64,000 nt of DNA, from NCBI GenBank assembly GCA_964607485.1, contig CAZSKP010000005.1:1-64000 (forward strand). The letters are read 5' to 3'. Position 1 is the stretch's first letter. Every line of letters begins with the position of its first letter. The notes below the pieces were generated by a model. That model had not been told where the DNA came from. It saw nothing but the letters and a program-made list of their open reading frames with translations, and ran no database searches. This DNA comes from an uncultured bacterium (GTDB lineage: Bacteria; Abyssobacteria; SURF-5). The translations under genes were made by a program, and so were the position numbers. Below, one piece after another: positions 1 through 64,000 of this stretch.

Positions 1-38
1 GCATTCCCCCAGGCGGGGAATGCCGACCGCCTTTTTTT
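1..38 (+). terminator. Intrinsic terminator hairpin, left arm probably truncated by the window edge
   Basis: GCATTCCCC-CAGGC-GGGGAATGC stem, then CGACCGCC and a T7 run; lies just beyond the 3' end of the minus-strand acylase gene. Confidence 0.55.
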
Positions 39-76
39 ATTGAACGTCGGGTGTGAGAAACTTGGGCCCGCGCAGG

Positions 77-2482
77 TCATTCCGTGGGCATGAGCTTCAG
101 AGTCCCCTCCAGGTTGTCCTGTATCGCTTCCTTCGTGAAGAGCATCGGGTGCGCCTCGTGCTTCAGCCAGAAATCGAGCAGTTGGTCCTGGTAGTGCTTG
201 CTCGAAGGATCGCCGCTCTGCCCGCCCGGTATGACGTTGACGGCGTGCTCGACGCCGGGCTTCAGCTCGACCGTCATCCTGAGCGACGGGCCGGACCGCG
301 ACTCGAAGTCGCGGCGAAAGAACGGGAATCCGGCGTTATCGACCGTATCGTTGCTTCCGGCCCGCGGGTATGGTCCGTTGTCATAGGCGCGGTTGCGCTT
401 GCCCAATGCGTGCCGGAGGGTCGTCGTATGGATTTTTTCCCACTTCCATCCTTCCATGTCGTACCCGTACTTCAGCCCGAGATCGTCCAACGCTTGCTGG
501 AGACTGCGTGCGATAATCTGTTGCTTGGTCTCGTGTCTCGCCGTGCGAGAGTTGTCGAACCAATAATATTTCAGCCCGGCAGGCGATTCACTTCGCAGGA
601 GGAGCACGATGATTACGTCCGGATTGGATGCCCAGTACTCGAACGAATCGTGGCTGAGGTCGTCGCTGAGCGTGTTGAGCGCAACCTTCTCGAGCCACTT
701 GTTGAAAATGGTGCAGGCAGCGCTTTCCTTCGTCGCGTGGTTATCCCACTCCTCGACCATCTTCGCCGCTTTGATGGTGCGCTCGGGCAGCATCGATTTC
801 TCCGCCTCCACAGCGGACAGCAGCTGAGGCTTCAATCTTTCGGCCGCGAGCATGTAATTGTCGGCCTGAATGGCGCGCACGTCCTCGAACGCAAGTTTTT
901 CCTTTGCCGACAGGAGGTCCTTGATTCGACGCACCCGATATCCGATGTCGAAAAAGTATCCGATGTAGTACGGATACGACTTATCGACCGGCCTCGCGTT
1001 TGCCGTGGCGATGAAGTGTTCCTCCGGATTCAGAACGCGGGGCAGTTCATCGTAGGGGATGTATCCCTCCCACTCGTATTCCCCCGACGAGCCGTCGAGG
1101 GGCAGATAGGGCGCGCCGTTTCGTATCGGGACTTTCCCGGTGGGTTGGTAGAAGATGTTTCCGTCGATGTCGGCGTAGATGAAATTCTGTGCTCCCACCT
1201 CGTAATTACTCAAGGCGGTTCGGAACTCATCGACGTTGGAGGCGCGGTCGATCAGATACATGAACTTGAATTCTTTCGTCGGCTGCTGACCGGTCCAACG
1301 CATGGAGATTACTTCACCGTCTTCTCCGTGAACGACCGGCCCGTGAACGGTGAAGAGGATGTCCCGTTCAACTTCCTTCATCGAATCGCCGCTCTTGTAC
1401 TTGATTTTCTCGGTTGCCTTCTTGAAGGGCAGCGACTTTCCCTTGTGCATGTAGTGATTCTCTTGGTCGGGGTCCAGCTTCTCGACGTAGAGATCGCAAA
1501 CATCGTAGCCCACGTTGGTGACTCCCCAGGCTATGTGCTCGTTGTGGCCTATTATCACTCCCGGCACTCCGGGAAACGTCGAGCCGATGACGTTCACTCC
1601 GGGACCCATCAGGTGAACCTCGTGCCATACCGGCGGATTCGACAGGGTGAGATGGGGGTCGTTTGCGAGGATGGGCGCGCCGGTGGCCGACTTCTCGCCG
1701 TCTATGACCCAGTTGTTGCTTCCGAACAGGCGCGTCGGACCGTGGTGCGTGGAGAAATCTCCGAGGCCTGACAGGATTGGAAAGCCGTCGCGACCGAAAC
1801 CCTTCGGGATAGCGGCGCTCGCTTGTTTCCACTTGATGTGTGTTTCCGGGTCTGCCGGTTCACCCGAAATCAGCTCGAGCGCCTTGTCCTCGCCCAATTC
1901 GGAGACGAGCTTGCCCAGCATGAGTTCTTCCTCCAGCGAGCCCGATAGCTCCCACATCATCGTTCCCGGAATCAGGAGCGAGTCGATGGGATGCCACGGC
2001 TCGGGCACGTAGCCCAAATCCTTGAACTCGGGAGGGAGATTTTGCTTGTGAGTGGTGATGTAATAGTTGACGCCCGCAGCATAGGCGGCCAACAGCCTTT
2101 TCATATCATCGCTGAGAGATTCGTACGTGGCGACGGCGGCGCGGTATATCCCGATGCGCCTGACCTCGAAATCCTGGTCTATCATCGGTTCTCCCAGTAT
2201 CTCGGCGAGTCTGCCCGCGGCGAGATGCCTGTTGTATTCCATCTGCCAGAGTCGGTCGCGAGCGGTCACGAAGCCCTGCGCGAAGAAGAGGTCGGCATCG
2301 TTCGAGGCGGTCAAATGGGGAACACCGAACGTGTCGTACTGAACGATGACCGGCTCGGAGAGCTTAAACTCCGCGGCCTCCGCCCTCTGGTTCGAGAACA
2401 AAATCGCCGAGAAGAGGACCGCCCACAATGCCAATCCAATCGGGAGGCAATACGTCGGGCTGGGGATGCGTCGCGTGGTCAT
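77..2482 (-). CDS. Penicillin acylase family protein (Ntn hydrolase, acyl-homoserine-lactone acylase-like), exported
   Basis: DTFGVPH, QGFVTARDRLWQME, GSNNW beta-chain nucleophile, LANDPHL; hydrophobic signal peptide. Start placed at ATG 2482 after an AAGGAG RBS (ORF track extends to 2515). Confidence 0.92.
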   Translation of the reverse strand: MTTRRIPSPTYCLPIGLALWAVLFSAILFSNQRAEAAEFKLSEPVIVQYDTFGVPHLTASNDADLFFAQGFVTARDRLWQMEYNRHLAAGRLAEILGEPMIDQDFEVRRIGIYRAAVATYESLSDDMKRLLAAYAAGVNYYITTHKQNLPPEFKDLGYVPEPWHPIDSLLIPGTMMWELSGSLEEELMLGKLVSELGEDKALELISGEPADPETHIKWKQASAAIPKGFGRDGFPILSGLGDFSTHHGPTRLFGSNNWVIDGEKSATGAPILANDPHLTLSNPPVWHEVHLMGPGVNVIGSTFPGVPGVIIGHNEHIAWGVTNVGYDVCDLYVEKLDPDQENHYMHKGKSLPFKKATEKIKYKSGDSMKEVERDILFTVHGPVVHGEDGEVISMRWTGQQPTKEFKFMYLIDRASNVDEFRTALSNYEVGAQNFIYADIDGNIFYQPTGKVPIRNGAPYLPLDGSSGEYEWEGYIPYDELPRVLNPEEHFIATANARPVDKSYPYYIGYFFDIGYRVRRIKDLLSAKEKLAFEDVRAIQADNYMLAAERLKPQLLSAVEAEKSMLPERTIKAAKMVEEWDNHATKESAACTIFNKWLEKVALNTLSDDLSHDSFEYWASNPDVIIVLLLRSESPAGLKYYWFDNSRTARHETKQQIIARSLQQALDDLGLKYGYDMEGWKWEKIHTTTLRHALGKRNRAYDNGPYPRAGSNDTVDNAGFPFFRRDFESRSGPSLRMTVELKPGVEHAVNVIPGGQSGDPSSKHYQDQLLDFWLKHEAHPMLFTKEAIQDNLEGTLKLMPTE

Positions 2483-2698
2483 GGCTTTTCTCCTTCCAGG
2501 CATGAACTCTCCCATACTCTCTTTCGGAAGCTTCCTCCGCGAAAACGTCTCGCCGAACGTTGGGCTCGAACAGGCCGGATTATAGCACAGGGGAAACCAT
2601 ATTTCAAAAGAACGCCGTGCGCCCAGGCGAGCAGTTTTCTCCTCACTTCAGGATTTCGAAAGAATATGTTAGAATGAAAGAGTGAAAGGAGAGGTTTT

Positions 2699-3190
2699 AT
2701 GCTCGATAGGGACTCGCCTCTTTTCAGAGAGATTTTCGAAGAAACCGAAATACTCAGGAAACCGACCACCGGATTCGTGGCCGGCTACCACGTGCTTCCT
2801 TATATCTTGCTCGGCCGCTCGCTGCGAGAGGACGATAACGTGGTCGAGATACGGGGCAAGATAAACGTGTCGCCCAAATTCGTCATCTCTCCCGAACACC
2901 TCGGCCCGACCTACGGTGAACTGTTTGGAAGCGACGGGATAGATGAGGCTATCGTGGGACGCATCTTCGCTTTTCCGTACCTGAAGAGACATCAGGTCAA
3001 TATCCAGTCCGAGGAGTTCGCCGTCACGAAGCTCGAAAAAGGGCTGGAATCCGCCATCGCCTCTGTGCTCGACGAGCTCGAGCGCAAGGAGGTAATCAAT
3101 ACGGGAGTGATAATAACCCCAAACATCCGATTCTACCCCATCTCCATCGAGAAGCTCATCATGAAGATTCTCGACCGCGAATTCGAATAG
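2699..3190 (+). CDS. Hypothetical protein, 163 aa
   Basis: GGAGAGG RBS before ATG, host-like codon usage, globular-looking sequence; no family recognised. Confidence 0.75.
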   Translation: MLDRDSPLFREIFEETEILRKPTTGFVAGYHVLPYILLGRSLREDDNVVEIRGKINVSPKFVISPEHLGPTYGELFGSDGIDEAIVGRIFAFPYLKRHQVNIQSEEFAVTKLEKGLESAIASVLDELERKEVINTGVIITPNIRFYPISIEKLIMKILDREFE

Positions 3191-3230
3191 CGCCCAAATG
3201 AACCGGCCGGTAGGCGAAACCCCCGCTTTG

Positions 3231-3246
3231 TGGCAAGAAAATTGCA
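3231..3246 (+). promoter_or_regulatory. sigma54 -24/-12 promoter
   Basis: TGGCAAGAAAATTGCA matches GG-N10-GC with TTGCA. Confidence 0.55.
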
Positions 3247-3756
3247 CCATTTTTGTTCGGTCATGCCGATGAATTCCAGTTTTGTTTGATTCGCCACAGT
3301 CTAGTGGCGTCTAATCGAGAAAACGCACTGATGGCCGCGTTTTCGTTCCGAAAACGTCTCGGAAAAAGTCCGGAACACATGCGGATGAACGTGTGATTCG
3401 TTTCCCAGAAGCACATAATTGTTTCTTCCGGAACAGTTGAAACGGCAAATTTGTATCAGGCGGACGCGCCCGTAATCGACCCCCTGCCCGACGAAAGAGA
3501 GAAGGGGAGAAGATGGGGCGACGAGGCAGCCCGGAAGGCGCATGGCGGCATCTGACGTGCCATAAAGGCGGGGTGAGTTCGTCGAACAACCGCTTTGAGA
3601 AGCGCCCTTGAAAATGATGCTTGATTTCATCGATGCAATGATGGTATTATACATCATACCTCATTCGCGGTTTTCCGGGTTCAAAGAAGAAGCGGCCAGT
3701 ACAGTTGGACTGAAGAAGTTGCCAAAACCTGGATTAGCAAGAAGCAAAGGGAACAA

Positions 3757-5508
3757 TTGGAAGCTCGAACCTTGGAAAACGTGAAAGCCGTAATCGCCGC
3801 CGGAGGACTCAAGAGCCGCCATATCCATCCTGTCCGCCTCTCAAAGGCGCTCTTCCCCGTCGCAAACAAGCCCGGTGTCTTCTATACGCTTGAGACGCTG
3901 AGCGAGGCCGGAATATCCGAGGCATTTCTCGCAATCGGCAACAACGAAGTCGAATCGGTTCATTTTTCCTCGGACGGTTTTAACGGATTGTCCGTCCGCA
4001 CCGTCGTCGAAGATTACCCCAGGGGAACCGCTGGGTGCCTCAAGCAGGTCGAGGAAAATCTGAATGGGCATACGGTGGTTCTCATCGCGGCCAGCCTGGT
4101 GTTTTTCGCGAGAGAAGACCTGGAGGAAATGATACGGTTTCATCGCGAGACCGGCGCCGACCTCACCGTGGGACTCATGCCCGCCGCTGAGGGAGAGACG
4201 GATACCGAGAGAGTCATCCTCGGGCCGGACAGCGAGGTGGACGGCGTTGTGCAAATTCATTCCTCCATGAATCGGCGCTCCAATCTGAAAACTTCGGGCA
4301 TATATGTGATGGAGTCGCATGTGCTCGGACATGTCAACCCCATGGGGTTCGTCGATATGAAAGAGCAATTGCTCCCCAAGCTTCGCAGCTCCGGGCTGAA
4401 AATGGTGGGGTGGAGCCATAAGAGATACAGCTCTAATGTTCGGACCATGGGGGATTATCTGCGGATAAACTTCGAGCTTCTCAAGAACTACGAGCTTGCA
4501 AAGCGGCACTTGAGAGGATACGAGGAAATAAAAAGCCAGATTTGGGTGGGTCGTAATGTGCACATCAGCCCGTCCGCGACCCTTGTCCGCCCGCTCGTCG
4601 TCGGAGACGATGCGCGCATAGATGAAAACGCCACGGTCGTCGGACCGTCCGTCATCGGAGACAGATGCGTTCTGGAGAGGAACAGCTTCATCAGGGAGAG
4701 CATCTTCTGGCCCGACAGCACGGTGGGTGCGAATTTCGAGGTGGAGAAGTGTCTGGTGAGCGGAAAGGCGTTCAGCTCAGAGAACAGCCACTGCCGCGAG
4801 ATGATCGTGCTGGACGGGGAGTGTTACCTCGACGGTATAAGCGCCATGGCCGACGGAACGGTCATTCGCAAGGTTGTCCGAAGGCAGACCCAGGGCTGGG
4901 CGCGACTGAGGGAAAAGGCCTACCCGATACTGAAAAGACTGTTCGACGTCGTCCTATCGACAATCTTCCTGATTCTCTCCGCTCCGCTTTTCGCGCTGAT
5001 CGCGCTCGCCGTAAAGCTCGATTCCAGAGGCCCCGTCTTCTTCATTCAAACCAGATGCGGCAAGAATGCGAAGCCTTTCCGGATGATAAAGTTCCGGTCC
5101 ATGGTTAAAGACGCAGAGGAATTGAGACACACGGTCGAGCATCTCAACCGGTCTGACGGTCCGATGTTCAAGATATTCGACGACCCCCGCGAAACCCGCG
5201 TCGGCCGCTTTCTCAGGGCGAGCAACCTCGATGAGCTTCCGCAGCTCATAAACGTCCTTCGCGGACAGATGAGCCTCGTGGGGCCGCGTCCCCTCTCGAT
5301 GGGGGAGATGAAATACAACCCCCACTGGAGAGACGCCCGCCTGCAGGTGATGCAGGGCATCACCGGACTCTGGCAGATTAAGGGGAAGGACACCCACTTC
5401 TTCCACGACTGGATTCGCTACGACCTGAAATACGCCGACGAGCGCTCCATGTGGCTGGACATAAAAATAATCTTCCTCACCCTCCTGAAAGTCCTCAAAA
5501 TCTTCTGA
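3757..5508 (+). CDS. NDP-sugar pyrophosphorylase-like domain plus left-handed beta-helix, fused to a bacterial sugar transferase (WcaJ/WbaP-type phosphoglycosyltransferase)
   Basis: N-terminal AVIAAGG..LFPVANKP and GTAG; hexapeptide repeats; C-terminal KRLFDV, KFRSM, DPRETRVGRFLR, LDELPQLINVLRGQMSLVGPRP, GITGLWQ; TTG start. Confidence 0.88.
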   Translation: MEARTLENVKAVIAAGGLKSRHIHPVRLSKALFPVANKPGVFYTLETLSEAGISEAFLAIGNNEVESVHFSSDGFNGLSVRTVVEDYPRGTAGCLKQVEENLNGHTVVLIAASLVFFAREDLEEMIRFHRETGADLTVGLMPAAEGETDTERVILGPDSEVDGVVQIHSSMNRRSNLKTSGIYVMESHVLGHVNPMGFVDMKEQLLPKLRSSGLKMVGWSHKRYSSNVRTMGDYLRINFELLKNYELAKRHLRGYEEIKSQIWVGRNVHISPSATLVRPLVVGDDARIDENATVVGPSVIGDRCVLERNSFIRESIFWPDSTVGANFEVEKCLVSGKAFSSENSHCREMIVLDGECYLDGISAMADGTVIRKVVRRQTQGWARLREKAYPILKRLFDVVLSTIFLILSAPLFALIALAVKLDSRGPVFFIQTRCGKNAKPFRMIKFRSMVKDAEELRHTVEHLNRSDGPMFKIFDDPRETRVGRFLRASNLDELPQLINVLRGQMSLVGPRPLSMGEMKYNPHWRDARLQVMQGITGLWQIKGKDTHFFHDWIRYDLKYADERSMWLDIKIIFLTLLKVLKIF

Positions 5509-5552
5509 ATCCCGGATTTCCATGTCTTGCATTATGAGAAGATTAACCGTTT

Positions 5553-6575
5553 CTATGAAAGTACGATTTGTTCGTATTCAATAGGCAGGGCAAACCGGTC
5601 TTTGAGTCGTTTCAGGTACTCTTCTGCGTCTTTGTCCAGGGTACCTTCACCGGCAACGATAAGGCGCGTCGCCTCCTGGGCACCCGGCCAAAACGCGTAT
5701 TCAAGCAGTTGGCCGAGCGCCTCGCGAAGACAGGCGCGCGGTGAATGAGCAGTTTTTATTTCGTAAAACCAATACCCATCATCACGACGAACCACCACGT
5801 CAATACTGGTTCCCACACCGCTCCGGTTTTCCGTGCCAACATGTTGTTCCCCGTGGATGGCCACCAGCTTGCGATAGAGCGCCCCTTGCAGTTCATTGTG
5901 GCGGAGGCTGATGTCGAGTTGTCGCTGAACCTTTGTGACTGTAGCTGACGAAGCCTTGCTCGAACATCCGGGGCGAAATGCGAACGGAGCCTCCGCCAGC
6001 GAGGACACCGGCTGAGAGCACCCGTTACTCTCACTGTACTTGTATAGGGGCAACAGGCGGTCGAAATCGTTGAGAATCTTGTCATAATCTATCTGATCGA
6101 CGCGTTGTCGCTTTCCAAGAAAGACAAACACGCCTTTCGTTACGAGCTCCGGAGGAATAGGGCCAGGAATGTAGTCGGAGCTTTGCTCCTCTTGGTAAGA
6201 ATGCCACATGCGCATGTCCTCATACAACTCGGAGTAGAGCCGCATGAACTCATTGAAAAAGGACACTTTGCGAATCAATATCTCAATCGATGTTAGTGTG
6301 CGGCTTGGCTCGAAGGAAAAGGCGACTCCGTGCCTCAGCTCGGCGACGTTCGACAGGTACTCTATGCCGATGTTGAATTGAAGTTCAGAGTGGGTTCGCG
6401 CACCGCTATGAAAGGCGTACTTTTCATAAATCGTCTGCGAACTGAAGATGCTTTTGCATGGTGGGTGAGCCAGGTCCTTTAAATCGGCTCGAATCTCTTG
6501 AAGCGAGCCAATCGCGTACGTGTGTGACCTCGAGTTAAGTTCCTTCGTGATCTTGTGAATGTCAATCGAGTTCAT
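5553..6575 (-). CDS. Putative PD-(D/E)XK restriction-endonuclease-like protein
   Basis: C-terminal IDVV..FYEIKT..REALGQLLEY nuclease motif; separate N-terminal domain with YAFH..ELQFNIG; AT-richer than flanks. Confidence 0.7.
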   Translation of the reverse strand: MNSIDIHKITKELNSRSHTYAIGSLQEIRADLKDLAHPPCKSIFSSQTIYEKYAFHSGARTHSELQFNIGIEYLSNVAELRHGVAFSFEPSRTLTSIEILIRKVSFFNEFMRLYSELYEDMRMWHSYQEEQSSDYIPGPIPPELVTKGVFVFLGKRQRVDQIDYDKILNDFDRLLPLYKYSESNGCSQPVSSLAEAPFAFRPGCSSKASSATVTKVQRQLDISLRHNELQGALYRKLVAIHGEQHVGTENRSGVGTSIDVVVRRDDGYWFYEIKTAHSPRACLREALGQLLEYAFWPGAQEATRLIVAGEGTLDKDAEEYLKRLKDRFALPIEYEQIVLS

Positions 6576-6697
6576 ATTCTATCCTAGCTATCTTAAGGTT
6601 TGCCGCTAGGCAACGCCTTCGTATAAGTCACGTCAACAGACCATGGGTCAGGCAGACTCCTCGATATGGGTGAGCACGTTTCGGAAATGTTTTGTCT

Positions 6698-8128
6698 CTA
6701 ACGCGTCCAATGCATTTCGATGTATCGGACAGCCTCTTCTATGTCAAGTTGTTCGGTCCTATTTCCTGAGCGAACGTAGAACTCCTTCGATTGCTTCAAG
6801 TGAACCGGCTTTGGGCTTGGACTGACGCTCACGCGACACACAGTTTTCCCGACGTGTGGCGGAAGCGAGACGGCCACACACTGGGAGCAAAACTCTTGTC
6901 CCAGATAATTGTGGAGAATCTGGCAGAGGTGGCGCTGGAATCTTTCATCAGTCCCGTGTTTGAAGGACCGTAAATCCTCTTCAATTCCAACAACTGCCCG
7001 ATCATCTGCAACACCGATCAATAGAGTTCCACCTTTCGAGTTCATGAACGCCGCGACGGTCTGGACGACCTCTTTCTCAAGGTCCTTATTGACTTTATTC
7101 TGTCGGAGGTCCCACCGTAAGCTCGATTTGAATTCCAGGGTATCGCTCTCGCTGTCTGCCAGTAGTTCCTCAAGTGTCGGAACCTTGGGAAGACTCTCGT
7201 AGCGGCGCAGTAGCTCCTGTAGCTTTTCGAAGACTGCCTCAGACTTCGCGGAGCCAATATGGGCATATCCACCTGCACCAATGGGGTCCGATATTCCCTT
7301 TAGCAGGGGGTAATCTTCCTCGGGTATCTTGATCTCGACCAAGGAAGCGGCTGATTTCAATTCGGTGGCGATAAGGTATGTCTTGTGGCGTCTCGCGCAG
7401 GCATAGATCTCTTCGAACAATACCGGAATGACTGGTTCGTAGTCGTTGGGGTCCTCTTCCTCCGCCCACGCCCAGACTGCTGAGGACACGACATGCTCCA
7501 GTGTGTTCTTCAATATCTTCTTTGCATCATCGAACTCGGCGCTATGCTGCAGGCACCTGGATTTCCAGATGGAAATATTGACATCTTCGTCATAGAATCC
7601 AGCCATGTCCGGTCCGGTGAGAAATGTCAATATCTTCAGCGCACCGTCAAAGTCGTTCTCCGACATCGCGATAATGGCTGCAGTGTAGAGGTAGACGTGG
7701 ATATGGAGCAGAAAAGCGCTATCAAGCTGATTTGAGCTGTCTAAGTGATACCTCTTATTGAGCCATTGAGAGATTTTCGAAAGAGCGATATTGTATTCTT
7801 TGTACCCCCTAATCAGATCGATAATTGTACGGAAGAAGATATTGGTGATAGGGCGAAGTGTCTTGATTGCGCCAGATTGCTCCTCGTCTTCCCCATCGCC
7901 AGAGGAAAGATAGTCCATTGCGGTTAATCCTTCGGGGGAGTGCAAGTCGCAATACGGCACATTTTCAACTTCCACAGTAGCCAAATTCGCATGGCATTCA
8001 TTGCATTTCGGCGCGGTCTCATAAAGTTCGTCCACGTCGGTCTTCGTGCAGCAATCCAGACATATCTTAGCATTCCACTGATGAAAAATCCGCTCGCAAA
8101 CCTGACATACCCATGCAATTTCGGCCAT
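6698..8128 (-). CDS. Schlafen/AlbA_2 domain protein with N-terminal Cys-rich Zn-binding region and helical middle domain
   Basis: C-terminal ESDTLEFKSSLRWD..VAAFMNSKGGTLLIGVADD..FYVRSGN; N-terminal CQVC, CLDC, CNEC, CDLH; GGAGG RBS before ATG. Confidence 0.85.
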   Translation of the reverse strand: MAEIAWVCQVCERIFHQWNAKICLDCCTKTDVDELYETAPKCNECHANLATVEVENVPYCDLHSPEGLTAMDYLSSGDGEDEEQSGAIKTLRPITNIFFRTIIDLIRGYKEYNIALSKISQWLNKRYHLDSSNQLDSAFLLHIHVYLYTAAIIAMSENDFDGALKILTFLTGPDMAGFYDEDVNISIWKSRCLQHSAEFDDAKKILKNTLEHVVSSAVWAWAEEEDPNDYEPVIPVLFEEIYACARRHKTYLIATELKSAASLVEIKIPEEDYPLLKGISDPIGAGGYAHIGSAKSEAVFEKLQELLRRYESLPKVPTLEELLADSESDTLEFKSSLRWDLRQNKVNKDLEKEVVQTVAAFMNSKGGTLLIGVADDRAVVGIEEDLRSFKHGTDERFQRHLCQILHNYLGQEFCSQCVAVSLPPHVGKTVCRVSVSPSPKPVHLKQSKEFYVRSGNRTEQLDIEEAVRYIEMHWTR

Positions 8129-8458
8129 TGTCCTTCACCTCCCAAGGATCGTGCGTGGAGAAAAGCAAGCGTTGCGATCATTGCCTTGCTAGAAGCGCTC
8201 TCACACTTCCCTTCGGAACAGGGGCGATTTGGCGGTAAATTTGTTCCATCGTCGCATACATCTCCTATCATGAAAGGAAATGATCTTGTCAATGCGTAGG
8301 CGTGGGCTCCTTCGTTTTCGTCACACCTTCTCACCTACCGCAAAAGCTTTGAATGAAGTCCGCAGCTTTTCTTTCATGATGCCTCTCAGATAATCAGGGG
8401 CATAAGATGAATCGATTTATTTGTCTGAATTTGACATGCAAGCGAAGGTGGAGGGGAG

Positions 8459-8869
8459 CTACACCAGTATCCACGATATCCACGCAACGATAAGAATCCA
8501 TGGAATTGATTTACTCGTAAATCTTCCAAGCTTGCTAGCGCACTTGCCACCACCCGGCATAGGATAATGCTTGATCAGAGGTTCACATTCTTTTTTATGC
8601 TTATCGATCGACCTGTAGGCCGCACATATACCTAGAAAGGTGACGAATGCCACCAGAGCGCCAGTGAACGGTATGACACACAGAAGCCAGCGTCGCAGAG
8701 ATTCAAGAGATGTTTGATTGTTTGTCATTAACGCAAGAGATGCGAAAAGGAAGCCTTGGAAAGTGAGCATCCACGTAAGGCGGTTATTTATTAAATTTTC
8801 CTCGTGACTAATTTGCCCGGCAAGATGCTGGTGCAGGAATTTCTCATCATCATGCTCAACTACGTCCAC
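8459..8869 (-). CDS. Small membrane protein with 2-3 TM segments, resembling SLATT/RipA-like pore-type proteins
   Basis: HEENLINNRLTWMLTFQGFLF leading into TM1, then TM2 LLCVIPFTGALVAFVTFLGI and a C-terminal hydrophobic helix; GTG start after GAGGAG (ORF track starts at TTG 8899). Confidence 0.65.
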   Translation of the reverse strand: MDVVEHDDEKFLHQHLAGQISHEENLINNRLTWMLTFQGFLFASLALMTNNQTSLESLRRWLLCVIPFTGALVAFVTFLGICAAYRSIDKHKKECEPLIKHYPMPGGGKCASKLGRFTSKSIPWILIVAWISWILV

Positions 8870-9186
8870 CTTTATTCTCCTCGCCTTTCGATATGACAAG
8901 CTTACGCAATTGCCAATCTGGCGGATACAGAATACTATTATGAGTCAATAAAGTCAAACCAGAAGGGAGGAACAGAGGACAGTAGCAGAGAAGGGAATCG
9001 TTCGTCAGCGTTTGAGCGTGCCGGAGCTTTCCGAAGTGTTTGGCAATGTCTCCGAATTTCCCAATGTGCCGGATTGGCTCTGCCGGGCTGTTGCATTTTG
9101 GAACAAATTCCTCTCGGAACCGCTTTTTTTCTCGCCTCGACATCGTAACAATCTGTAAATCAGAAGCTTACGAGTGACGCCAAGTT

Positions 9187-9202
9187 TGGCACCGATATTG
9201 CT
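9187..9202 (+). promoter_or_regulatory. sigma54 promoter of clpB
   Basis: TGGCACCGATATTGCT, near-perfect consensus about 30 nt before the ATG; IHF-like AATCAGAAGCTTA at 9158-9170. Confidence 0.8.
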
Positions 9203-9231
9203 CTTTATCAGCGCTTCGGGAGGTCTATAAC

Positions 9232-11852
<2,621 letters not shown>

Positions 11853-11853
<1 letters not shown>

Positions 11854-11957
11854 GGGAAAAAATAAGAAAAGGCGAGAAGGAGAACGCTTAGCTCAGAGGC
11901 GGCGTTTCCCTTTTCGCCCTTTGACCTTTTCCCCTTTTTCCCTTCTTTCTTCTTTTC
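11853..11957. terminator. Long imperfect hairpin between convergent genes, purine-rich arm against pyrimidine-rich arm
   Basis: AAAAGGCGAGAAGGAGAACGC..GCGTTTCCCTTTTCGCCCTTT flanked by A/G and C/T tracts. Confidence 0.5.
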
Positions 11958-12671
11958 CTATTGTTCCGAATGGAAAGTGAAGCTGCTCCTGGCCATCGAG
12001 ATGTCGTCGCCGTCGCACAAAAACGCCGACTCTATCCTTATTCCGTTCACCCGCGTGGGCGAGAACGAGGCGAGGTTGGTCAACTGGAACCCGTTTTCAA
12101 GGTGGCTCAAAATGGCATGACGGCGCGAGGCGAAGAGCCCTTTGATTTTTACGTCGCAATCATGTGCCTTGCCAAACACCACGTCGCTCTTCTCGAGCGG
12201 AATCAGGCTTGTGGCCTCATCCGCTCCCTTGACTTTCAGGTGCGCTTTGCGGGTCGCGCTGACCTTCTTCTGAATCTTATCCATCTTCTCGGGCTCGACG
12301 AACATCGTGCCGCGGTCGGGCGAGTCCATGTCGGGCCGGGCCTCGCCTATTGAGGATACGTCGAGAGCTCTACTCCGCCTGGAGTGACTGTCGAAAACGA
12401 GGACGTGTTTGCCGATGCCTATCTCGTCGCCAAAGCTCAGGGTGGTGGGTTCGGTTATGCGCTGGCCGTTGAGGAAGGTGCCGTTGTTGCTGTCGAGGTC
12501 GTTGATCGTGAAGACGCCCTCTTCCTTTTCGATTATGGCGTGGTGCCGAGACACGGCCAGGTTGTCAATCACTATCTCGCAGTCGTCCGCGCGACCGATG
12601 ATCATCTTGTCTTTGGCTACGTCATAGGTCCCCAGTATGTCGCGCCCGAACACAAGCGTTATGATTGCCAT
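11958..12671 (-). CDS. Tandem FHA-domain protein
   Basis: IGRADDCEI..VSRHHA..DLDSNNGTFLNG, and a second, degenerate FHA FGKAHDCDV..ASRRHA..TRVNG. Confidence 0.9.
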   Translation of the reverse strand: MAIITLVFGRDILGTYDVAKDKMIIGRADDCEIVIDNLAVSRHHAIIEKEEGVFTINDLDSNNGTFLNGQRITEPTTLSFGDEIGIGKHVLVFDSHSRRSRALDVSSIGEARPDMDSPDRGTMFVEPEKMDKIQKKVSATRKAHLKVKGADEATSLIPLEKSDVVFGKAHDCDVKIKGLFASRRHAILSHLENGFQLTNLASFSPTRVNGIRIESAFLCDGDDISMARSSFTFHSEQ

Positions 12672-12915
12672 GACGTTCTCCCCTCGTGACCCGGTAGTGG
12701 CTTGCAGAACCCTTTACCCTGCAAGTTGTTAAAGGATTATACCACATCGACCGGCGATTTTGCAACAGTAATTTGAATGTGCTGTAACTCCCCGCGGGTC
12801 GGTATTGCAACGCCCCTCATCTCGTGCCGCGAAAATGGAGAAGCGGGTAGACTCCGCCGGTCGGGCGCACGACACAAAATAGGAACGCCAATGCGCACGA
12901 CGATTGTATAGCGAA

Positions 12916-13010
12916 GGGGACTGTCCCAAGAATTACGGGCCGCTGTCTTTTGCGGCCGTAGATTCGGGACTGTCCCCGGAGCTAAAGGGCGGTTCGCGAA
13001 CCGCCCCTAC
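12916..13010. repeat. REP-like palindrome cluster
   Basis: GGGGACTGTCCC (12916) and GGGACTGTCCCC (12966) around an inner hairpin, then AGGGCGGTTCGCGAACCGCCCCTAC (GTAG-type REP on the minus strand). Confidence 0.65.
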
Positions 13011-13140
13011 GAATATTACGGACTCCAAATCCACTTCTATGTCGTGCATCCCCACGTCCCTTTTCGATTTACATTTTGGAAGTCGTCATGTAAGATAATC
13101 TGCAAAACACCCGCAGGCGAGCCCGTGCATCGAGGCAAGT

Positions 13141-13671
13141 ATGAACGACGTGGAAAAGGTCGAAAAAGCCAGTGAGTTAGCCCTCGCGTACGGCCCTCGG
13201 ATTATCGTCGGCTTGATTCTCATCGCGATAGCCGTACTGGCGGCGCTTCTCATCCGCTCCATTCTCAGGCGCGTTTTCCGCAAATTCGTGTGGGGACCGA
13301 GGGTCGGCACGCTGATCTCGACCACTGTCTTCTATGGCATTCTGATATTCGGCATCTTGACCGGACTGGGCACGATGGGTGTGAACATGACCCCGATAAT
13401 CGCCAGCCTCGGGCTCGGCGGTTTCGCGCTCGGATTCGCCCTGCGCGATGCGCTCAGCAATCTGCTGGCGGGAGTGCTCATCATAGTCTATCAACCCTTC
13501 AAGGAAGGCGACACGGTATCGGTCTCGGGATGCCAGGGCACCGTGACCGAGATCAACTTGCGCTATACCGTCCTGGAGAACAAGCTCGACCGCTTCATGG
13601 TACCCAATTCACTCATCTTCACCAACCCCCTCAAGATAATCTACCCGGGGGAGGAGGACAAACGCCTATAG
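13141..13671 (+). CDS. Small-conductance mechanosensitive channel family protein (short MscS)
   Basis: Three TM segments, LGLGGFALGFALRDALSNLLAGVLI, PFKEGDTV..GTVTEINLRYT, VPNS. Confidence 0.9.
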   Translation: MNDVEKVEKASELALAYGPRIIVGLILIAIAVLAALLIRSILRRVFRKFVWGPRVGTLISTTVFYGILIFGILTGLGTMGVNMTPIIASLGLGGFALGFALRDALSNLLAGVLIIVYQPFKEGDTVSVSGCQGTVTEINLRYTVLENKLDRFMVPNSLIFTNPLKIIYPGEEDKRL

Positions 13672-13872
13672 GAATCGTTTATCCAGTAACGGGCGTTCAG
13701 GCCCGCCAAGTCTGCTCCCTCTTCTGTTGAATTCTTCCACATTTATCCTGTTTCAACATGAAACGAAATGGCCTCTCCGTAAGATTACCCAGTTCGGCTC
13801 ACCCAATTTTTGTAACTCCTAAGTATCTATAAATATTATTGTTATGCATTGACCACGCGACGCCGCCAAATT

Positions 13873-13888
13873 TGGCATTTGAATTGCT
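13873..13888 (+). promoter_or_regulatory. sigma54 promoter of dnaK
   Basis: TGGCATTTGAATTGCT (GG-N10-GC) 60 nt upstream of the ATG. Confidence 0.75.
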
Positions 13889-13948
13889 CTGTTGTAGACT
13901 CGGAATGATAACGAACTCAAGAATCCCAACTGAGAGGAGACGAGGATA

Positions 13949-15880
13949 ATGGCAAAGGTAATAGGTATCGACCTTGGCACCACCAACTCGTGCGTTGCGG
14001 TACTGGAAGGCGGTGAGCCTGTCGTCGTACCGAACAGTGAGGGCGGTCGCACAACCCCTTCGGTCGTTGCGTTCACGAAGAACGACGAACGCCTCACCGG
14101 AACGGTTGCCAAACGGCAGGCAATAACGAATCCGGAGAACACCGTGTTCTCGATCAAGCGCTTCATGGGCCGCAAGTACGGCGAGGTTGGAAGCGAGATA
14201 AAGCTGGTACCCTACAAGGTGAGTCAGGGACCAAACGGCGACTGCCAGGTGGTCGCCGGCGGCAAGACGTACAGGCCGCCCGAAGTCTCGGCGATGATTC
14301 TTCAAAAGATGAAACAGAGCGCCGAGGACTACCTGGGCCAGAAGGTCACCCAGGCGGTCATAACGGTTCCGGCGTACTTCAACGATTCACAGCGTCAGGC
14401 GACCAAAGACGCGGGCAAGATAGCCGGGCTCGAAGTCTTAAGGATAATCAACGAGCCGACCGCTGCGTCGCTCGCGTACGGCCTGGACAAGAAGAAGGAC
14501 GAGAAAATCGCCGTGTACGACCTTGGCGGCGGCACGTTCGATATATCGATACTCCAGCTTGGCGAAGGAGTGTTCGAGGTGCTTTCGACCAACGGCGACA
14601 CCCATCTGGGCGGCGACGACTTCGACCAGCGGATAATAGACTGGCTGGCCGACGAATTCAAGAAGGAACAGGGAATCGACCTGCGCAAGGACCGAATGGC
14701 GCTTCAGCGGCTGAAAGAGGCGGCCGAGAAGGCAAAATGTGAGCTTTCGAGCTCGCAGACGACCGACATCAACCTGCCCTTCATCACGGCGGACGCGTCG
14801 GGCCCGAAGCACCTGAACATGACGCTCACACGTTCGAAGCTCGAGCAACTTGTTGACGACCTTGTCGAGCGCACGCGCGGGCCCGTTACGAAAGCGATCG
14901 AAGACGCGGGCCTCAACGCAAACCAGATCGACGAAGTCATTCTGGTAGGCGGACAAACGCGCATGCCGAAAGTGCAGGAGCTTGTCAAGGGAATATTCGC
15001 CAAGGACCCGCATAAAGGCGTCAACCCCGATGAAGTCGTGGCTGTCGGGGCGGCCATCCAGGGCGGCGTTCTTGCGGGCGAGGTGAAAGACGTGCTGCTG
15101 CTCGACGTCACGCCGCTTTCGCTCGGCATCGAAACCAAGGGCGCCGTGTTCACCAAGCTGATAGAACGCAACACGACGATTCCCACTCGCAAGAGCGAAA
15201 TCTTCACCACGGCCGACGACGGCCAGACCAGCGTGGAGATTCACGTGCTACAGGGCGAGCGCGAAATGGCGCCCGACAACAAGACCATTGGGCGCTTCCA
15301 TCTCACCGGCGTACCGCCGGCGCCGCGCGGGATACCCCAGATCGAGGTCGCGTTCGACATCGATGCGAACGGCATACTCCATGTGTCGGCCAAGGACCTC
15401 GCGACCAGCAAGGAGCAGAAGATACGCATTGAGGCTTCCAGCGGATTGACCGAGACGGAAATCGACAGAATGGTCAAGGACGCCCAGGCGCACGCCGGCG
15501 AAGACCGCCAGCGTCGCGAGAAGGCCGACGCCGTCAACCGAGCCGAGTCGATGGTGTACGAGACCGAGAAGAACCTCAAGGAGCTTGGGGACAAGATTCC
15601 GGCCGAGCAGAAGAGCAGGCTCGAGGCAGCTGTAGGTCGCGTCAATGCGGCGATAAAGGCCGAGGAAATCGGCGAAATCAAGTCGGCCACCGAGGCGCTC
15701 CAGCAGACGTGGCAGGAGATTTCCACGCAGATCTACCGACAGGCCGGTGCGCAGGCGCAAGGCGGACAAGCCGGCGCTTACGGCGATCCCGGTAGCGGCA
15801 ACGGGTCGAAGGGCCCCAGCAAGGATGGCGACGACGTCATCGACGCCGACTACGAGGTAGTTGACGAAGAGAAGAAATAA
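13949..15880 (+). CDS. dnaK: Chaperone DnaK (Hsp70)
   Basis: [37 protein letters not shown]-terminal DADYEVV. Confidence 0.98.
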
Positions 15881-16022
15881 AGGGCAGGGCGCGTGCCCTC
15901 CCTGAAATAGAGAACACGCGAATCGCTCGCCTTTGTTGACCTTCGCAAGAGGAGCCGGCAGACGGTATCCGGTTCGCGCATGAACCGATAAAAAGACGAG
16001 TGAGAGAAAGGGGGAAGACATC

Positions 16023-16490
16023 GTGGCGCTGATCAGATGGAGACCAAGAACGGAGCTGGATCCCTTCAGGAACCTCATGGGAATCCAGGATGAGATCAAT
16101 CGCTTGTTCGATTTCTCGCTCGGCAGGCTGCCGTCCGAACGCATGGGCCTGTTCGAAGGAGAATGGGCTCCCTCGGTGGATGTGTACGAGGACGAAAGCA
16201 AGGTCGTCGTGAAGGCGGAACTGCCCGGCATGACGGACAAGGACATCGATGTGAACATCCTGAACAATACCCTCGCCATAAAAGGTGAGAAGAAGAAAGA
16301 GGAAGAGAAGAAAGAGCAAAGCTACTACAGGCTCGAACGGTCGTACGGCGCATTCCAGCGTTCGATAACGCTTCCGAGCCATGTGGCTTCCGACAAGGTC
16401 AAGGCTTCTTTCAAGAACGGCGTTCTCGAAATCGAGTTGCCCAAGAAGGAAGAAGCCAAGCCGAAACAGATAAAAGTCGATGTTGGCTGA
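16023..16490 (+). CDS. Hsp20/alpha-crystallin small heat shock protein
   Basis: PSVDVYE, AELPG, ERSYGAFQRSITLP, ASFKNGVLEIELPK; GTG start after GGGGG. Confidence 0.95.
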   Translation: MALIRWRPRTELDPFRNLMGIQDEINRLFDFSLGRLPSERMGLFEGEWAPSVDVYEDESKVVVKAELPGMTDKDIDVNILNNTLAIKGEKKKEEEKKEQSYYRLERSYGAFQRSITLPSHVASDKVKASFKNGVLEIELPKKEEAKPKQIKVDVG

Positions 16491-16553
16491 TACGAGCCGG
16501 CTCCTCTTGCAACTTTTCTCATTCCTGGTGACGAGCCAAAGGAGGGAGTAAAC

Positions 16554-16916
16554 ATGGTCGGGAGAGACGTTGAGGAAAAGCACGGAAATCGATACAGAGC
16601 ACCCCGTGTGGAAATACTTGAAGAGAACGATTCGATTCTGCTTCGCGCCGAGATGCCGGGGGTTGCGAAAGAGGATTTCGACATCCGTATCGACGGCGGC
16701 GAGCTTACCATCGGGGCCAGGCGTAAGGCAGTCGATTCTAAGCTGAAACTGGTACGCGGAGAGAGCGGCCAGAGCGATTATCTGAGGACGTTTTTGCTCG
16801 GTAACGAACTGGACACCTCCAACGTGGAGGCAAAGCTGGACAGAGGAATACTCACGCTCACTCTCCACAAGAAGAAGGAGATACTGCCGCAGAAGATATC
16901 GATAGAAGTCAAGTGA
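16554..16916 (+). CDS. Second Hsp20 family protein
   Basis: PRVEILE, AEMPGV, YLRTFLL, AKLDRGILTLTL; GGAGGGAG RBS. Confidence 0.9.
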   Translation: MVGRDVEEKHGNRYRAPRVEILEENDSILLRAEMPGVAKEDFDIRIDGGELTIGARRKAVDSKLKLVRGESGQSDYLRTFLLGNELDTSNVEAKLDRGILTLTLHKKKEILPQKISIEVK

Positions 16917-17060
16917 GCCCCCCGACAACTAGAGGGCAACACCTCTGAACACGTTGATATTTATCGGGGGAATTGTTAAAATTAAGTAGAGGATACTGCG
17001 ACCGAACGAGGCTTAGTCGCTTGAATAAATGAGAACGGAAACGAAAGGGATGAGACATAG

Positions 17061-17903
17061 ATGAACACACTCAGGACTGCGATGCTGCTGACCGCACTGA
17101 CGCTGCTTTTCGTGGTCGTCGGACAGCTCGTCGGCGGACGAACCGGCGCGATGTTCGCGTTTGCCCTGGCGGTCGTTATGAATTTCGGGGCCTACTGGTT
17201 CAGTGACAAGCTCGTGCTGACCATGTACAGAGCTCAGCCGATTCCGCCCAACGAAGCGCCGAGATTGTATTCGATTGTCCAGGAGCTGGCGACCAGCGCG
17301 GGCCTTCCGACGCCGCGCGTGTACATGATACCCAGCCCATCGCCTAACGCGTTCGCGACGGGGAGAAACCCGAAGAACGCGGTCGTGGCGGTCACGCAGG
17401 GTATCCTGGACCTGCTCAATGAAGACGAACTCAGGGGCGTCCTCGCTCACGAGTTGGCCCACGTGCGAAATCGAGACATGTTGATCGGGTCAATTGCGGC
17501 CACGCTGGCGGGCGCGATCTCGATGCTTGCCTTTATGGCCCGTTGGGGCGCCATACTCGGCGGATTCGGCGGCAGGGACGACAGAGAGGGCGGCATCATC
17601 GGGCTGCTGGCGGCTGCGATAGTGGCTCCCATTGCGGCCATGTTGATACAGATGGCCGTGTCGCGCTCGTGCGAGTACAAGGCCGACTCCACTGGAGCGA
17701 GAGTAGCCGGGACTCCGAACGGACTAGCGAGCGCGCTCGCCAAGCTCGAAAGCGCCTCGCAGAGGAGGCCGCTCAAGGCGAACCCGACCTCGGCCCACCT
17801 CTTCATCGTGAATCCGCTCCGGGGCAAGAGCGTGTGGAACCTCCTGAGCACCCACCCGCCCATCGAGGAACGCATTCGTCGGTTGCGCGAGCAACGCATC
17901 TGA
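17061..17903 (+). CDS. htpX: Zinc metalloprotease HtpX
   Basis: [39 protein letters not shown]. Confidence 0.95.
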
Positions 17904-18055
17904 TCGGCCAAGCTGAACGACAGGCGGAGCCAGATTGTTCGAGCCGGCTCCGCTTTTCGGGAGCTGGCATCGCTGCCAAAATCCCCCCTGCTGTTAATAT
18001 TTCTCAGAGCTGTTCCTCCTAATCCTTTTGTGCGCCGGAGAGGCCGCGCGATGGC

Positions 18056-18084
18056 TTGACAAACGTTGTGGTGATTCATATAAT
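18056..18084 (+). promoter_or_regulatory. sigma70 promoter, perfect consensus
   Basis: TTGACA-17 nt-TATAAT. Confidence 0.85.
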
Positions 18085-18206
18085 ACGCGCGTCGTCCTCC
18101 AACTTTCACCACAAGTGAGCTTCCAGCGTAGAGAAGGGTTTCCGGCAGGCGAAAGATGTCTTCCTCCCACCCAAAACTCGGTGGAACCGAATGTCCGGGC
18201 CAAGGT

Positions 18207-19229
18207 ATGTCGATACGCGAAATGCTCGAACGCCGCGAGCACGAGTATCTTTCGCCCCGGGCTGCATTCAGCGACGCGAGCAAGGGCAGGCGCTTCCCCG
18301 TCGAAGAATGCCCGTATCGAACGAGATTCCAGCGCGACCGTGACAGGATAATTCACTCGAAATCGTTTCGCCGGCTCAAGCACAAGACGCAGGTGTTCCT
18401 GTCGCCGGCGGGCGACCACTACCGCACCAGGCTCACGCATACCCTCGAGGTGGCGCAGATCGCCCGCACGATTTCTCGCGCGCTGTGTTTGAACGAGGAC
18501 CTGACAGAAGCCATAGCGCTTGGACATGACCTGGGGCACACTCCATTCGGCCATGCGGGCGAGGCGGTCCTGAACGAGCTTTATCCCGGCGGCTTCGCTC
18601 ACAATGAACAGAGCCTCAGGATCGTCGACGAACTTGAGAACGGCAAGGGATTGAACCTGACCTTCGAAGTCCGCGACGGAATACTCAATCATTCCAAGGG
18701 ACGTTCCGACATCTTCGAGCCTGGTCGCACCGGAAAACCGGAGACGCTCGAGGCGGAAGTGGTCAGGATATCCGACAGCGTCGCCTACATCAACCACGAC
18801 ATCGACGACGCCATCAGGAGCGGGCTCATCACCGAGGCCGAGCTTCCTGTCGAATGTGTGAAGATTCTCGGAGACTCTCCCTCACACCGGATAGACGCGA
18901 TGGTGGCCGACATTGTGCGCAACAGTGCCGGCGGCAGTATCCAGATGCGCGCCGAAATCCTGGAGGCGACCAACTGTTTGAGAAATTATCTTTATGAGCA
19001 GGTGTATCCGCGCCCGGAGATTCAGGATTCGATCAGCAAAGCAAGAAAAATTCTAAAAGAAATATATTCTTACTTAGTCAACAATCCCGGCGTATTCTTG
19101 AGCGAGACGCGGCCGGCGGATTCGGACACGAATATCGAACGGCTGGTCGTGGACTTCGTGGCCGGCATGACAGACCGTTATGCTCTCGATTTCTATGAGA
19201 ATTACTTCCTACCAAAGTTAGAGATTTGA
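18207..19229 (+). CDS. dgt: Deoxyguanosinetriphosphate triphosphohydrolase-like HD protein
   Basis: FQRDRDRIIHSKSFRRLKHKTQV, RTRLTHTLEV, HDLGHTPFGHAGE, VAGMTDRYA; start at ATG 18207 is inferred (ORF track gives 18156). Confidence 0.93.
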   Translation: MSIREMLERREHEYLSPRAAFSDASKGRRFPVEECPYRTRFQRDRDRIIHSKSFRRLKHKTQVFLSPAGDHYRTRLTHTLEVAQIARTISRALCLNEDLTEAIALGHDLGHTPFGHAGEAVLNELYPGGFAHNEQSLRIVDELENGKGLNLTFEVRDGILNHSKGRSDIFEPGRTGKPETLEAEVVRISDSVAYINHDIDDAIRSGLITEAELPVECVKILGDSPSHRIDAMVADIVRNSAGGSIQMRAEILEATNCLRNYLYEQVYPRPEIQDSISKARKILKEIYSYLVNNPGVFLSETRPADSDTNIERLVVDFVAGMTDRYALDFYENYFLPKLEI

Positions 19230-19380
19230 GAACGAAAGAAATCAGGCTGCCGACCGGCGGCATATGCGTGTCTGCCCCATGACGTAACGCGCGGACCAGT
19301 TTTATTTTTTCCCCGAATCGGCTCTCGCCGCGGGTCAAGCCATTGTATGGGCGGCGCCTGGGCCGGCGTTCAGAAGGGAG

Positions 19381-20613
19381 ATGAGAATGAGAGGAAACGC
19401 GACGGCGAAGGCGGTGCTCAAGGTCGCCGCCGTCGTAGCCCTTCTGTATTGCTTCCTGTTGAGCATAAACTTGATGGAGAATGCCTTTCGGCTATTTGGG
19501 CAAGGTTTCGCCCAAAAGCTGTTCACGTTTGCCAGCAACCGATTCGTGGGCCTCTTCGTGGGGATGCTCACGACCGCGCTTGTGCAGAGCTCGTCGTGCA
19601 CGACTTCCATCGTAGTCGGATTGGTCGGGGGCGGGATGCTCGACATAAGGCTGGCCGTTCCCATCGTGATGGGAGCGAATATCGGCACGAGCGTGACCAA
19701 CATGCTTGTGGCGCACGGCCACATCGGCAGAAAGGATGAGTTCAGGCGAGCTACGGAAGGAGCCATCGTCCACGACATTTTCAACCTGCTTGCGGTCGCC
19801 GTCCTGTTTCCCCTCGAAATGATGTTCGGTTTTCTGGAAAAGTCGGCGAGAGTCGCCACGGAGCTTTTCGGGGGGATCGGCGGAGCCACTTTCACCAGTC
19901 CCATCAAGGCCGCCATCAGGCCTGCCTCGCGGATTTTGGTGGAGTCGATGAAAGCGCTGGTTCATGCGCCCTCGCCGGTGCAGGCGACAGTCATCTTGTT
20001 CATCGCCCTGCTGGTCCTTTTTGTGTCCCTCTTCTTCCTCGTGAAAGTGCTCAGGAGCTTAGTGCTATCACGGGTAGAGACTTTTTTCAGCACCTACATT
20101 TTCCGAAACGCCGGGTTAAGCCTTATTGTGGGTCTCATCATCACGGCGCTCGTGCAGAGCAGCTCGGTCACTACGTCTCTCGTAGTTCCCATGGCGGCGG
20201 CGGGCGTTCTCACGCTGGAGCAGATTTTTCCATACACCCTCGGTGCGAATGTCGGGACCACCTTCACGGCGATTTTGGCCTCCCTGGCGACCGTTTCGGT
20301 GGGAAACATGGGCGGCGTGACGATCGCCTTCACTCACCTCATGTTCAATATCTTCGGCATCTTCATCTTTTATCCGCTACGGTTCATCCCGATCGGTTTG
20401 GCGAGGGAAATGGGGAGAAGGACGGCCGAAAACAGGCTTTTCCCGCTGCTTTACATAGCACTCGTGTTTTTCTATATTCCAGGCATCTGCATCTACTTGA
20501 GTGAATTCGGCTTAACGACCGTAGCCGTTTTGCTGTTTGCCGTTCTGCCGCTTTTGATTGTGCTGTTCACGACGGTCTCGAAGGTTCTCCAGAAAAAGTC
20601 TCGCATGGAGTGA
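19381..20613 (+). CDS. Na+/phosphate cotransporter (NptA/SLC34 family)
   Basis: Duplicated QSSS motif, GANIGTS and GANVGTT, many TM segments. Confidence 0.93.
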   Translation: MRMRGNATAKAVLKVAAVVALLYCFLLSINLMENAFRLFGQGFAQKLFTFASNRFVGLFVGMLTTALVQSSSCTTSIVVGLVGGGMLDIRLAVPIVMGANIGTSVTNMLVAHGHIGRKDEFRRATEGAIVHDIFNLLAVAVLFPLEMMFGFLEKSARVATELFGGIGGATFTSPIKAAIRPASRILVESMKALVHAPSPVQATVILFIALLVLFVSLFFLVKVLRSLVLSRVETFFSTYIFRNAGLSLIVGLIITALVQSSSVTTSLVVPMAAAGVLTLEQIFPYTLGANVGTTFTAILASLATVSVGNMGGVTIAFTHLMFNIFGIFIFYPLRFIPIGLAREMGRRTAENRLFPLLYIALVFFYIPGICIYLSEFGLTTVAVLLFAVLPLLIVLFTTVSKVLQKKSRME

Positions 20614-20700
20614 CTCTTACGGCTTCTCCGATTTGTGGAATCAGCCGCAGTCGGATATAATAGCAGGCGTCGATTCAAAATCTCAGGAGGACGAGGCCCG

Positions 20701-21363
20701 ATGTTCAAGGAGCTCTTGGAAATCCTCAGGGCGAAATCGCCCTTGAAGGACATGTTGATTGAATTCACTCAGATGCTGGAGAAGACTGAGTGGATGTTCG
20801 ATACCACCATGAAGGTGCTCCTGGCCGAGAAGAAGGCGACCGATGTTCAAGAAGACGTCTATACGAAGGACAAGGAGGTAAACGAGCATCAGCGCAGCAT
20901 AAGGCGAAAGATCATCAGCCACCTCAGCCTGCATCCCAGGGCCGATGTGCCCGTTTGTCTCGTGCTCATGAGCGTGGTCAAAGACGCCGAGCGAATGGGC
21001 GACTACTGCAAGAACATCTTCGAGCTGGGGGTCATGTTCGACGTTGCTTTGGACCGCGGACGTTACAAGACGCCGCTCAAGGAGCTGGCGGAGCAGGTGG
21101 AGAATCTCTTCAGCAAGACACGCAAGGCGTTCATGTGGTCAGACGAACAGACCGCTCATTCGATAATCTCGAAGGGCGAGGCGATCAACAAGCAGTGCGA
21201 CATGCTCATCAAGCAACTCATCGCCGACGACCTCCCCACGAAGAAGGCAGTCGCCTACACTCTTCTGTCCCGTTACATCAAGCGGGTTTCCAGCCACTTG
21301 ATCAACATCGCAACGAGCGTCGTCACCTCCGTTGACAACCTCGATTTCAGGGACGAATCCTAG
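20701..21363 (+). CDS. PhoU-domain protein
   Basis: DKEVN..IRRKIISHL, VKDAERMGDYCKNI, RYIKRVSSHLINIA; GGAGG RBS before ATG 20701. Confidence 0.85.
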   Translation: MFKELLEILRAKSPLKDMLIEFTQMLEKTEWMFDTTMKVLLAEKKATDVQEDVYTKDKEVNEHQRSIRRKIISHLSLHPRADVPVCLVLMSVVKDAERMGDYCKNIFELGVMFDVALDRGRYKTPLKELAEQVENLFSKTRKAFMWSDEQTAHSIISKGEAINKQCDMLIKQLIADDLPTKKAVAYTLLSRYIKRVSSHLINIATSVVTSVDNLDFRDES

Positions 21364-21370
21364 GCTTTGC

Positions 21371-21979
21371 ATGACCGGACACAGGACAGCTTCTCACCCC
21401 CGCCTCGGCCTCATCCATATATACACCGGCGAGGGAAAGGGCAAGACCACGTCGGCGCTGGGGATGGCCGTGCGCGCCGTCGGGAACGGGCTCAATGTCA
21501 TAATGATACAGTTTCTGAAAAGCTCGAACCGATACGGCGAACTTGAGGGCGCGAGCAGGCTCGGGCCGGGTTTCGAGATCGTTCAGATGGGGCCGGAGTG
21601 CGTCCGGCTCAAGAAAGACCCGACCGCCGACGGCAAATGCATCGGATGCATGGAGTGTCACGTCGACCCAGAAAACCCAAAGGTTTCCGACATGGAAGCC
21701 GCGCGGAAGGCCCTCGAATTCGCGGAAAAATGTGTCACCGGGGGCGAATACGACCTCGTCATACTGGATGAGATCAACTATGCCGTGGATTTCAACCTGC
21801 TTTCGGCGGAGGAGGTCGTCTCGCTCCTCAAGCGTAAGCACGATTCAGTCGAAGTTGTTCTAACGGGAAGAGCCGCGCATCCAATGCTTGTTGAACTGGC
21901 CGATTACGTGACGGAAATGCGCGAAATCAAGCATCCGTGGCGCCAGGGCGTCGCGGCGCGCCCCGGGGTCGAATACTGA
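21371..21979 (+). CDS. cobO: Cob(I)yrinic acid a,c-diamide adenosyltransferase (CobO/BtuR family)
   Basis: IYTGEGKGKTTSALG, IQFLK, DLVILDEIN, VLTGR, ADYVTEM..KHP..GVEY. Confidence 0.92.
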   Translation: MTGHRTASHPRLGLIHIYTGEGKGKTTSALGMAVRAVGNGLNVIMIQFLKSSNRYGELEGASRLGPGFEIVQMGPECVRLKKDPTADGKCIGCMECHVDPENPKVSDMEAARKALEFAEKCVTGGEYDLVILDEINYAVDFNLLSAEEVVSLLKRKHDSVEVVLTGRAAHPMLVELADYVTEMREIKHPWRQGVAARPGVEY

Positions 21980-21992
21980 AGAAAAGCATCGC

Positions 21993-22559
21993 ATGCCAAG
22001 CACCCGCGACCAGATTGGAAACTTCTTCAAGAGCTTTTCGGCAAAACAGTTTCTTGTGCTCTTTCTCGAAGAATACGTGGCGTGGATTTTTCGATACATC
22101 CCCGGCTTCGAAGGCTTCGCGCTCCGATACGCCTTCTACAAGTTTCTGTGCAAGAAGATCGAACCGTTCCCGTTCATCTTCCCCGGTGCCTTTCTTCAGC
22201 ATTCGTACGGAATAGAGGCCGGACGAAACCTCAACATCAACCGGGGTGTCCACATTTACGGGCGGGGCGGGATAACGTTCGGAGATTATGTCCTCATAGG
22301 GCCCAACGTGGTTATCGCCTCCTCTCAACACCGCTACAACATCGAGGGGACGCCCGTGATGTTCCAGGGTCACGAAAAGAAGCGGGTCGTCATAGGGAAC
22401 GACGTGTGGATAGGCGCCAATGCCGTGATACTGCCGGGCGTGACGATCGGAGACGGCACGATAATCGGGGCCGGAGCGGTTGTCACGAGCGATACCGAGC
22501 CTCATTCCATAGTCGGTGGCGTGCCCGCCCGAAAGATTGGCGAGCGCACTCGTCCGTAA
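21993..22559 (+). CDS. Hexapeptide-repeat O-acetyltransferase
   Basis: IGNDVWIGANAVILPGVTIGDGTIIGAGAVV, GGVPARKI. Confidence 0.9.
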   Translation: MPSTRDQIGNFFKSFSAKQFLVLFLEEYVAWIFRYIPGFEGFALRYAFYKFLCKKIEPFPFIFPGAFLQHSYGIEAGRNLNINRGVHIYGRGGITFGDYVLIGPNVVIASSQHRYNIEGTPVMFQGHEKKRVVIGNDVWIGANAVILPGVTIGDGTIIGAGAVVTSDTEPHSIVGGVPARKIGERTRP

Positions 22560-22666
22560 GGGGAATAGAGGGAACGCCCGCCTGCCGATTTATCTCCCTT
22601 CATCTGCCGCAGGCGGTTTATGCCGACTCAAAGGTGGGGTTGCCAGATTGCTCGCTCCATCTTGGC

Positions 22667-23650
22667 TCAACGCACGAATAAGAACACCTTGACGAGCTGC
22701 TTCCTCCCTTTCACCTGCTTCTCTCCCAGACTTCGGAACGAGTGGCTGCTCTTTGTGAGCGAGTGTGTGCTGGATGATATGAGGATTTGGCCGGGTTCGG
22801 CCAAAGTGCAGAGGCGGTTGGCCAGATTAACCGTATCTCCGATGACCGTGTACTCCATCCTTTCCACCGAGCCAAGGCTTCCCGCGGTCACCTTTCCCGA
22901 ATTAATCCCCACTCTTATTCTGAGGGTAATGTCGTCGCCGAACCTGAGGGACTCCATTGCGTCCTGCAATCTTATCGCCGCCTCTACTGCTTTGTCCGCG
23001 TGGTCGGCCTGTTCTTTGGGGGTGCCGAATATCGCCATAACCGCATCGCCCGCGATCTGATTGAGTGTGCCTTCATTGCCAAAGATAACCTCCCCAAAGT
23101 TATGAAAGATCCTGTTCAACATTTCCATTACTTGATGGGGAGAGAGGTTTTCACAGAGGCTGGTAAATCCGCAGATGTCGGCGAACAGCACGGAGACCTC
23201 GACGTCCTTCCCTTTCAGCTCGTACTTGTCGGGGTCGGTGAGGACCTCATCGACGACAAGGGGAGAAAGGAAATGCTGTAATCGGAGGCGAAGCGCTCTT
23301 TCCGCCTCCGCTTCCTTCCTCTCTTTTGCTTCGAGCGACGAGAGAACGCTCGTAGTGACCGACACGATGATGAAGATTACCACAAACCCCAGTAGGTTTA
23401 TGTTGTCGGTCAGATTGTGCTTCCAGCCGAGAAACACATGAGGCAGGTAGAGCATCGTGATTAATATGAACGTTACCGCGGCCCCGCGGAAACCGTACCA
23501 GTACGCTCCGCAGATAAGCGGGATCACGTACAAGACTCGAAAGAACAGATGAATCGAATAAAGCAGAGGGTCTCTGGAGCGGGTCGTGTAGTGCACGACC
23601 GTAATTGCGACAATGGAGGCAACAAGGGCGAGAATTCTCTTAGTTTTCAT
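22667..23650 (-). CDS. Class III adenylate/guanylate cyclase with an N-terminal 4-TM sensor
   Basis: LFADICGFT, GDAVMAIFG, RVGINSG, YTVIGDTVNLANRL, VKGR; N-terminal TM region with His residues. Confidence 0.9.
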   Translation of the reverse strand: MKTKRILALVASIVAITVVHYTTRSRDPLLYSIHLFFRVLYVIPLICGAYWYGFRGAAVTFILITMLYLPHVFLGWKHNLTDNINLLGFVVIFIIVSVTTSVLSSLEAKERKEAEAERALRLRLQHFLSPLVVDEVLTDPDKYELKGKDVEVSVLFADICGFTSLCENLSPHQVMEMLNRIFHNFGEVIFGNEGTLNQIAGDAVMAIFGTPKEQADHADKAVEAAIRLQDAMESLRFGDDITLRIRVGINSGKVTAGSLGSVERMEYTVIGDTVNLANRLCTLAEPGQILISSSTHSLTKSSHSFRSLGEKQVKGRKQLVKVFLFVR

Positions 23651-23775
23651 AAATGGTTCGTTATCGCGCGGTGGCGAAGAAAATCATGCACAAATCGACG
23701 CGCGCGGCAGGTATCGCTGCTTCAAGCGATAGAGCATGATCTGATCCCTCCGCGTGCTCCGGGATCTCACCAGCC

Positions 23776-24438
23776 TCAACAGCCTGCCTGCCCGCGTTCG
23801 CCCGTAGAAAGATAGGCAAAACCTCCGTAGAACTCCATCAGGGTGCTGTTCTTGAGGTATCTTTCAATTGATTCCCACGGATGACGCTCTGCCAATTCCT
23901 TTGTGACGCCGAATGGGCGCGTAACGAGAATAGCCAACGGAGCGAGAAGTGCAAGCCAATTCGAAGGCATCTTGAAATCCAATATGGCCCAGCGCTTTCC
24001 AACCTTCAGGGCCTTACAGCCATTCTGGATCACTCTATCGAATTCAGGGGCCAGCGTGATTGCGAAGGTCGAAATTATTCCATCCACCCCCGACGGAAAT
24101 TGAAACGCGGCGGCGTTCTCGTGTACGAGTTCCACGTTCGACCAGCCATTTGATTCCACCCGCTTACGAGCTTGCCCCAGCATGGAATCCGTCAAATCAA
24201 CTCCGATGATCTTCCCCTCAGGCCCCACAGCTTGTTCTAACAATGAAAAGTTCAAGCCTGTGCCGCACCCTATCTCCACGACGGTATCGCCGCGTTTCAG
24301 ATTCAGCGCTTCGACTGCTCTTTTTCGATATGCCCATTCTCTGAATCCGACCACGTAATAGAGGTTGGCAGTGAAGTCGTAGTGTTTGGCTCTGTTTCGA
24401 TAGAGGTTAACGGTTTCTTTCGTGGTTGGGACAGTCAT
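23776..24438 (-). CDS. Class I SAM-dependent methyltransferase (UbiE/PmtA-like)
   Basis: VVEIGCGTGLN, IIGVDLT..ML; start overlaps the cusA stop (ATGA). Confidence 0.9.
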   Translation of the reverse strand: MTVPTTKETVNLYRNRAKHYDFTANLYYVVGFREWAYRKRAVEALNLKRGDTVVEIGCGTGLNFSLLEQAVGPEGKIIGVDLTDSMLGQARKRVESNGWSNVELVHENAAAFQFPSGVDGIISTFAITLAPEFDRVIQNGCKALKVGKRWAILDFKMPSNWLALLAPLAILVTRPFGVTKELAERHPWESIERYLKNSTLMEFYGGFAYLSTGERGQAGC

Positions 24439-27400
24439 TGTGTCGCCTCCCGGGACTTCAAATCACTGGAAGGTTCTTCGTCGGCCAGTTCGGGGGTGGG
24501 GACGCCTTCTCTCAACCCGCGCACTTTCCACAGGTAGTATATCGCCGGGAAAATGACAAGCACAACGATCATCGAGGTGAACAGTCCGCCGACCATGGGA
24601 GCGGCGATGCGTTTCATCACGTCGGAGCCCGTGCCCGAGCCCCACATGATGGGCAGCAGCCCCACGATGGTTGTCGTTACAGTCATCATTTTTGGACGAA
24701 CCCTTTTGACGGCGCCATGGTGAATCGCTTCTTTCAGGTCGCCGGTCGTGTTCATCCTCCCCTCGCGCGTCCATTGGGCGTGAGCGAGGTCGAGATAGAG
24801 GAGCATGACGACACCGGTCTCCGCGTCGAGCCCGGCCAGGGCCAGGATGCCCACCCAGACCGCGATGCTGAAATTGTAACCCAGCAGATACATCAGCCAT
24901 ATCGCTCCCACCAGCGAAAACGGAACGGCAAGGAACACGATGATGGTTTCGGTCACCGATTTTGTGTTCAGGTACAGGAGGACGAAGATGATCATTATCG
25001 TCATGGGAACGACATACATCAGGCGCCGCTTGGCCCGCTGCATGTATTCATACTGGCCGCTCCACGTGACCGTATAACCTGCGGGAACTTGAACCTGTTC
25101 CGCGACGGCGTTCTGAGCCATCTTGACATAGGTTCCGACGTCGATGTTCCTGATGTCAACGTATATCCAGGCGTTCGGCCGCGAGTTCTCGGTCTTGATA
25201 GAGGGCGCGGCCTTCTCGAAATAGATGTCGGCAAGCTGTGCGAGCGGAATCTGCTGGCCCATCGGAGTCGGAACGAGCACGCGCTTCAGGGACTCGACGT
25301 CGTCGCGCAGTTCGCGGCTGTAGCGCAGGTTGATGGGGTAGCGCTCCAACCCCTCGACGGTGGTGCTGATGTTCATCCCGCCTATCGCCGACTGGAGCAC
25401 GTCCTCCACGTCCTGGACGGAGAGGCCATACCTGGCTATCTCGTCGCGTTTGATTCTAAAATTGAGGTAGTTGCCGCCGAACACCCGTTCGGAATACGCG
25501 CTCAGAGTGCCGGGCACCTGCCTCACCACCGCCTCGATTTCGCGGCCCACTTGTTCGAGCACTTTCAGGTCGGGACCTGCGACTTTTATGCCCACTGGCG
25601 TCTTGATGCCGGTGCTGAGCATATCGATGCGCGTCTTTATCGGCATGGTCCAGGCGTTCGTTACGCCAGGAAAATGGATGGCGGCATCGAGCTCATTGAC
25701 GAGCTTCTTCGGCGTCATGCCGGGTCGCCACTCGCTTTCCGGCTTCAACATGATGGTCGTCTCTATCATGCTCAGCGGCGCCGGGTCGGTTGCCGTATCG
25801 GCCCGGCCGACTTTGCCGAAGACGTGGTGAACCTCGGGGAACTGCCGAATTATCTTGTCGGTCTGCTGCAGAAGCTCACGCGCCTTCGTCGTCGAGATGC
25901 TGGGCAACGTGGTCGGCATGTAGAGCAGGTCGCCTTCGTAAAGCGGTGGCATGAACTCGCTGCCTATTTTTTTGTAGGGGACCAGAGTGAACGCCATTAT
26001 CAGGGCGGCGGCGATTAAGACGGTTTTCTTGTATTTCAGAACGAAATTCAGCACAGGAGTGTAGAGCCAAATCAGGAACCTGCTCACCGGATGGCGCTCC
26101 TCGTGGATGATTTTGCCCCGAATCCAGTACCCCATCAGCACGGGAACGATGGTGATTGCAAGGAGGGAGGAGGCCCCCATCGCGTACGTCTTCGTGAAGG
26201 CGAGCGGCTTGAACAACCTCCCTTCCTGGGCCTGAAGCGCGAAGATGGGAACGAAGGACAGCGTAATGACCAACAGGGAATAGAAAAGAGTCGGCCCGAC
26301 CTCTACGGATGCATTCCTAATGATGTCCCAGTGGGGTTTCTTGCCCGCGTCCTTCTCCATGTGCTTGTGAGCGTTCTCGATCATCACGATGGCGGCGTCG
26401 ACCATTGCGCCTATGGCGATCGCGATGCCGCCCATCGACATGATGTTCGAGTTGACCCCCTGTTGTTTCATTATGATGAAAGAGATGAGGACGGCGACGG
26501 GCAGCGTGAAAATGGCCACGAGTGAGCTGCGGAGATGGAACAGAAAAATTCCGCACACGATCGCGACGACGATCATTTCCTCCGTCAGCTTCTCACGCAG
26601 GTTGTGGATCGCACGTTCTATCAGAGACGAGCGATCGTACACGACCGTGATATTGACGTCGGAGGGCAGGCCGCCCTTGAGCCTCTCGAGCTTCGCCTTG
26701 ACGCGGTCTATGACGTCGAGCGCGTTGGCGCCGTATCTGACCACGACAACCCCGCCGACGACCTCTCCTTCTCCATTCAACTCGGCGATGCCGCGCCTTA
26801 TGTCGGGACCGAGCCCGACGTTGGCGACGTCCTTGAGCAGTATCGGCGTTCCGTTCATATCCACGCCGACGACCGCCTTCTTGAGGTCTTCGACGTTCTC
26901 CACGTAGCCCAGGCCACGCACCATGAATTCCTTTTCCGACATCTCGAGCACTCTGCCGCCCACATCGTTATTGCTGCGCTGTATGGCCATTTTGACCTTG
27001 CTCAGAGGCAGGTTGTAGGCGAGAAGCTTCACGGGATCGACGGTCGCCTGGTATTGCCTGACAAACCCGCCGATGCTCGCGACCTCAGACACGCCCTCGA
27101 CGCTCGTCAGCTCATATTTGAGATACCAGTCCTGTATGGAACGCAGCTGGCTCAGGTCGCGCTTGTCGGATGTGAGCGCATACATGAAGGCCCAGCCGAC
27201 CCCAGTCGCGTCGGGGCCGAGGGTGGGAGTGATCCCCTTTGGCAGGCGGCCCGACACATAGTTGAGATATTCGAGCACGCGGCTGCGCGCCCAGTACATG
27301 TCGGTGCCGTCCTCGAATATGACGTAAACAAACGAGAAGCCGAAGAATGAATAGCCTCGTACGACCTTCGCGTATGGCACCGCGAGCATCTGCGTGGTGA

Positions 27401-27605
27401 TGGGATACGTCACCTGGTCCTCGACAACCCGGGGCGCCTGTCCCGGATATTCGGTGAAGATTATCACCTGCACGTCGCTGAGGTCGGGAATCGCGTCGAG
27501 TGGGATCGTCGTGACGGAATAGACTCCCCAGGCGATGATGAAAAGCGTGGCGAGAATGACGAAGAATTTATTATTCAGCGACCATTTAATGATTCTTTCG
27601 AGCAT
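24435..27605 (-). CDS. cusA: Heavy-metal RND efflux permease (CusA/CzcA family)
   Basis: PLDAIPDLSDVQVII, GPDATGVGW, EFMPPLYEGDLLYMPTT, DPAPLSMIET, KRVRPKMMT. Confidence 0.96.
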   Translation of the reverse strand: MLERIIKWSLNNKFFVILATLFIIAWGVYSVTTIPLDAIPDLSDVQVIIFTEYPGQAPRVVEDQVTYPITTQMLAVPYAKVVRGYSFFGFSFVYVIFEDGTDMYWARSRVLEYLNYVSGRLPKGITPTLGPDATGVGWAFMYALTSDKRDLSQLRSIQDWYLKYELTSVEGVSEVASIGGFVRQYQATVDPVKLLAYNLPLSKVKMAIQRSNNDVGGRVLEMSEKEFMVRGLGYVENVEDLKKAVVGVDMNGTPILLKDVANVGLGPDIRRGIAELNGEGEVVGGVVVVRYGANALDVIDRVKAKLERLKGGLPSDVNITVVYDRSSLIERAIHNLREKLTEEMIVVAIVCGIFLFHLRSSLVAIFTLPVAVLISFIIMKQQGVNSNIMSMGGIAIAIGAMVDAAIVMIENAHKHMEKDAGKKPHWDIIRNASVEVGPTLFYSLLVITLSFVPIFALQAQEGRLFKPLAFTKTYAMGASSLLAITIVPVLMGYWIRGKIIHEERHPVSRFLIWLYTPVLNFVLKYKKTVLIAAALIMAFTLVPYKKIGSEFMPPLYEGDLLYMPTTLPSISTTKARELLQQTDKIIRQFPEVHHVFGKVGRADTATDPAPLSMIETTIMLKPESEWRPGMTPKKLVNELDAAIHFPGVTNAWTMPIKTRIDMLSTGIKTPVGIKVAGPDLKVLEQVGREIEAVVRQVPGTLSAYSERVFGGNYLNFRIKRDEIARYGLSVQDVEDVLQSAIGGMNISTTVEGLERYPINLRYSRELRDDVESLKRVLVPTPMGQQIPLAQLADIYFEKAAPSIKTENSRPNAWIYVDIRNIDVGTYVKMAQNAVAEQVQVPAGYTVTWSGQYEYMQRAKRRLMYVVPMTIMIIFVLLYLNTKSVTETIIVFLAVPFSLVGAIWLMYLLGYNFSIAVWVGILALAGLDAETGVVMLLYLDLAHAQWTREGRMNTTGDLKEAIHHGAVKRVRPKMMTVTTTIVGLLPIMWGSGTGSDVMKRIAAPMVGGLFTSMIVVLVIFPAIYYLWKVRGLREGVPTPELADEEPSSDLKSREATQ

Positions 27606-27649
27606 TGTTTATTATCCGGTGTTTTGGCCTTTTACGGGCGAATAGCTGT

Positions 27650-29590
27650 TCAGCCTATCTCTCCGACTTTTGTCCCGCAACGAGGCATTGCGGAGCCGAG
27701 GAACGGGTTGCTCACTTGTTCGGTGTCCTGAATCCATCGCTCTTTGACCATCGGACACTCGATGATCGTGTACTTCTTCGGCATCTTCACGTCGTGCGAC
27801 TCGAAGATGGCCACGAGCGCGCGGCTCAGGAACTTCATTGATTCCCGGGCCGCATTCAAATCGTCGGTCTTCATCCCGGCCGCCGCTTTTTCGAGCGCTT
27901 CAAGCTGTGTTTTCAACATCGATTTGTCGGTGTTGCGCGCCGCACTGCCTGCGGCCTCAGCCAATTCCCTCGCATGTTGCCCGATGCCGACGGTCGAATC
28001 CTTCGCCAACGCCCTCCATATGGGCAGGTACGCGTCGAGGACTCCCTGCAGCGCCTCGATGGTTTTCGGGTCGTCGATCTGCGGCTTCATCTGGTTCTTG
28101 GAGTGGTCCATGCTCTTGGTCTCGGACCCGCGCGTCGCGTCTTTCGTCCCGGAGCCTTGCTCCATGCCTTTTGTGGCTGGCTCTTCAAAGCCTTTAATTG
28201 CGGGACCGGGGGGTTGTCCCTTCTTCGCCATAAGCATCTTGTTGATGGCCTCTCGCAGGTTGCTCTCGGAGTCGATGAGGAACTGGGAGGAGGTGACGAG
28301 CGTTTCGCCGCCCTCGAGACCCTCGAGCACCTGGTACATGCCCTCGCCTTGCAGGCCGAGCTTCACGTCGCGCGGCTCGAACCTGCCTCCGCCGATGTCG
28401 AGCACGACGACGTCTCTCTCGCCGCTGTGGAGCACGGCCATTTCGGGAACGAGGACGGCGTTTCTCGCCGCGACGGGAGAGAACTTGACGGTCGCGAACA
28501 TTTCCGGACGCAGCCTGCCGTCGGCATTGGGAATCTCGATGCACACCTTTATCGTCCTCGTCTGTTCGTCCAGATAGGGATAGAAAAACAGCACCTTCCC
28601 ATGGAAGGTCTCTCCGGGATAGTAGCTGATTTCGATCTGGGCTTCTTGGCCCGGCTTGATCCAGGGAAGTTGGTATTCGTATATCTCCACGTGAACCCAG
28701 AGGCTGGAGAGGTCGGCGATTTTATAGAGGTTCATGCCTGCCTTCGAGTACATGCCCTCGAGCGCCTCGTCCATCTTCTTCACGACGAGGCCCGACACGG
28801 GTGATACGACCGTGAGCGTCTTTGTTATCTCTCCCTTCTCTTCGAGCCGCCGTATCTGCTCGTCGGTTATGTCCCAGTAGAGCAGGCGGCTGCGACTCGC
28901 CTCGACGAGCCTGTCGGCTCGGGCAATGGCGTCTGGGAACCCGCTTTCCGCTATCTTGTCCCGAAATCTGAGCGCGTTGAGATATTCCTCCTGGGTGCTG
29001 ACAAGGTCGGGGCTGTATATCTCGAACAGGGGTTCTCCCTTCCTGACAGGCTGGCCGATATAATTGATATGGACCTTCTCCAGCCAGCCGTCGTATTTCG
29101 TGTTGACCCAGAAGATCTTGTCGTCGTTATAGTCGAGCGTCCCGACCGTGCGCACTTCGACCCTCAGGTCGCCTCGTTTGACTGTGTCGGTGAGCACCCC
29201 GATGTTTTGCACCGTGGCCGGGTCGATCTTTATCGCGCCTTCGGGGGCCTCGCCGGTCTCACCTGCGTATTTCGGAACCAAGTCCATGCCCATGGGGGAT
29301 TTCCCCGGCTTATCCCTGATGTATGTCGGGTCCATAGGCGCGTACCAGTACAATATCTTTCTTCCGCCGCTCTCCGCCTTTGGGGTGGCCGTCTCTTCCT
29401 GCGGCAGAATTGCCCGTTTCACTTTTTCAAACAGGCCCACCTTAAGCGGATTGGCGATGATGAACAGCGTAAGCCCGATTCCCAGGACGAATACGACTAT
29501 CCCGGTAATCGTCGTGCTCGCCTTGCCCGAATTGTCGAAGACCAAGGGTCGATTTCCTGCTATTTTCAGTAGTCTTCTTACCATCTTCAT
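27650..29590 (-). CDS. cusB: CusB-type periplasmic adaptor with an N-terminal metal-binding motif and a C-terminal DUF3347-like domain
   Basis: YWYAPMDP..PGKSPMGMDLVP, YSPDLVSTQEEY, SSQFLIDSES, C-terminal CPM..W..NPFLG..CG. Confidence 0.92.
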   Translation of the reverse strand: MKMVRRLLKIAGNRPLVFDNSGKASTTITGIVVFVLGIGLTLFIIANPLKVGLFEKVKRAILPQEETATPKAESGGRKILYWYAPMDPTYIRDKPGKSPMGMDLVPKYAGETGEAPEGAIKIDPATVQNIGVLTDTVKRGDLRVEVRTVGTLDYNDDKIFWVNTKYDGWLEKVHINYIGQPVRKGEPLFEIYSPDLVSTQEEYLNALRFRDKIAESGFPDAIARADRLVEASRSRLLYWDITDEQIRRLEEKGEITKTLTVVSPVSGLVVKKMDEALEGMYSKAGMNLYKIADLSSLWVHVEIYEYQLPWIKPGQEAQIEISYYPGETFHGKVLFFYPYLDEQTRTIKVCIEIPNADGRLRPEMFATVKFSPVAARNAVLVPEMAVLHSGERDVVVLDIGGGRFEPRDVKLGLQGEGMYQVLEGLEGGETLVTSSQFLIDSESNLREAINKMLMAKKGQPPGPAIKGFEEPATKGMEQGSGTKDATRGSETKSMDHSKNQMKPQIDDPKTIEALQGVLDAYLPIWRALAKDSTVGIGQHARELAEAAGSAARNTDKSMLKTQLEALEKAAAGMKTDDLNAARESMKFLSRALVAIFESHDVKMPKKYTIIECPMVKERWIQDTEQVSNPFLGSAMPRCGTKVGEIG

Positions 29591-29606
29591 CCTCTCGCTA
29601 TCCTGT

Positions 29607-31115
29607 TCATTTCTGCAGCGCCTGCTCGTCCGGGAAGGCCGTCCCGATTGCGCGCTCTATGTCCGCCAGGGCTTTCATGTAGTCCGACCTGAGCCTTGCA
29701 TCGGCCAGCCGCACGCTCAGCAGGAACCGCTCGCTGTCTATCAGGTCGAGCGCGTTCAGTTGGCCCGTGGCGTAGGCGGCCTGGGTCGAGTCGAGCGCCT
29801 GCTCGGCCTGGGGGATAAGCACACCCCGGTACAGGGCTACCTGGTCGAATGTGGTCTCTGCCCTCAGAAAGCCGTCGCGGATGGAGAAGTCCATCGCGTT
29901 CTCGACTTTGTCGTAACCTCTCTCGCTGGCCAGCTTGATTTCCTTGGCCTCCCTCACGCCCGACATCAGCTTGCCTTCCCATAAGGGAATGTTGAAGCCG
30001 AGCATTATCGAATAGGCGTCGCGGCCGTTGTCTTCGGGCGGCATGAGTTTTCCCGCGGCGTCTTTGCGGTCGTCGACGAATATGTAGTTGAACCCGACGG
30101 TGAAATCGGGAAAGTATTCCTTCTTCGCAAGCCGGATGGCCTGCTCGCCCTTCTCTATCATGTATCCCGCCGCCTTGAGCTCGTGCCGGTTCAGTCGTCC
30201 GGTCGCATAGAGACGCTCGAGGTCAATCTGCGCGCCGGGCATCGAAAGTGCGGAGAGCGAGGGAATAGGCTCGTGCGGGGGGCGGTCCATGAGCGTATTT
30301 AGGTTTGCGGCGACGGTTTCTCTCTGTTGGCGGAGCAGGTAAAGGCGGTCGTCGTCTCTGGTAATCTCGGCCTGAATCTTTATGACCGCCTGTTGTATTC
30401 CCTTGCCCGTCGAGTAGCGCGTCTCTGCGACTTCCCCAAAGTGTTCGAGCAGTTCCTTGTCCTGCTCGGTGACTCGTATTGCCTCGTCCAGATAGGCCAA
30501 GTCGTAGTAGGCTCGCTTCACCCCGACGACGATTTCCCGTATCTGCGCCTGGTATTGTTCAGCGGCGGCGAGGGCGTCTCTCAGCGCCATCTCCCCTCGG
30601 GCGTCCAGTTTTCCAACCCACGGAAATTTTTGCGATATCGAGAGGAGCGTGTCCTGAGGGCCGACGCGCGTTTCCGGCTTGTGGATGAACTGCGCAATGC
30701 TGAACATCGGGTCGGGAAGCGCGCTCACCTGGGGGATTCGCTGAAGCGCCGCGCGCCAGCCATGCTCCGATTCCCAGATCGCCGGGTTGGCGTAGATCGC
30801 GGTGTCGATATACTGCGAAAGGAGCGGGTCGTTGGAGAAATAAAACGCTCCGTATTCGCCCTTTTGGCCCGCTTCGTCGGTTCTCTGCGTGAGCGTTGAC
30901 GAACTCGTGGGGGTTTCGTACGTTAGCCCCATGAAGTCCTCCGGCTTGTCCCACAGGCCGAGGCGGTCCTGATTCTCCGGAATGGACGGCCCCCGGTCGG
31001 CAAAAAGTCGCGTCTCGGCACCGGATAAATCCTGCGCACACACAGCAACCGGAACGGACAAGAAAAAGGAAATCGCACATATAATCAAACCGGAAATTAT
31101 CCCTGTCTTTCTCAT
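29607..31115 (-). CDS. TolC-family outer membrane factor of the Cus system
   Basis: Signal peptide, LPDPM, SQKFPWVGKL, VKRAYYDL, FNIPLW; first gene of the cus operon. Start at ATG 31115 inferred. Confidence 0.88.
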   Translation of the reverse strand: MRKTGIISGLIICAISFFLSVPVAVCAQDLSGAETRLFADRGPSIPENQDRLGLWDKPEDFMGLTYETPTSSSTLTQRTDEAGQKGEYGAFYFSNDPLLSQYIDTAIYANPAIWESEHGWRAALQRIPQVSALPDPMFSIAQFIHKPETRVGPQDTLLSISQKFPWVGKLDARGEMALRDALAAAEQYQAQIREIVVGVKRAYYDLAYLDEAIRVTEQDKELLEHFGEVAETRYSTGKGIQQAVIKIQAEITRDDDRLYLLRQQRETVAANLNTLMDRPPHEPIPSLSALSMPGAQIDLERLYATGRLNRHELKAAGYMIEKGEQAIRLAKKEYFPDFTVGFNYIFVDDRKDAAGKLMPPEDNGRDAYSIMLGFNIPLWEGKLMSGVREAKEIKLASERGYDKVENAMDFSIRDGFLRAETTFDQVALYRGVLIPQAEQALDSTQAAYATGQLNALDLIDSERFLLSVRLADARLRSDYMKALADIERAIGTAFPDEQALQK

Positions 31116-31310
31116 TTTCACAATGTCCCCTTTCCTGTCGCCTTCAGCAAGTCGTTGTTGTTCCGTAAACTGTAACATATCCGCTGTTTGGGGGCAATCT
31201 GTGCATCTCGTCCATACTCTTCTCTTTCTCGCTGACAAGAAAGGTCGCGTACAAAAAAACTCCTCGAGGTCCCTCACAATCGAACCTGCCGAGGCGCTTG
31301 TCAATTGAAA

Positions 31311-31326
31311 AGCAAGAGGGATGCCA
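31311..31326 (-). promoter_or_regulatory. sigma54 promoter of the cus operon
   Basis: Minus strand reads TGGCATCCCTCTTGCT (GG-N10-GC), about 200 nt upstream of the TolC gene. Confidence 0.7.
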
Positions 31327-31509
31327 GGAGCAAAAAGGAGCAGGCGCCGAAGTTGGTAGTTATTGGTATATAGGCACTTGCGTTTTCGGACAGCTAAGCG
31401 ATGTGCTGGGAAAGTGTCTGTATTCTTTCACCCGGCTGTTTGTTTTCAATTATCCCGGTAAACGAGCAGTCGGTCGCCCTTCCGCCATCCGGTCCACGGG
31501 ACATTTTGA

Positions 31510-31538
31510 TTGACCGTTCCCCCAAACATCAATATAAT
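31510..31538 (+). promoter_or_regulatory. sigma70 promoter
   Basis: TTGACC-17 nt-TATAAT upstream of the FHA-GGDEF gene. Confidence 0.75.
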
Positions 31539-31606
31539 AAGCAGGAAGCCAGCGTACACACGCTGACAGCGCGACCCGACTCTCGTCCCCGTAAAGCGAG
31601 GCAGGG

Positions 31607-32530
31607 ATGAAAGATGACGACACGGTCCGGATCGATCCCGGCTCGTCGGAATATGCCCCCACGGACAAGGTCGGCCTTCTGCAGATAATTTGGGGAGGCG
31701 ACATCGGCTGTGAGTATGAAGTCAAGCCGGGCAACAACATCATCGGAAGACAAAAGGACTGCCAGATTCAGATTAACAACAAGTCCATCTCCCGCAGACA
31801 CGCCCAGATAGTGTACAAGCCCGATGAACCGTCGGAGCAGCGGTATGTGATTTACGACCTGCAGAGCACCAACGGCACCAAGGTGAACAACGAAGTGACG
31901 GAACGGAGCATGCTCCGAGACGGCGACAGGGTTCAGTTCGGAAGCGTCGTATGCAAGTTCATGGAAATAGACTCGCTCGAGAAGAAATACATGATGGAGC
32001 TCAAGAAGCTGATAGAGTATGATAAACAGACCGACCTTCTTCAAATAAAGCCATTGTACCAGAGGCTGGAGAAGGCGCTGAGCGACGCCGAGCGTGCCGG
32101 TCAGCCGCTGTCGGTGCTCATGATGGACCTCGACGGTCTCAAGCAGATAAACGACAGACACGGTCACCTCGTGGGAACACACGTGATAGTCCAGATCGCG
32201 CGGCTCATCGGCGAAGAACTCTCGCCGTTGGGGGTCGCGGCCATTTATGGCGGCGACGAGTTTCTGGGTTACCTTCCGAATACGAACAAGAAAGAGGCGC
32301 TTGAAAAGGCGGAACACCTTCGCGGGCTCGTGGACGCTCTCGGCTTTCCCGAAAAGAAAGTGCGGGAGCGCGTGACGATCAGCATCGGCGTCGCCGAGTA
32401 TCCGCTCGACGCCTCGGAGATGATGCCGCTCGTTGCCAACGCCGACAGAGCACTTTACACGGCAAAGGCGACGGGAAAGAATTGCGTCGTCGCCTACGAG
32501 CCTTCCATGAGGGGAGATACAAAGGACTGA
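31607..32530 (+). CDS. FHA-GGDEF diguanylate cyclase
   Basis: IGRQKDCQI..ISRRHA..DLQSTNGT; MDLDGLKQINDRHGHLVG, YGGDEF, TISIGVA, ADRALYTAK. Confidence 0.9.
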   Translation: MKDDDTVRIDPGSSEYAPTDKVGLLQIIWGGDIGCEYEVKPGNNIIGRQKDCQIQINNKSISRRHAQIVYKPDEPSEQRYVIYDLQSTNGTKVNNEVTERSMLRDGDRVQFGSVVCKFMEIDSLEKKYMMELKKLIEYDKQTDLLQIKPLYQRLEKALSDAERAGQPLSVLMMDLDGLKQINDRHGHLVGTHVIVQIARLIGEELSPLGVAAIYGGDEFLGYLPNTNKKEALEKAEHLRGLVDALGFPEKKVRERVTISIGVAEYPLDASEMMPLVANADRALYTAKATGKNCVVAYEPSMRGDTKD

Positions 32531-32562
32531 GTTCGGCCCCATAGCACTGTCGGAGGAAAACG

Positions 32563-33351
32563 ATGGCGCCCCAGATCGAAGCGCTCATTGAGGAAGCCGC
32601 CGAAATAATCGCATCGGCGAACAAGGTGGTCGTCTTCACCGGCGCTGGTGTGAGCACCGAGTCGGGCATTCCCGACTTCCGCAGCCCGGGCGGCATCTGG
32701 ACGAAGTACCAGCCGATAATGTTTCAGGATTTCATGGCCAGCGAAGAGATGCGCCGCGAATCGTGGCGTCGCGGCAAGGAAACCTACCACCTCTTTGCCG
32801 ACGTGGAGCCCAACCCGGCGCATTACGCGGTAGTCGAGCTGGAGCGCATGGGGAAGATCGACTGCGTCATTACTCAGAACATAGACAACCTCCACCAGAA
32901 GGCGGGCAGCTCGCCCGAACTGGTCATAGAATTGCACGGCACCGCGATGTACGTCGTCTGCCTGAGCTGCGGAAAGAGGTGGCCCAGGGCGGAGATTCAG
33001 GAATGGCTCGAAGCCGGCGTCGAGATTCCTCTTTGCGACGAGTGCGGCGGAATCATGAAATCGGCGACGGTCTCGTTCGGCCAGCCGATGCCCGAAAAGG
33101 AGACGCTTGAGGCGCAGATGCGCTCTCAGCAGGCGGAGGTGTTTATCGTCGTCGGCTCGTCGCTGGTCGTGTATCCCGCCGCTCACATGCCACTATTGGC
33201 GAAACAGAGCGGAACGAAACTCATCATAATAAATCTCGGAGAGACGCCCCTCGACATCTATGCCGACGTGCTGATTCGGGGCAAGGCGGGAGAAATGATG
33301 AAACGTCTCGTCGAGCGTGTCAAGGCTAAGGCGCGCTCGCACGGCGTCTAG
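32563..33351 (+). CDS. cobB: NAD-dependent protein deacylase (sirtuin)
   Basis: TGAGVSTESGIPDFRS, TQNIDNLHQKAG, ELHGT, CxxC..CxxC, GSSLVVYPAA. Confidence 0.93.
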   Translation: MAPQIEALIEEAAEIIASANKVVVFTGAGVSTESGIPDFRSPGGIWTKYQPIMFQDFMASEEMRRESWRRGKETYHLFADVEPNPAHYAVVELERMGKIDCVITQNIDNLHQKAGSSPELVIELHGTAMYVVCLSCGKRWPRAEIQEWLEAGVEIPLCDECGGIMKSATVSFGQPMPEKETLEAQMRSQQAEVFIVVGSSLVVYPAAHMPLLAKQSGTKLIIINLGETPLDIYADVLIRGKAGEMMKRLVERVKAKARSHGV

Positions 33352-33420
33352 GCGACCCATCCGATGGCTCGCTCTTCTCCGGGCGTCGCCGATGGACATT
33401 CCGATAGGGAACCGCTCACC

Positions 33421-34449
33421 ATGCCGGACAGGCCTGAGAAAAGGTTGCTCATCGCTCTCGCTCTGCTGCTGGCGACCATCGTCATCGGCACCGTCATGTA
33501 CAAGCTACTCACCGCGAACCGGTACGACTGGTTGACCTGTTTTTACATGACGGTCATAACGCTCTCCACCGTCGGCTACGGCGAAGTAATCAACACGTCC
33601 CTTTTCCCGGGGGCCCGCTTGTTCACGAGCGTGCTCATACTGTTCGGGATGGGCATCCTGCTATACAGCGTGAGCACGGCCACGTCGATCATGGTGGAGA
33701 TGGACCTGCGGGACGTGTTCAAGAGGAGGAAAATGAACAAGGACATCAAGCAACTGCGCAGCCATTTTGTCGTGTGCGGAGCCGGAGCGACGGGCACGTG
33801 CATCGCACAAGAGCTGATGAAGACAGGCACAAAGTTTGTGGTCATCGACCGCGACCCCGAACGCCTCGAGGCGGCGTGCAAGCTCGGCGAGGTCTACTAT
33901 ATTCAGGGAGACGCCACCGATGACGAGGTGCTTGTCAAGGCGGGCATCGACCGCGCGTCGGGTCTGGCCGCCGCGCTCTCGACGGAAAAGGATAACCTAT
34001 TCCTCACGCTCACCGCGCGTCAGCTTAATCCCTCCATCCGCATCGTCGCGCGCGGGCTTGACGAGAGCGTGAACCGCAAGCTGCGCAAGGCGGGCGCCGA
34101 CGCGGTCGTGTCTCCGACGTTCATCGGCGGACTCCGCATGGCCTCGGAGATGATACGGCCGACGGTCGTCTCGTTTCTGGATACGATGCTGAGGGATACA
34201 TCGGGGACGATTCGTTTCGAGGAACTGCACATCACGCCCGGCTCGAAGTTCTTGAATCAGACCATCCAGGCCACGAAGATACGCGACGATTCGGATCTTC
34301 TCATTGTGGCATTGCGCAGGCCCGATTCGCCCAGCTTCACCTACAATCCTCCGGCCGATACCGTGCTCACCGACGGCATGAAGCTGGTGGTTCTCGGCGA
34401 GTCCAAGCGGATTCATGAGCTCAGGGAACTCTCCCGGAGCGGTGTCTGA
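33421..34449 (+). CDS. Potassium channel with RCK (TrkA-N/TrkA-C) domains
   Basis: TLSTVGYGE selectivity filter, HFVVCGAGATG, GDATDDEVL. Confidence 0.92.
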   Translation: MPDRPEKRLLIALALLLATIVIGTVMYKLLTANRYDWLTCFYMTVITLSTVGYGEVINTSLFPGARLFTSVLILFGMGILLYSVSTATSIMVEMDLRDVFKRRKMNKDIKQLRSHFVVCGAGATGTCIAQELMKTGTKFVVIDRDPERLEAACKLGEVYYIQGDATDDEVLVKAGIDRASGLAAALSTEKDNLFLTLTARQLNPSIRIVARGLDESVNRKLRKAGADAVVSPTFIGGLRMASEMIRPTVVSFLDTMLRDTSGTIRFEELHITPGSKFLNQTIQATKIRDDSDLLIVALRRPDSPSFTYNPPADTVLTDGMKLVVLGESKRIHELRELSRSGV

Positions 34450-34497
34450 GGCCCGGCCGATGCGATTTTGCTCTGGGGGCAGGCGGTTTTGCGGATT

Positions 34498-34525
34498 GTA
34501 GGGGCGCAGCATGCTGCGCCCTTAC
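34498..34525 (+). repeat. GTAG-type REP-like palindrome between convergent genes
   Basis: GTAGGGGCGCAGCATGCTGCGCCCTTAC. Confidence 0.65.
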
Positions 34526-34542
34526 AAGGGTTTGGCAGTTAC

Positions 34543-36990
34543 TCAGTGCTTGTTCGGCTTCGTCTCGCCGTCTCCGTAATATTCCTTCAGGCCCTTGGCG
34601 AGGGATTCGAGCCGGTCGGTGACGAGGCGGTTGAGGGTGCCTTTTGGATACTTGCCCGTCTTTGAGCGTCTGCCGCATTTCATTCCCGTGAGAAGCTCCA
34701 GCCCTTCCTCCACCGTCTTGACGGCGTATATGTGGAATTTGCGCTTGCGCACTGCATCGACGACCTCTCTGTTCAGCATGAGGTCGCCCACGTTGAGTTC
34801 CGGAATCAAAACTCCCTCGTCCCCCTTGAGCCCTTTGACCTTGGACACCTTGTAGAAGCCCTCGATCTTCTCGTTTACTCCGCCGATGGGCTGCACGTTG
34901 CCCTTCTGGTCGACCGAGCCCGTCACGGCGATGTTCTGTTTGATGGGGACGCCCGCGAGGCTGGATATCAGCGCGTAGAGCTCGGTCGAGGACGCGCTGT
35001 CGCCGTCGACCTCTCCATAGGACTGCTCGAAGCATATGCTCGCGCTGAGCGTGAGCGGCTTGTCCTGCGCGTATTTAGACCGCAGGTATCCGCTCATGAT
35101 GAGCACTCCTTTGTCGTGTGTGCTCCCGCTGAGCTTGGATTCGCGTTCTATGCTCACGATGCCCGCACGGCCCATTGACGTTTCGGCCGTTATGCGGACA
35201 GGCTTGCCGAACACGTGGTCGCCCGTGTGGTAAACCGCCAGGCCGTTGACCTGTCCCACCCTATTCCCCGCTGTTTCTATCCGAATGCGGCCATCGTCGA
35301 TGAACTCCTTTATCAGCAGCTCGAGCTGGTTGACGCGTTCGATGCGGTCATCTATGGCCTGCTCCACCTGCTTTGCGGACACGCATCTGACGCCCTCTTT
35401 CGCGGCGAGATAGCTTGCCTCTCGGACGACATCGGCCACCTCGCTGAAGCGGGTGGTCATCTTCTTCTGCCGGCCGGACTGTTCGACGCCGAATTCGACC
35501 AGAGACGCCATGCCCGTGGGGTCGAGGTGGAGGAGGCTCTCGCGATTGCACAGGCCGTTGACGAAGTTGACGTAGTCGCGGATGTGTTTGGGGGTTTTAT
35601 TCATGTCGGGTACGAAATCCGACTTTATCTTGAACACCTTCCGGAAGTCCTCGTCCATGGCGTACAGGAGCCTGTAGAGATAGTAGTCGCCGACCATCAC
35701 AACTTTGAGGTCGATCTGAATCGGCTCGGGCTTCATGCCGGACACGGTGAAGAAGGGGTAGAATCCGCCGCTCGGAATCTCGACGACCCTGCTGATGAGC
35801 GCCCTCTTCAACGTCTTCCACACATACGGCTCCGTGAGTGCGTCCATGGCGTTGAAGACGAGATAGCCGCCGTCGGCCCGGAGGATGGAGCCTGCCTTTA
35901 TCCTCATGTGGTTGGTCTCGGGTTCGCCCGTGCGCGAGAACGACGTTTCTATCGTACCGAAAAGATTATGGAAAGTGGGCGAGTTCTCGATGATGATGGG
36001 CACGCCCTTTGTCTCGGAGTTGTCCACTATGACGTTTACCTGATACTCGAGGAAGGGGTCCTCGATCCGGATTGCGGGAAGTCCCGGGGCCGGCGAGTAC
36101 TCGACCGGACCTCTCTTGAATCTTTCTACGTCGCCAATGACGCTTTCCTTCACCTGGTCCAAATAAGCGCAAACCGTCTTATCATCGTATTTCGTCTTCA
36201 GGGCCTCTATGAAACCGTCCACGACAAACAACGCGTAATCGCGGTCCAGTTTTTCCAGCTTCGTCCGAACCTCTTTCTCGATTACCGCCGTGGACTTCAT
36301 TTTCTCCTGCAACTCTTTTTCGTATTCGATGTATTTCTTCTTGAACTCCTCAAGGTTTACGTCCTTTATCTGGCCCGATTCGACCATTGCGACGTATTCA
36401 TCGACTTGGACCGGCTTGCCATCGACGATCGGCGCGATGCCCGCCTTCGTGAGCGTGCCCATTTTCATCTGGATCAGGGTGAGGCCTTCCTTCTGGAGTC
36501 TTTCTTGGAAGGGCTTGAATATTTCCTCTTCTTTGTCCCTTACCTTTGAGACGATTTCCTCGCGGCTCTCCTGGTAGCTGTCGCTCTCGAACGCCTTCGG
36601 GATGTTCGCCCCCAGCGAGGAGACGAGGTCTTCCATGTCCTTCTTGAATTCTTTGCCCTTTCCGGCCGGAAGCTCGATTTTGCAGGGCATGTCGGGTATC
36701 TTGAAGTTGTGCACGTAGCATTTATCGTTCGGGGGCGAGTTCGACACGTTCAACTTTTCCAGGATGAACCTCACGGTGGTCATCTTGCCCGTGCCGCTCA
36801 GGCCGGCCACGTACACATTGAAACCGGGACTGGATATGGAGAGGCCGGTTTCCATCGCCTTCAGCGCCTTCTCCTGGCCGACTATCTCCGGCTTTTCCTT
36901 GTGCTCGGCGGTCGTCTTGAACTGGAAGGTGCCGGGGTCACATCGCCACCGGAGCTGCTCGGGCTTCAATTCCAAATTCTTCCTGGCCAT
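34543..36990 (-). CDS. Lon-like ATP-dependent protease (LonB/LonC-type, AAA plus S16 protease domain)
   Basis: GQEKA, GLSGTGKMT, GQVNGL, FEQSYGEVDGDSASS, TGSVDQKG.VQPIGGVNEKIEGF; start ATG 36990 after GGAG/GGAAG. Confidence 0.92.
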   Translation of the reverse strand: MARKNLELKPEQLRWRCDPGTFQFKTTAEHKEKPEIVGQEKALKAMETGLSISSPGFNVYVAGLSGTGKMTTVRFILEKLNVSNSPPNDKCYVHNFKIPDMPCKIELPAGKGKEFKKDMEDLVSSLGANIPKAFESDSYQESREEIVSKVRDKEEEIFKPFQERLQKEGLTLIQMKMGTLTKAGIAPIVDGKPVQVDEYVAMVESGQIKDVNLEEFKKKYIEYEKELQEKMKSTAVIEKEVRTKLEKLDRDYALFVVDGFIEALKTKYDDKTVCAYLDQVKESVIGDVERFKRGPVEYSPAPGLPAIRIEDPFLEYQVNVIVDNSETKGVPIIIENSPTFHNLFGTIETSFSRTGEPETNHMRIKAGSILRADGGYLVFNAMDALTEPYVWKTLKRALISRVVEIPSGGFYPFFTVSGMKPEPIQIDLKVVMVGDYYLYRLLYAMDEDFRKVFKIKSDFVPDMNKTPKHIRDYVNFVNGLCNRESLLHLDPTGMASLVEFGVEQSGRQKKMTTRFSEVADVVREASYLAAKEGVRCVSAKQVEQAIDDRIERVNQLELLIKEFIDDGRIRIETAGNRVGQVNGLAVYHTGDHVFGKPVRITAETSMGRAGIVSIERESKLSGSTHDKGVLIMSGYLRSKYAQDKPLTLSASICFEQSYGEVDGDSASSTELYALISSLAGVPIKQNIAVTGSVDQKGNVQPIGGVNEKIEGFYKVSKVKGLKGDEGVLIPELNVGDLMLNREVVDAVRKRKFHIYAVKTVEEGLELLTGMKCGRRSKTGKYPKGTLNRLVTDRLESLAKGLKEYYGDGETKPNKH

Positions 36991-37169
36991 TTCTCGGACT
37001 TCCCTCCATAGATTTGTGCGAAGCGGGGAGAATTCCTGCGAACGGAATCCTCGGGTGGTTTCCCCCGCTCGTACTGTCGAAACAACGGGCGATATTTCAC
37101 TGGAAATCGGCGACTTCATTCTACTCAACCTCGCGAAGGCGAGTCAAGCCGGATGCCTGAAGGGCGTCT

Positions 37170-37198
37170 TTGACGCGGCCCCAGCCTTCTGGTAGAAT
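37170..37198 (+). promoter_or_regulatory. sigma70 promoter of the OYE gene; a divergent TTGACT-18-TAGAAT serves the Lon-like gene
   Basis: TTGACG-17 nt-TAGAAT. Confidence 0.6.
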
Positions 37199-37252
37199 GA
37201 CGCCGGCTGTGTTGTTTCCGCATGAGCACGAACCCGGAGGACAAGCTGAAAA

Positions 37253-38380
37253 ATGATGGACGTTTTCGAACCGATAGAGATTAATGGCATGCGGCTTCCG
37301 AACCGCTTTGTTCGTTCCGCCACCTATGAGGGATTGGCCGCCGAGGACGGGCGAGTGACCGATGCGCTGCTCGCGTTGTACGGCGAACTCGCCCAAGGGG
37401 ACATCGGCCTGATCGTCGTGGGCTACGCCTATGTTCAGCCCAACGGAAAGGGCGCGCCGGGCATGCTGGGCATCTGGTCGGACGACCTCATCGAGGGACT
37501 CAGGCAGTTGACACATGCTGCCCACGAGCACGGCGCGAAGATAGCGTCGCAGATCGTCCACTGCGGCCGCCAGACATTCCCCGCGCTCATCGACGGCCCG
37601 CCGGTTGCTCCCTCGGCCGTGCCCACGCGCAAGTTCGGCGCCACGCCTCGCGAGCTTACGCCCTCCGACATCGAGGAGATCGTCGAGGACTTTGGCAGGG
37701 CGGCCTCGAGGGCAAAGACGGCCGGATTCGACGCGGTGCAGATTCACTGCGCGCACGGCTACCTGCTGAATCAGTTTCTCGCCAGAAACTCGAACAGGCG
37801 GATCGACGAATACGGAGGCGGAATCGAGGGCCGCGCAAGGGCGCTGTTCGAGGTGTATTCTCGGATACGCGAGGCCGTCGGTAACGACTATCCGGTGCTC
37901 ATCAAGTTGAACTGCGCCGACTTCGTCGAAGACGGACTCGAGCTTGAAGACTCCCTCTGGGTCGCGCGGAAGCTGGCTGAAATGGGAATCGACGCCATCG
38001 AGGTGAGCGGCGGCGTGTGGGACACGGTTGCCGACGAAGGCAAATCCATCCAGAAAGGGGTGCCACGCAGGCGGCCGGAGGGCTATTTCTTGAGCTACAT
38101 CGAGAAGTTCACGCAGTCGGTTGACGTGCCCGTCATCGCAGTGGGCGGGATACGCACGCTCGAGACCGCCCGAAAAATAGTGAATGAGGGCACGGCCGAT
38201 TTGGTCTCGATGTGCCGGCCGTTTATCCACGAGCCTCACCTGCTCAGGCGCTGGCGCGACGGCGACATCGCTTCCGCCCGATGCGTCTCGTGCAACCGCT
38301 GCCTCGCGCTGACGGCCGCCGAAGGTCTCAAGTGCTTCCGGAAAGAACGCCGGGAAAAAGCCGCCAACCGCCCAGCCTGA
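37253..38380 (+). CDS. NADH:flavin oxidoreductase (old yellow enzyme family)
   Basis: NRFVRSAT, QIVHCGRQ, AGFDAVQIHCAHGYLLNQFL, DEYGG, CVSCNRC. Confidence 0.93.
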   Translation: MMDVFEPIEINGMRLPNRFVRSATYEGLAAEDGRVTDALLALYGELAQGDIGLIVVGYAYVQPNGKGAPGMLGIWSDDLIEGLRQLTHAAHEHGAKIASQIVHCGRQTFPALIDGPPVAPSAVPTRKFGATPRELTPSDIEEIVEDFGRAASRAKTAGFDAVQIHCAHGYLLNQFLARNSNRRIDEYGGGIEGRARALFEVYSRIREAVGNDYPVLIKLNCADFVEDGLELEDSLWVARKLAEMGIDAIEVSGGVWDTVADEGKSIQKGVPRRRPEGYFLSYIEKFTQSVDVPVIAVGGIRTLETARKIVNEGTADLVSMCRPFIHEPHLLRRWRDGDIASARCVSCNRCLALTAAEGLKCFRKERREKAANRPA

Positions 38381-38415
38381 ATATTTCAGCTTGAAGGGCA
38401 TCTCTTCCAAAGTGC

Positions 38416-38444
38416 TTGACCGAGCGCGATTTATGTAGTAGAAT
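38416..38444 (+). promoter_or_regulatory. sigma70 promoter
   Basis: TTGACC-17 nt-TAGAAT. Confidence 0.65.
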
Positions 38445-38496
38445 GAGAAGCGAGAACAATGATCCTCGGTCGAAATGAAGGCGCAGGACTCAGGCA

Positions 38497-39843
38497 ATGA
38501 ACAGTGAAAATACCCGCATCCTGATCGTTGACGACGAACAGATTGTGCTCAAGTCGCTCTCGGATTGGTTCCGCGATGACGGCTATTTCGTCGGAACCGC
38601 CTCGACGGGCAAGGAGGCGCTTGCGAAGCTGACGGAGGGGGACTGGGACATCTTTTTGCTCGACGTCAAGATGCCCGGAATGAGCGGACTCGAGCTTCAG
38701 AAGAAAATCAAGGGAATAAGCCCCGACGGCATCATCATCATAATGACCGCCTATGCTTCCGTCGAGTCCGCCGTGGAGGCGTTGAAACAAGGGGCGTACG
38801 ACTACCTCACCAAGCCATTCGACCCCGAGCACCTGGGACATCTCATAAGAAACGCGATCGAGCGGAAGAACCTGGCGGCGGAAAATGTGAGGCTGAAGAA
38901 GAGCATCGACGAGTCCGTGCTGACCCATAACATAATCGGACAGAGCGAGGGCATCAAGAAGGTCGTCGAGGCGATCGAAACGGTTTCGGGAACCGAGACC
39001 TCCGTTCTCATCCGGGGAGAGAGCGGCACGGGTAAAGAGCTCGTGGCGAAGGCCATCCACGCCAATAGCCGCAGAAGATACATGCCCATGGTGATACTCA
39101 ACTGCGGCGCCCTGCCCGAGGGTATCCTGGAGAGCGAGCTTTTCGGACATGAGAAGGGAGCGTTCACGGGAGCGCAGTACAGGCGCAAGGGGAAGATTGA
39201 GCTTGCGGACGGCGGGACCCTTTTCCTCGACGAAATCGGCGAGATCAGTCAGAAGATGCAGGTCAACCTTCTGCGCGTTCTCGAAGAGAAGAAGATCAGG
39301 CGAATCGGAGGCGAAAGGGAGATTGAGGTCGATTTCAGGCTCATCGCCGCCACGAACAAGGACCTGGAGGCAAGCGTCGAATCGGGCGCGTTCCGCACCG
39401 ACCTGTACTACCGCCTTAACGTGTTCACCATCCAGATTCCGCCCCTTCGACAGCGCCGCTCCGACATCCCTTTGCTTGCGGACGATTTCCTGCGAAAATA
39501 CAGCCAAACGACGAACAAGCATATCGAAAACATCGGCCAGGACGCGCTCGACAAGATGATGAGTTACTCGTGGCCCGGAAACGTGCGTGAGCTGGAAAAC
39601 GCCATCGAACGCGCCGTGGTTGTATGCAAATCAGACACGATTCGGGCCGACCATCTTCCTTTCGGCTCGGCGCCGACGGCATACGATTTGTCCGGCAAGA
39701 CTCTCGAGGACATCGAAAGGGAACACATCCGCAACATACTCTCGGAGACCAATTGGAATATCTCGCAGGCTTCCCGTTTCTTGAATATCGACCGGGTAAC
39801 CCTTTACAGGAAAATCAAGAAATACAACCTTAAGAATCCATAG
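38497..39843 (+). CDS. sigma54-dependent response regulator (NtrC/AtoC family)
   Basis: REC (LIVDDE, LDVKMP), GESGTGKE, ESELFGHEKGAFTGA, WPGNVRELEN, Fis HTH. Confidence 0.95.
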   Translation: MNSENTRILIVDDEQIVLKSLSDWFRDDGYFVGTASTGKEALAKLTEGDWDIFLLDVKMPGMSGLELQKKIKGISPDGIIIIMTAYASVESAVEALKQGAYDYLTKPFDPEHLGHLIRNAIERKNLAAENVRLKKSIDESVLTHNIIGQSEGIKKVVEAIETVSGTETSVLIRGESGTGKELVAKAIHANSRRRYMPMVILNCGALPEGILESELFGHEKGAFTGAQYRRKGKIELADGGTLFLDEIGEISQKMQVNLLRVLEEKKIRRIGGEREIEVDFRLIAATNKDLEASVESGAFRTDLYYRLNVFTIQIPPLRQRRSDIPLLADDFLRKYSQTTNKHIENIGQDALDKMMSYSWPGNVRELENAIERAVVVCKSDTIRADHLPFGSAPTAYDLSGKTLEDIEREHIRNILSETNWNISQASRFLNIDRVTLYRKIKKYNLKNP

Positions 39844-39845
39844 AT

Positions 39846-40376
39846 TTGGCCGCGATTCTGATTTTTCCCGTCGGTGGAGCTGACGCCTCGATTATCGAGT
39901 TCCTCGCGCTTTCTCTCCGCGAGAACTTGGGCCTGTCCTGCAAGGTAAGCGACATCACCATCTCACTCGAAGGCACGTATGATGTCGTGAGAAAGCAGTA
40001 TTATTCCACCAAACTGCTCGAGAGGCTGCTCGCGCACCACGAGGACGACGAGACAAAACTGCTGGGAGTCGCCGACGTGGACCTTTTCATCCCGCCGCTC
40101 TCGTTCGTTTTCGGCGAAGCGCAGTTCGATAATCCGGCGTCCATCGTTTCCACCTACCGGCTTCGGCAGGAGTTCTACGGGCTGCCTGAAGACGCTCAGA
40201 TGCTGTATCTTCGATGTGAGAAAGAGGCGGTCCACGAACTCGGACACAGCTTCGGTCTCGTTCATTGCAGGGACTATCGCTGCGTCATGTACCTCTCCTA
40301 CTCCGTCGAGGATATCGACCTCAAGGCCAATTCGTTCTGCCGCAAATGTCATGAGACGCTTCACAGCCGGCTCTGA
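39846..40376 (+). CDS. Archaemetzincin-family Zn metalloprotease
   Basis: FVFGEAQ, KEAVHELGHSFGLVHC..CVM..S..DIDLK..FCRKC; TTG start. Confidence 0.9.
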   Translation: MAAILIFPVGGADASIIEFLALSLRENLGLSCKVSDITISLEGTYDVVRKQYYSTKLLERLLAHHEDDETKLLGVADVDLFIPPLSFVFGEAQFDNPASIVSTYRLRQEFYGLPEDAQMLYLRCEKEAVHELGHSFGLVHCRDYRCVMYLSYSVEDIDLKANSFCRKCHETLHSRL

Positions 40377-40437
40377 GATCGTCTCTCAGCCGCCTTTTGG
40401 ACACAATAATTTATATCACCATGCATGCACCCGGTTC

Positions 40438-40466
40438 TTGACATCACACAAGGGCTGTGCTAAAAT
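40438..40466 (+). promoter_or_regulatory. sigma70 promoter with extended -10
   Basis: TTGACA-17 nt-TAAAAT preceded by TG. Confidence 0.7.
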
Positions 40467-40513
40467 GCGCCAGACTGCGCGGTATTATGTGGCTCTTCTG
40501 AGGAGACTCCCCA

Positions 40514-41887
40514 TTGGCACGCCCCGTACTGATGGTTGTCGATGACGAGCGCAATGTGCTCGACACGTGTCGAGATATTTTCAAGGACATCTACGACGTC
40601 GTCCTCAAGCGGTCAGCCCCCGAAGCTCTCTCCCACATGGCGGAAAATCATGTCGACCTGATATTCCTCGACATCGTGATGCCCGACGTCAACGGCATGG
40701 AAATGCTCAATCAGGTGCGCATGATGGACGAGTCTCCGCCCGTTGTGATGGTAACGGCCACGCGTACCGTAAAATCCGCCGTGGCGGCCATGAAGCTGGG
40801 AGCGTTCGACTACATCACGAAACCTTTTGACATAGATGAACTCCGGATGGTGGCCGAGAAAGCTCTGGAGAATCGGACTCTCGTCAATGAAGTGCGTAAT
40901 CTTCGCTCTCAAATCGAGAAGAGGTACGGATTTGAGAATCTCGTGGGCGAAAGCAAGCCGATGCAGGAAATTTACCGGCAGGTCGAACAGCTTGCCAACA
41001 AGCGCACCACGCTGCTGTTGCTGGGGGAGAGCGGAACCGGAAAAGAACTGATAGCGCGGGCGATTCACTATCACAGAGACAGCACGCGCAAGGACGGGCC
41101 GTTCGTCGCGTTGGATTGCAACACACTGCCGGAATCGCTTTTCGAGAGCGAATTGTTCGGTCATGAGAAGGGTGCTTTCACCGGCGCCACCAAAAAGACC
41201 GGACGCTGCGAGCTTGCCGACAAAGGGACGCTGTTTCTGGACGAGATAGGGGAAATTCCGACCGCCGTTCAGGTCAAGCTGCTGCGTTTCTTGCAGGAAT
41301 ACGAATTCATGCGCGTCGGCGGAACTCAAAACATAAGGGTCGATGTGAGGATCATCGCGGCCACAAACCGCGACCTCGAAAAAGCCGTGAACGAGGGGAA
41401 ATTCCGGGAAGACCTGTACTATCGGGTAAATGTCGTGCCCATCCGGATACCTCCCCTGAGGGAGCGCAGCGAAGACGTTCCGCTGCTGATCGACCACTTC
41501 GTCAAACGCCTTTCGGTCGAGCTGGATACGTCTCCGAAAACGTTCGCCCCCGGAGCCGTCGACCTGCTCATGACGCACAGCTATCCCGGCAACGTCAGGG
41601 AGCTTCAGAACATTGTGGAAAGACTTCTCGTCCTCTCCAATAAAGATGTTATTGAGGCGGAAGACCTGCCCGAGTCGGTGCGGCTGTCGAAACACGATGT
41701 GGGCCAGTATTCCCAACGAATTTTCTCCGGCGAGCTGTCGCTCGAACAGGCCGAACGCCAGTTCCTCAGCGAGATCATCTCCGAGGCGCTGCGGCGGACC
41801 AATGGGGTGCAGACTCGCGCAGCCGAAACGCTCAAAACCAGCCGCCGAACCCTCAAGTATCAAATGGACAAATTAGGCCTTTCCTGA
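40514..41887 (+). CDS. Second sigma54-dependent response regulator
   Basis: REC, GESGTGKE, GHEKGAFTGA, YPGNVRELQN, HTH; TTG start after AGGAG. Confidence 0.95.
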   Translation: MARPVLMVVDDERNVLDTCRDIFKDIYDVVLKRSAPEALSHMAENHVDLIFLDIVMPDVNGMEMLNQVRMMDESPPVVMVTATRTVKSAVAAMKLGAFDYITKPFDIDELRMVAEKALENRTLVNEVRNLRSQIEKRYGFENLVGESKPMQEIYRQVEQLANKRTTLLLLGESGTGKELIARAIHYHRDSTRKDGPFVALDCNTLPESLFESELFGHEKGAFTGATKKTGRCELADKGTLFLDEIGEIPTAVQVKLLRFLQEYEFMRVGGTQNIRVDVRIIAATNRDLEKAVNEGKFREDLYYRVNVVPIRIPPLRERSEDVPLLIDHFVKRLSVELDTSPKTFAPGAVDLLMTHSYPGNVRELQNIVERLLVLSNKDVIEAEDLPESVRLSKHDVGQYSQRIFSGELSLEQAERQFLSEIISEALRRTNGVQTRAAETLKTSRRTLKYQMDKLGLS

Positions 41888-42033
41888 GCTCGGTCGTTTT
41901 TGTGCATTCCCGTTCTTGAACGTGCGTGGCATGTTCACCCATGAGTAAGCCCTATGGTGGTCCCACCCTCGATTTTCCCTTATAGACCGCAACATGTGGT
42001 TGCACTCCATGCTTTACCTATAGATGAAGGTCT

Positions 42034-42049
42034 TGGCATCTTCTTTGCT
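42034..42049 (+). promoter_or_regulatory. sigma54 promoter of the HDOD/kinase/phosphatase operon
   Basis: TGGCATCTTCTTTGCT (GG-N10-GC). Confidence 0.72.
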
Positions 42050-42097
42050 CAACCACGCTAAGCACTGAGAGGTGCCAAGGGCTCATTCCCGGAACCG

Positions 42098-43012
42098 ATG
42101 CGGATGACAATGCCAGCCAAAAAAACGGACCAGCCACCGGCAGGCAGGTTGCGAAAGAAAGAGGAGGGGAAACTCCTCATACTCGAGGTGCTCGAACTGC
42201 CTACCATGTCGGTCGCCATGAACAAGCTTTTGAAGGTGGCGGGCAGCGACCGTTCCAGCGCCTCGGATATGGCAGAGGTCATATCACAAGACCCGTCGCT
42301 CACGGCGAATATTCTGAAGATTGCGAATTCCGCCTACTTCGGGCTTTCGCAAAAGGTGCCGACAGTTGCGCGGGCAATTGTTGTCCTGGGTTTCGATGCG
42401 GTCAAGAGCATTGCCCTGAGCGCATCGGTCATTGAGGCGTTCGACAAAGGTTCGGCGCGCGGCCATTTCGACCGGGGCAGGTTCTGGACTCATTCCCTCG
42501 CCTGCGCTTACCTTTCCAAGAAGATAGCCGCCATGACACATCGGGCCGAATTGGAAACCGCATTCGCCTGCGGACTTCTGCACGACATCGGAAAGATAGC
42601 GCTGGACATCTATTTTCCCGAAAGCTATCGCCGCGTCCTTGCGAAATTGACCGACGGAACGGCGACGTCGGTCGAGGCGGAAGATGAAATACTCGGGTTT
42701 ACCCACGCGGAAGTCGGCATGTGGATAGCCCAGCGCTGGAAATTTCCCAAGTCGATTGTGTTCAGCATTGCCAATCATCACGGCATGATAGCCGATGACG
42801 TGCGCTATAAGGGATTGACGGCGATGGTTCGCCTGGCCAATCACTTGTGTTTGCAGGAGGGGGTGTGCCTCGAAGACCAGGCCCTTGCCGAACCGTTTGA
42901 GAAGGAGATGGTCGATGGTCTCAAGCTGAAGGCCGACGACGTGGCTCAGCTACGGGAGATATTGACCACACGCAAGGATTCGTTCATGTCCTTTTTCTCG
43001 AGTTGGGATTGA
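42098..43012 (+). CDS. HDOD-domain protein
   Basis: DPSLTANILKIANSAYFG, FWTHSLACA, GLLHDIGK, HAEVG..W.FP. Confidence 0.92.
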   Translation: MRMTMPAKKTDQPPAGRLRKKEEGKLLILEVLELPTMSVAMNKLLKVAGSDRSSASDMAEVISQDPSLTANILKIANSAYFGLSQKVPTVARAIVVLGFDAVKSIALSASVIEAFDKGSARGHFDRGRFWTHSLACAYLSKKIAAMTHRAELETAFACGLLHDIGKIALDIYFPESYRRVLAKLTDGTATSVEAEDEILGFTHAEVGMWIAQRWKFPKSIVFSIANHHGMIADDVRYKGLTAMVRLANHLCLQEGVCLEDQALAEPFEKEMVDGLKLKADDVAQLREILTTRKDSFMSFFSSWD

Positions 43013-43036
43013 CTGCAAGGGAGAGGTGAGGAAACC

Positions 43037-44836
43037 TTGACAAGTTTTGAAGAGAGAGATCCTGCGGAACAGGGCCCTATGGACGGCTTAGGTTCGCATC
43101 GGTCCTGTGACGAGCTGAAGCTCCGCTATGAAGAAGTTCTCTCACAGCTTTGTCTTGCCAGTCGTCTGAACGAAGCGGTCTCGCTCGTGGAGAACCTGCC
43201 CGATCTTTGCATTTCGATCGTGAATGCAATTATCGAATTCACGGCCGCCGAGAACTGCTCCATAATGTTGAGCGATCCCGAGACGGGAAACCTCAGCCTT
43301 TCTGTGGCAAAGGGACGAGACGACAGGGGCTCTTTCTTCGGCACAGGCGAGGCCACCACGCAGGTATTCACCAGGGGGCAAGGCGCGGCGGGCTGGGCGG
43401 CCGAGAATGCGAAGATTCTCTCCATCGAAAACTGCGATCTTGACGATAGATTCATCAAGCTGGAGTCGGCCGTAAAAGAAATCAATTCGGTCATATGCGC
43501 TCCCATTGTCGCCGAAGGCTCGGTGATGGGAGTTATCAATTGCAGCCATCCGAAGAAGCGGCAGTTCAGCGAAATCGACAAGCGCAATGTAGCCCTCGTC
43601 GCCGAACGTGCGGCGGTGTTGCTCCAAAAGGCTCTGTCTGTCGATCATTTGAAGAAAGACTATCGGGAACTGGATAAACAGATGCATGAGAATGTCGAGC
43701 GCAATTCGAAAACCGAGAAGGCGCTCTCCGAACTGCGGCAGCAGCTCTACAAATCAGAAAAATTTGCCTCGCTCGGCGAGCTTCTGGCGGGAGTGGCGCA
43801 TGAGCTCAACAATCGCGTCGCTCCGATTCTCATTTATTCGCAGATGCTCCGACAACAGGGAACCGACAAGCAAGATGAGAAACGGCTCCGTGTCATCGAA
43901 GAATCGGCCGTTGGAGCGAAGGCGATTCTGGAGACGTTGCTCAACTACTCCCGGCCCGAACGGCAAGAGCGGCAGCCGATCAACCTCAATCAGACGCTCC
44001 AGAACACACTCACGCTGACAGAGTACAAATTGCGGAACCACGGGATCGAACTTTCGTTGGACCTTTGCCCGGAGCTTCCGCCGACGATGGTTACCGAAAA
44101 ACAGATCGGACAGGTGTTTCTGAATGTTATCAACAACTCCATTCATGCGATGGAGCAAAAGGGCGGGAAGCTGAAAATACGGTCCACCTACGGCAACGAC
44201 AATATCAGATTCGTCATCGCCGATTCGGGACCCGGCATACCACCGGAAATCTCCGAGAGTATTTTCGAGCCGTTTTTCACAACGAAAGAATCCGGCAAGG
44301 GAACCGGATTGGGACTGAGCATATCAAGGCGATATTTAGAGGATCATAAAGGCAGGATATTTCTTGATCCCGCATATCCCGACGGAGCCGCTTTCGTCAT
44401 CGAAATCCCTAGAATGGAACCAAAGAGAGAGACATCGCGCGGACAATTCCCGCTTCCGACCTGTTCGGAAAACGGTGTAAGAATACTCGTGGTCGACGAC
44501 GACTCCGCCATCCGCGACGTCATACGCGACGTGCTCGGCGCAGGGTATGATGTCGAATTTGCGACCGACGGCCGTGACGCCACGACCAAGATTGAAAACG
44601 ACCTCTTCGACCTGCTCGTCGTGGACTATCACATGCCCGGCTTCGATGGGAGACAGCTTTACGAATGGGTTGTGAATAACCGGCCTTCTCTGAAGGACCG
44701 GACAATATTCAGCACCGGCGACATATACCGGGAGGATATTCGCGATTTCATCGAGAGCACCGGCTGTCGTTGTCTCATCAAACCGTTTTCCACGGCCGAC
44801 CTCCGGGAGATAGTATCGGGCGCGCTGAAGGTTTGA
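43037..44836 (+). CDS. Hybrid histidine kinase (GAF-HisKA-HATPase-REC)
   Basis: [41 protein letters not shown]-terminal REC VVDYHMP; TTG start. Confidence 0.92.
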
Positions 44837-44936
44837 GCGTATGCGCGGCACTGACGATTCCGTCCCATATGCTGTGGAGCGGCTGCAAAGTCTCCAGGAG
44901 ATAATCCGCCATCTGCCCTGAGAGGGAACCGCCCCA

Positions 44937-46532
44937 ATGAAAGGGTCCGCCAGAATAATTCTCTTCGACCAGGACACGGAAAGCCGAACTCAAGCTGCGG
45001 CCTGCCTTGCAGGGAGAGGATACAAACTCGCCCAATTCTCCACCTCGGATGAGACGCTGGCGGCGGTCAGGCGATTGCCGGCGGATATCGTGCTCCTCGA
45101 CCTGGACGTAAACGAGATTCACGGGATGGAAATAATCATGGAGGCCAAGGCGAACAATCCGGAGATTTCGATCATTCTGATGGGCACGCAGGATGCGGCC
45201 GAGAGAAATCCGAATATGCTGATGTTCGCCGGATATGAGTTTGTGCTGAAACCACTTCGCGAGGATGTCCTGGGCACGGCTATAGAACAGCGGCTCAACC
45301 AGCAGCATCTCTACCGCATCTGTTCCGCGCTGAGCACGGAACTCGACGTGAACAACGTGTTGAACGTGCTTCTGCGGAGCACCTTGCAGGAGGTCGATGC
45401 GGACCAGGCGGTGGTATTGCTAAGGGATGACTCCTCCGACCGTTTGCGAGTCGAGGCGGCGGCGGGCCTGCCGGAGGGAATTGTCGGCACAACGTGCGAG
45501 GCGGATGATGCAGGCATAGTGGGCCTGGTGTTTGCCAACAATGAACCGATTGTGTCACAGGGCGGGTTTGCTCGCCTTCCGTTCATTCCGGAAGAGCTCA
45601 ACCGCGAGATCGAATCGAGCATATGCGTCCCGATTCGAATCGGGGGGAAAACCATAGGAATGCTGAACGTGAATCGGTTGGGCGTATCCGAACCGTTTTG
45701 CCAGAGCCAACTGCGAACCGTTGAGATAGTGGCGCTGCAAACCGCCGTGGCCGTGCAGAACGCGCGTGCGCATCACTATGCGCTCGAACGCCAAAGGATG
45801 GAGCACGAGCTCGAATTGGCCAGGGCGATCCAGCAAAGCCTCTTTCCGAAAATTTCCGGCTATGAGCGATACGCCGACATCGTCTCCGAAAATATCCCCG
45901 CTAACATGGTTGGAGGCGACTTCTTCGATTTCGTCGAGCTTGACCCCGACCGTTTTGGAGTCGTCATCGGCGACGTGGCCGGCAAGGGTATTCCGGGAGC
46001 GCTGCTGATGGTCCGCGCCATCAGCAACTTCAGGCTTCGGGCGCGCCCCGGCCAGGAGCCGGGCAAGGTGCTTGGGGAACTCAACAACGACCTGATCGAA
46101 AGCAACACGCACGGCATGTACGTGACCGCAATTTATGCGGTCTTCGATTTCGGCCGGGGAGTCCTCCGGTTCGCCAACGCGGGCCATCCTCCCCTTTTTC
46201 TCTGCCGGTCGTCCTCGGAGACCTTGGAGTGTTTCGACGCCTCGTCGGGCATTCCGATGGGCATCCTGAAAGATACCAGGTACGAGACGGCTGAGTTGCC
46301 TCTCGAGCCCGGCTGTCTCGCGTTCCTGTATACCGACGGAATCATCGAGGCCAGAAATCCGGACAGGGACGACTTCTCGCTTGCGCGGCTTAAGAGGCTG
46401 GTGAACGTTCGTCCGCTTCATGCCCGAAAGCTCTGCGAATGCGTGATGGGCGAGTTGATGGCCTTCACCGCCGGCAGACCTCACCACGACGACCTCACCC
46501 TGCTCGCCGTCGGAGTCAAACACACCGCTTGA
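44937..46532 (+). CDS. REC-GAF-SpoIIE (PP2C) serine phosphatase, RsbU-like
   Basis: VGGDFFD, IGDVAGKG, NAGHPP, LYTDGIIEA, DDLTLL. Confidence 0.92.
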   Translation: MKGSARIILFDQDTESRTQAAACLAGRGYKLAQFSTSDETLAAVRRLPADIVLLDLDVNEIHGMEIIMEAKANNPEISIILMGTQDAAERNPNMLMFAGYEFVLKPLREDVLGTAIEQRLNQQHLYRICSALSTELDVNNVLNVLLRSTLQEVDADQAVVLLRDDSSDRLRVEAAAGLPEGIVGTTCEADDAGIVGLVFANNEPIVSQGGFARLPFIPEELNREIESSICVPIRIGGKTIGMLNVNRLGVSEPFCQSQLRTVEIVALQTAVAVQNARAHHYALERQRMEHELELARAIQQSLFPKISGYERYADIVSENIPANMVGGDFFDFVELDPDRFGVVIGDVAGKGIPGALLMVRAISNFRLRARPGQEPGKVLGELNNDLIESNTHGMYVTAIYAVFDFGRGVLRFANAGHPPLFLCRSSSETLECFDASSGIPMGILKDTRYETAELPLEPGCLAFLYTDGIIEARNPDRDDFSLARLKRLVNVRPLHARKLCECVMGELMAFTAGRPHHDDLTLLAVGVKHTA

Positions 46533-46733
46533 GAATGCAGCTCTTGAGGTTCTATTTCTGACGGCCGTTCCTCGCGATTCTTGCTTGTTCATCTTCCGTT
46601 GTTCGACATCCCCGCAACACGCCCGATGCCTCGCGTAGGATAATGGACAAACAAAGCCGGAAACCCATATAATAGTTGTGAGACACATCGGGAAATTCCG
46701 GGCATAATACAAGCAGGGAGGACCGCAAGAAGA

Positions 46734-47024
46734 GTGAAACTCTGTCACAGATGCGGCACAGCATGGGTGTCGGAACACCGGTTTCCCGGCCGGACCGAAA
46801 CGTGCATGAAATGCGGGTACGACCTTTACTGCTGCCTCAACTGTAAGCTCTACGACCCACGCGCGCCCAACCAGTGCAAGAGCCCCACCACCGAGCTTGT
46901 GCTGGACAAGGAGAAGGCCAACTTCTGCGATGAGTTCGAGTTTGCGGAGGACAGAAAACCGGAGGAACGCGAGGGCCAGAAACGGAAAGGCAGAGAAGCC
47001 TGGGAGAGACTGTTCGGGGATTGA
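46734..47024 (+). CDS. Small Cys-rich putative metal-binding protein
   Basis: CHRCG, CMKCG.DL.CCLNC, DKEKANFCDEF; GGAGG upstream of a GTG start. Confidence 0.75.
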   Translation: MKLCHRCGTAWVSEHRFPGRTETCMKCGYDLYCCLNCKLYDPRAPNQCKSPTTELVLDKEKANFCDEFEFAEDRKPEEREGQKRKGREAWERLFGD

Positions 47025-47108
47025 TAATCTCGAAGTTGAAATTTTGCGAGAAATGAACGGTTCAGGGAAGAGCGGAACTGTTCTCGTCACGCTAGAAAGA
47101 CCGAAGAT

Positions 47109-48770
47109 ATGACCAAACAGGGAGGATACCTCGTAGCAAAGGCGCTGAGGAATGAGGGAGTCGAGTGCATATTTACGCTCTGCGGCGGCCACATCCAGCC
47201 CATCTACCCCGGCTGCGCGGAGATGGGCATAAAGGTCGTTGACGTTCGTCACGAGCAGGCGGCCACGCACGCGGCCGACGGATGGGCGCGCGTCACACGC
47301 AAGCCCGGAGTCGCGGTCGTGACCGCCGGGCCCGGCCTCACGAATTCGGTCACCGGAATAGCCAACGCCATGCGTGCCGGCAGCCCGATACTCGTCATCG
47401 GCGGTCAAGCGCCTCTGTTTCAGTTCGACAGAGGCTCTCTGCAGGAGATGAACCACGTAGAGCTGCTCAGACCGATTACAAAGTGGGCGAAACGCGTGCA
47501 CCAGACGAGCCGCATCCCCGAATACATCGGCGACGCGTTCCGCGAGGCCACGGCCGGCAGACCGGGCCCCGTCTTTCTGGAGATTCCGCTGGACATACTC
47601 GTCCTCTCCGAAGACGAAAACAGCGTCGTCTTCCCCACGGATTCCGCGGCGCGAGCGCGAGTCTGCGGCGACCCGGCTCGGGTCGAGCGAGCGGCCGAGT
47701 TGCTCGACGCGTCTGAAAGGCCCGTGATAATGGCGGGCAGCGCAATCTGGTGGGACGACGCGGGCTCGGTCGTGGAAAAGCTTGCTGACAACCTCGCTGC
47801 TCCCATATACGTGAACGGGATGGCGCGCGGTTGCATCGACCCCGAACATCCGCTCCAGCTCTCCCACACGCGGAGCAAAGCGCTCGGAGGAGCCGACGTG
47901 ATCCTCGTCGTCGGGGCCGAGTTTGATTTTCGGCTGGCCTATGGGCAATCGGGCCTGATCAATCCGTCGGCGAAGCTCATACAAATAAATATCGAGCCGA
48001 CCGAGATAGGACACAACCGCTCCGTCGATGTGGGAATCGTCGGCGACACCCGGTCCGTCCTCGACCAGCTCTGCGAGGCGTTGGGCCGATTACAAACCTC
48101 GTCGCAACGTGAGGCGTGGGTGAAAGGGCTGATGGCGGAGGAGGACAGAGAGCTTGAACGCATGGAGGCGCATCTGCAATCGGAGGACGTTCCCATTCAT
48201 CCGGCCCGGCTGTGCCGCGAGGTGGATAAGTTTCTGGACAGTGAGGCTATCATAGTCGGCGACGGCGGCGACATCGTCTCGCTGGGGGCGCGCATTATCC
48301 GCCCGCGCGCTCCCGGACACTGGCTCGACCCCGGCCCCTTCGGCTGTCTCGGCATGGGGCTGCCGTTCGGCCTGGCGGCAGGGCTGGCCAAGCCCGACAA
48401 ACAACTGCTCCTGCTTTATGGTGATGGCTCCTTCGGGTTCAATGGGATGGAGATCGACACCGCCGTGAGGTTCAAGCTGCCGATGGTGGTAGTTATCGGA
48501 AACGACGGCGGCTGGGGCCAGATGCGTTACGGAGTCGAGGCCATGGGACTGGGCGAGCAGGACCCCGTCGCCACCGAGCTGGGCTTCACGCACTATGAGA
48601 GAATGGTCGAGGCTTTGGGAGGCTTCGGCGAATATGTCGAGAAACCATCGGACATAAGGCCAACTCTTGAACGAGCGTTCGAGAGCGGCCTGCCGGCATG
48701 CGTGAACGTCAAAATCGACCCTCAGGGGACGCATCAAATGTTGAGTGCAACCAGGGGAATGGTAGGCTAA
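47109..48770 (+). CDS. ThDP-dependent enzyme (acetolactate-synthase-like / 2-hydroxyacyl-CoA lyase family)
   Basis: TLCGGHI, DVRHEQAA.HAADGWAR, DPGPFGCLG, GDGSFGF..N ThDP motif. Confidence 0.9.
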   Translation: MTKQGGYLVAKALRNEGVECIFTLCGGHIQPIYPGCAEMGIKVVDVRHEQAATHAADGWARVTRKPGVAVVTAGPGLTNSVTGIANAMRAGSPILVIGGQAPLFQFDRGSLQEMNHVELLRPITKWAKRVHQTSRIPEYIGDAFREATAGRPGPVFLEIPLDILVLSEDENSVVFPTDSAARARVCGDPARVERAAELLDASERPVIMAGSAIWWDDAGSVVEKLADNLAAPIYVNGMARGCIDPEHPLQLSHTRSKALGGADVILVVGAEFDFRLAYGQSGLINPSAKLIQINIEPTEIGHNRSVDVGIVGDTRSVLDQLCEALGRLQTSSQREAWVKGLMAEEDRELERMEAHLQSEDVPIHPARLCREVDKFLDSEAIIVGDGGDIVSLGARIIRPRAPGHWLDPGPFGCLGMGLPFGLAAGLAKPDKQLLLLYGDGSFGFNGMEIDTAVRFKLPMVVVIGNDGGWGQMRYGVEAMGLGEQDPVATELGFTHYERMVEALGGFGEYVEKPSDIRPTLERAFESGLPACVNVKIDPQGTHQMLSATRGMVG

Positions 48771-48794
48771 ACGATTGTTAAGGAGGCGGCTTGT

Positions 48795-50423
48795 ATACAT
48801 AACCTGTACGGGGATACGCTCGGACTAAAAGCTAATCAAGTTCGACAACTGGAACGTATCTACAGACGAAAAATCACGCCCGATAGGATTGTCTCTCACG
48901 AGGTCGCCCGGATGCTGACCGAGCTTGCAAACGAAATCCGAAGACAGATCGGCATCCTGGTTGACCGAAAGGGGAGGGTCGCATATGTAATCGTGGGAGA
49001 CTCGAAATCGGTGTTCCTACCCGACCTCGAAAGGGACTATCCTGCCTCCAACCACCGGCTGCGCGGCCTCAGACTCATCCACACCCACCTCCGGGGGGAG
49101 CCCCTGAACGACGACGACCTCACGGACCTTGCTCTGCTGAGGCTCGACATGGTGGTGGCCGTGGGCGTGGGCTCCGACGGTCTGCCGGAGATGGCTCACG
49201 CCGCCCATGTGCTACCCCTGAATCCGCAGGGGAAAAAATGGCGACTCCTTGAACCGCGACATCCCGCGCAGTTGGACACGGACTTTCTCGGCCTCATCAG
49301 TTCGCTTGAGGAAGAGATTGCCCGAAGCCAGCCGGGTCGGGCGCACAGGACCAACGACAGCCGCGCGATACTGGTGAGCGTGACCGCTTCGCCATCGTAT
49401 GACGCCGAGGAGTCGCTGGAGGAGCTTCGACAGCTGGCGCTGACCTCGAATGTCAACGTCGTCGATACGGTCATACAACGCCGCCATGCGGTCGATCCCC
49501 GGTTTCTCATGGGGAGGGGCAAAATGAAGGACCTGGTCTCCCGTTCCATGCAGGTCGGAGCCGACATCCTGATTTTTGACCAGAACCTGAATCCTTCCCA
49601 GCTCCGCGCCACCACCGACATGACCGAACTCAAGGTGCTCGACCGGACCCAGCTCATCCTCGACATCTTCGCTCAACACGCCCACAGCACGGACGGCAAG
49701 ATACAGGTCGAGCTGGCGCAGCTCAAGTATCTGCTCCCGAGGCTCGTGACGAAAAATACCGCCATGTCGCGCCTGACCGGCGGCATCGGCGGCCGGGGTC
49801 CCGGTGAGACGAAGCTGGAGATAAATCGCCGCCGGGCTCGCGACAGGATTGTTCATCTCGAGAAAATGCTCCGCAGCTCGGCGCAAAGCCGGAAGCTGAG
49901 GCGCAATCGTCGCCGCAGGGAGGGGCTGCCGATAATCTCGATAGTCGGCTACACCAACGCTGGCAAATCGACGTTGCTGAATTCGCTCACGAACAGCAAC
50001 GTCGTTGTTGAAGACAAGCTGTTCGCTACGCTGGACACGGCCACCCGTCGGCTGAGATTTCCCCGGGAGAGGGAGGTAATAATCACCGATACCGTCGGGT
50101 TCATAAGGGACCTCCCGCCGGAACTGATGGCGGCCTTCAAGGCCACGCTCGAGGAGCTGGAGGACGCCGACCTGCTGCTCCACGTCGCCGACGCAAGCAG
50201 TCCATACATTGAAAATCACGCGCAGGTCGTGGAAAAGACACTGGGGGAGCTGGGCTTCACCGGCAAACCTCGGCTGCTTGCCCTCAACAAAATCGACAGA
50301 ATCCCCGCCGAAACGGCGGCCAATCTGGCGCGAGGATTGGGCGGGGTCGCCATTTGCGCTCTCGACCGCAGCTCGCTTTTCCCGCTCATCGAGAGGATGG
50401 ACGCCATCTTGTGGCCGGAATAG
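48795..50423 (+). CDS. hflX: GTPase HflX, long N-terminal form, probable AUA start
   Basis: DRTQLILDIFA, GGIGGRGPGETKLE, VGYTNAGKST, LFATLD, DTVGFI, NKID; AGGAGG 8 nt before the in-frame ATA at 48795; first in-frame ATG is at 48912. Confidence 0.9.
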   Translation: MHNLYGDTLGLKANQVRQLERIYRRKITPDRIVSHEVARMLTELANEIRRQIGILVDRKGRVAYVIVGDSKSVFLPDLERDYPASNHRLRGLRLIHTHLRGEPLNDDDLTDLALLRLDMVVAVGVGSDGLPEMAHAAHVLPLNPQGKKWRLLEPRHPAQLDTDFLGLISSLEEEIARSQPGRAHRTNDSRAILVSVTASPSYDAEESLEELRQLALTSNVNVVDTVIQRRHAVDPRFLMGRGKMKDLVSRSMQVGADILIFDQNLNPSQLRATTDMTELKVLDRTQLILDIFAQHAHSTDGKIQVELAQLKYLLPRLVTKNTAMSRLTGGIGGRGPGETKLEINRRRARDRIVHLEKMLRSSAQSRKLRRNRRRREGLPIISIVGYTNAGKSTLLNSLTNSNVVVEDKLFATLDTATRRLRFPREREVIITDTVGFIRDLPPELMAAFKATLEELEDADLLLHVADASSPYIENHAQVVEKTLGELGFTGKPRLLALNKIDRIPAETAANLARGLGGVAICALDRSSLFPLIERMDAILWPE

Positions 50424-50447
50424 ATACTACTCGGAACAGTCAATAGT

Positions 50448-50546
50448 CGTCATTCTGAGCGCAGCGAAGAATCTCAAAGATTGTGACGGGTCCGGCCGAA
50501 AACGAGATCCTTCACTTGGGCCTGCGGCCCTTCGTTCAGGATGACG
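50448..50546. repeat. Intergenic palindromic element of GTCATTCTGAGCGCAGCGAAGAATCTC type
   Basis: CGTCATTCTGAGCGCAGCGAAGAATCTC..GAGATCCTTC..CGTTCAGGATGACG inverted ends. Confidence 0.65.
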
Positions 50547-50606
50547 AAAGTGTGAAGTAGATATTGCTCCCAATAGATAAATCTTTTCGGCGACTCAGTC
50601 GTTTAT

Positions 50607-51257
50607 ATGTATGGAAAGACAGGTGAACGTCCGGAGAAGGGGAACGCCGTCTTGTTCGGGAACATCCCTGACGAAGTCTTGATGCAGAGATATGCGAAGG
50701 GGGACATCGAGGCCTTCGAGGAGCTTGTCTATCGCCATCGGAGGCCGTTGTTCGGATATCTCTGTCGAATGCTGGGAAATCGAGAACATGCCGAGGACAC
50801 GTTTCAGGAGGTATTCGTCCGGGTGATAAACTCCCGAAGCCGGTACAAGAAGAGCGCGAAGTTCACCACGTGGCTGTACAGGATCGCGCACAACGCGTGC
50901 ATCGACGCGCTCCGGCGGGAGGGTTACAGGAAGACCGAGTCTCTCTTTGACCCGGCAGGCGCAGGGACCGACGGCGAGGTGAAGTTGCAGGATGTGATAC
51001 CAAGCGCCAACCCCGGTCCGGACGAGGCGCTTGCAACACAGCAGTTGTCGGAAACGCTCAAGAAATGCGTTTCGCGTCTGACCCCGGAACAGAGGGAGGT
51101 ATTCGTGCTGAGGCAGTATCAGAACCTTCCTTTCCGAGAGATAGCCCGTGCGACCCGGACCACCGAGAGCACGGTGAAGAGCAGGATGCGATACGCCCTC
51201 AACAACCTTCGCGCCATGCTCGTTGAGGAGCGCATCGTCGAGGAGGTGGCCCCGTAA
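50607..51257 (+). CDS. ECF RNA polymerase sigma factor
   Basis: GDIEAFEELV, AEDTFQEVF, FTTWLYRIAHN, REIA..TVKSRMRYA. Confidence 0.93.
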   Translation: MYGKTGERPEKGNAVLFGNIPDEVLMQRYAKGDIEAFEELVYRHRRPLFGYLCRMLGNREHAEDTFQEVFVRVINSRSRYKKSAKFTTWLYRIAHNACIDALRREGYRKTESLFDPAGAGTDGEVKLQDVIPSANPGPDEALATQQLSETLKKCVSRLTPEQREVFVLRQYQNLPFREIARATRTTESTVKSRMRYALNNLRAMLVEERIVEEVAP

Positions 51258-51258
51258 C

Positions 51259-52509
51259 ATGAATTGCCGCAAAGCACGGTCGCTGATGCTTGATTATCTG
51301 TACGACGACCTTGGGCTGCGCAAGCAGAAGGCTTTCAAGAAACACCTGCAGGTGTGCGCCAAATGCTCCAAGGAACTCGCCGCCCACGAGGACACCGTCT
51401 CGATTTTCCACGGATTGCCCATGGAAGAACCGCCGGAGGGTATCGAGGTAAAGATGGCGGCCATAGCAGCCATCGTGGATGAAGAGGCCGAACGCCGCGA
51501 ACGCGCCCGCGCGAGAACCCCTCGCTATTGGAGGCCGGCCCTCGCGGCTGCCGCGGCCGCTGCGCTCGTCGTCACCACCGTCGTGTACTATCTGCCCCGG
51601 GCCGCGAGCGAGAGGATGGCCGCGCGGAAGTCACAGGTAGCGTGGCAGGGGGGAGAAGTGTCGGAGCAACCGAAACCGGCGGCGGCCCTCTCCAAGGACG
51701 GAGCTTTCGAGGGAGAGAAGGGCGCAAGGGCCTACAAGGCCCACAAAGTGGACTTCGGTCTCGGCGCGACGTCGGACAGCCTCGGAAACGAGGTTTCACG
51801 CAGCGAGATTGCCACGGAGGAGTATCGGGGGAGGGACCTTAAGTATTCGGCTCCCGCCATGGCCTCGCCGGCCCCTGCCGCCGAACGTCCGCTTGCGAGG
51901 CGCGAACTTCGCTCGCGAACCGGTGAGGCGTCTGCTCAGTTGCCGGCTGATGAGGAAGTGGTTGCCGGCTCAATCAGCGCTCCGGCTAAGATCGCCGAAT
52001 CCCAGGATGTTCTGTCCGGCGCGAAAGAGCCGGCCAAGCAGGAGCCGGACATCGCGGCGGTCGAGGAGGCTCCGAAAGAGCAGGAAGCAAAAGATAGAGC
52101 GGCGAAGGTCGAGCTTGCCGAGGGCAATGCATACTTCGACAGGCTCGATTACGATCAGGCCGCGACGCACTATGAAAGAGTCATCGACCTTGAGGCCCAG
52201 GAGGAACTCACGGCGGAGGCGCGGTATCGGCTCGGCCAAAGCTACCAGGAAATGAAACAGTGGGAAAAGGCCGTCGCCGCGTATGAAGAAATCATCAAGA
52301 ATGAGCCCGATTCCCCCGAATTGGGTGAGGTGTATATCGCCGTCGGCGAATGTTACCTTGCGATGGGCAGGACAGAGGATGCGTTGCACAGCTTCGAGAC
52401 CGTCCGCGACCGGTTCCCGGCCCTGCGTGAACTCGCGCTTGAGAAGATCGACCTCGCCGTCTCACAACAGAAAAAGACCGAGAGAGCGAACCAACCGCCT
52501 CCTCCCTGA
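51259..52509 (+). CDS. Zinc-binding anti-sigma factor (zf-HC2) with TM segment and C-terminal TPR repeats
   Basis: MNC..HLQVCAKC, TM ALAAAAAAALVVTTVVYY, TPR motifs ARYRLGQSY and YIAVGECY. Confidence 0.85.
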   Translation: MNCRKARSLMLDYLYDDLGLRKQKAFKKHLQVCAKCSKELAAHEDTVSIFHGLPMEEPPEGIEVKMAAIAAIVDEEAERRERARARTPRYWRPALAAAAAAALVVTTVVYYLPRAASERMAARKSQVAWQGGEVSEQPKPAAALSKDGAFEGEKGARAYKAHKVDFGLGATSDSLGNEVSRSEIATEEYRGRDLKYSAPAMASPAPAAERPLARRELRSRTGEASAQLPADEEVVAGSISAPAKIAESQDVLSGAKEPAKQEPDIAAVEEAPKEQEAKDRAAKVELAEGNAYFDRLDYDQAATHYERVIDLEAQEELTAEARYRLGQSYQEMKQWEKAVAAYEEIIKNEPDSPELGEVYIAVGECYLAMGRTEDALHSFETVRDRFPALRELALEKIDLAVSQQKKTERANQPPPP

Positions 52510-52512
52510 CGC

Positions 52513-52721
52513 TGTCATTGCGAGGAGTCCTGCCCTTGGCGGGACGACGCGGCAACCCCTCTTTACCGCAAGCCGTTGTGAACCGCGAATTCACGTAGCG
52601 CAGGCATCCTGCCTGCAAGAAGAAGCCTCTTTTTCTAACCACGGGTTAGCACGGATTCTTTATCCAGAAAGCGAGGGTCAGGTCTTGCAATGACACATTG
52701 TTGCAATGCAAGACCTGACCC
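52513..52721. repeat. Mosaic of REP-like palindromic elements
   Basis: TGTCATTGCGAGGAG..CGACGCGGCAAC (52513-52559); GTAGCGCAGGCATCCTGCCTGC (52595-52616); perfect 15-bp inverted repeat GGGTCAGGTCTTGCA/TGCAAGACCTGACCC (52675-52721). Confidence 0.65.
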
Positions 52722-52977
52722 CAAGATCACAAGTCTGAAAATTTTCGGAGAGGTTCTTCTCCACATTCTTCGCGTTTCCGTGGGTGGTGCGTCGTCCGGT
52801 CGTCCCGAAACCGGCTCCGCTCAATTATTGCGGGCGTGCGGAAATGCTATTCTTGATATTTCGCGATTTGCTCCTACGGGTTTGCGCGTCCATATTTACA
52901 ATATAGGGCCGATGATGTAGAATAGCCTCCGTATTTCTACACCTTCACTCAGCGTCTGGCAAACAGGAGAAATCATC

Positions 52978-54837
52978 ATGGGAACGCAGAGTGGCAAACT
53001 CTTAGAGGTTGACCTCTCGTCGGGCAAGATTTCGACGCGCACGCTCGACGATGAGGTCCTGCGCGATTACGTCGGCGGGAGCGGTATGGCGGCAAAGCTG
53101 TTTGTGGATGACGGTGTGCCGGCCGACTGCGACCCACTGGGGCCTGAGAACAACTTGTATATTCTCACCGGGCCGCTGACCGGAAGCGGCCTTCCGGCGA
53201 CGCCCCGATTCAGCGTGGCGGCGAAATCGCCGCTGACGGGCATCTGGGGTGAGGCCAACAGCGGCGGCTATTTCGGGCCCGCGCTGAAGTTTGCGGGATG
53301 GGACGGCATTGTCGTTCGCGGTCAATCGAAAAAGCCGGTGATGCTCATCATCGAGGATCAGAAGGCCGAGCTTCAAGACGCCTCCGACCTGTGGGGCAAG
53401 GACACCTACGAGACGGCCGACGCACTGGCCCAAAAATATGAGGGCAAACCGGCCGTCAGGACCGTCTCTATAGGCCCGGCCGGCGAGAACCTCGTGAAGT
53501 TTGCCGCGGTCTGCGACGGCAAGCATGACTATGCCGGCCGCACCGGCCTGGGCGCGGTGATGGGGTCGAAGAAGCTCAAAGCCATCGCCGTGAGAGGCAC
53601 GGGCAAGCTCACACCCGCCGATAAGGACGCCTTTTCAGAAGTGCGCAAGGCGGTCACCGAAAAGGTCAACGAAGGCATGTTCACCATGGCGCTGAAATCC
53701 ATGGGCACGAACGCCGGGATGGTCATGGGCATGACCATGGGCGACGTGCCCACGAAGAACTGGATTGTCGGCGAAGACATGGAATGCGCCAACGAGCTCA
53801 GTTCGATAGTGATGAACGAAAAGTACCTCACGAAGGCCTCGGCGTGTTATGGCTGTCCTATCGGCTGCAAGCGCAACGTGAAGGTCGATGAAGGCCCGTA
53901 CAAGATGGAGCCCGGCGCCGGACCTGAATATGAGACGATGGCGTCGTTCGGCACGATGTGCATGATATGCGACCAGGCGGCGGTCAGCAAGATCAACGAA
54001 CTCTGCAACCGCTTAGGATTAGATACGATTTCGTGCGGCTGCACGATAGCGTTTGCAATCGAATGCTACGAATCCGGACTGCTGACCGATGCCGACACCG
54101 GCGGCCTGAAGCTCAATTGGGGCAGCGCCGACGCCGTCATAGAGCTCATCGGAAAGATAGCCAGACGCGACGGCATGGGCGACCTGCTCGCCGAAGGAAG
54201 CAGGGCCGCCGCGAAGAAAATCGGCAAAGGCGCCGCCGACCTCGCCGTCGAGGTGAAAGGCCTCGAGGCGCCCATGCACGACCCACGCGCGTTCCACGGG
54301 CTCGGGTTGGCCTATGCGATGTCGGTCCGGGGCGCGTGTCACCTCTCCCACCTCGACCTGTTTGCGGAACAGGGGGGAGTGTCGATGCCCGAAGCGGGTA
54401 TCGAGGGCGGCTACATTGGCCAGTCGAGCGAAGGCAAGGGCAAGCTCGTCTGGGTGACAGAAAACCTTGCGGCGCTCCTGCAATCCACAGGCATGTGCTA
54501 CTTCGGCGCGGCCTCTCTGGATTTCCACGATATGACCAAGATGCTCAACACGGCGGCGGGACGGGACTACACGGTGGAGGATCTTCTGCGGATAGGTGAA
54601 CGACTGTGGCTGCTCAAACGCTCCATCAGCAATATGATGGGCGTGACGGTTGAAGACGACAGGCTGCCGAGGAAAATACTCACGCCCACAGAACAGGGCG
54701 GGGCAGCGGGCTCGGTTCCCGACATCGAATCTATGATGAAGGAGTACTACGAGATCCGCGGACTCGACATGCGCGGAGTGCCGAAGAAGGATAAGCTCGC
54801 CGCAGTCGGACTTGGCGACATCGCCAAGAAGCTGTGA
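52978..54837 (+). CDS. Aldehyde:ferredoxin oxidoreductase family (W/Mo-pterin)
   Basis: DPLGPEN, KSPLTG..EANSGG, IGPAGEN, GR.GLGAVMGSK.LKAI, CYGCPIGC, GPEYET, GLDTIS, DDRLP. Confidence 0.95.
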   Translation: MGTQSGKLLEVDLSSGKISTRTLDDEVLRDYVGGSGMAAKLFVDDGVPADCDPLGPENNLYILTGPLTGSGLPATPRFSVAAKSPLTGIWGEANSGGYFGPALKFAGWDGIVVRGQSKKPVMLIIEDQKAELQDASDLWGKDTYETADALAQKYEGKPAVRTVSIGPAGENLVKFAAVCDGKHDYAGRTGLGAVMGSKKLKAIAVRGTGKLTPADKDAFSEVRKAVTEKVNEGMFTMALKSMGTNAGMVMGMTMGDVPTKNWIVGEDMECANELSSIVMNEKYLTKASACYGCPIGCKRNVKVDEGPYKMEPGAGPEYETMASFGTMCMICDQAAVSKINELCNRLGLDTISCGCTIAFAIECYESGLLTDADTGGLKLNWGSADAVIELIGKIARRDGMGDLLAEGSRAAAKKIGKGAADLAVEVKGLEAPMHDPRAFHGLGLAYAMSVRGACHLSHLDLFAEQGGVSMPEAGIEGGYIGQSSEGKGKLVWVTENLAALLQSTGMCYFGAASLDFHDMTKMLNTAAGRDYTVEDLLRIGERLWLLKRSISNMMGVTVEDDRLPRKILTPTEQGGAAGSVPDIESMMKEYYEIRGLDMRGVPKKDKLAAVGLGDIAKKL

Positions 54838-54866
54838 AGCCGGGGAAATCTTTAAGAGATGTCCAG

Positions 54867-54894
54867 AGGCCGGAGGAAGCAATCTCCGGCCTTT
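54867..54894 (+). terminator. Hairpin terminator after AOR
   Basis: AGGCCGGAG-8 nt-CTCCGGCCT followed by T residues. Confidence 0.55.
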
Positions 54895-55079
54895 GGGTTT
54901 AGGTGTCCGGGTCTTAGGATCCCCACGGTCATTGCGGGCAGCCGATTTCCTTGACTTTGTCCGAGTTGTTTTCATATAATTTTACAGCGCTTCGCAGTCA
55001 TGGCTCACAGGCGAGCAGCGGAGAGCATTTTCGCTCAAGAAGGTAGTTGTCTCTTTTTTTTTCTAAACATGGAGTCATC

Positions 55080-57488
55080 ATGAGGGAGGATGTAGCAACT
55101 CACCTCCGACCGAATCACGCCGAAGAAACAGGTGAACAGGCGTCCTCACAGGAACTTCTGCCCAAAGGTTACGCCATCTTCTTCTTGCTTTTCTTCTTGT
55201 CCGGCATGTGCGCCCTCGTCTATGAAGTAACGTGGACACGAAGGCTCATACTCGTTTTCGGGAACACGGTCTATTCGGTCAGCACGGTCCTGGTCGCCTT
55301 TATGGGTGGTTTGGCCTTCGGGAGCGTGTTTTTCGGACGCCTCATTGACAGGAGGCAGGACCCCGTCCGAGTGTACGGCCTGCTCGAAATCGGCATCGGC
55401 ATCTCGGCGGTCCTTATCCCGCTGGCACTCGCCGGACTGAACCCGGCCTACCGGCTCTTGTACAGCGCCTTCGGCGCCTCCAACTACGTGATGAGCCTCA
55501 CTCGATTTGTGCTCAGCATAGGGGTCCTGATAGTGCCCACGACGCTGATGGGTGCGACCCTGCCCGTGTTGTCAAAATTCATCGTGCGCCGAATCGAGAC
55601 AAGCGGTCTGGGAATCGGTTCGCTCTACGCGATAAACACCCTGGGCGCCGTGGCGGGATGTCTTCTGGGCGGTTTCGTCCTGATCGGATCGATCGGGATA
55701 ACCCGCTCGGAGCAGGCGGCGGCAGTCGTGAATATGTTCATCGGGCTCACGGCATTCAGACTGCATCATAAACTTGGAGGTGTCTTTTCCAACGTTACCG
55801 ACGCAGACGAACTCGGGGGAGCTGCGGAAGGAGTGACGTATCAACCGGGCATTCTGCGGTTTGTCCTGCTGATATTCGGCGTTTCGGGCATGCTCGCATT
55901 GGCGTACGAAGTTCTGTGGACGCGCATACTGGTATTCCTGCTCGGCAGCTCGATTTATTCGTTCTCGATGATCCTGGCGGTTTATCTTCTGGGATTGACG
56001 GCGGGCAGCCTCCTCATGGCCAGAATTGTGGAAAAGGTGAAATGGCCCCTCCACGTATTCGGCTGGCTGGAAGTTCTCATAGGAGTCAGCGTCCTCGCGG
56101 GGATGTTGCTCTTCAACAGGCTGCCGTTTCAGGAATACGGATTGAGGGTGAACCCTTTAAGTTACCTCTCCAAGAATTTCCTCGGCACGCTTGCGGTCGT
56201 GCTGCCGCCCACACTGCTGATGGGGGCAACTTTTCCCGTGGCCGTGAGGATATATGCCCGCAGCCTTGACGCCATAGGCCGCCAGACCGGCGCTCTCTAC
56301 GCGGTCAACACGGTCGGGGCCATCGTGGGCTCTTTTGCCTCAGGTTTTGTGATGATTCCGCTGCTTGGGTCAAAGAACAGCATGATGCTGCTGATTCTGC
56401 TCAGCATCGCCGCCGGCTTCTCGCTGTTATATCTTTCGATGAGGCGGGAAGGCTCGACCGCCTTGAATTGGATAGCCGGCGGATTGCTCATCCTGCCCCT
56501 GGCCGGGTTCCCCTTCGGCAACGAATTGATGAAGGACCTCTCGCTCAAGGCTTCGAAAATGCAAGACGGGCGGGTCATAGCCTTTGATGAAGATGCGACG
56601 GCGACGGTGGCGGTTTTGGGGAGAGATGTAAAGAGATACAGGATGCTCTCCGTGAATGGGTACACAATGGCGATTCTGTGCACCGACACTCAGCTCATGG
56701 CGCATCTTCCGCTCGCGCTGTTATGGGACAAAGACCCCCAGGACGTTCTGAACATCTGTTTCGGCATGGGCACGACCTTTGTCTCGGCCAGGCGGGCCGG
56801 AATGAACGTGGATTTCGTCGAGCTTTGCCCGTATGTTGTGAAGGCGTTCAAATACTTTCAAGAAGATCCGTCGATGCTAAACAAGCCGGGTGTGGGAGAG
56901 ATCATCGCCGACGGCAGAAACTATCTTCTCCTCTCGGACAAGAGTTACGACCTGATTACGATCGACCCACCGCCTCCGCCGTGGAGCGTTGGAACGGCGA
57001 ACCTGTGTACGAAGGAATTCTACGAACTCTGTAAGGAGCGGCTGAGGCCCGATGGAATCATATGCCAATGGCTTCCGACCGTTCATGATGCGCTGTCCGT
57101 TCCTCAATACCGAATGCTTTTGAGAACGTTCATGGAGGTCTTCCCGCATACCTCGGTCTGGGGTTCGCCAAGCAACTTCGGCACATACCTGATCGGCACG
57201 CCCGAGCGTCTCCGCATTGACAAAGAGTCGTTCGATGAGTACTTTGAAGCCCCAGCGGTCAAGGCCGATTTTTCCCTGTACTATTCCGGGAATGTGGACG
57301 GGTCGCTTGTGCTCTCGTTGCTCATGCTCGATGAGGACGCGGCAAGGGATTACGTCGCGGGCGCTCCCGTCATGACCGACGACCTGCCCGTGACCGAGTT
57401 TCCATTATTCCGCAATGGCTCCTCAACCAAGATAATGGACCCGGACCTGCTGCTATACCGCAGGCTGAATAGGATCGGGACACCGTAG
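55080..57488 (+). CDS. Fused MFS-like membrane domain / spermidine-synthase-like methyltransferase domain
   Basis: SGMCALVYEVTW, GATLP, LYAINTLGA repeated twice; C-terminal ICFGMGTT, DGRNYL..YDLITIDPPPP, EFYELCK..LRPDG. Confidence 0.88.
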   Translation: MREDVATHLRPNHAEETGEQASSQELLPKGYAIFFLLFFLSGMCALVYEVTWTRRLILVFGNTVYSVSTVLVAFMGGLAFGSVFFGRLIDRRQDPVRVYGLLEIGIGISAVLIPLALAGLNPAYRLLYSAFGASNYVMSLTRFVLSIGVLIVPTTLMGATLPVLSKFIVRRIETSGLGIGSLYAINTLGAVAGCLLGGFVLIGSIGITRSEQAAAVVNMFIGLTAFRLHHKLGGVFSNVTDADELGGAAEGVTYQPGILRFVLLIFGVSGMLALAYEVLWTRILVFLLGSSIYSFSMILAVYLLGLTAGSLLMARIVEKVKWPLHVFGWLEVLIGVSVLAGMLLFNRLPFQEYGLRVNPLSYLSKNFLGTLAVVLPPTLLMGATFPVAVRIYARSLDAIGRQTGALYAVNTVGAIVGSFASGFVMIPLLGSKNSMMLLILLSIAAGFSLLYLSMRREGSTALNWIAGGLLILPLAGFPFGNELMKDLSLKASKMQDGRVIAFDEDATATVAVLGRDVKRYRMLSVNGYTMAILCTDTQLMAHLPLALLWDKDPQDVLNICFGMGTTFVSARRAGMNVDFVELCPYVVKAFKYFQEDPSMLNKPGVGEIIADGRNYLLLSDKSYDLITIDPPPPPWSVGTANLCTKEFYELCKERLRPDGIICQWLPTVHDALSVPQYRMLLRTFMEVFPHTSVWGSPSNFGTYLIGTPERLRIDKESFDEYFEAPAVKADFSLYYSGNVDGSLVLSLLMLDEDAARDYVAGAPVMTDDLPVTEFPLFRNGSSTKIMDPDLLLYRRLNRIGTP

Positions 57489-57613
57489 TGTCCCACGTCG
57501 GCCGGCTTGCCGATAGAGCCGCGCGCTGGCTGTCCGACAAGGGATATCCGGCGCGAATGCTGCCCGGCGGTTTCGACTCATGGGAAAAGAGCGGGCACCC
57601 GATAGAAAAGTGA
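57488..57613 (+). pseudogene. 41-codon ORF matching the C-terminal half of a rhodanese domain (remnant or microprotein)
   Basis: GTG start overlaps the upstream TAG (TAGTG); translation VSHVGRLADRAARWLSDKGYPARMLPGGFDSWEKSGHPIEK fits AA..L...G....L.GG...W...G.P. Confidence 0.6.
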
Positions 57614-57667
57614 GAGGGTAGGGGGAAGCCCGCTTTCGCTTAACGCCCACACCTTTTGTATACGGAG

Positions 57668-57697
57668 CAATCGGCCCGAAGTGATTCGGGCCGATTG
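57668..57697. terminator. Perfect 13-bp hairpin between convergent genes
   Basis: CAATCGGCCCGAA-GTGA-TTCGGGCCGATTG. Confidence 0.5.
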
Positions 57698-57752
57698 TCT
57701 TTCCGGGCACAATCGGAGAATTGAGAAGCCAGCGCTGCTTCGCGGCTGCTCT

Positions 57753-58592
57753 CTAGCTTTCTGCCCGGAAATTCCGAACGAGGGTCAGCGTCCGGTCGGG
57801 TGCTTCCTCCCATAGGAAATGGCCGACTCCCGAGAGCATGTGCAAGTACGCGCCGGGAATCTCCGCCTCGAACCTGTGGGCCGCCGCCGGGGGCACATAG
57901 GGGTCGTTTTTGCCCCAGATAATCAGCGTCGGACACTCAAGGGTTCCGAGCTTTCCGTCGTACGGCCGGATTTTTTCGAAATCGCCCGAACGATAGAGTG
58001 CCAGCCTGGCCGAGCGGCGCTCGGGAGTGGCGAGACCCTTCCAGTATTCCCCGACCGCTTCGTCCGAGATCGTGGGACAGGCTGCCCTCATGCCTTGGCG
58101 GAACACCTCCGGCGTGAGCGCGTCCATCCATGCCTCTCCCTCGCCGGGCGTGCGCCATATTTTTGCGAGCGAATGCCATGCGCTGCTGTCCATATAGAAG
58201 AATCCCGTGTCGCTGACGACGAGCCTGCGTAGGCCCTGCAGGCGCGCGGGATGGTCGAACAACCACCGAAACCCTATTAGGCCGCCCCAGTCGTGCAGGA
58301 CCAGGTCGAAGCCCCCGGTTCCTATCATCTGGGCGGCAAACTTCTCGACGAACTCCTCCATCTCCTCCCACGTGCCGTCTCGGTCGCCGAGTTCCGAATC
58401 GCCGTATCCCGGCAGGTCGGGCGCGATGACCCTTGCGACGTCCGCCAGCCCGCGACCGAGCGAACGCCACAGGAATGAGGAAGTGGGATTGCCGTGCAGG
58501 CAGAGGACGGTCGGCCTTGCTTCTCCACCCCACACTCGATAGGATGCACGTGCATCGTCAATGACCAAAGACATCAGCTCCGGCGCGGTCAT
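57753..58592 (-). CDS. Alpha/beta hydrolase (haloalkane dehalogenase / epoxide hydrolase-like)
   Basis: LHGNPTSSFLW, PDLPGYGDS, HDWGG Asp nucleophile, WGKND, GHFLWEE. Confidence 0.9.
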   Translation of the reverse strand: MTAPELMSLVIDDARASYRVWGGEARPTVLCLHGNPTSSFLWRSLGRGLADVARVIAPDLPGYGDSELGDRDGTWEEMEEFVEKFAAQMIGTGGFDLVLHDWGGLIGFRWLFDHPARLQGLRRLVVSDTGFFYMDSSAWHSLAKIWRTPGEGEAWMDALTPEVFRQGMRAACPTISDEAVGEYWKGLATPERRSARLALYRSGDFEKIRPYDGKLGTLECPTLIIWGKNDPYVPPAAAHRFEAEIPGAYLHMLSGVGHFLWEEAPDRTLTLVRNFRAES

Positions 58593-58890
58593 TCAATCCT
58601 CCTCTTGCGAGTTCGTAATGTCATGAAAAAATGATCGAGAGTCATTATATCACTCGCGGGAGAGGGTTGGCCACGTCGGGCGGTAGATGTCCCCATTACC
58701 ACAGCTTCAGGGTAAACAACTTTAGAAAAAGTATTTTTCGATTTTCTCCTTGCATTTTCATATTTGTTTTGGCATATTGAATTATTCCCGTTGGAAAGTT
58801 GTTTCTTTTGAGAAGGCTCTCGGAACGACGCCGGAGAGCATTCCGACTGTGATCTGAACGCGGGTGAAGGATTGGGAGGAGTTCGTCGTT

Positions 58891-59292
58891 ATGGAAATTC
58901 CAGTATTGGTCGTGGAGGACGATGCGATACAGCGACGACAAATGGCGCGTGTGCTAATAGGACACGGCTACACAGTCGCGCTGGCCTCATCGGGAGATGA
59001 GGCGATTCGGATGCTTGGCGAACAGCAAATATCCATCGTGCTGACCGACAGAAAGATGCCCGGCACCGACGGTTTGGAGCTGATTAAACACATAAAGAGC
59101 ACTTATCCTGAAATCCTTGTCGCAATGGTCACCGCTTATCCGGATGGGGTGGAGGAAGACGCGCTCGACGCTCTTCTCACCAAGCCGTTCAGGGGGCAAG
59201 AGCTGACCGACTTGGTCGAATATTTGGTGGCCAAACAGAGCGCTCAAAATGCAACTTCGCTTCCCCGACGCGAAGAGATTTATCCTGACTGA
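58891..59292 (+). CDS. Single-domain response regulator
   Basis: VLVVEDD, LTDRKMPGTDG, VTAY, LTKPF; GGAGGAG RBS. Confidence 0.88.
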   Translation: MEIPVLVVEDDAIQRRQMARVLIGHGYTVALASSGDEAIRMLGEQQISIVLTDRKMPGTDGLELIKHIKSTYPEILVAMVTAYPDGVEEDALDALLTKPFRGQELTDLVEYLVAKQSAQNATSLPRREEIYPD

Positions 59293-59295
59293 CAC

Positions 59296-59324
59296 AAAAA
59301 GGGGCGGCTCATGGAACCGCCCCC
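59296..59324 (-). terminator. Intrinsic terminator for the aminotransferase
   Basis: Minus strand AGGGGCGG-9 nt-CCGCCCCT followed by TTTT. Confidence 0.6.
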
Positions 59325-59349
59325 TCGAAAGTCTCCTTCCCGTTTTTTT

Positions 59350-60720
59350 CTACAGCATCTCCTTTTCCATCTGGGCTATTGAAGAGTCGATGGCATCGAC
59401 GATGGTGTCTATCTCTTCCTTTGTTATTGACAAAGGCGGCGCGACGGCGATGTTTTCCATCATCGCCCTGGCATAGACGCCCTTTTCCCAGATGAGTTCC
59501 TCGATTCGATGCGTGCTCTCCATCGGGAACATGCCTATCTGCTCTTTCGTCTCCCTGTCCTTCACTATCTCGATCGCGGCCATCAGCCCTAACGAGCGGA
59601 TGTCGCCGACCGACTTATGGTCGTATAGTCCCTTCAGACGGTCCTGCAGGTAGCCGCCCATCTCGGCGGCGTTCTCAACGAGTTTCTCATCCTCGATGAT
59701 TTTCAGGTTCGCCAGTCCCGCAGCACAGCCGACGGGGTGGTTGTTGTACGTGAACCCGTGGAGGAACGGGAGGAAATCCGGCAGGTTGTTCTTGATGGTT
59801 TCGAAAATTTCGTTGCTTGCGATGGCTCCGCCGAGTGGGAAATAGCCGCTCGTGATTCCCTTGGCTATCGATACGAGGTCGGGCCTCACATCCCAATTCA
59901 TGCATCCGAACATCTTGCCCGTGCGCCCGAAGCCCGTTATGACCTCGTCGGCGAGGAACAGGACATCGTATTTGTCGCAGATTTCGCGAATCATCGGCCA
60001 GTACTCGTCGGGTGGAATTATCACCCCACCCGTGCCCATGGCGGGTTCTCCTATGAACGCGGCGACGGTGTCGGGACCCTCCCTGAGGATTGCCTCCTCA
60101 AGCTGTTTGGCGCAGGCGACGCCGCATTCGGGATAGGTGAGCGCGAGCTCGCATCTGTAGCAATAGGGCGCCATGATGTGCACGAAGCCGGGCGGGAGCG
60201 GGTCGAAGTTCATCTTGAAAAACTCTATGCCCGTCGCCGTCAATGCGCCGAATGTGACGCCGTGATAGGCGAGGTTGCGCGAGATGATCTTCTTCTTTTC
60301 GTCCTTCCCCTTGGCCGCCCAGTACAGGCGGGCGAGCTTCATGTTCGTGTCGTTCGTCTCCGAGCCGCCGCACGTGAACATGACGTGTCCCATGTTCCAT
60401 TCTTTCGGCATGAGGCTCACGACCTTGGCCGCAAGCTCGATTGCCGGCGGAGTTGAGAAGCCGAAGAAAGGCGAATAGTATTCGATCTTCTTCAACTGTT
60501 TGCTGATCGCGCTCGCGACCGGCTTGCGTCCGTGTCCTATCACGACGTTCCACAGGCTCGAGAACGCGTCGATATACTCTTTCCCGTCTATGTCCGTCAC
60601 GCGCGAACCGTTCCCCTCGACGATGATGCGCGCACCATTTTGCTCGTGCTCCTTGAGCTGGACAACGGGATGAAACATATACTTCGAATCCAACTCCCTC
60701 AGTTTCTTTTTCGACTTCAT
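59350..60720 (-). CDS. Class III PLP aminotransferase (omega-amino acid / putrescine type)
   Basis: GGSETND, AYHG.TFG, AFIGEP, DEVITGFGRTG, AKGITSGYFPLG, HGFTY; GAGGAGG RBS. Confidence 0.93.
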   Translation of the reverse strand: MKSKKKLRELDSKYMFHPVVQLKEHEQNGARIIVEGNGSRVTDIDGKEYIDAFSSLWNVVIGHGRKPVASAISKQLKKIEYYSPFFGFSTPPAIELAAKVVSLMPKEWNMGHVMFTCGGSETNDTNMKLARLYWAAKGKDEKKKIISRNLAYHGVTFGALTATGIEFFKMNFDPLPPGFVHIMAPYCYRCELALTYPECGVACAKQLEEAILREGPDTVAAFIGEPAMGTGGVIIPPDEYWPMIREICDKYDVLFLADEVITGFGRTGKMFGCMNWDVRPDLVSIAKGITSGYFPLGGAIASNEIFETIKNNLPDFLPFLHGFTYNNHPVGCAAGLANLKIIEDEKLVENAAEMGGYLQDRLKGLYDHKSVGDIRSLGLMAAIEIVKDRETKEQIGMFPMESTHRIEELIWEKGVYARAMMENIAVAPPLSITKEEIDTIVDAIDSSIAQMEKEML

Positions 60721-60876
60721 GTCAGTGCTCCTCCTCAATACTTCACCCGGTTGAAACGCTTAAGCTGCTTCCCTACACTCTAATTCACCATAATATCCTC
60801 TCCCCCCGCAAAAAGAAAGATTCTTTTTTTCCATGCGCCGGCCAAACTCCCCCGAAGAGGCATGAAAAGGACGGAT

Positions 60877-61485
60877 TCACACTCCCTCTCGGGGCTCGGT
60901 GAGATATTTTACCACGGTGTCCTCGATCAGCTTTTGCACCTCGGACCGCTTCAAAGCCTTTGGCTCTATCACCCACTGAAGCGCCATTCCCTCGACCAGC
61001 GCGACCATCAGCGAGGCTGCCTCTCCGCTGTCGCGTCGGGCGAACTCGCTGTTTTCTATTCCATCTCTCACGACTTCGGCTATGTGGTCGCGATATACCC
61101 GAAGCTGTTTTCTCAAAGCCCTGCGGACGGTCTCGCGCTCGAACGCCATTTGCACGAGGTTGTAAAAGACCCGGTTCAGGCGCTGGTTGAATATGAACTG
61201 GTCCACGAGGAAATCGAGCGCCACTTGAAGCTTTTCCGAGGCCGACTGGAGTGGCCCGATGCGCTCGAGCAGCATGTGCTCGTATCGGGTGATAATCGCG
61301 TCGGCCATCTCCGACACGATCTCGTCCTTGCTTTTGAAGTAGTAGTGGATTACGCCGTAGTGCAGGTTTGCCCGTTCGGCAATGTCCTTGACGGTGACCG
61401 TTTCGTGCCCGTTGTCGGCGAGGCAGTCGAAGAGCGCCTGGGCGATCTGTTCGCGCCGTTGGGGAGCTATGACTTTTCTAGGCAT
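60877..61485 (-). CDS. TetR/AcrR family regulator (BetI-like)
   Basis: TVKDIAERANLHYGVIHYYFKSKDEI. Confidence 0.92.
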   Translation of the reverse strand: MPRKVIAPQRREQIAQALFDCLADNGHETVTVKDIAERANLHYGVIHYYFKSKDEIVSEMADAIITRYEHMLLERIGPLQSASEKLQVALDFLVDQFIFNQRLNRVFYNLVQMAFERETVRRALRKQLRVYRDHIAEVVRDGIENSEFARRDSGEAASLMVALVEGMALQWVIEPKALKRSEVQKLIEDTVVKYLTEPREGV

Positions 61486-61501
61486 AGTCTCTGGAAGGAT
61501 T

Positions 61502-61552
61502 ATTAAGTTAGTTGACTGACTTAATTATACCAGCGGCCTCTCACTCTGTCAA
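61502..61552 (-). promoter_or_regulatory. sigma70 promoter of tetR with an adjoining palindromic operator
   Basis: Minus strand TTGACA-17-TATAAT (61552-61524); imperfect palindrome ATTAAGTTAGTTGACTGACTTAAT (61502-61525) covers the start site. Confidence 0.75.
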
Positions 61553-61856
61553 GAGGTTTTTCGCCCTCGCCGCAGGGGCGCGAAACGGCGAAGTTGACCG
61601 TGCCGTTGACGCCCTCTATGGGTGCATGATAGAATGCGGCACGGTGTGGCGGCATCGGAAGGCCGCGCCCGGAGTTCCCTTCTTGTCTCCCAAAACACGG
61701 TGGTTCCGTGCTCACATTGTTCTCTTGGTTTTTCCCGGACAGAGAAGCCGATTCGAGGTTTGAGGAGGTGATATCAGAGCAGGTGTTGGGATGAATGGTC
61801 TCCCGAGGAACGTGCAAAGGAGCGTCGTTTAACCTTTATAGTAAAGGAGATTGCAG

Positions 61857-62633
61857 ATGCCGGATATCTACATTGAGGAATGGCCGCCACACGCGCCCAA
61901 CGACCAGGCCCGGCAGGAGACCGTCGTGACGGCCGCCCGAATGATGGCGAATGCGGCCATCACCGCGCCAAGCCAGGGCGGCGTGCAGATGGCCGAATGC
62001 CACATCGTGTACGGCGCGGCCGAGCTGGACAAGGTTGCGCGAAAGATGGAGGAGCTGGCCAGGCTCAGGCCCAAGAACAACCGGTGGAAAAGGATGTTTA
62101 AGTACGAGGCGGCCATGGTGCGCGACAGCGACGCCATCCTGTTCATCGGCGCGCTGGCCGCGTTTCAGCCGTTCGACACGGGTTGTGGCTACTGCGGCGG
62201 AAGCGAGGGATGCCAGTTCACCTACAAGCGGCGCAATGCCCGTTACGGCGTCCTGGACCTAACGGAGACGCTGCATCCCGACTGGCTCGTCGATGGCCCC
62301 ATGTGCTCGATGAATGTCTTCGGGATGGGCTGGGCGGTGGGCTCTGCGCTGATACTCGCCGGTCGTCTGTTTGTCGATGCGCGCCCGATGATGTCGGTCG
62401 GAGTGGCCGGCCAGAAGCTTGGCTACTGTCCCAAGTCGCCGATTGTCGTGGGAGTTCCCGTTGCAGGGAAGGCGAAAAGCCCGTTCGTTGACATACTGCC
62501 CGACTATCACATGCACAACCTGTCGCGGGTGGTGGATTCGCTCCGCAACAAGTATGTGATTTCGCGGATGGTGAACTGGCTGCCTTACCGCACCTGGGAT
62601 CCGCTGAATCCCGACCAGGAAAAGGAGGACTGA
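61857..62633 (+). CDS. DUF2148 family ferredoxin-domain protein
   Basis: MANAAITAP, CGYCG...C, GPMC, GWAVGSA, DARPMMSVG, KSPFVD. Confidence 0.75.
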   Translation: MPDIYIEEWPPHAPNDQARQETVVTAARMMANAAITAPSQGGVQMAECHIVYGAAELDKVARKMEELARLRPKNNRWKRMFKYEAAMVRDSDAILFIGALAAFQPFDTGCGYCGGSEGCQFTYKRRNARYGVLDLTETLHPDWLVDGPMCSMNVFGMGWAVGSALILAGRLFVDARPMMSVGVAGQKLGYCPKSPIVVGVPVAGKAKSPFVDILPDYHMHNLSRVVDSLRNKYVISRMVNWLPYRTWDPLNPDQEKED

Positions 62634-62636
62634 GAC

Positions 62637-63512
62637 ATGGCGTATCATGACGGAAAAAAGCTGGCCAATGAGGGGCTTCTGTCCGCGGCTCAACTGTGCG
62701 CCATGGCGGCCCTCAAGGCTCCGCAGATAACGGGCACGACGGAGATAAAGGTGGAGATACTCACGGGAGAGGACCTTGACCCGCTCATCGAGGTGCTCGG
62801 AATCCTGGGAGAGGACAACACCGTTTGTTTCGGCGACAACAAGACTCTGCAGGCGTGCAAGGATAAGGGCACGCTGCCAGTCGTGATGCTAATGGGAGGA
62901 ACCGGGCTCGGAAACTCGGGGCTCGACTGGGACTGCGGCGCCTGCGGCTTCGCGACATGCAAGGAGCACGACGCGTACGTGGAAAAGGAGCGCGAGAAGT
63001 CACCGGATTTCACCCGGCCGAGCGCATTCGGTACGCCCGGACCCGTATGCGTGTGGAAGGCCATCGACACGGGAATGGCCATGGACTGGGCCTGCGCGGC
63101 CGCGGCTCGGAACAACGTGGAAAACCGGGCGATGGCCTCCGTCGGCGTCATCTCACAGGCCCTCGGCTACCTTGCCAACTGCGAGATCGCCATCGGCCTC
63201 TGTCTCGGACCATGCGAACCCGAGGTGTACTACAACCGCCCGTCGCTCAAGGACATGTATGACAAGGACCTGGTCGTGACCTTCATGATGCGCGCTTTTC
63301 CGACCCACTTCATGGGATTCCCCGGGGCCGGCGACCCTCGCATCAAACATTCCGACGACTGGGAGACCGACCCGCGCTACGTTCGCGTATCGAAGCGGGA
63401 AGAGGTGGACCAGGAGAAGAAAGAGGCCGGCATGGCCCGCGTCATGCAGCTCGTGATGGAAACACGCCAGAAGATCGCGGAACGCGCCGCCGCCGAAGCG
63501 GAAAAGCAGTAA
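62637..63512 (+). CDS. Second DUF2148 family ferredoxin-domain protein
   Basis: AMAALKAP, DCGACGFATC, GPVC..KAIDTG, ENRAMASVG. Confidence 0.75.
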   Translation: MAYHDGKKLANEGLLSAAQLCAMAALKAPQITGTTEIKVEILTGEDLDPLIEVLGILGEDNTVCFGDNKTLQACKDKGTLPVVMLMGGTGLGNSGLDWDCGACGFATCKEHDAYVEKEREKSPDFTRPSAFGTPGPVCVWKAIDTGMAMDWACAAAARNNVENRAMASVGVISQALGYLANCEIAIGLCLGPCEPEVYYNRPSLKDMYDKDLVVTFMMRAFPTHFMGFPGAGDPRIKHSDDWETDPRYVRVSKREEVDQEKKEAGMARVMQLVMETRQKIAERAAAEAEKQ

Positions 63513-63555
63513 AGAGCGTCTTAGCGGAACATTCAGAGCTATCTTGGAAAAGGCG

Positions 63556-63598
63556 AGGCCGTGCGCGGAGGGGGAGCCCCGCCGCGCGCGGCCTTTTC
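63556..63598. terminator. Probably bidirectional terminator
   Basis: AGGCCGTGCGCGG..CCGCGCGCGGCCT followed by TTT, between convergent genes. Confidence 0.55.
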
Positions 63599-63608
63599 GC
63601 TGAATGGG

Positions 63609-64000
63609 TCAGGCGTTCTTCCTGAGCGCCATGCCTGGCAGCTTCCCCGTGTACTCGCCCTTCTCTATCACCGATTCTCCATTGACGAGGACGTACTCGA
63701 CTCCCTTTGGGTATTCGGACGGAGATTTGACGTCGGCGAGCGAATCGAGTTTCTCCGGGTCAAAGATTGTGATGTCGGCGCACGCTCCCGCTCCGATATA
63801 GCCTCTCTGCTTTATTCCGTATCGCTTCGCGGGGAGCGACGTGAGCTTCCTAACGGCTTCCGGCAGGCTGAACAGGTGCTTCTCATAGACAAACGTTCGG
63901 AGGAATTCGATGAATGCGCCGAAGGTGCGGGGGTGAACGACGGACTTTCTGAAGTAAATGGGAATTCCTGTCGGGAAGGAGTCCGAGGCGACGACCGAAT
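63609..64000 (-). CDS. N-acyl-D-amino-acid deacylase (amidohydrolase); 5' part lies outside the window
   Basis: Minus-strand translation ..HPRTFGAF..EAVRKLTSLPAKRYG..RG.I..GACADITIFDP..GVEYVLVNG..TGKLPG.ALR, stop at 63609. Confidence 0.88.
   Translation of the reverse strand, partial: SVVASDSFPTGIPIYFRKSVVHPRTFGAFIEFLRTFVYEKHLFSLPEAVRKLTSLPAKRYGIKQRGYIGAGACADITIFDPEKLDSLADVKSPSEYPKGVEYVLVNGESVIEKGEYTGKLPGMALRKNA

Follow-up and report, generated by a model that had tools for sequence, protein, structure and literature searches.

Bacterial Schlafens and the layout of P0001

Bacterial Schlafens (pSlfn) were described in 2025-2026 as phage-triggered tRNases that owe their specificity to a fused domain. 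According to this work (PMC13056530), from which the features below are taken, a fused domain detects a phage protein and the residues of the Ex4(D/E)xK motif are needed for defense. Among 5,930 pSlfn, 17.2% are classified as 'unannotated fusions'. The context criterion is the presence of a defense gene within +/-10 kb; 30.4% of the pSlfn genes have no defense neighbor and are possibly non-immune, and only two of the seven systems tested protected E. coli. The only bacterial Schlafen characterized in that study is RorSlfn5 (pSlfn5), a Schlafen-Ig-like fusion from Raoultella ornithinolytica, which detects a phage protein by its fused domain, cleaves tRNA anticodon arms and causes no SOS response. 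EcoSlfn7, a member of the DUF262-Schlafen group pSlfn7, lowers the plating of T7 by ~540-fold, and the pSlfn9 group (pSlfn.TPR) comprises 36 members with a defense score of 0.75 (PMC13056530).

The gene under study, P0001, is found at positions 6698..8128 on the reverse strand of the window, the stretch of 64,000 nucleotides that was analyzed; all the features of this gene given below lie on the same strand. The ORF list and the translation define a protein of 476 aa followed by a stop codon, with an intact reading frame and an ATG start having GGAGG 10-14 nt upstream. Scanned against NCBIfam and PHROGs, P0001 produced no match, and PADLOC reported a weak pAgo match alone (12.8 bits), located on the Schlafen region. 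Neither an HTH or other regulator domain nor a STAND ATPase was detected in P0001 with Pfam.

As described in PMC13056530, RorSlfn5 resembles P0001 in combining an Ex4(D/E)xK Schlafen nuclease and a variable fused domain in one polypeptide. The two proteins are nevertheless organized in opposite directions, since the nuclease of RorSlfn5 is N-terminal (E15, D20) and its Ig-like sensor C-terminal, whereas P0001 has its nuclease at the C-terminus, behind a Cys-rich and helical part. With the DUF262(GmrSD_N)-Schlafen fusions of pSlfn7, among which EcoSlfn7 is placed by architecture, P0001 shares a C-terminal cassette of ~184 aa. Unlike these fusions, it does not contain DUF262 (no PF03235 match at E <= 1), and its N-terminal 290 residues are unrelated to theirs. 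The pSlfn9 proteins join a Schlafen domain to TPR-type helical repeats, a label which remains below threshold in Pfam for P0001; as listed in PMC13056530, however, their Schlafen domain precedes the TPR, without a zinc-finger region, and the order is reversed in P0001. A comparable layout is that of the pSlfn25 member NZ_AP022595.1_1499, annotated Rubredoxin-related.ATP12-like.pSlfn in the same source. This protein of ~458 aa has a length similar to that of P0001 and, by structural annotation, the same succession of a zinc-ribbon-type region, a helical region and a C-terminal Schlafen domain. The likeness is one of annotation, as an exhaustive search with residues 1-300 of P0001 reveals no detectable sequence relation between the two.

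More distant comparisons can be made outside this group. The N-domains of the mammalian Schlafens are bilobed, their active site belonging to the C-lobe, and precede a linker and a helicase (PMC13056530), whereas P0001 contains a single AlbA_2 unit. The fold and the active-site motif of P0001 are the same as those of SLFN11/12/13/14 and of the SAMD9 tRNase domain. In the Avs/NLR-type sensors, TPR-like arrays activate a fused nuclease upon binding of phage proteins, and the architecture contains a central STAND ATPase, which is absent from P0001.

The C-terminal Schlafen cassette

The effector cassette of P0001 corresponds to residues 295-476 (~184 aa; 6701..7246) and is made of linker helices and the Schlafen/AlbA_2 domain. 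P0001 has 2,362 homologs at E <= 1e-3; the 119 of them that were listed cover 31-47% of the query, by its C-terminus alone, and the cassette is located at the extreme C-terminus in 120/120 rows (the query and these 119 relatives). The closest among the matches listed are metagenomic DUF262/GmrSD_N-Slfn fusions of ~705 aa, with 50-56% identity. In a quick, unfinished tree of the cassette, which carries a long-branch warning, P0001 has a long branch (0.64) and falls with weak support (SH-aLRT 83-88) inside a subtree of 60 rows comprising 45 DUF262-Slfn fusions. The cassette of P0001 is a unit widely shuffled among proteins.

Within this cassette, the Pfam model SLFN_AlbA_2 (PF04326) matches residues 327-461 (6746..7150) with 69 bits and an E-value of 6.5e-19, for a curated cut-off of 25.3 bits, and the same match was recovered on the genome. 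The Ex4ExK motif consists of E327, E332 and K334 (E327-SDTL-E332-F-K334; 7127..7150), in the string ESDTLEFKS that extends from E327 to S335. When 57 sequences are compared, E332 is invariant, and E327 and K334 are each present in at least 90%. This motif aligns on the ESxxIEFK / ESTHVEFK strings of SLFN11, SLFN13 and SLFN14. D375 (7004..7006), in the GVADD string (372-376), is also invariant in the 57 sequences and is aligned with the second D of GVDD in the same three proteins. It represents the conserved Asp that follows the GG..IGV strand, a residue which we take to be the third catalytic acid of SLFN11/13.

The predicted structure of residues 300-476 has a pLDDT of 85-98. Foldseek finds 21 PDB matches for it at E <= 1e-3, including DIP2311, the SAMD9 tRNase domain and SLFN5, 11, 12, 13 and 14, with E-values from 4e-6 to 1e-3 against 3lmm, 7ksp, 9o0d, 5yd0, 7zel, 9nyy and 7cux. 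Sequence, profile and fold together support the identification of the C-terminal domain of P0001 as a Schlafen domain with an intact catalytic motif. An earlier note on this DNA had proposed a C-terminal AlbA_2 domain retaining its acidic motif; both strings on which it relied, ESDTLEFKS and GVADD, are present, the Pfam match agrees, and the catalytic residues do align with Schlafen active sites. Because P0001 carries a single AlbA_2 unit, it probably needs to oligomerize. RorSlfn5 forms higher-order oligomers. The homodimer prediction with two copies of residues 295-476 gave a score of 0.00, which constitutes no verdict, neither for nor against binding.

The N-terminal region and its relative P0123

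The front of the protein begins with a Cys/His-rich region at residues 8-63 (7940..8107), containing the strings CQVC (8-11), CLDC (23-26, followed by C27), CNEC (42-45) and CDLH (60-63). The ligand pairs are C8/C11, C23/C26(C27), C42/C45 and C60/H63, and the successive spacers between these four CxxC/H pairs are 11, 14 and 14 residues. Eight of the 14 cysteines of P0001 are located in its first 63 residues. At least two CxxC/H pairs ahead of the last 184 residues were found in P0001 and P0123 only, out of 121 rows comprising the query, the 119 listed cassette-bearing relatives and P0123, a protein described below. This concentration of cysteines, the conservation in P0123 and the rarity among the 121 rows place the pairs beyond chance. 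Judging by their sequence, they probably form two predicted zinc-ribbon knuckle pairs and would bind zinc. The best E-values obtained with the Pfam zinc-ribbon models on the N-terminus are 0.4-0.8, and a hairpin is modelled at residues 51-60, where the pLDDT, as in the rest of the Cys/His-rich region, is < 50.

This region is followed by an acidic linker at residues 75-86 (SSGDGEDEEQSG; 7871..7906), which is unstructured in both models, and then by an all-helical region at residues 88-282 (7283..7867), with a TPR-like core at ~135-280. The helices appear in both models, and the region is common to P0123. It includes an internal repeat of 29 nt in two copies (7510..7655; copies at 7510-7538 and 7627-7655, family D1), which are 76% identical and 117 nt, that is 39 aa, apart; they encode the TPR-like motifs DFDGALKIL (159-167) and EFDDAKKIL (198-206). 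The Pfam model TPR_19 matches P0001 with an E-value of 0.012-0.029 and 15-16 bits, below its cut-off of 25. In the comparison of the N-terminal model with all PDB by VIA-align, TPR domains make up most of the 50 best chains, whose Z of 8.7-10.5 was obtained from a model of pLDDT 49.9 and lies below the noise bar of ~13 for helical repeats. Leads from the protein atlas have scores of 0.84-0.88. The mean pLDDT of the N-terminal model is 49.9, and that of the same region in the full-length model is < 60; since both models are of low confidence, the structure matches of this region serve as leads only. Every string quoted in the earlier note for the four Cys/His pairs was found in the translation, as was the acidic linker that it mentions. 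Its TPR-like helices fared less evenly: the two motifs are present and helices are modelled, but the TPR label itself is weak, TPR_19 remaining sub-threshold.

The N-terminus is close to an orphan. A word search with its 300 aa returned the query itself and no other match, and an exhaustive phmmer search of 1.84 billion proteins with residues 1-300 added P0123 and a TPR-rich protein (E 5.8e-4), nothing else. By these sequence searches P0123 alone is a true relative: it matches residues 41-282 with a phmmer E-value of 2.9e-29 and 35-36% identity over ~240 residues (35% by BLASTP), and it keeps C42, C45, C60 and H63. The C-terminus of P0123 differs from that of P0001, being an unrelated segment of 108 residues, His-rich and containing an R-x4-H string; neither Pfam (at E <= 10) nor the PDB sequences gave a match for this segment. 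Searches for P0123 in metagenome_contigs and viral_contigs produced no match. Such modularity, with a near-orphan N-terminus coupled in P0123 to another C-terminus, would be expected of a sensor that can be swapped. The architecture had appeared unfamiliar in the earlier note; one relative of its N-terminal part has now been found, but the class of design to which it belongs is already catalogued in PMC13056530.

The insertion and the proposed function

P0001 belongs to a lower-GC insertion of 3.7 kb (5509..9231), which also carries P0002 and P0003 and has a GC content of 0.46-0.51 against 0.55-0.63 in the flanks. It is bounded by a sugar-transferase gene (3757-5508) and by clpB (9232-11853). 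These two genes are adjacent in the genomes G005, G004 and G007, and the insertion is absent from 3/3 related genomes that have both flanking genes on one contig. P0001 itself is missing from 9/9 same-family genomes, and no full-length relative was found in the 40 other genomes searched. The flanks of the insertion contain no direct repeats, tRNA genes, integrase or other mobility genes. P0001 lies in an acquired-island context. A defense hotspot at this site was considered and dropped, as G006, G009 and G003 have metabolic genes beside clpB. Within ~10 kb of P0001, the PADLOC matches are a generic AAA+ hit on the housekeeping ClpB and a dGTPase-like gene (18156-19229), which may also be housekeeping, and nothing else; P0002, P0003 and the small ORFs gave no defense gene.

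P0001 is most likely, by analogy, another phage-triggered, sensor-fused bacterial Schlafen. The reading preferred here, with somewhat better than even confidence, is that of a single-polypeptide pSlfn immune protein, in which a shuffled ribonuclease cassette would be joined to a lineage-specific regulatory or sensor N-terminus. The N-terminal 290 residues, with their probable zinc-ribbon pairs, acidic linker and TPR-like array, would constitute this module. On the model of RorSlfn5, its binding to a protein or nucleic acid made by the phage would free the nuclease, which would then cut tRNA anticodon arms; translation would stall and the phage yield would be lowered. The role as a sensor, tRNA as the target and the participation in defense are all proposed by analogy. 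The interpretation given in the earlier note is partly supported: the Schlafen assignment holds, and the idea of an N-terminal sensor that would switch on tRNA cleavage matches the bacterial Schlafen paradigm published in PMC13056530.

It is rather improbable that P0001 is instead a non-immune nucleic-acid-binding or regulatory protein with a housekeeping or stress role, in which AlbA_2 would bind DNA or RNA and the fingers and repeats would make contacts. AlbA_2 domains bind DNA as well, and the fold matches the SAMD9 'DBD with DNA' (7ksp) and the RecG-related 2kyy; the flanking genes encode an FHA protein and the chaperones ClpB and DnaK, no PADLOC defense gene adjoins P0001, and 30.4% of the pSlfn genes lack a defense neighbor (PMC13056530). 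A housekeeping gene, however, would hardly be missing from all nine same-family genomes, nor reside in an insertion that splits a conserved gene pair, and P0001 keeps the full catalytic motif without any HTH or other regulator domain.

The nature of the substrate calls for a separate comparison. A defense or toxin effector directed at DNA, rRNA or mRNA rather than tRNA, which might be anticipated if the cassette derived from GmrSD-like fusions sensing DNA modification, would account for the nearest cassettes being joined to DUF262/GmrSD_N, a restriction domain directed at DNA, and for a neighbor, P0002, that resembles a DNA nuclease. This proposal is nonetheless very unlikely, given that RorSlfn5 cuts tRNA anticodon arms without an SOS response (PMC13056530) and that SLFN11, SLFN13 and SLFN14 have a motif matching that of P0001 at their tRNase sites. 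A similarly small probability is assigned to a recent chimera or decaying cargo devoid of selected function, in which an orphan N-terminus would by chance have become attached to a Schlafen cassette carried by a small acquired fragment. The whole architecture was indeed found once in 5.8 billion clustered proteins, the cassette is on a long branch, and neither mobility genes nor flanking repeats define a functional element. On the other hand, the frame is intact with a good ribosome-binding site, all the catalytic and core residues are retained, and the N-terminus is kept with P0123 (36% over ~240 residues, including Cys/His ligands), which argues for selection on the N-terminal module.

The two other genes of the insertion have their own characteristics. 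Downstream of P0001, P0002 (5553..6575, reverse strand; 340 aa) is a PD-(D/E)xK-like solo gene, whose profile finds among the PDB sequences Cas4 only (E 0.6), aligning the D..ExK motif. Its relatives are widely and promiscuously scattered, some being fused to EVE domains. The 45 P0002 loci were collected by an alignment-based scan of genome_contigs, where a single-protein query matched nothing. A Schlafen-cassette ORF was present within +/-5 kb in 0/45 of these loci, and the association of P0001 and P0002 in a conserved two-gene system was rejected. Relatives of P0001 or P0003 were likewise present in 0/45 loci, and no neighbor family recurred in more than 4/45. Upstream, P0003 (8459..8899, reverse strand; 146 aa) encodes a small protein with hydrophobic stretches, having a weak 8xMP match (22.7 bits for a cut-off of 30) and no PADLOC or PHROG match.

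Under the preferred reading of a sensor-fused immune Schlafen, the design of P0001, a Schlafen nuclease with a fused domain, is already known; the gene adds another example rather than another kind of system, and the picture of Schlafen function is left unchanged. About one sixth of the bacterial Schlafens carry unnamed domains, as reported in PMC13056530, and P0001 contributes one such putative sensor. Its N-terminus, nearly unique yet conserved in P0123 with another C-terminus, makes a small case for the shuffling of sensor and effector cassettes. A stronger version, unlikely at this stage, would consider the zinc-ribbon and TPR-like region as an undescribed portable phage-sensing module that has been combined with two or more distinct effectors at the C-terminus. 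P0001 and P0123 would then represent one sensor with swapped RNase effectors, the mirror image of the usual association of one effector with many sensors. For the C-terminus of P0123, the leads obtained with a language model are weak (0.83-0.84) and point to HEPN/RNase LS toxins.

A Schlafen cassette at the C-terminus of P0001

The Schlafen gene under study, whose product is called P0001, is an uninterrupted 476-codon ORF (window 6698-8128, minus strand) with an ATG start and a GGAGG located 10-14 nt 5' of this codon. The earlier note had described this stretch as encoding four Cys/His pairs, an acidic linker and TPR-like helices ahead of a Schlafen domain, and this observation is confirmed. 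All of the quoted strings are found in the translation: the pairs CQVC (residues 8-11), CLDC (23-26, with C27 next), CNEC (42-45) and CDLH (60-63), the TPR-like motifs DFDGALKIL (159-167) and EFDDAKKIL (198-206), and the Schlafen motifs ESDTLEFKS (327-335) and GVADD (372-376). The acidic stretch occupies residues 75-86.

The Pfam family SLFN_AlbA_2 matches residues 327-461 with 69 bits for a cut-off of 25.3 (E 6.5e-19). The NCBIfam scan of P0001 gave no match, and the PADLOC scan nothing beyond a 12.8-bit pAgo match on the Schlafen part. With P0001 as query, 2,362 of 5.8 billion clustered proteins matched at E <= 1e-3, and the 119 homologues listed among them cover 31-47% of the query. The shared unit, defined by an HMM of residues 295-476 and comprising linker helices followed by the Schlafen domain, is a cassette of about 184 residues found at the extreme C-terminus in 120 of 120 rows, query included. 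In a 57-sequence alignment of this cassette, E332, D375 and D385 are invariant, and E327, F333, K334, R338, W339 and D340 are conserved in at least 90% of the sequences.

The profile of these 57 sequences was compared with PDB sequences. The family motif gEsatlEFKS aligns with ESQSIEFKQ of SLFN11, ESASIEFKQ of rat SLFN13 (5yd0) and ESTHVEFKR of SLFN14, and IGVaDD aligns with (I/F)GVDD(K/E), which places D375 on the second Asp; in SLFN11/13 this Asp is the third catalytic acid. The AlphaFold2 model built on the same alignment reaches a pLDDT of 85-98 over residues 300-476. Foldseek found 21 PDB matches to the cassette model at E <= 1e-3, including the AlbA_2 protein DIP2311 (3lmm, 4e-6), the DNA-binding/tRNase domain of SAMD9 (7ksp, 9o0d) and SLFN14, 5, 13, 11 and 12. 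The assignment of the C-terminal part as a Schlafen cassette with an intact predicted active site is well supported by Pfam, by conservation, by the SLFN11/13/14 alignment and by the fold search; the residues that the note took for the acidic motif, E327/E332/K334 together with D375, do align on the active sites of these three proteins.

The catalogued group closest to this cassette is pSlfn7 (DUF262-Schlafen), a member of which, EcoSlfn7, defends against T7 according to PMC13056530. An unfinished quick tree, with an SH-aLRT of only 83-88, a long-branch warning and DUF262 labels given partly by length, places P0001 on a long branch in a 60-row subtree holding 45 DUF262-Schlafen fusions.

A nearly orphan N-terminal region

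A word-based search with residues 1-300 recovered the query alone. An exhaustive phmmer search of 1.84 billion representatives with the same residues added two proteins. P0124, a TPR-rich protein of 1,990 aa, covers residues 151-222 only (E 5.8e-4). P0123 (365 aa), recorded once, on an 83-kb contig, aligns its residues 2-257 with P0001 41-282 at E 2.9e-29 and 35-36% identity, and retains C42, C45, C60, H63 and the entire helical region. The first 63 residues of P0001 contain eight of its 14 cysteines. Of 121 rows compared, made up of P0001, P0123 and 119 proteins with the cassette, only P0001 and P0123 have at least two CxxC/H motifs before the last 184 residues. By these sequence comparisons, the N-terminal part of P0001 is almost orphan, yet real.

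Several observations bear on its fold. TPR_19 matches P0001 under its Pfam cut-off (E 0.012-0.029), the two TPR-like motifs coincide with a 29-nt DNA repeat spaced by 117 nt (39 aa), and the clusters suggested by a language model are of TPR and zinc-ribbon type (0.84-0.91). The match to the TPR-rich P0124 points the same way. Residues 82-276 are all-helical both in the full model (pLDDT <60) and in the N-terminal model (mean 49.9), the latter resting on an alignment of two sequences. When this N-terminal model was compared with 48,161 PDB representatives, the top 50 matches were mostly TPR domains, among them PlcR, LGN, kinesin light chain, Hop, IpgC and PP5, aligned over model residues ~135-280; their Z-scores of 8.7-10.5 lie under the helical-repeat noise bar of about 13 stated for the tool. 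The evidence for a TPR-like helical region is consistent yet weak, and neither run gave a credible model of the zinc region. For these two reasons, the N-terminal region is described only as probably consisting of two putative zinc-ribbon knuckle pairs followed by a TPR-like helical array.

A candidate sensor fused to a Schlafen effector

Perez Taboada et al. (Nat Microbiol 2026, PMC13056530) collected 5,930 prokaryotic Schlafens (pSlfn) with a conserved Ex4(E/D)xK motif; of the active site, they name the Ex4ExK motif alone. In this collection, 97.1% are fused to other domains; the catalogue counts 55 named domain compositions and 1,020 proteins (17.2%, 558 clusters) with unannotated fusions. 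Two of the seven systems tested provided phage defence. In RorSlfn5, the fused Ig-like domain senses a T5 tail-assembly chaperone and triggers cleavage of the tRNA anticodon arm, which is lost on mutation of the motif. P0001 fits this known kind of fusion. A reading in which its N-terminal module would act as a sensor and its C-terminal Schlafen as the effector follows the published paradigm and is, with reasonable though not high confidence, the best explanation.

Two catalogued architectures resemble the front end of P0001. In pSlfn9 (36 members), the Schlafen precedes the TPR, in the opposite order. One pSlfn25 protein of ~458 aa, Rubredoxin-related.ATP12-like.pSlfn, shows by its annotation the same zinc-ribbon, helical, Schlafen order (both from PMC13056530); it is absent from the exhaustive search with residues 1-300, so any relation to P0001 would lie beyond sequence detection. 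A limited literature search found no description of a zinc-finger/TPR-Schlafen fusion. P0001 stands apart by its putative sensor module, for which P0123, with a different C-terminus, is the one relative known. The last 108 residues of P0123 (258-365) are unrelated to Schlafen, His-rich and contain RHDHGH, an R-x4-H string; they match no Pfam family and no PDB sequence. Weak language-model leads point to HEPN/RNase LS toxin clusters (0.83-0.84), at scores that shuffled sequences often equal. That the N-terminal module is a portable sensor coupled to alternative RNase effectors in P0001 and P0123 is the boldest proposal, and a doubtful one.

The insertion carrying P0001

P0001 lies between two conserved genes, encoding a bifunctional sugar transferase (3757-5508, plus strand) and ClpB (9232-11853, plus strand), the latter being followed by FHA, MscS and dnaK genes. 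The 583-aa sugar transferase is a nucleotidyl-transferase/left-handed-helix module fused to Bac_transf, found near full length at 57-65% identity in six of nine same-family genomes and as partial matches only in one more. The clpB orthologue of the related genome G001 (C108:5635-8250, minus strand) contains one in-frame TGA, which may be an assembly error or mark a broken gene.

The 3,723-bp gap between the two genes (5509-9231) has a GC content of 0.46-0.51 versus 0.55-0.63 in its flanks, and carries P0003, P0001 and P0002, all on the minus strand. In the same-family genomes G005, G004 and G007, this gap measures only ~200-290 bp on one contig. In G006 the two genes are on separate contigs with metabolic neighbours, and in the other same-family relatives one or the other was missed or sits where a contig ends. 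At the locus of the insertion, neither a tRNA gene nor an integrase nor repeats at the flanks were detected.

P0003 (8459-8899, 146 aa, TTG start) has hydrophobic stretches and is probably a membrane protein; it matches 8xMP, a family of octameric membrane proteins, below threshold (22.7 bits, cut-off 30). P0002 (5553-6575, 340 aa) has no Pfam domain; its family, scattered over many phyla, numbers 1,531 members at E <= 1e-3. Those listed, 119 in all, are 54-79% identical near full length (~335-345 aa) and lack a Pfam domain of their own, two of them carrying an EVE domain. D259, E272, I273, K274, Q289 and E292 are invariant, and the sole PDB sequence match, Cas4 (E 0.6), aligns the D..ExK stretch (D259..E272-x-K274). 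A role of P0002 as a conserved partner of P0001 was rejected, because at 45 loci of its family (Acidobacteriota, Planctomycetota, Chloroflexota, Alphaproteobacteria, Nitrospirales, Latescibacterota and others) it is accompanied neither by a Schlafen cassette nor by relatives of P0001 or P0003, and its neighbours do not recur. P0002 is probably an independent passenger, an undescribed solo PD-(D/E)xK nuclease moving on its own, and possibly a restriction-type defence gene. Its position beside P0001 is compatible with, and no proof of, a small cargo of defence-type genes.

PADLOC detected no known defence gene adjacent to P0001; its matches within ~10 kb are a generic AAA+ on ClpB and a dGTPase-like gene. 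The latter (18156-19229, plus strand, 357 aa, E 5.2e-82 to the PADLOC dGTPase model), ~10 kb from P0001, could be a housekeeping Dgt or a defence dGTPase. None of the 40 other genomes searched yielded a full-length P0001 relative; in G021 only the cassette is matched, by part of a 453-aa protein whose front end has no annotation. The source genome has a second, short AlbA_2 gene (G000:C39:25464-25850, minus strand; locus L051 1318-1941), which is flanked by two ORFs without Pfam family and encodes a 207-aa protein with a Pfam E-value of 1.7e-11 and a weak PADLOC match to PDC-S50.
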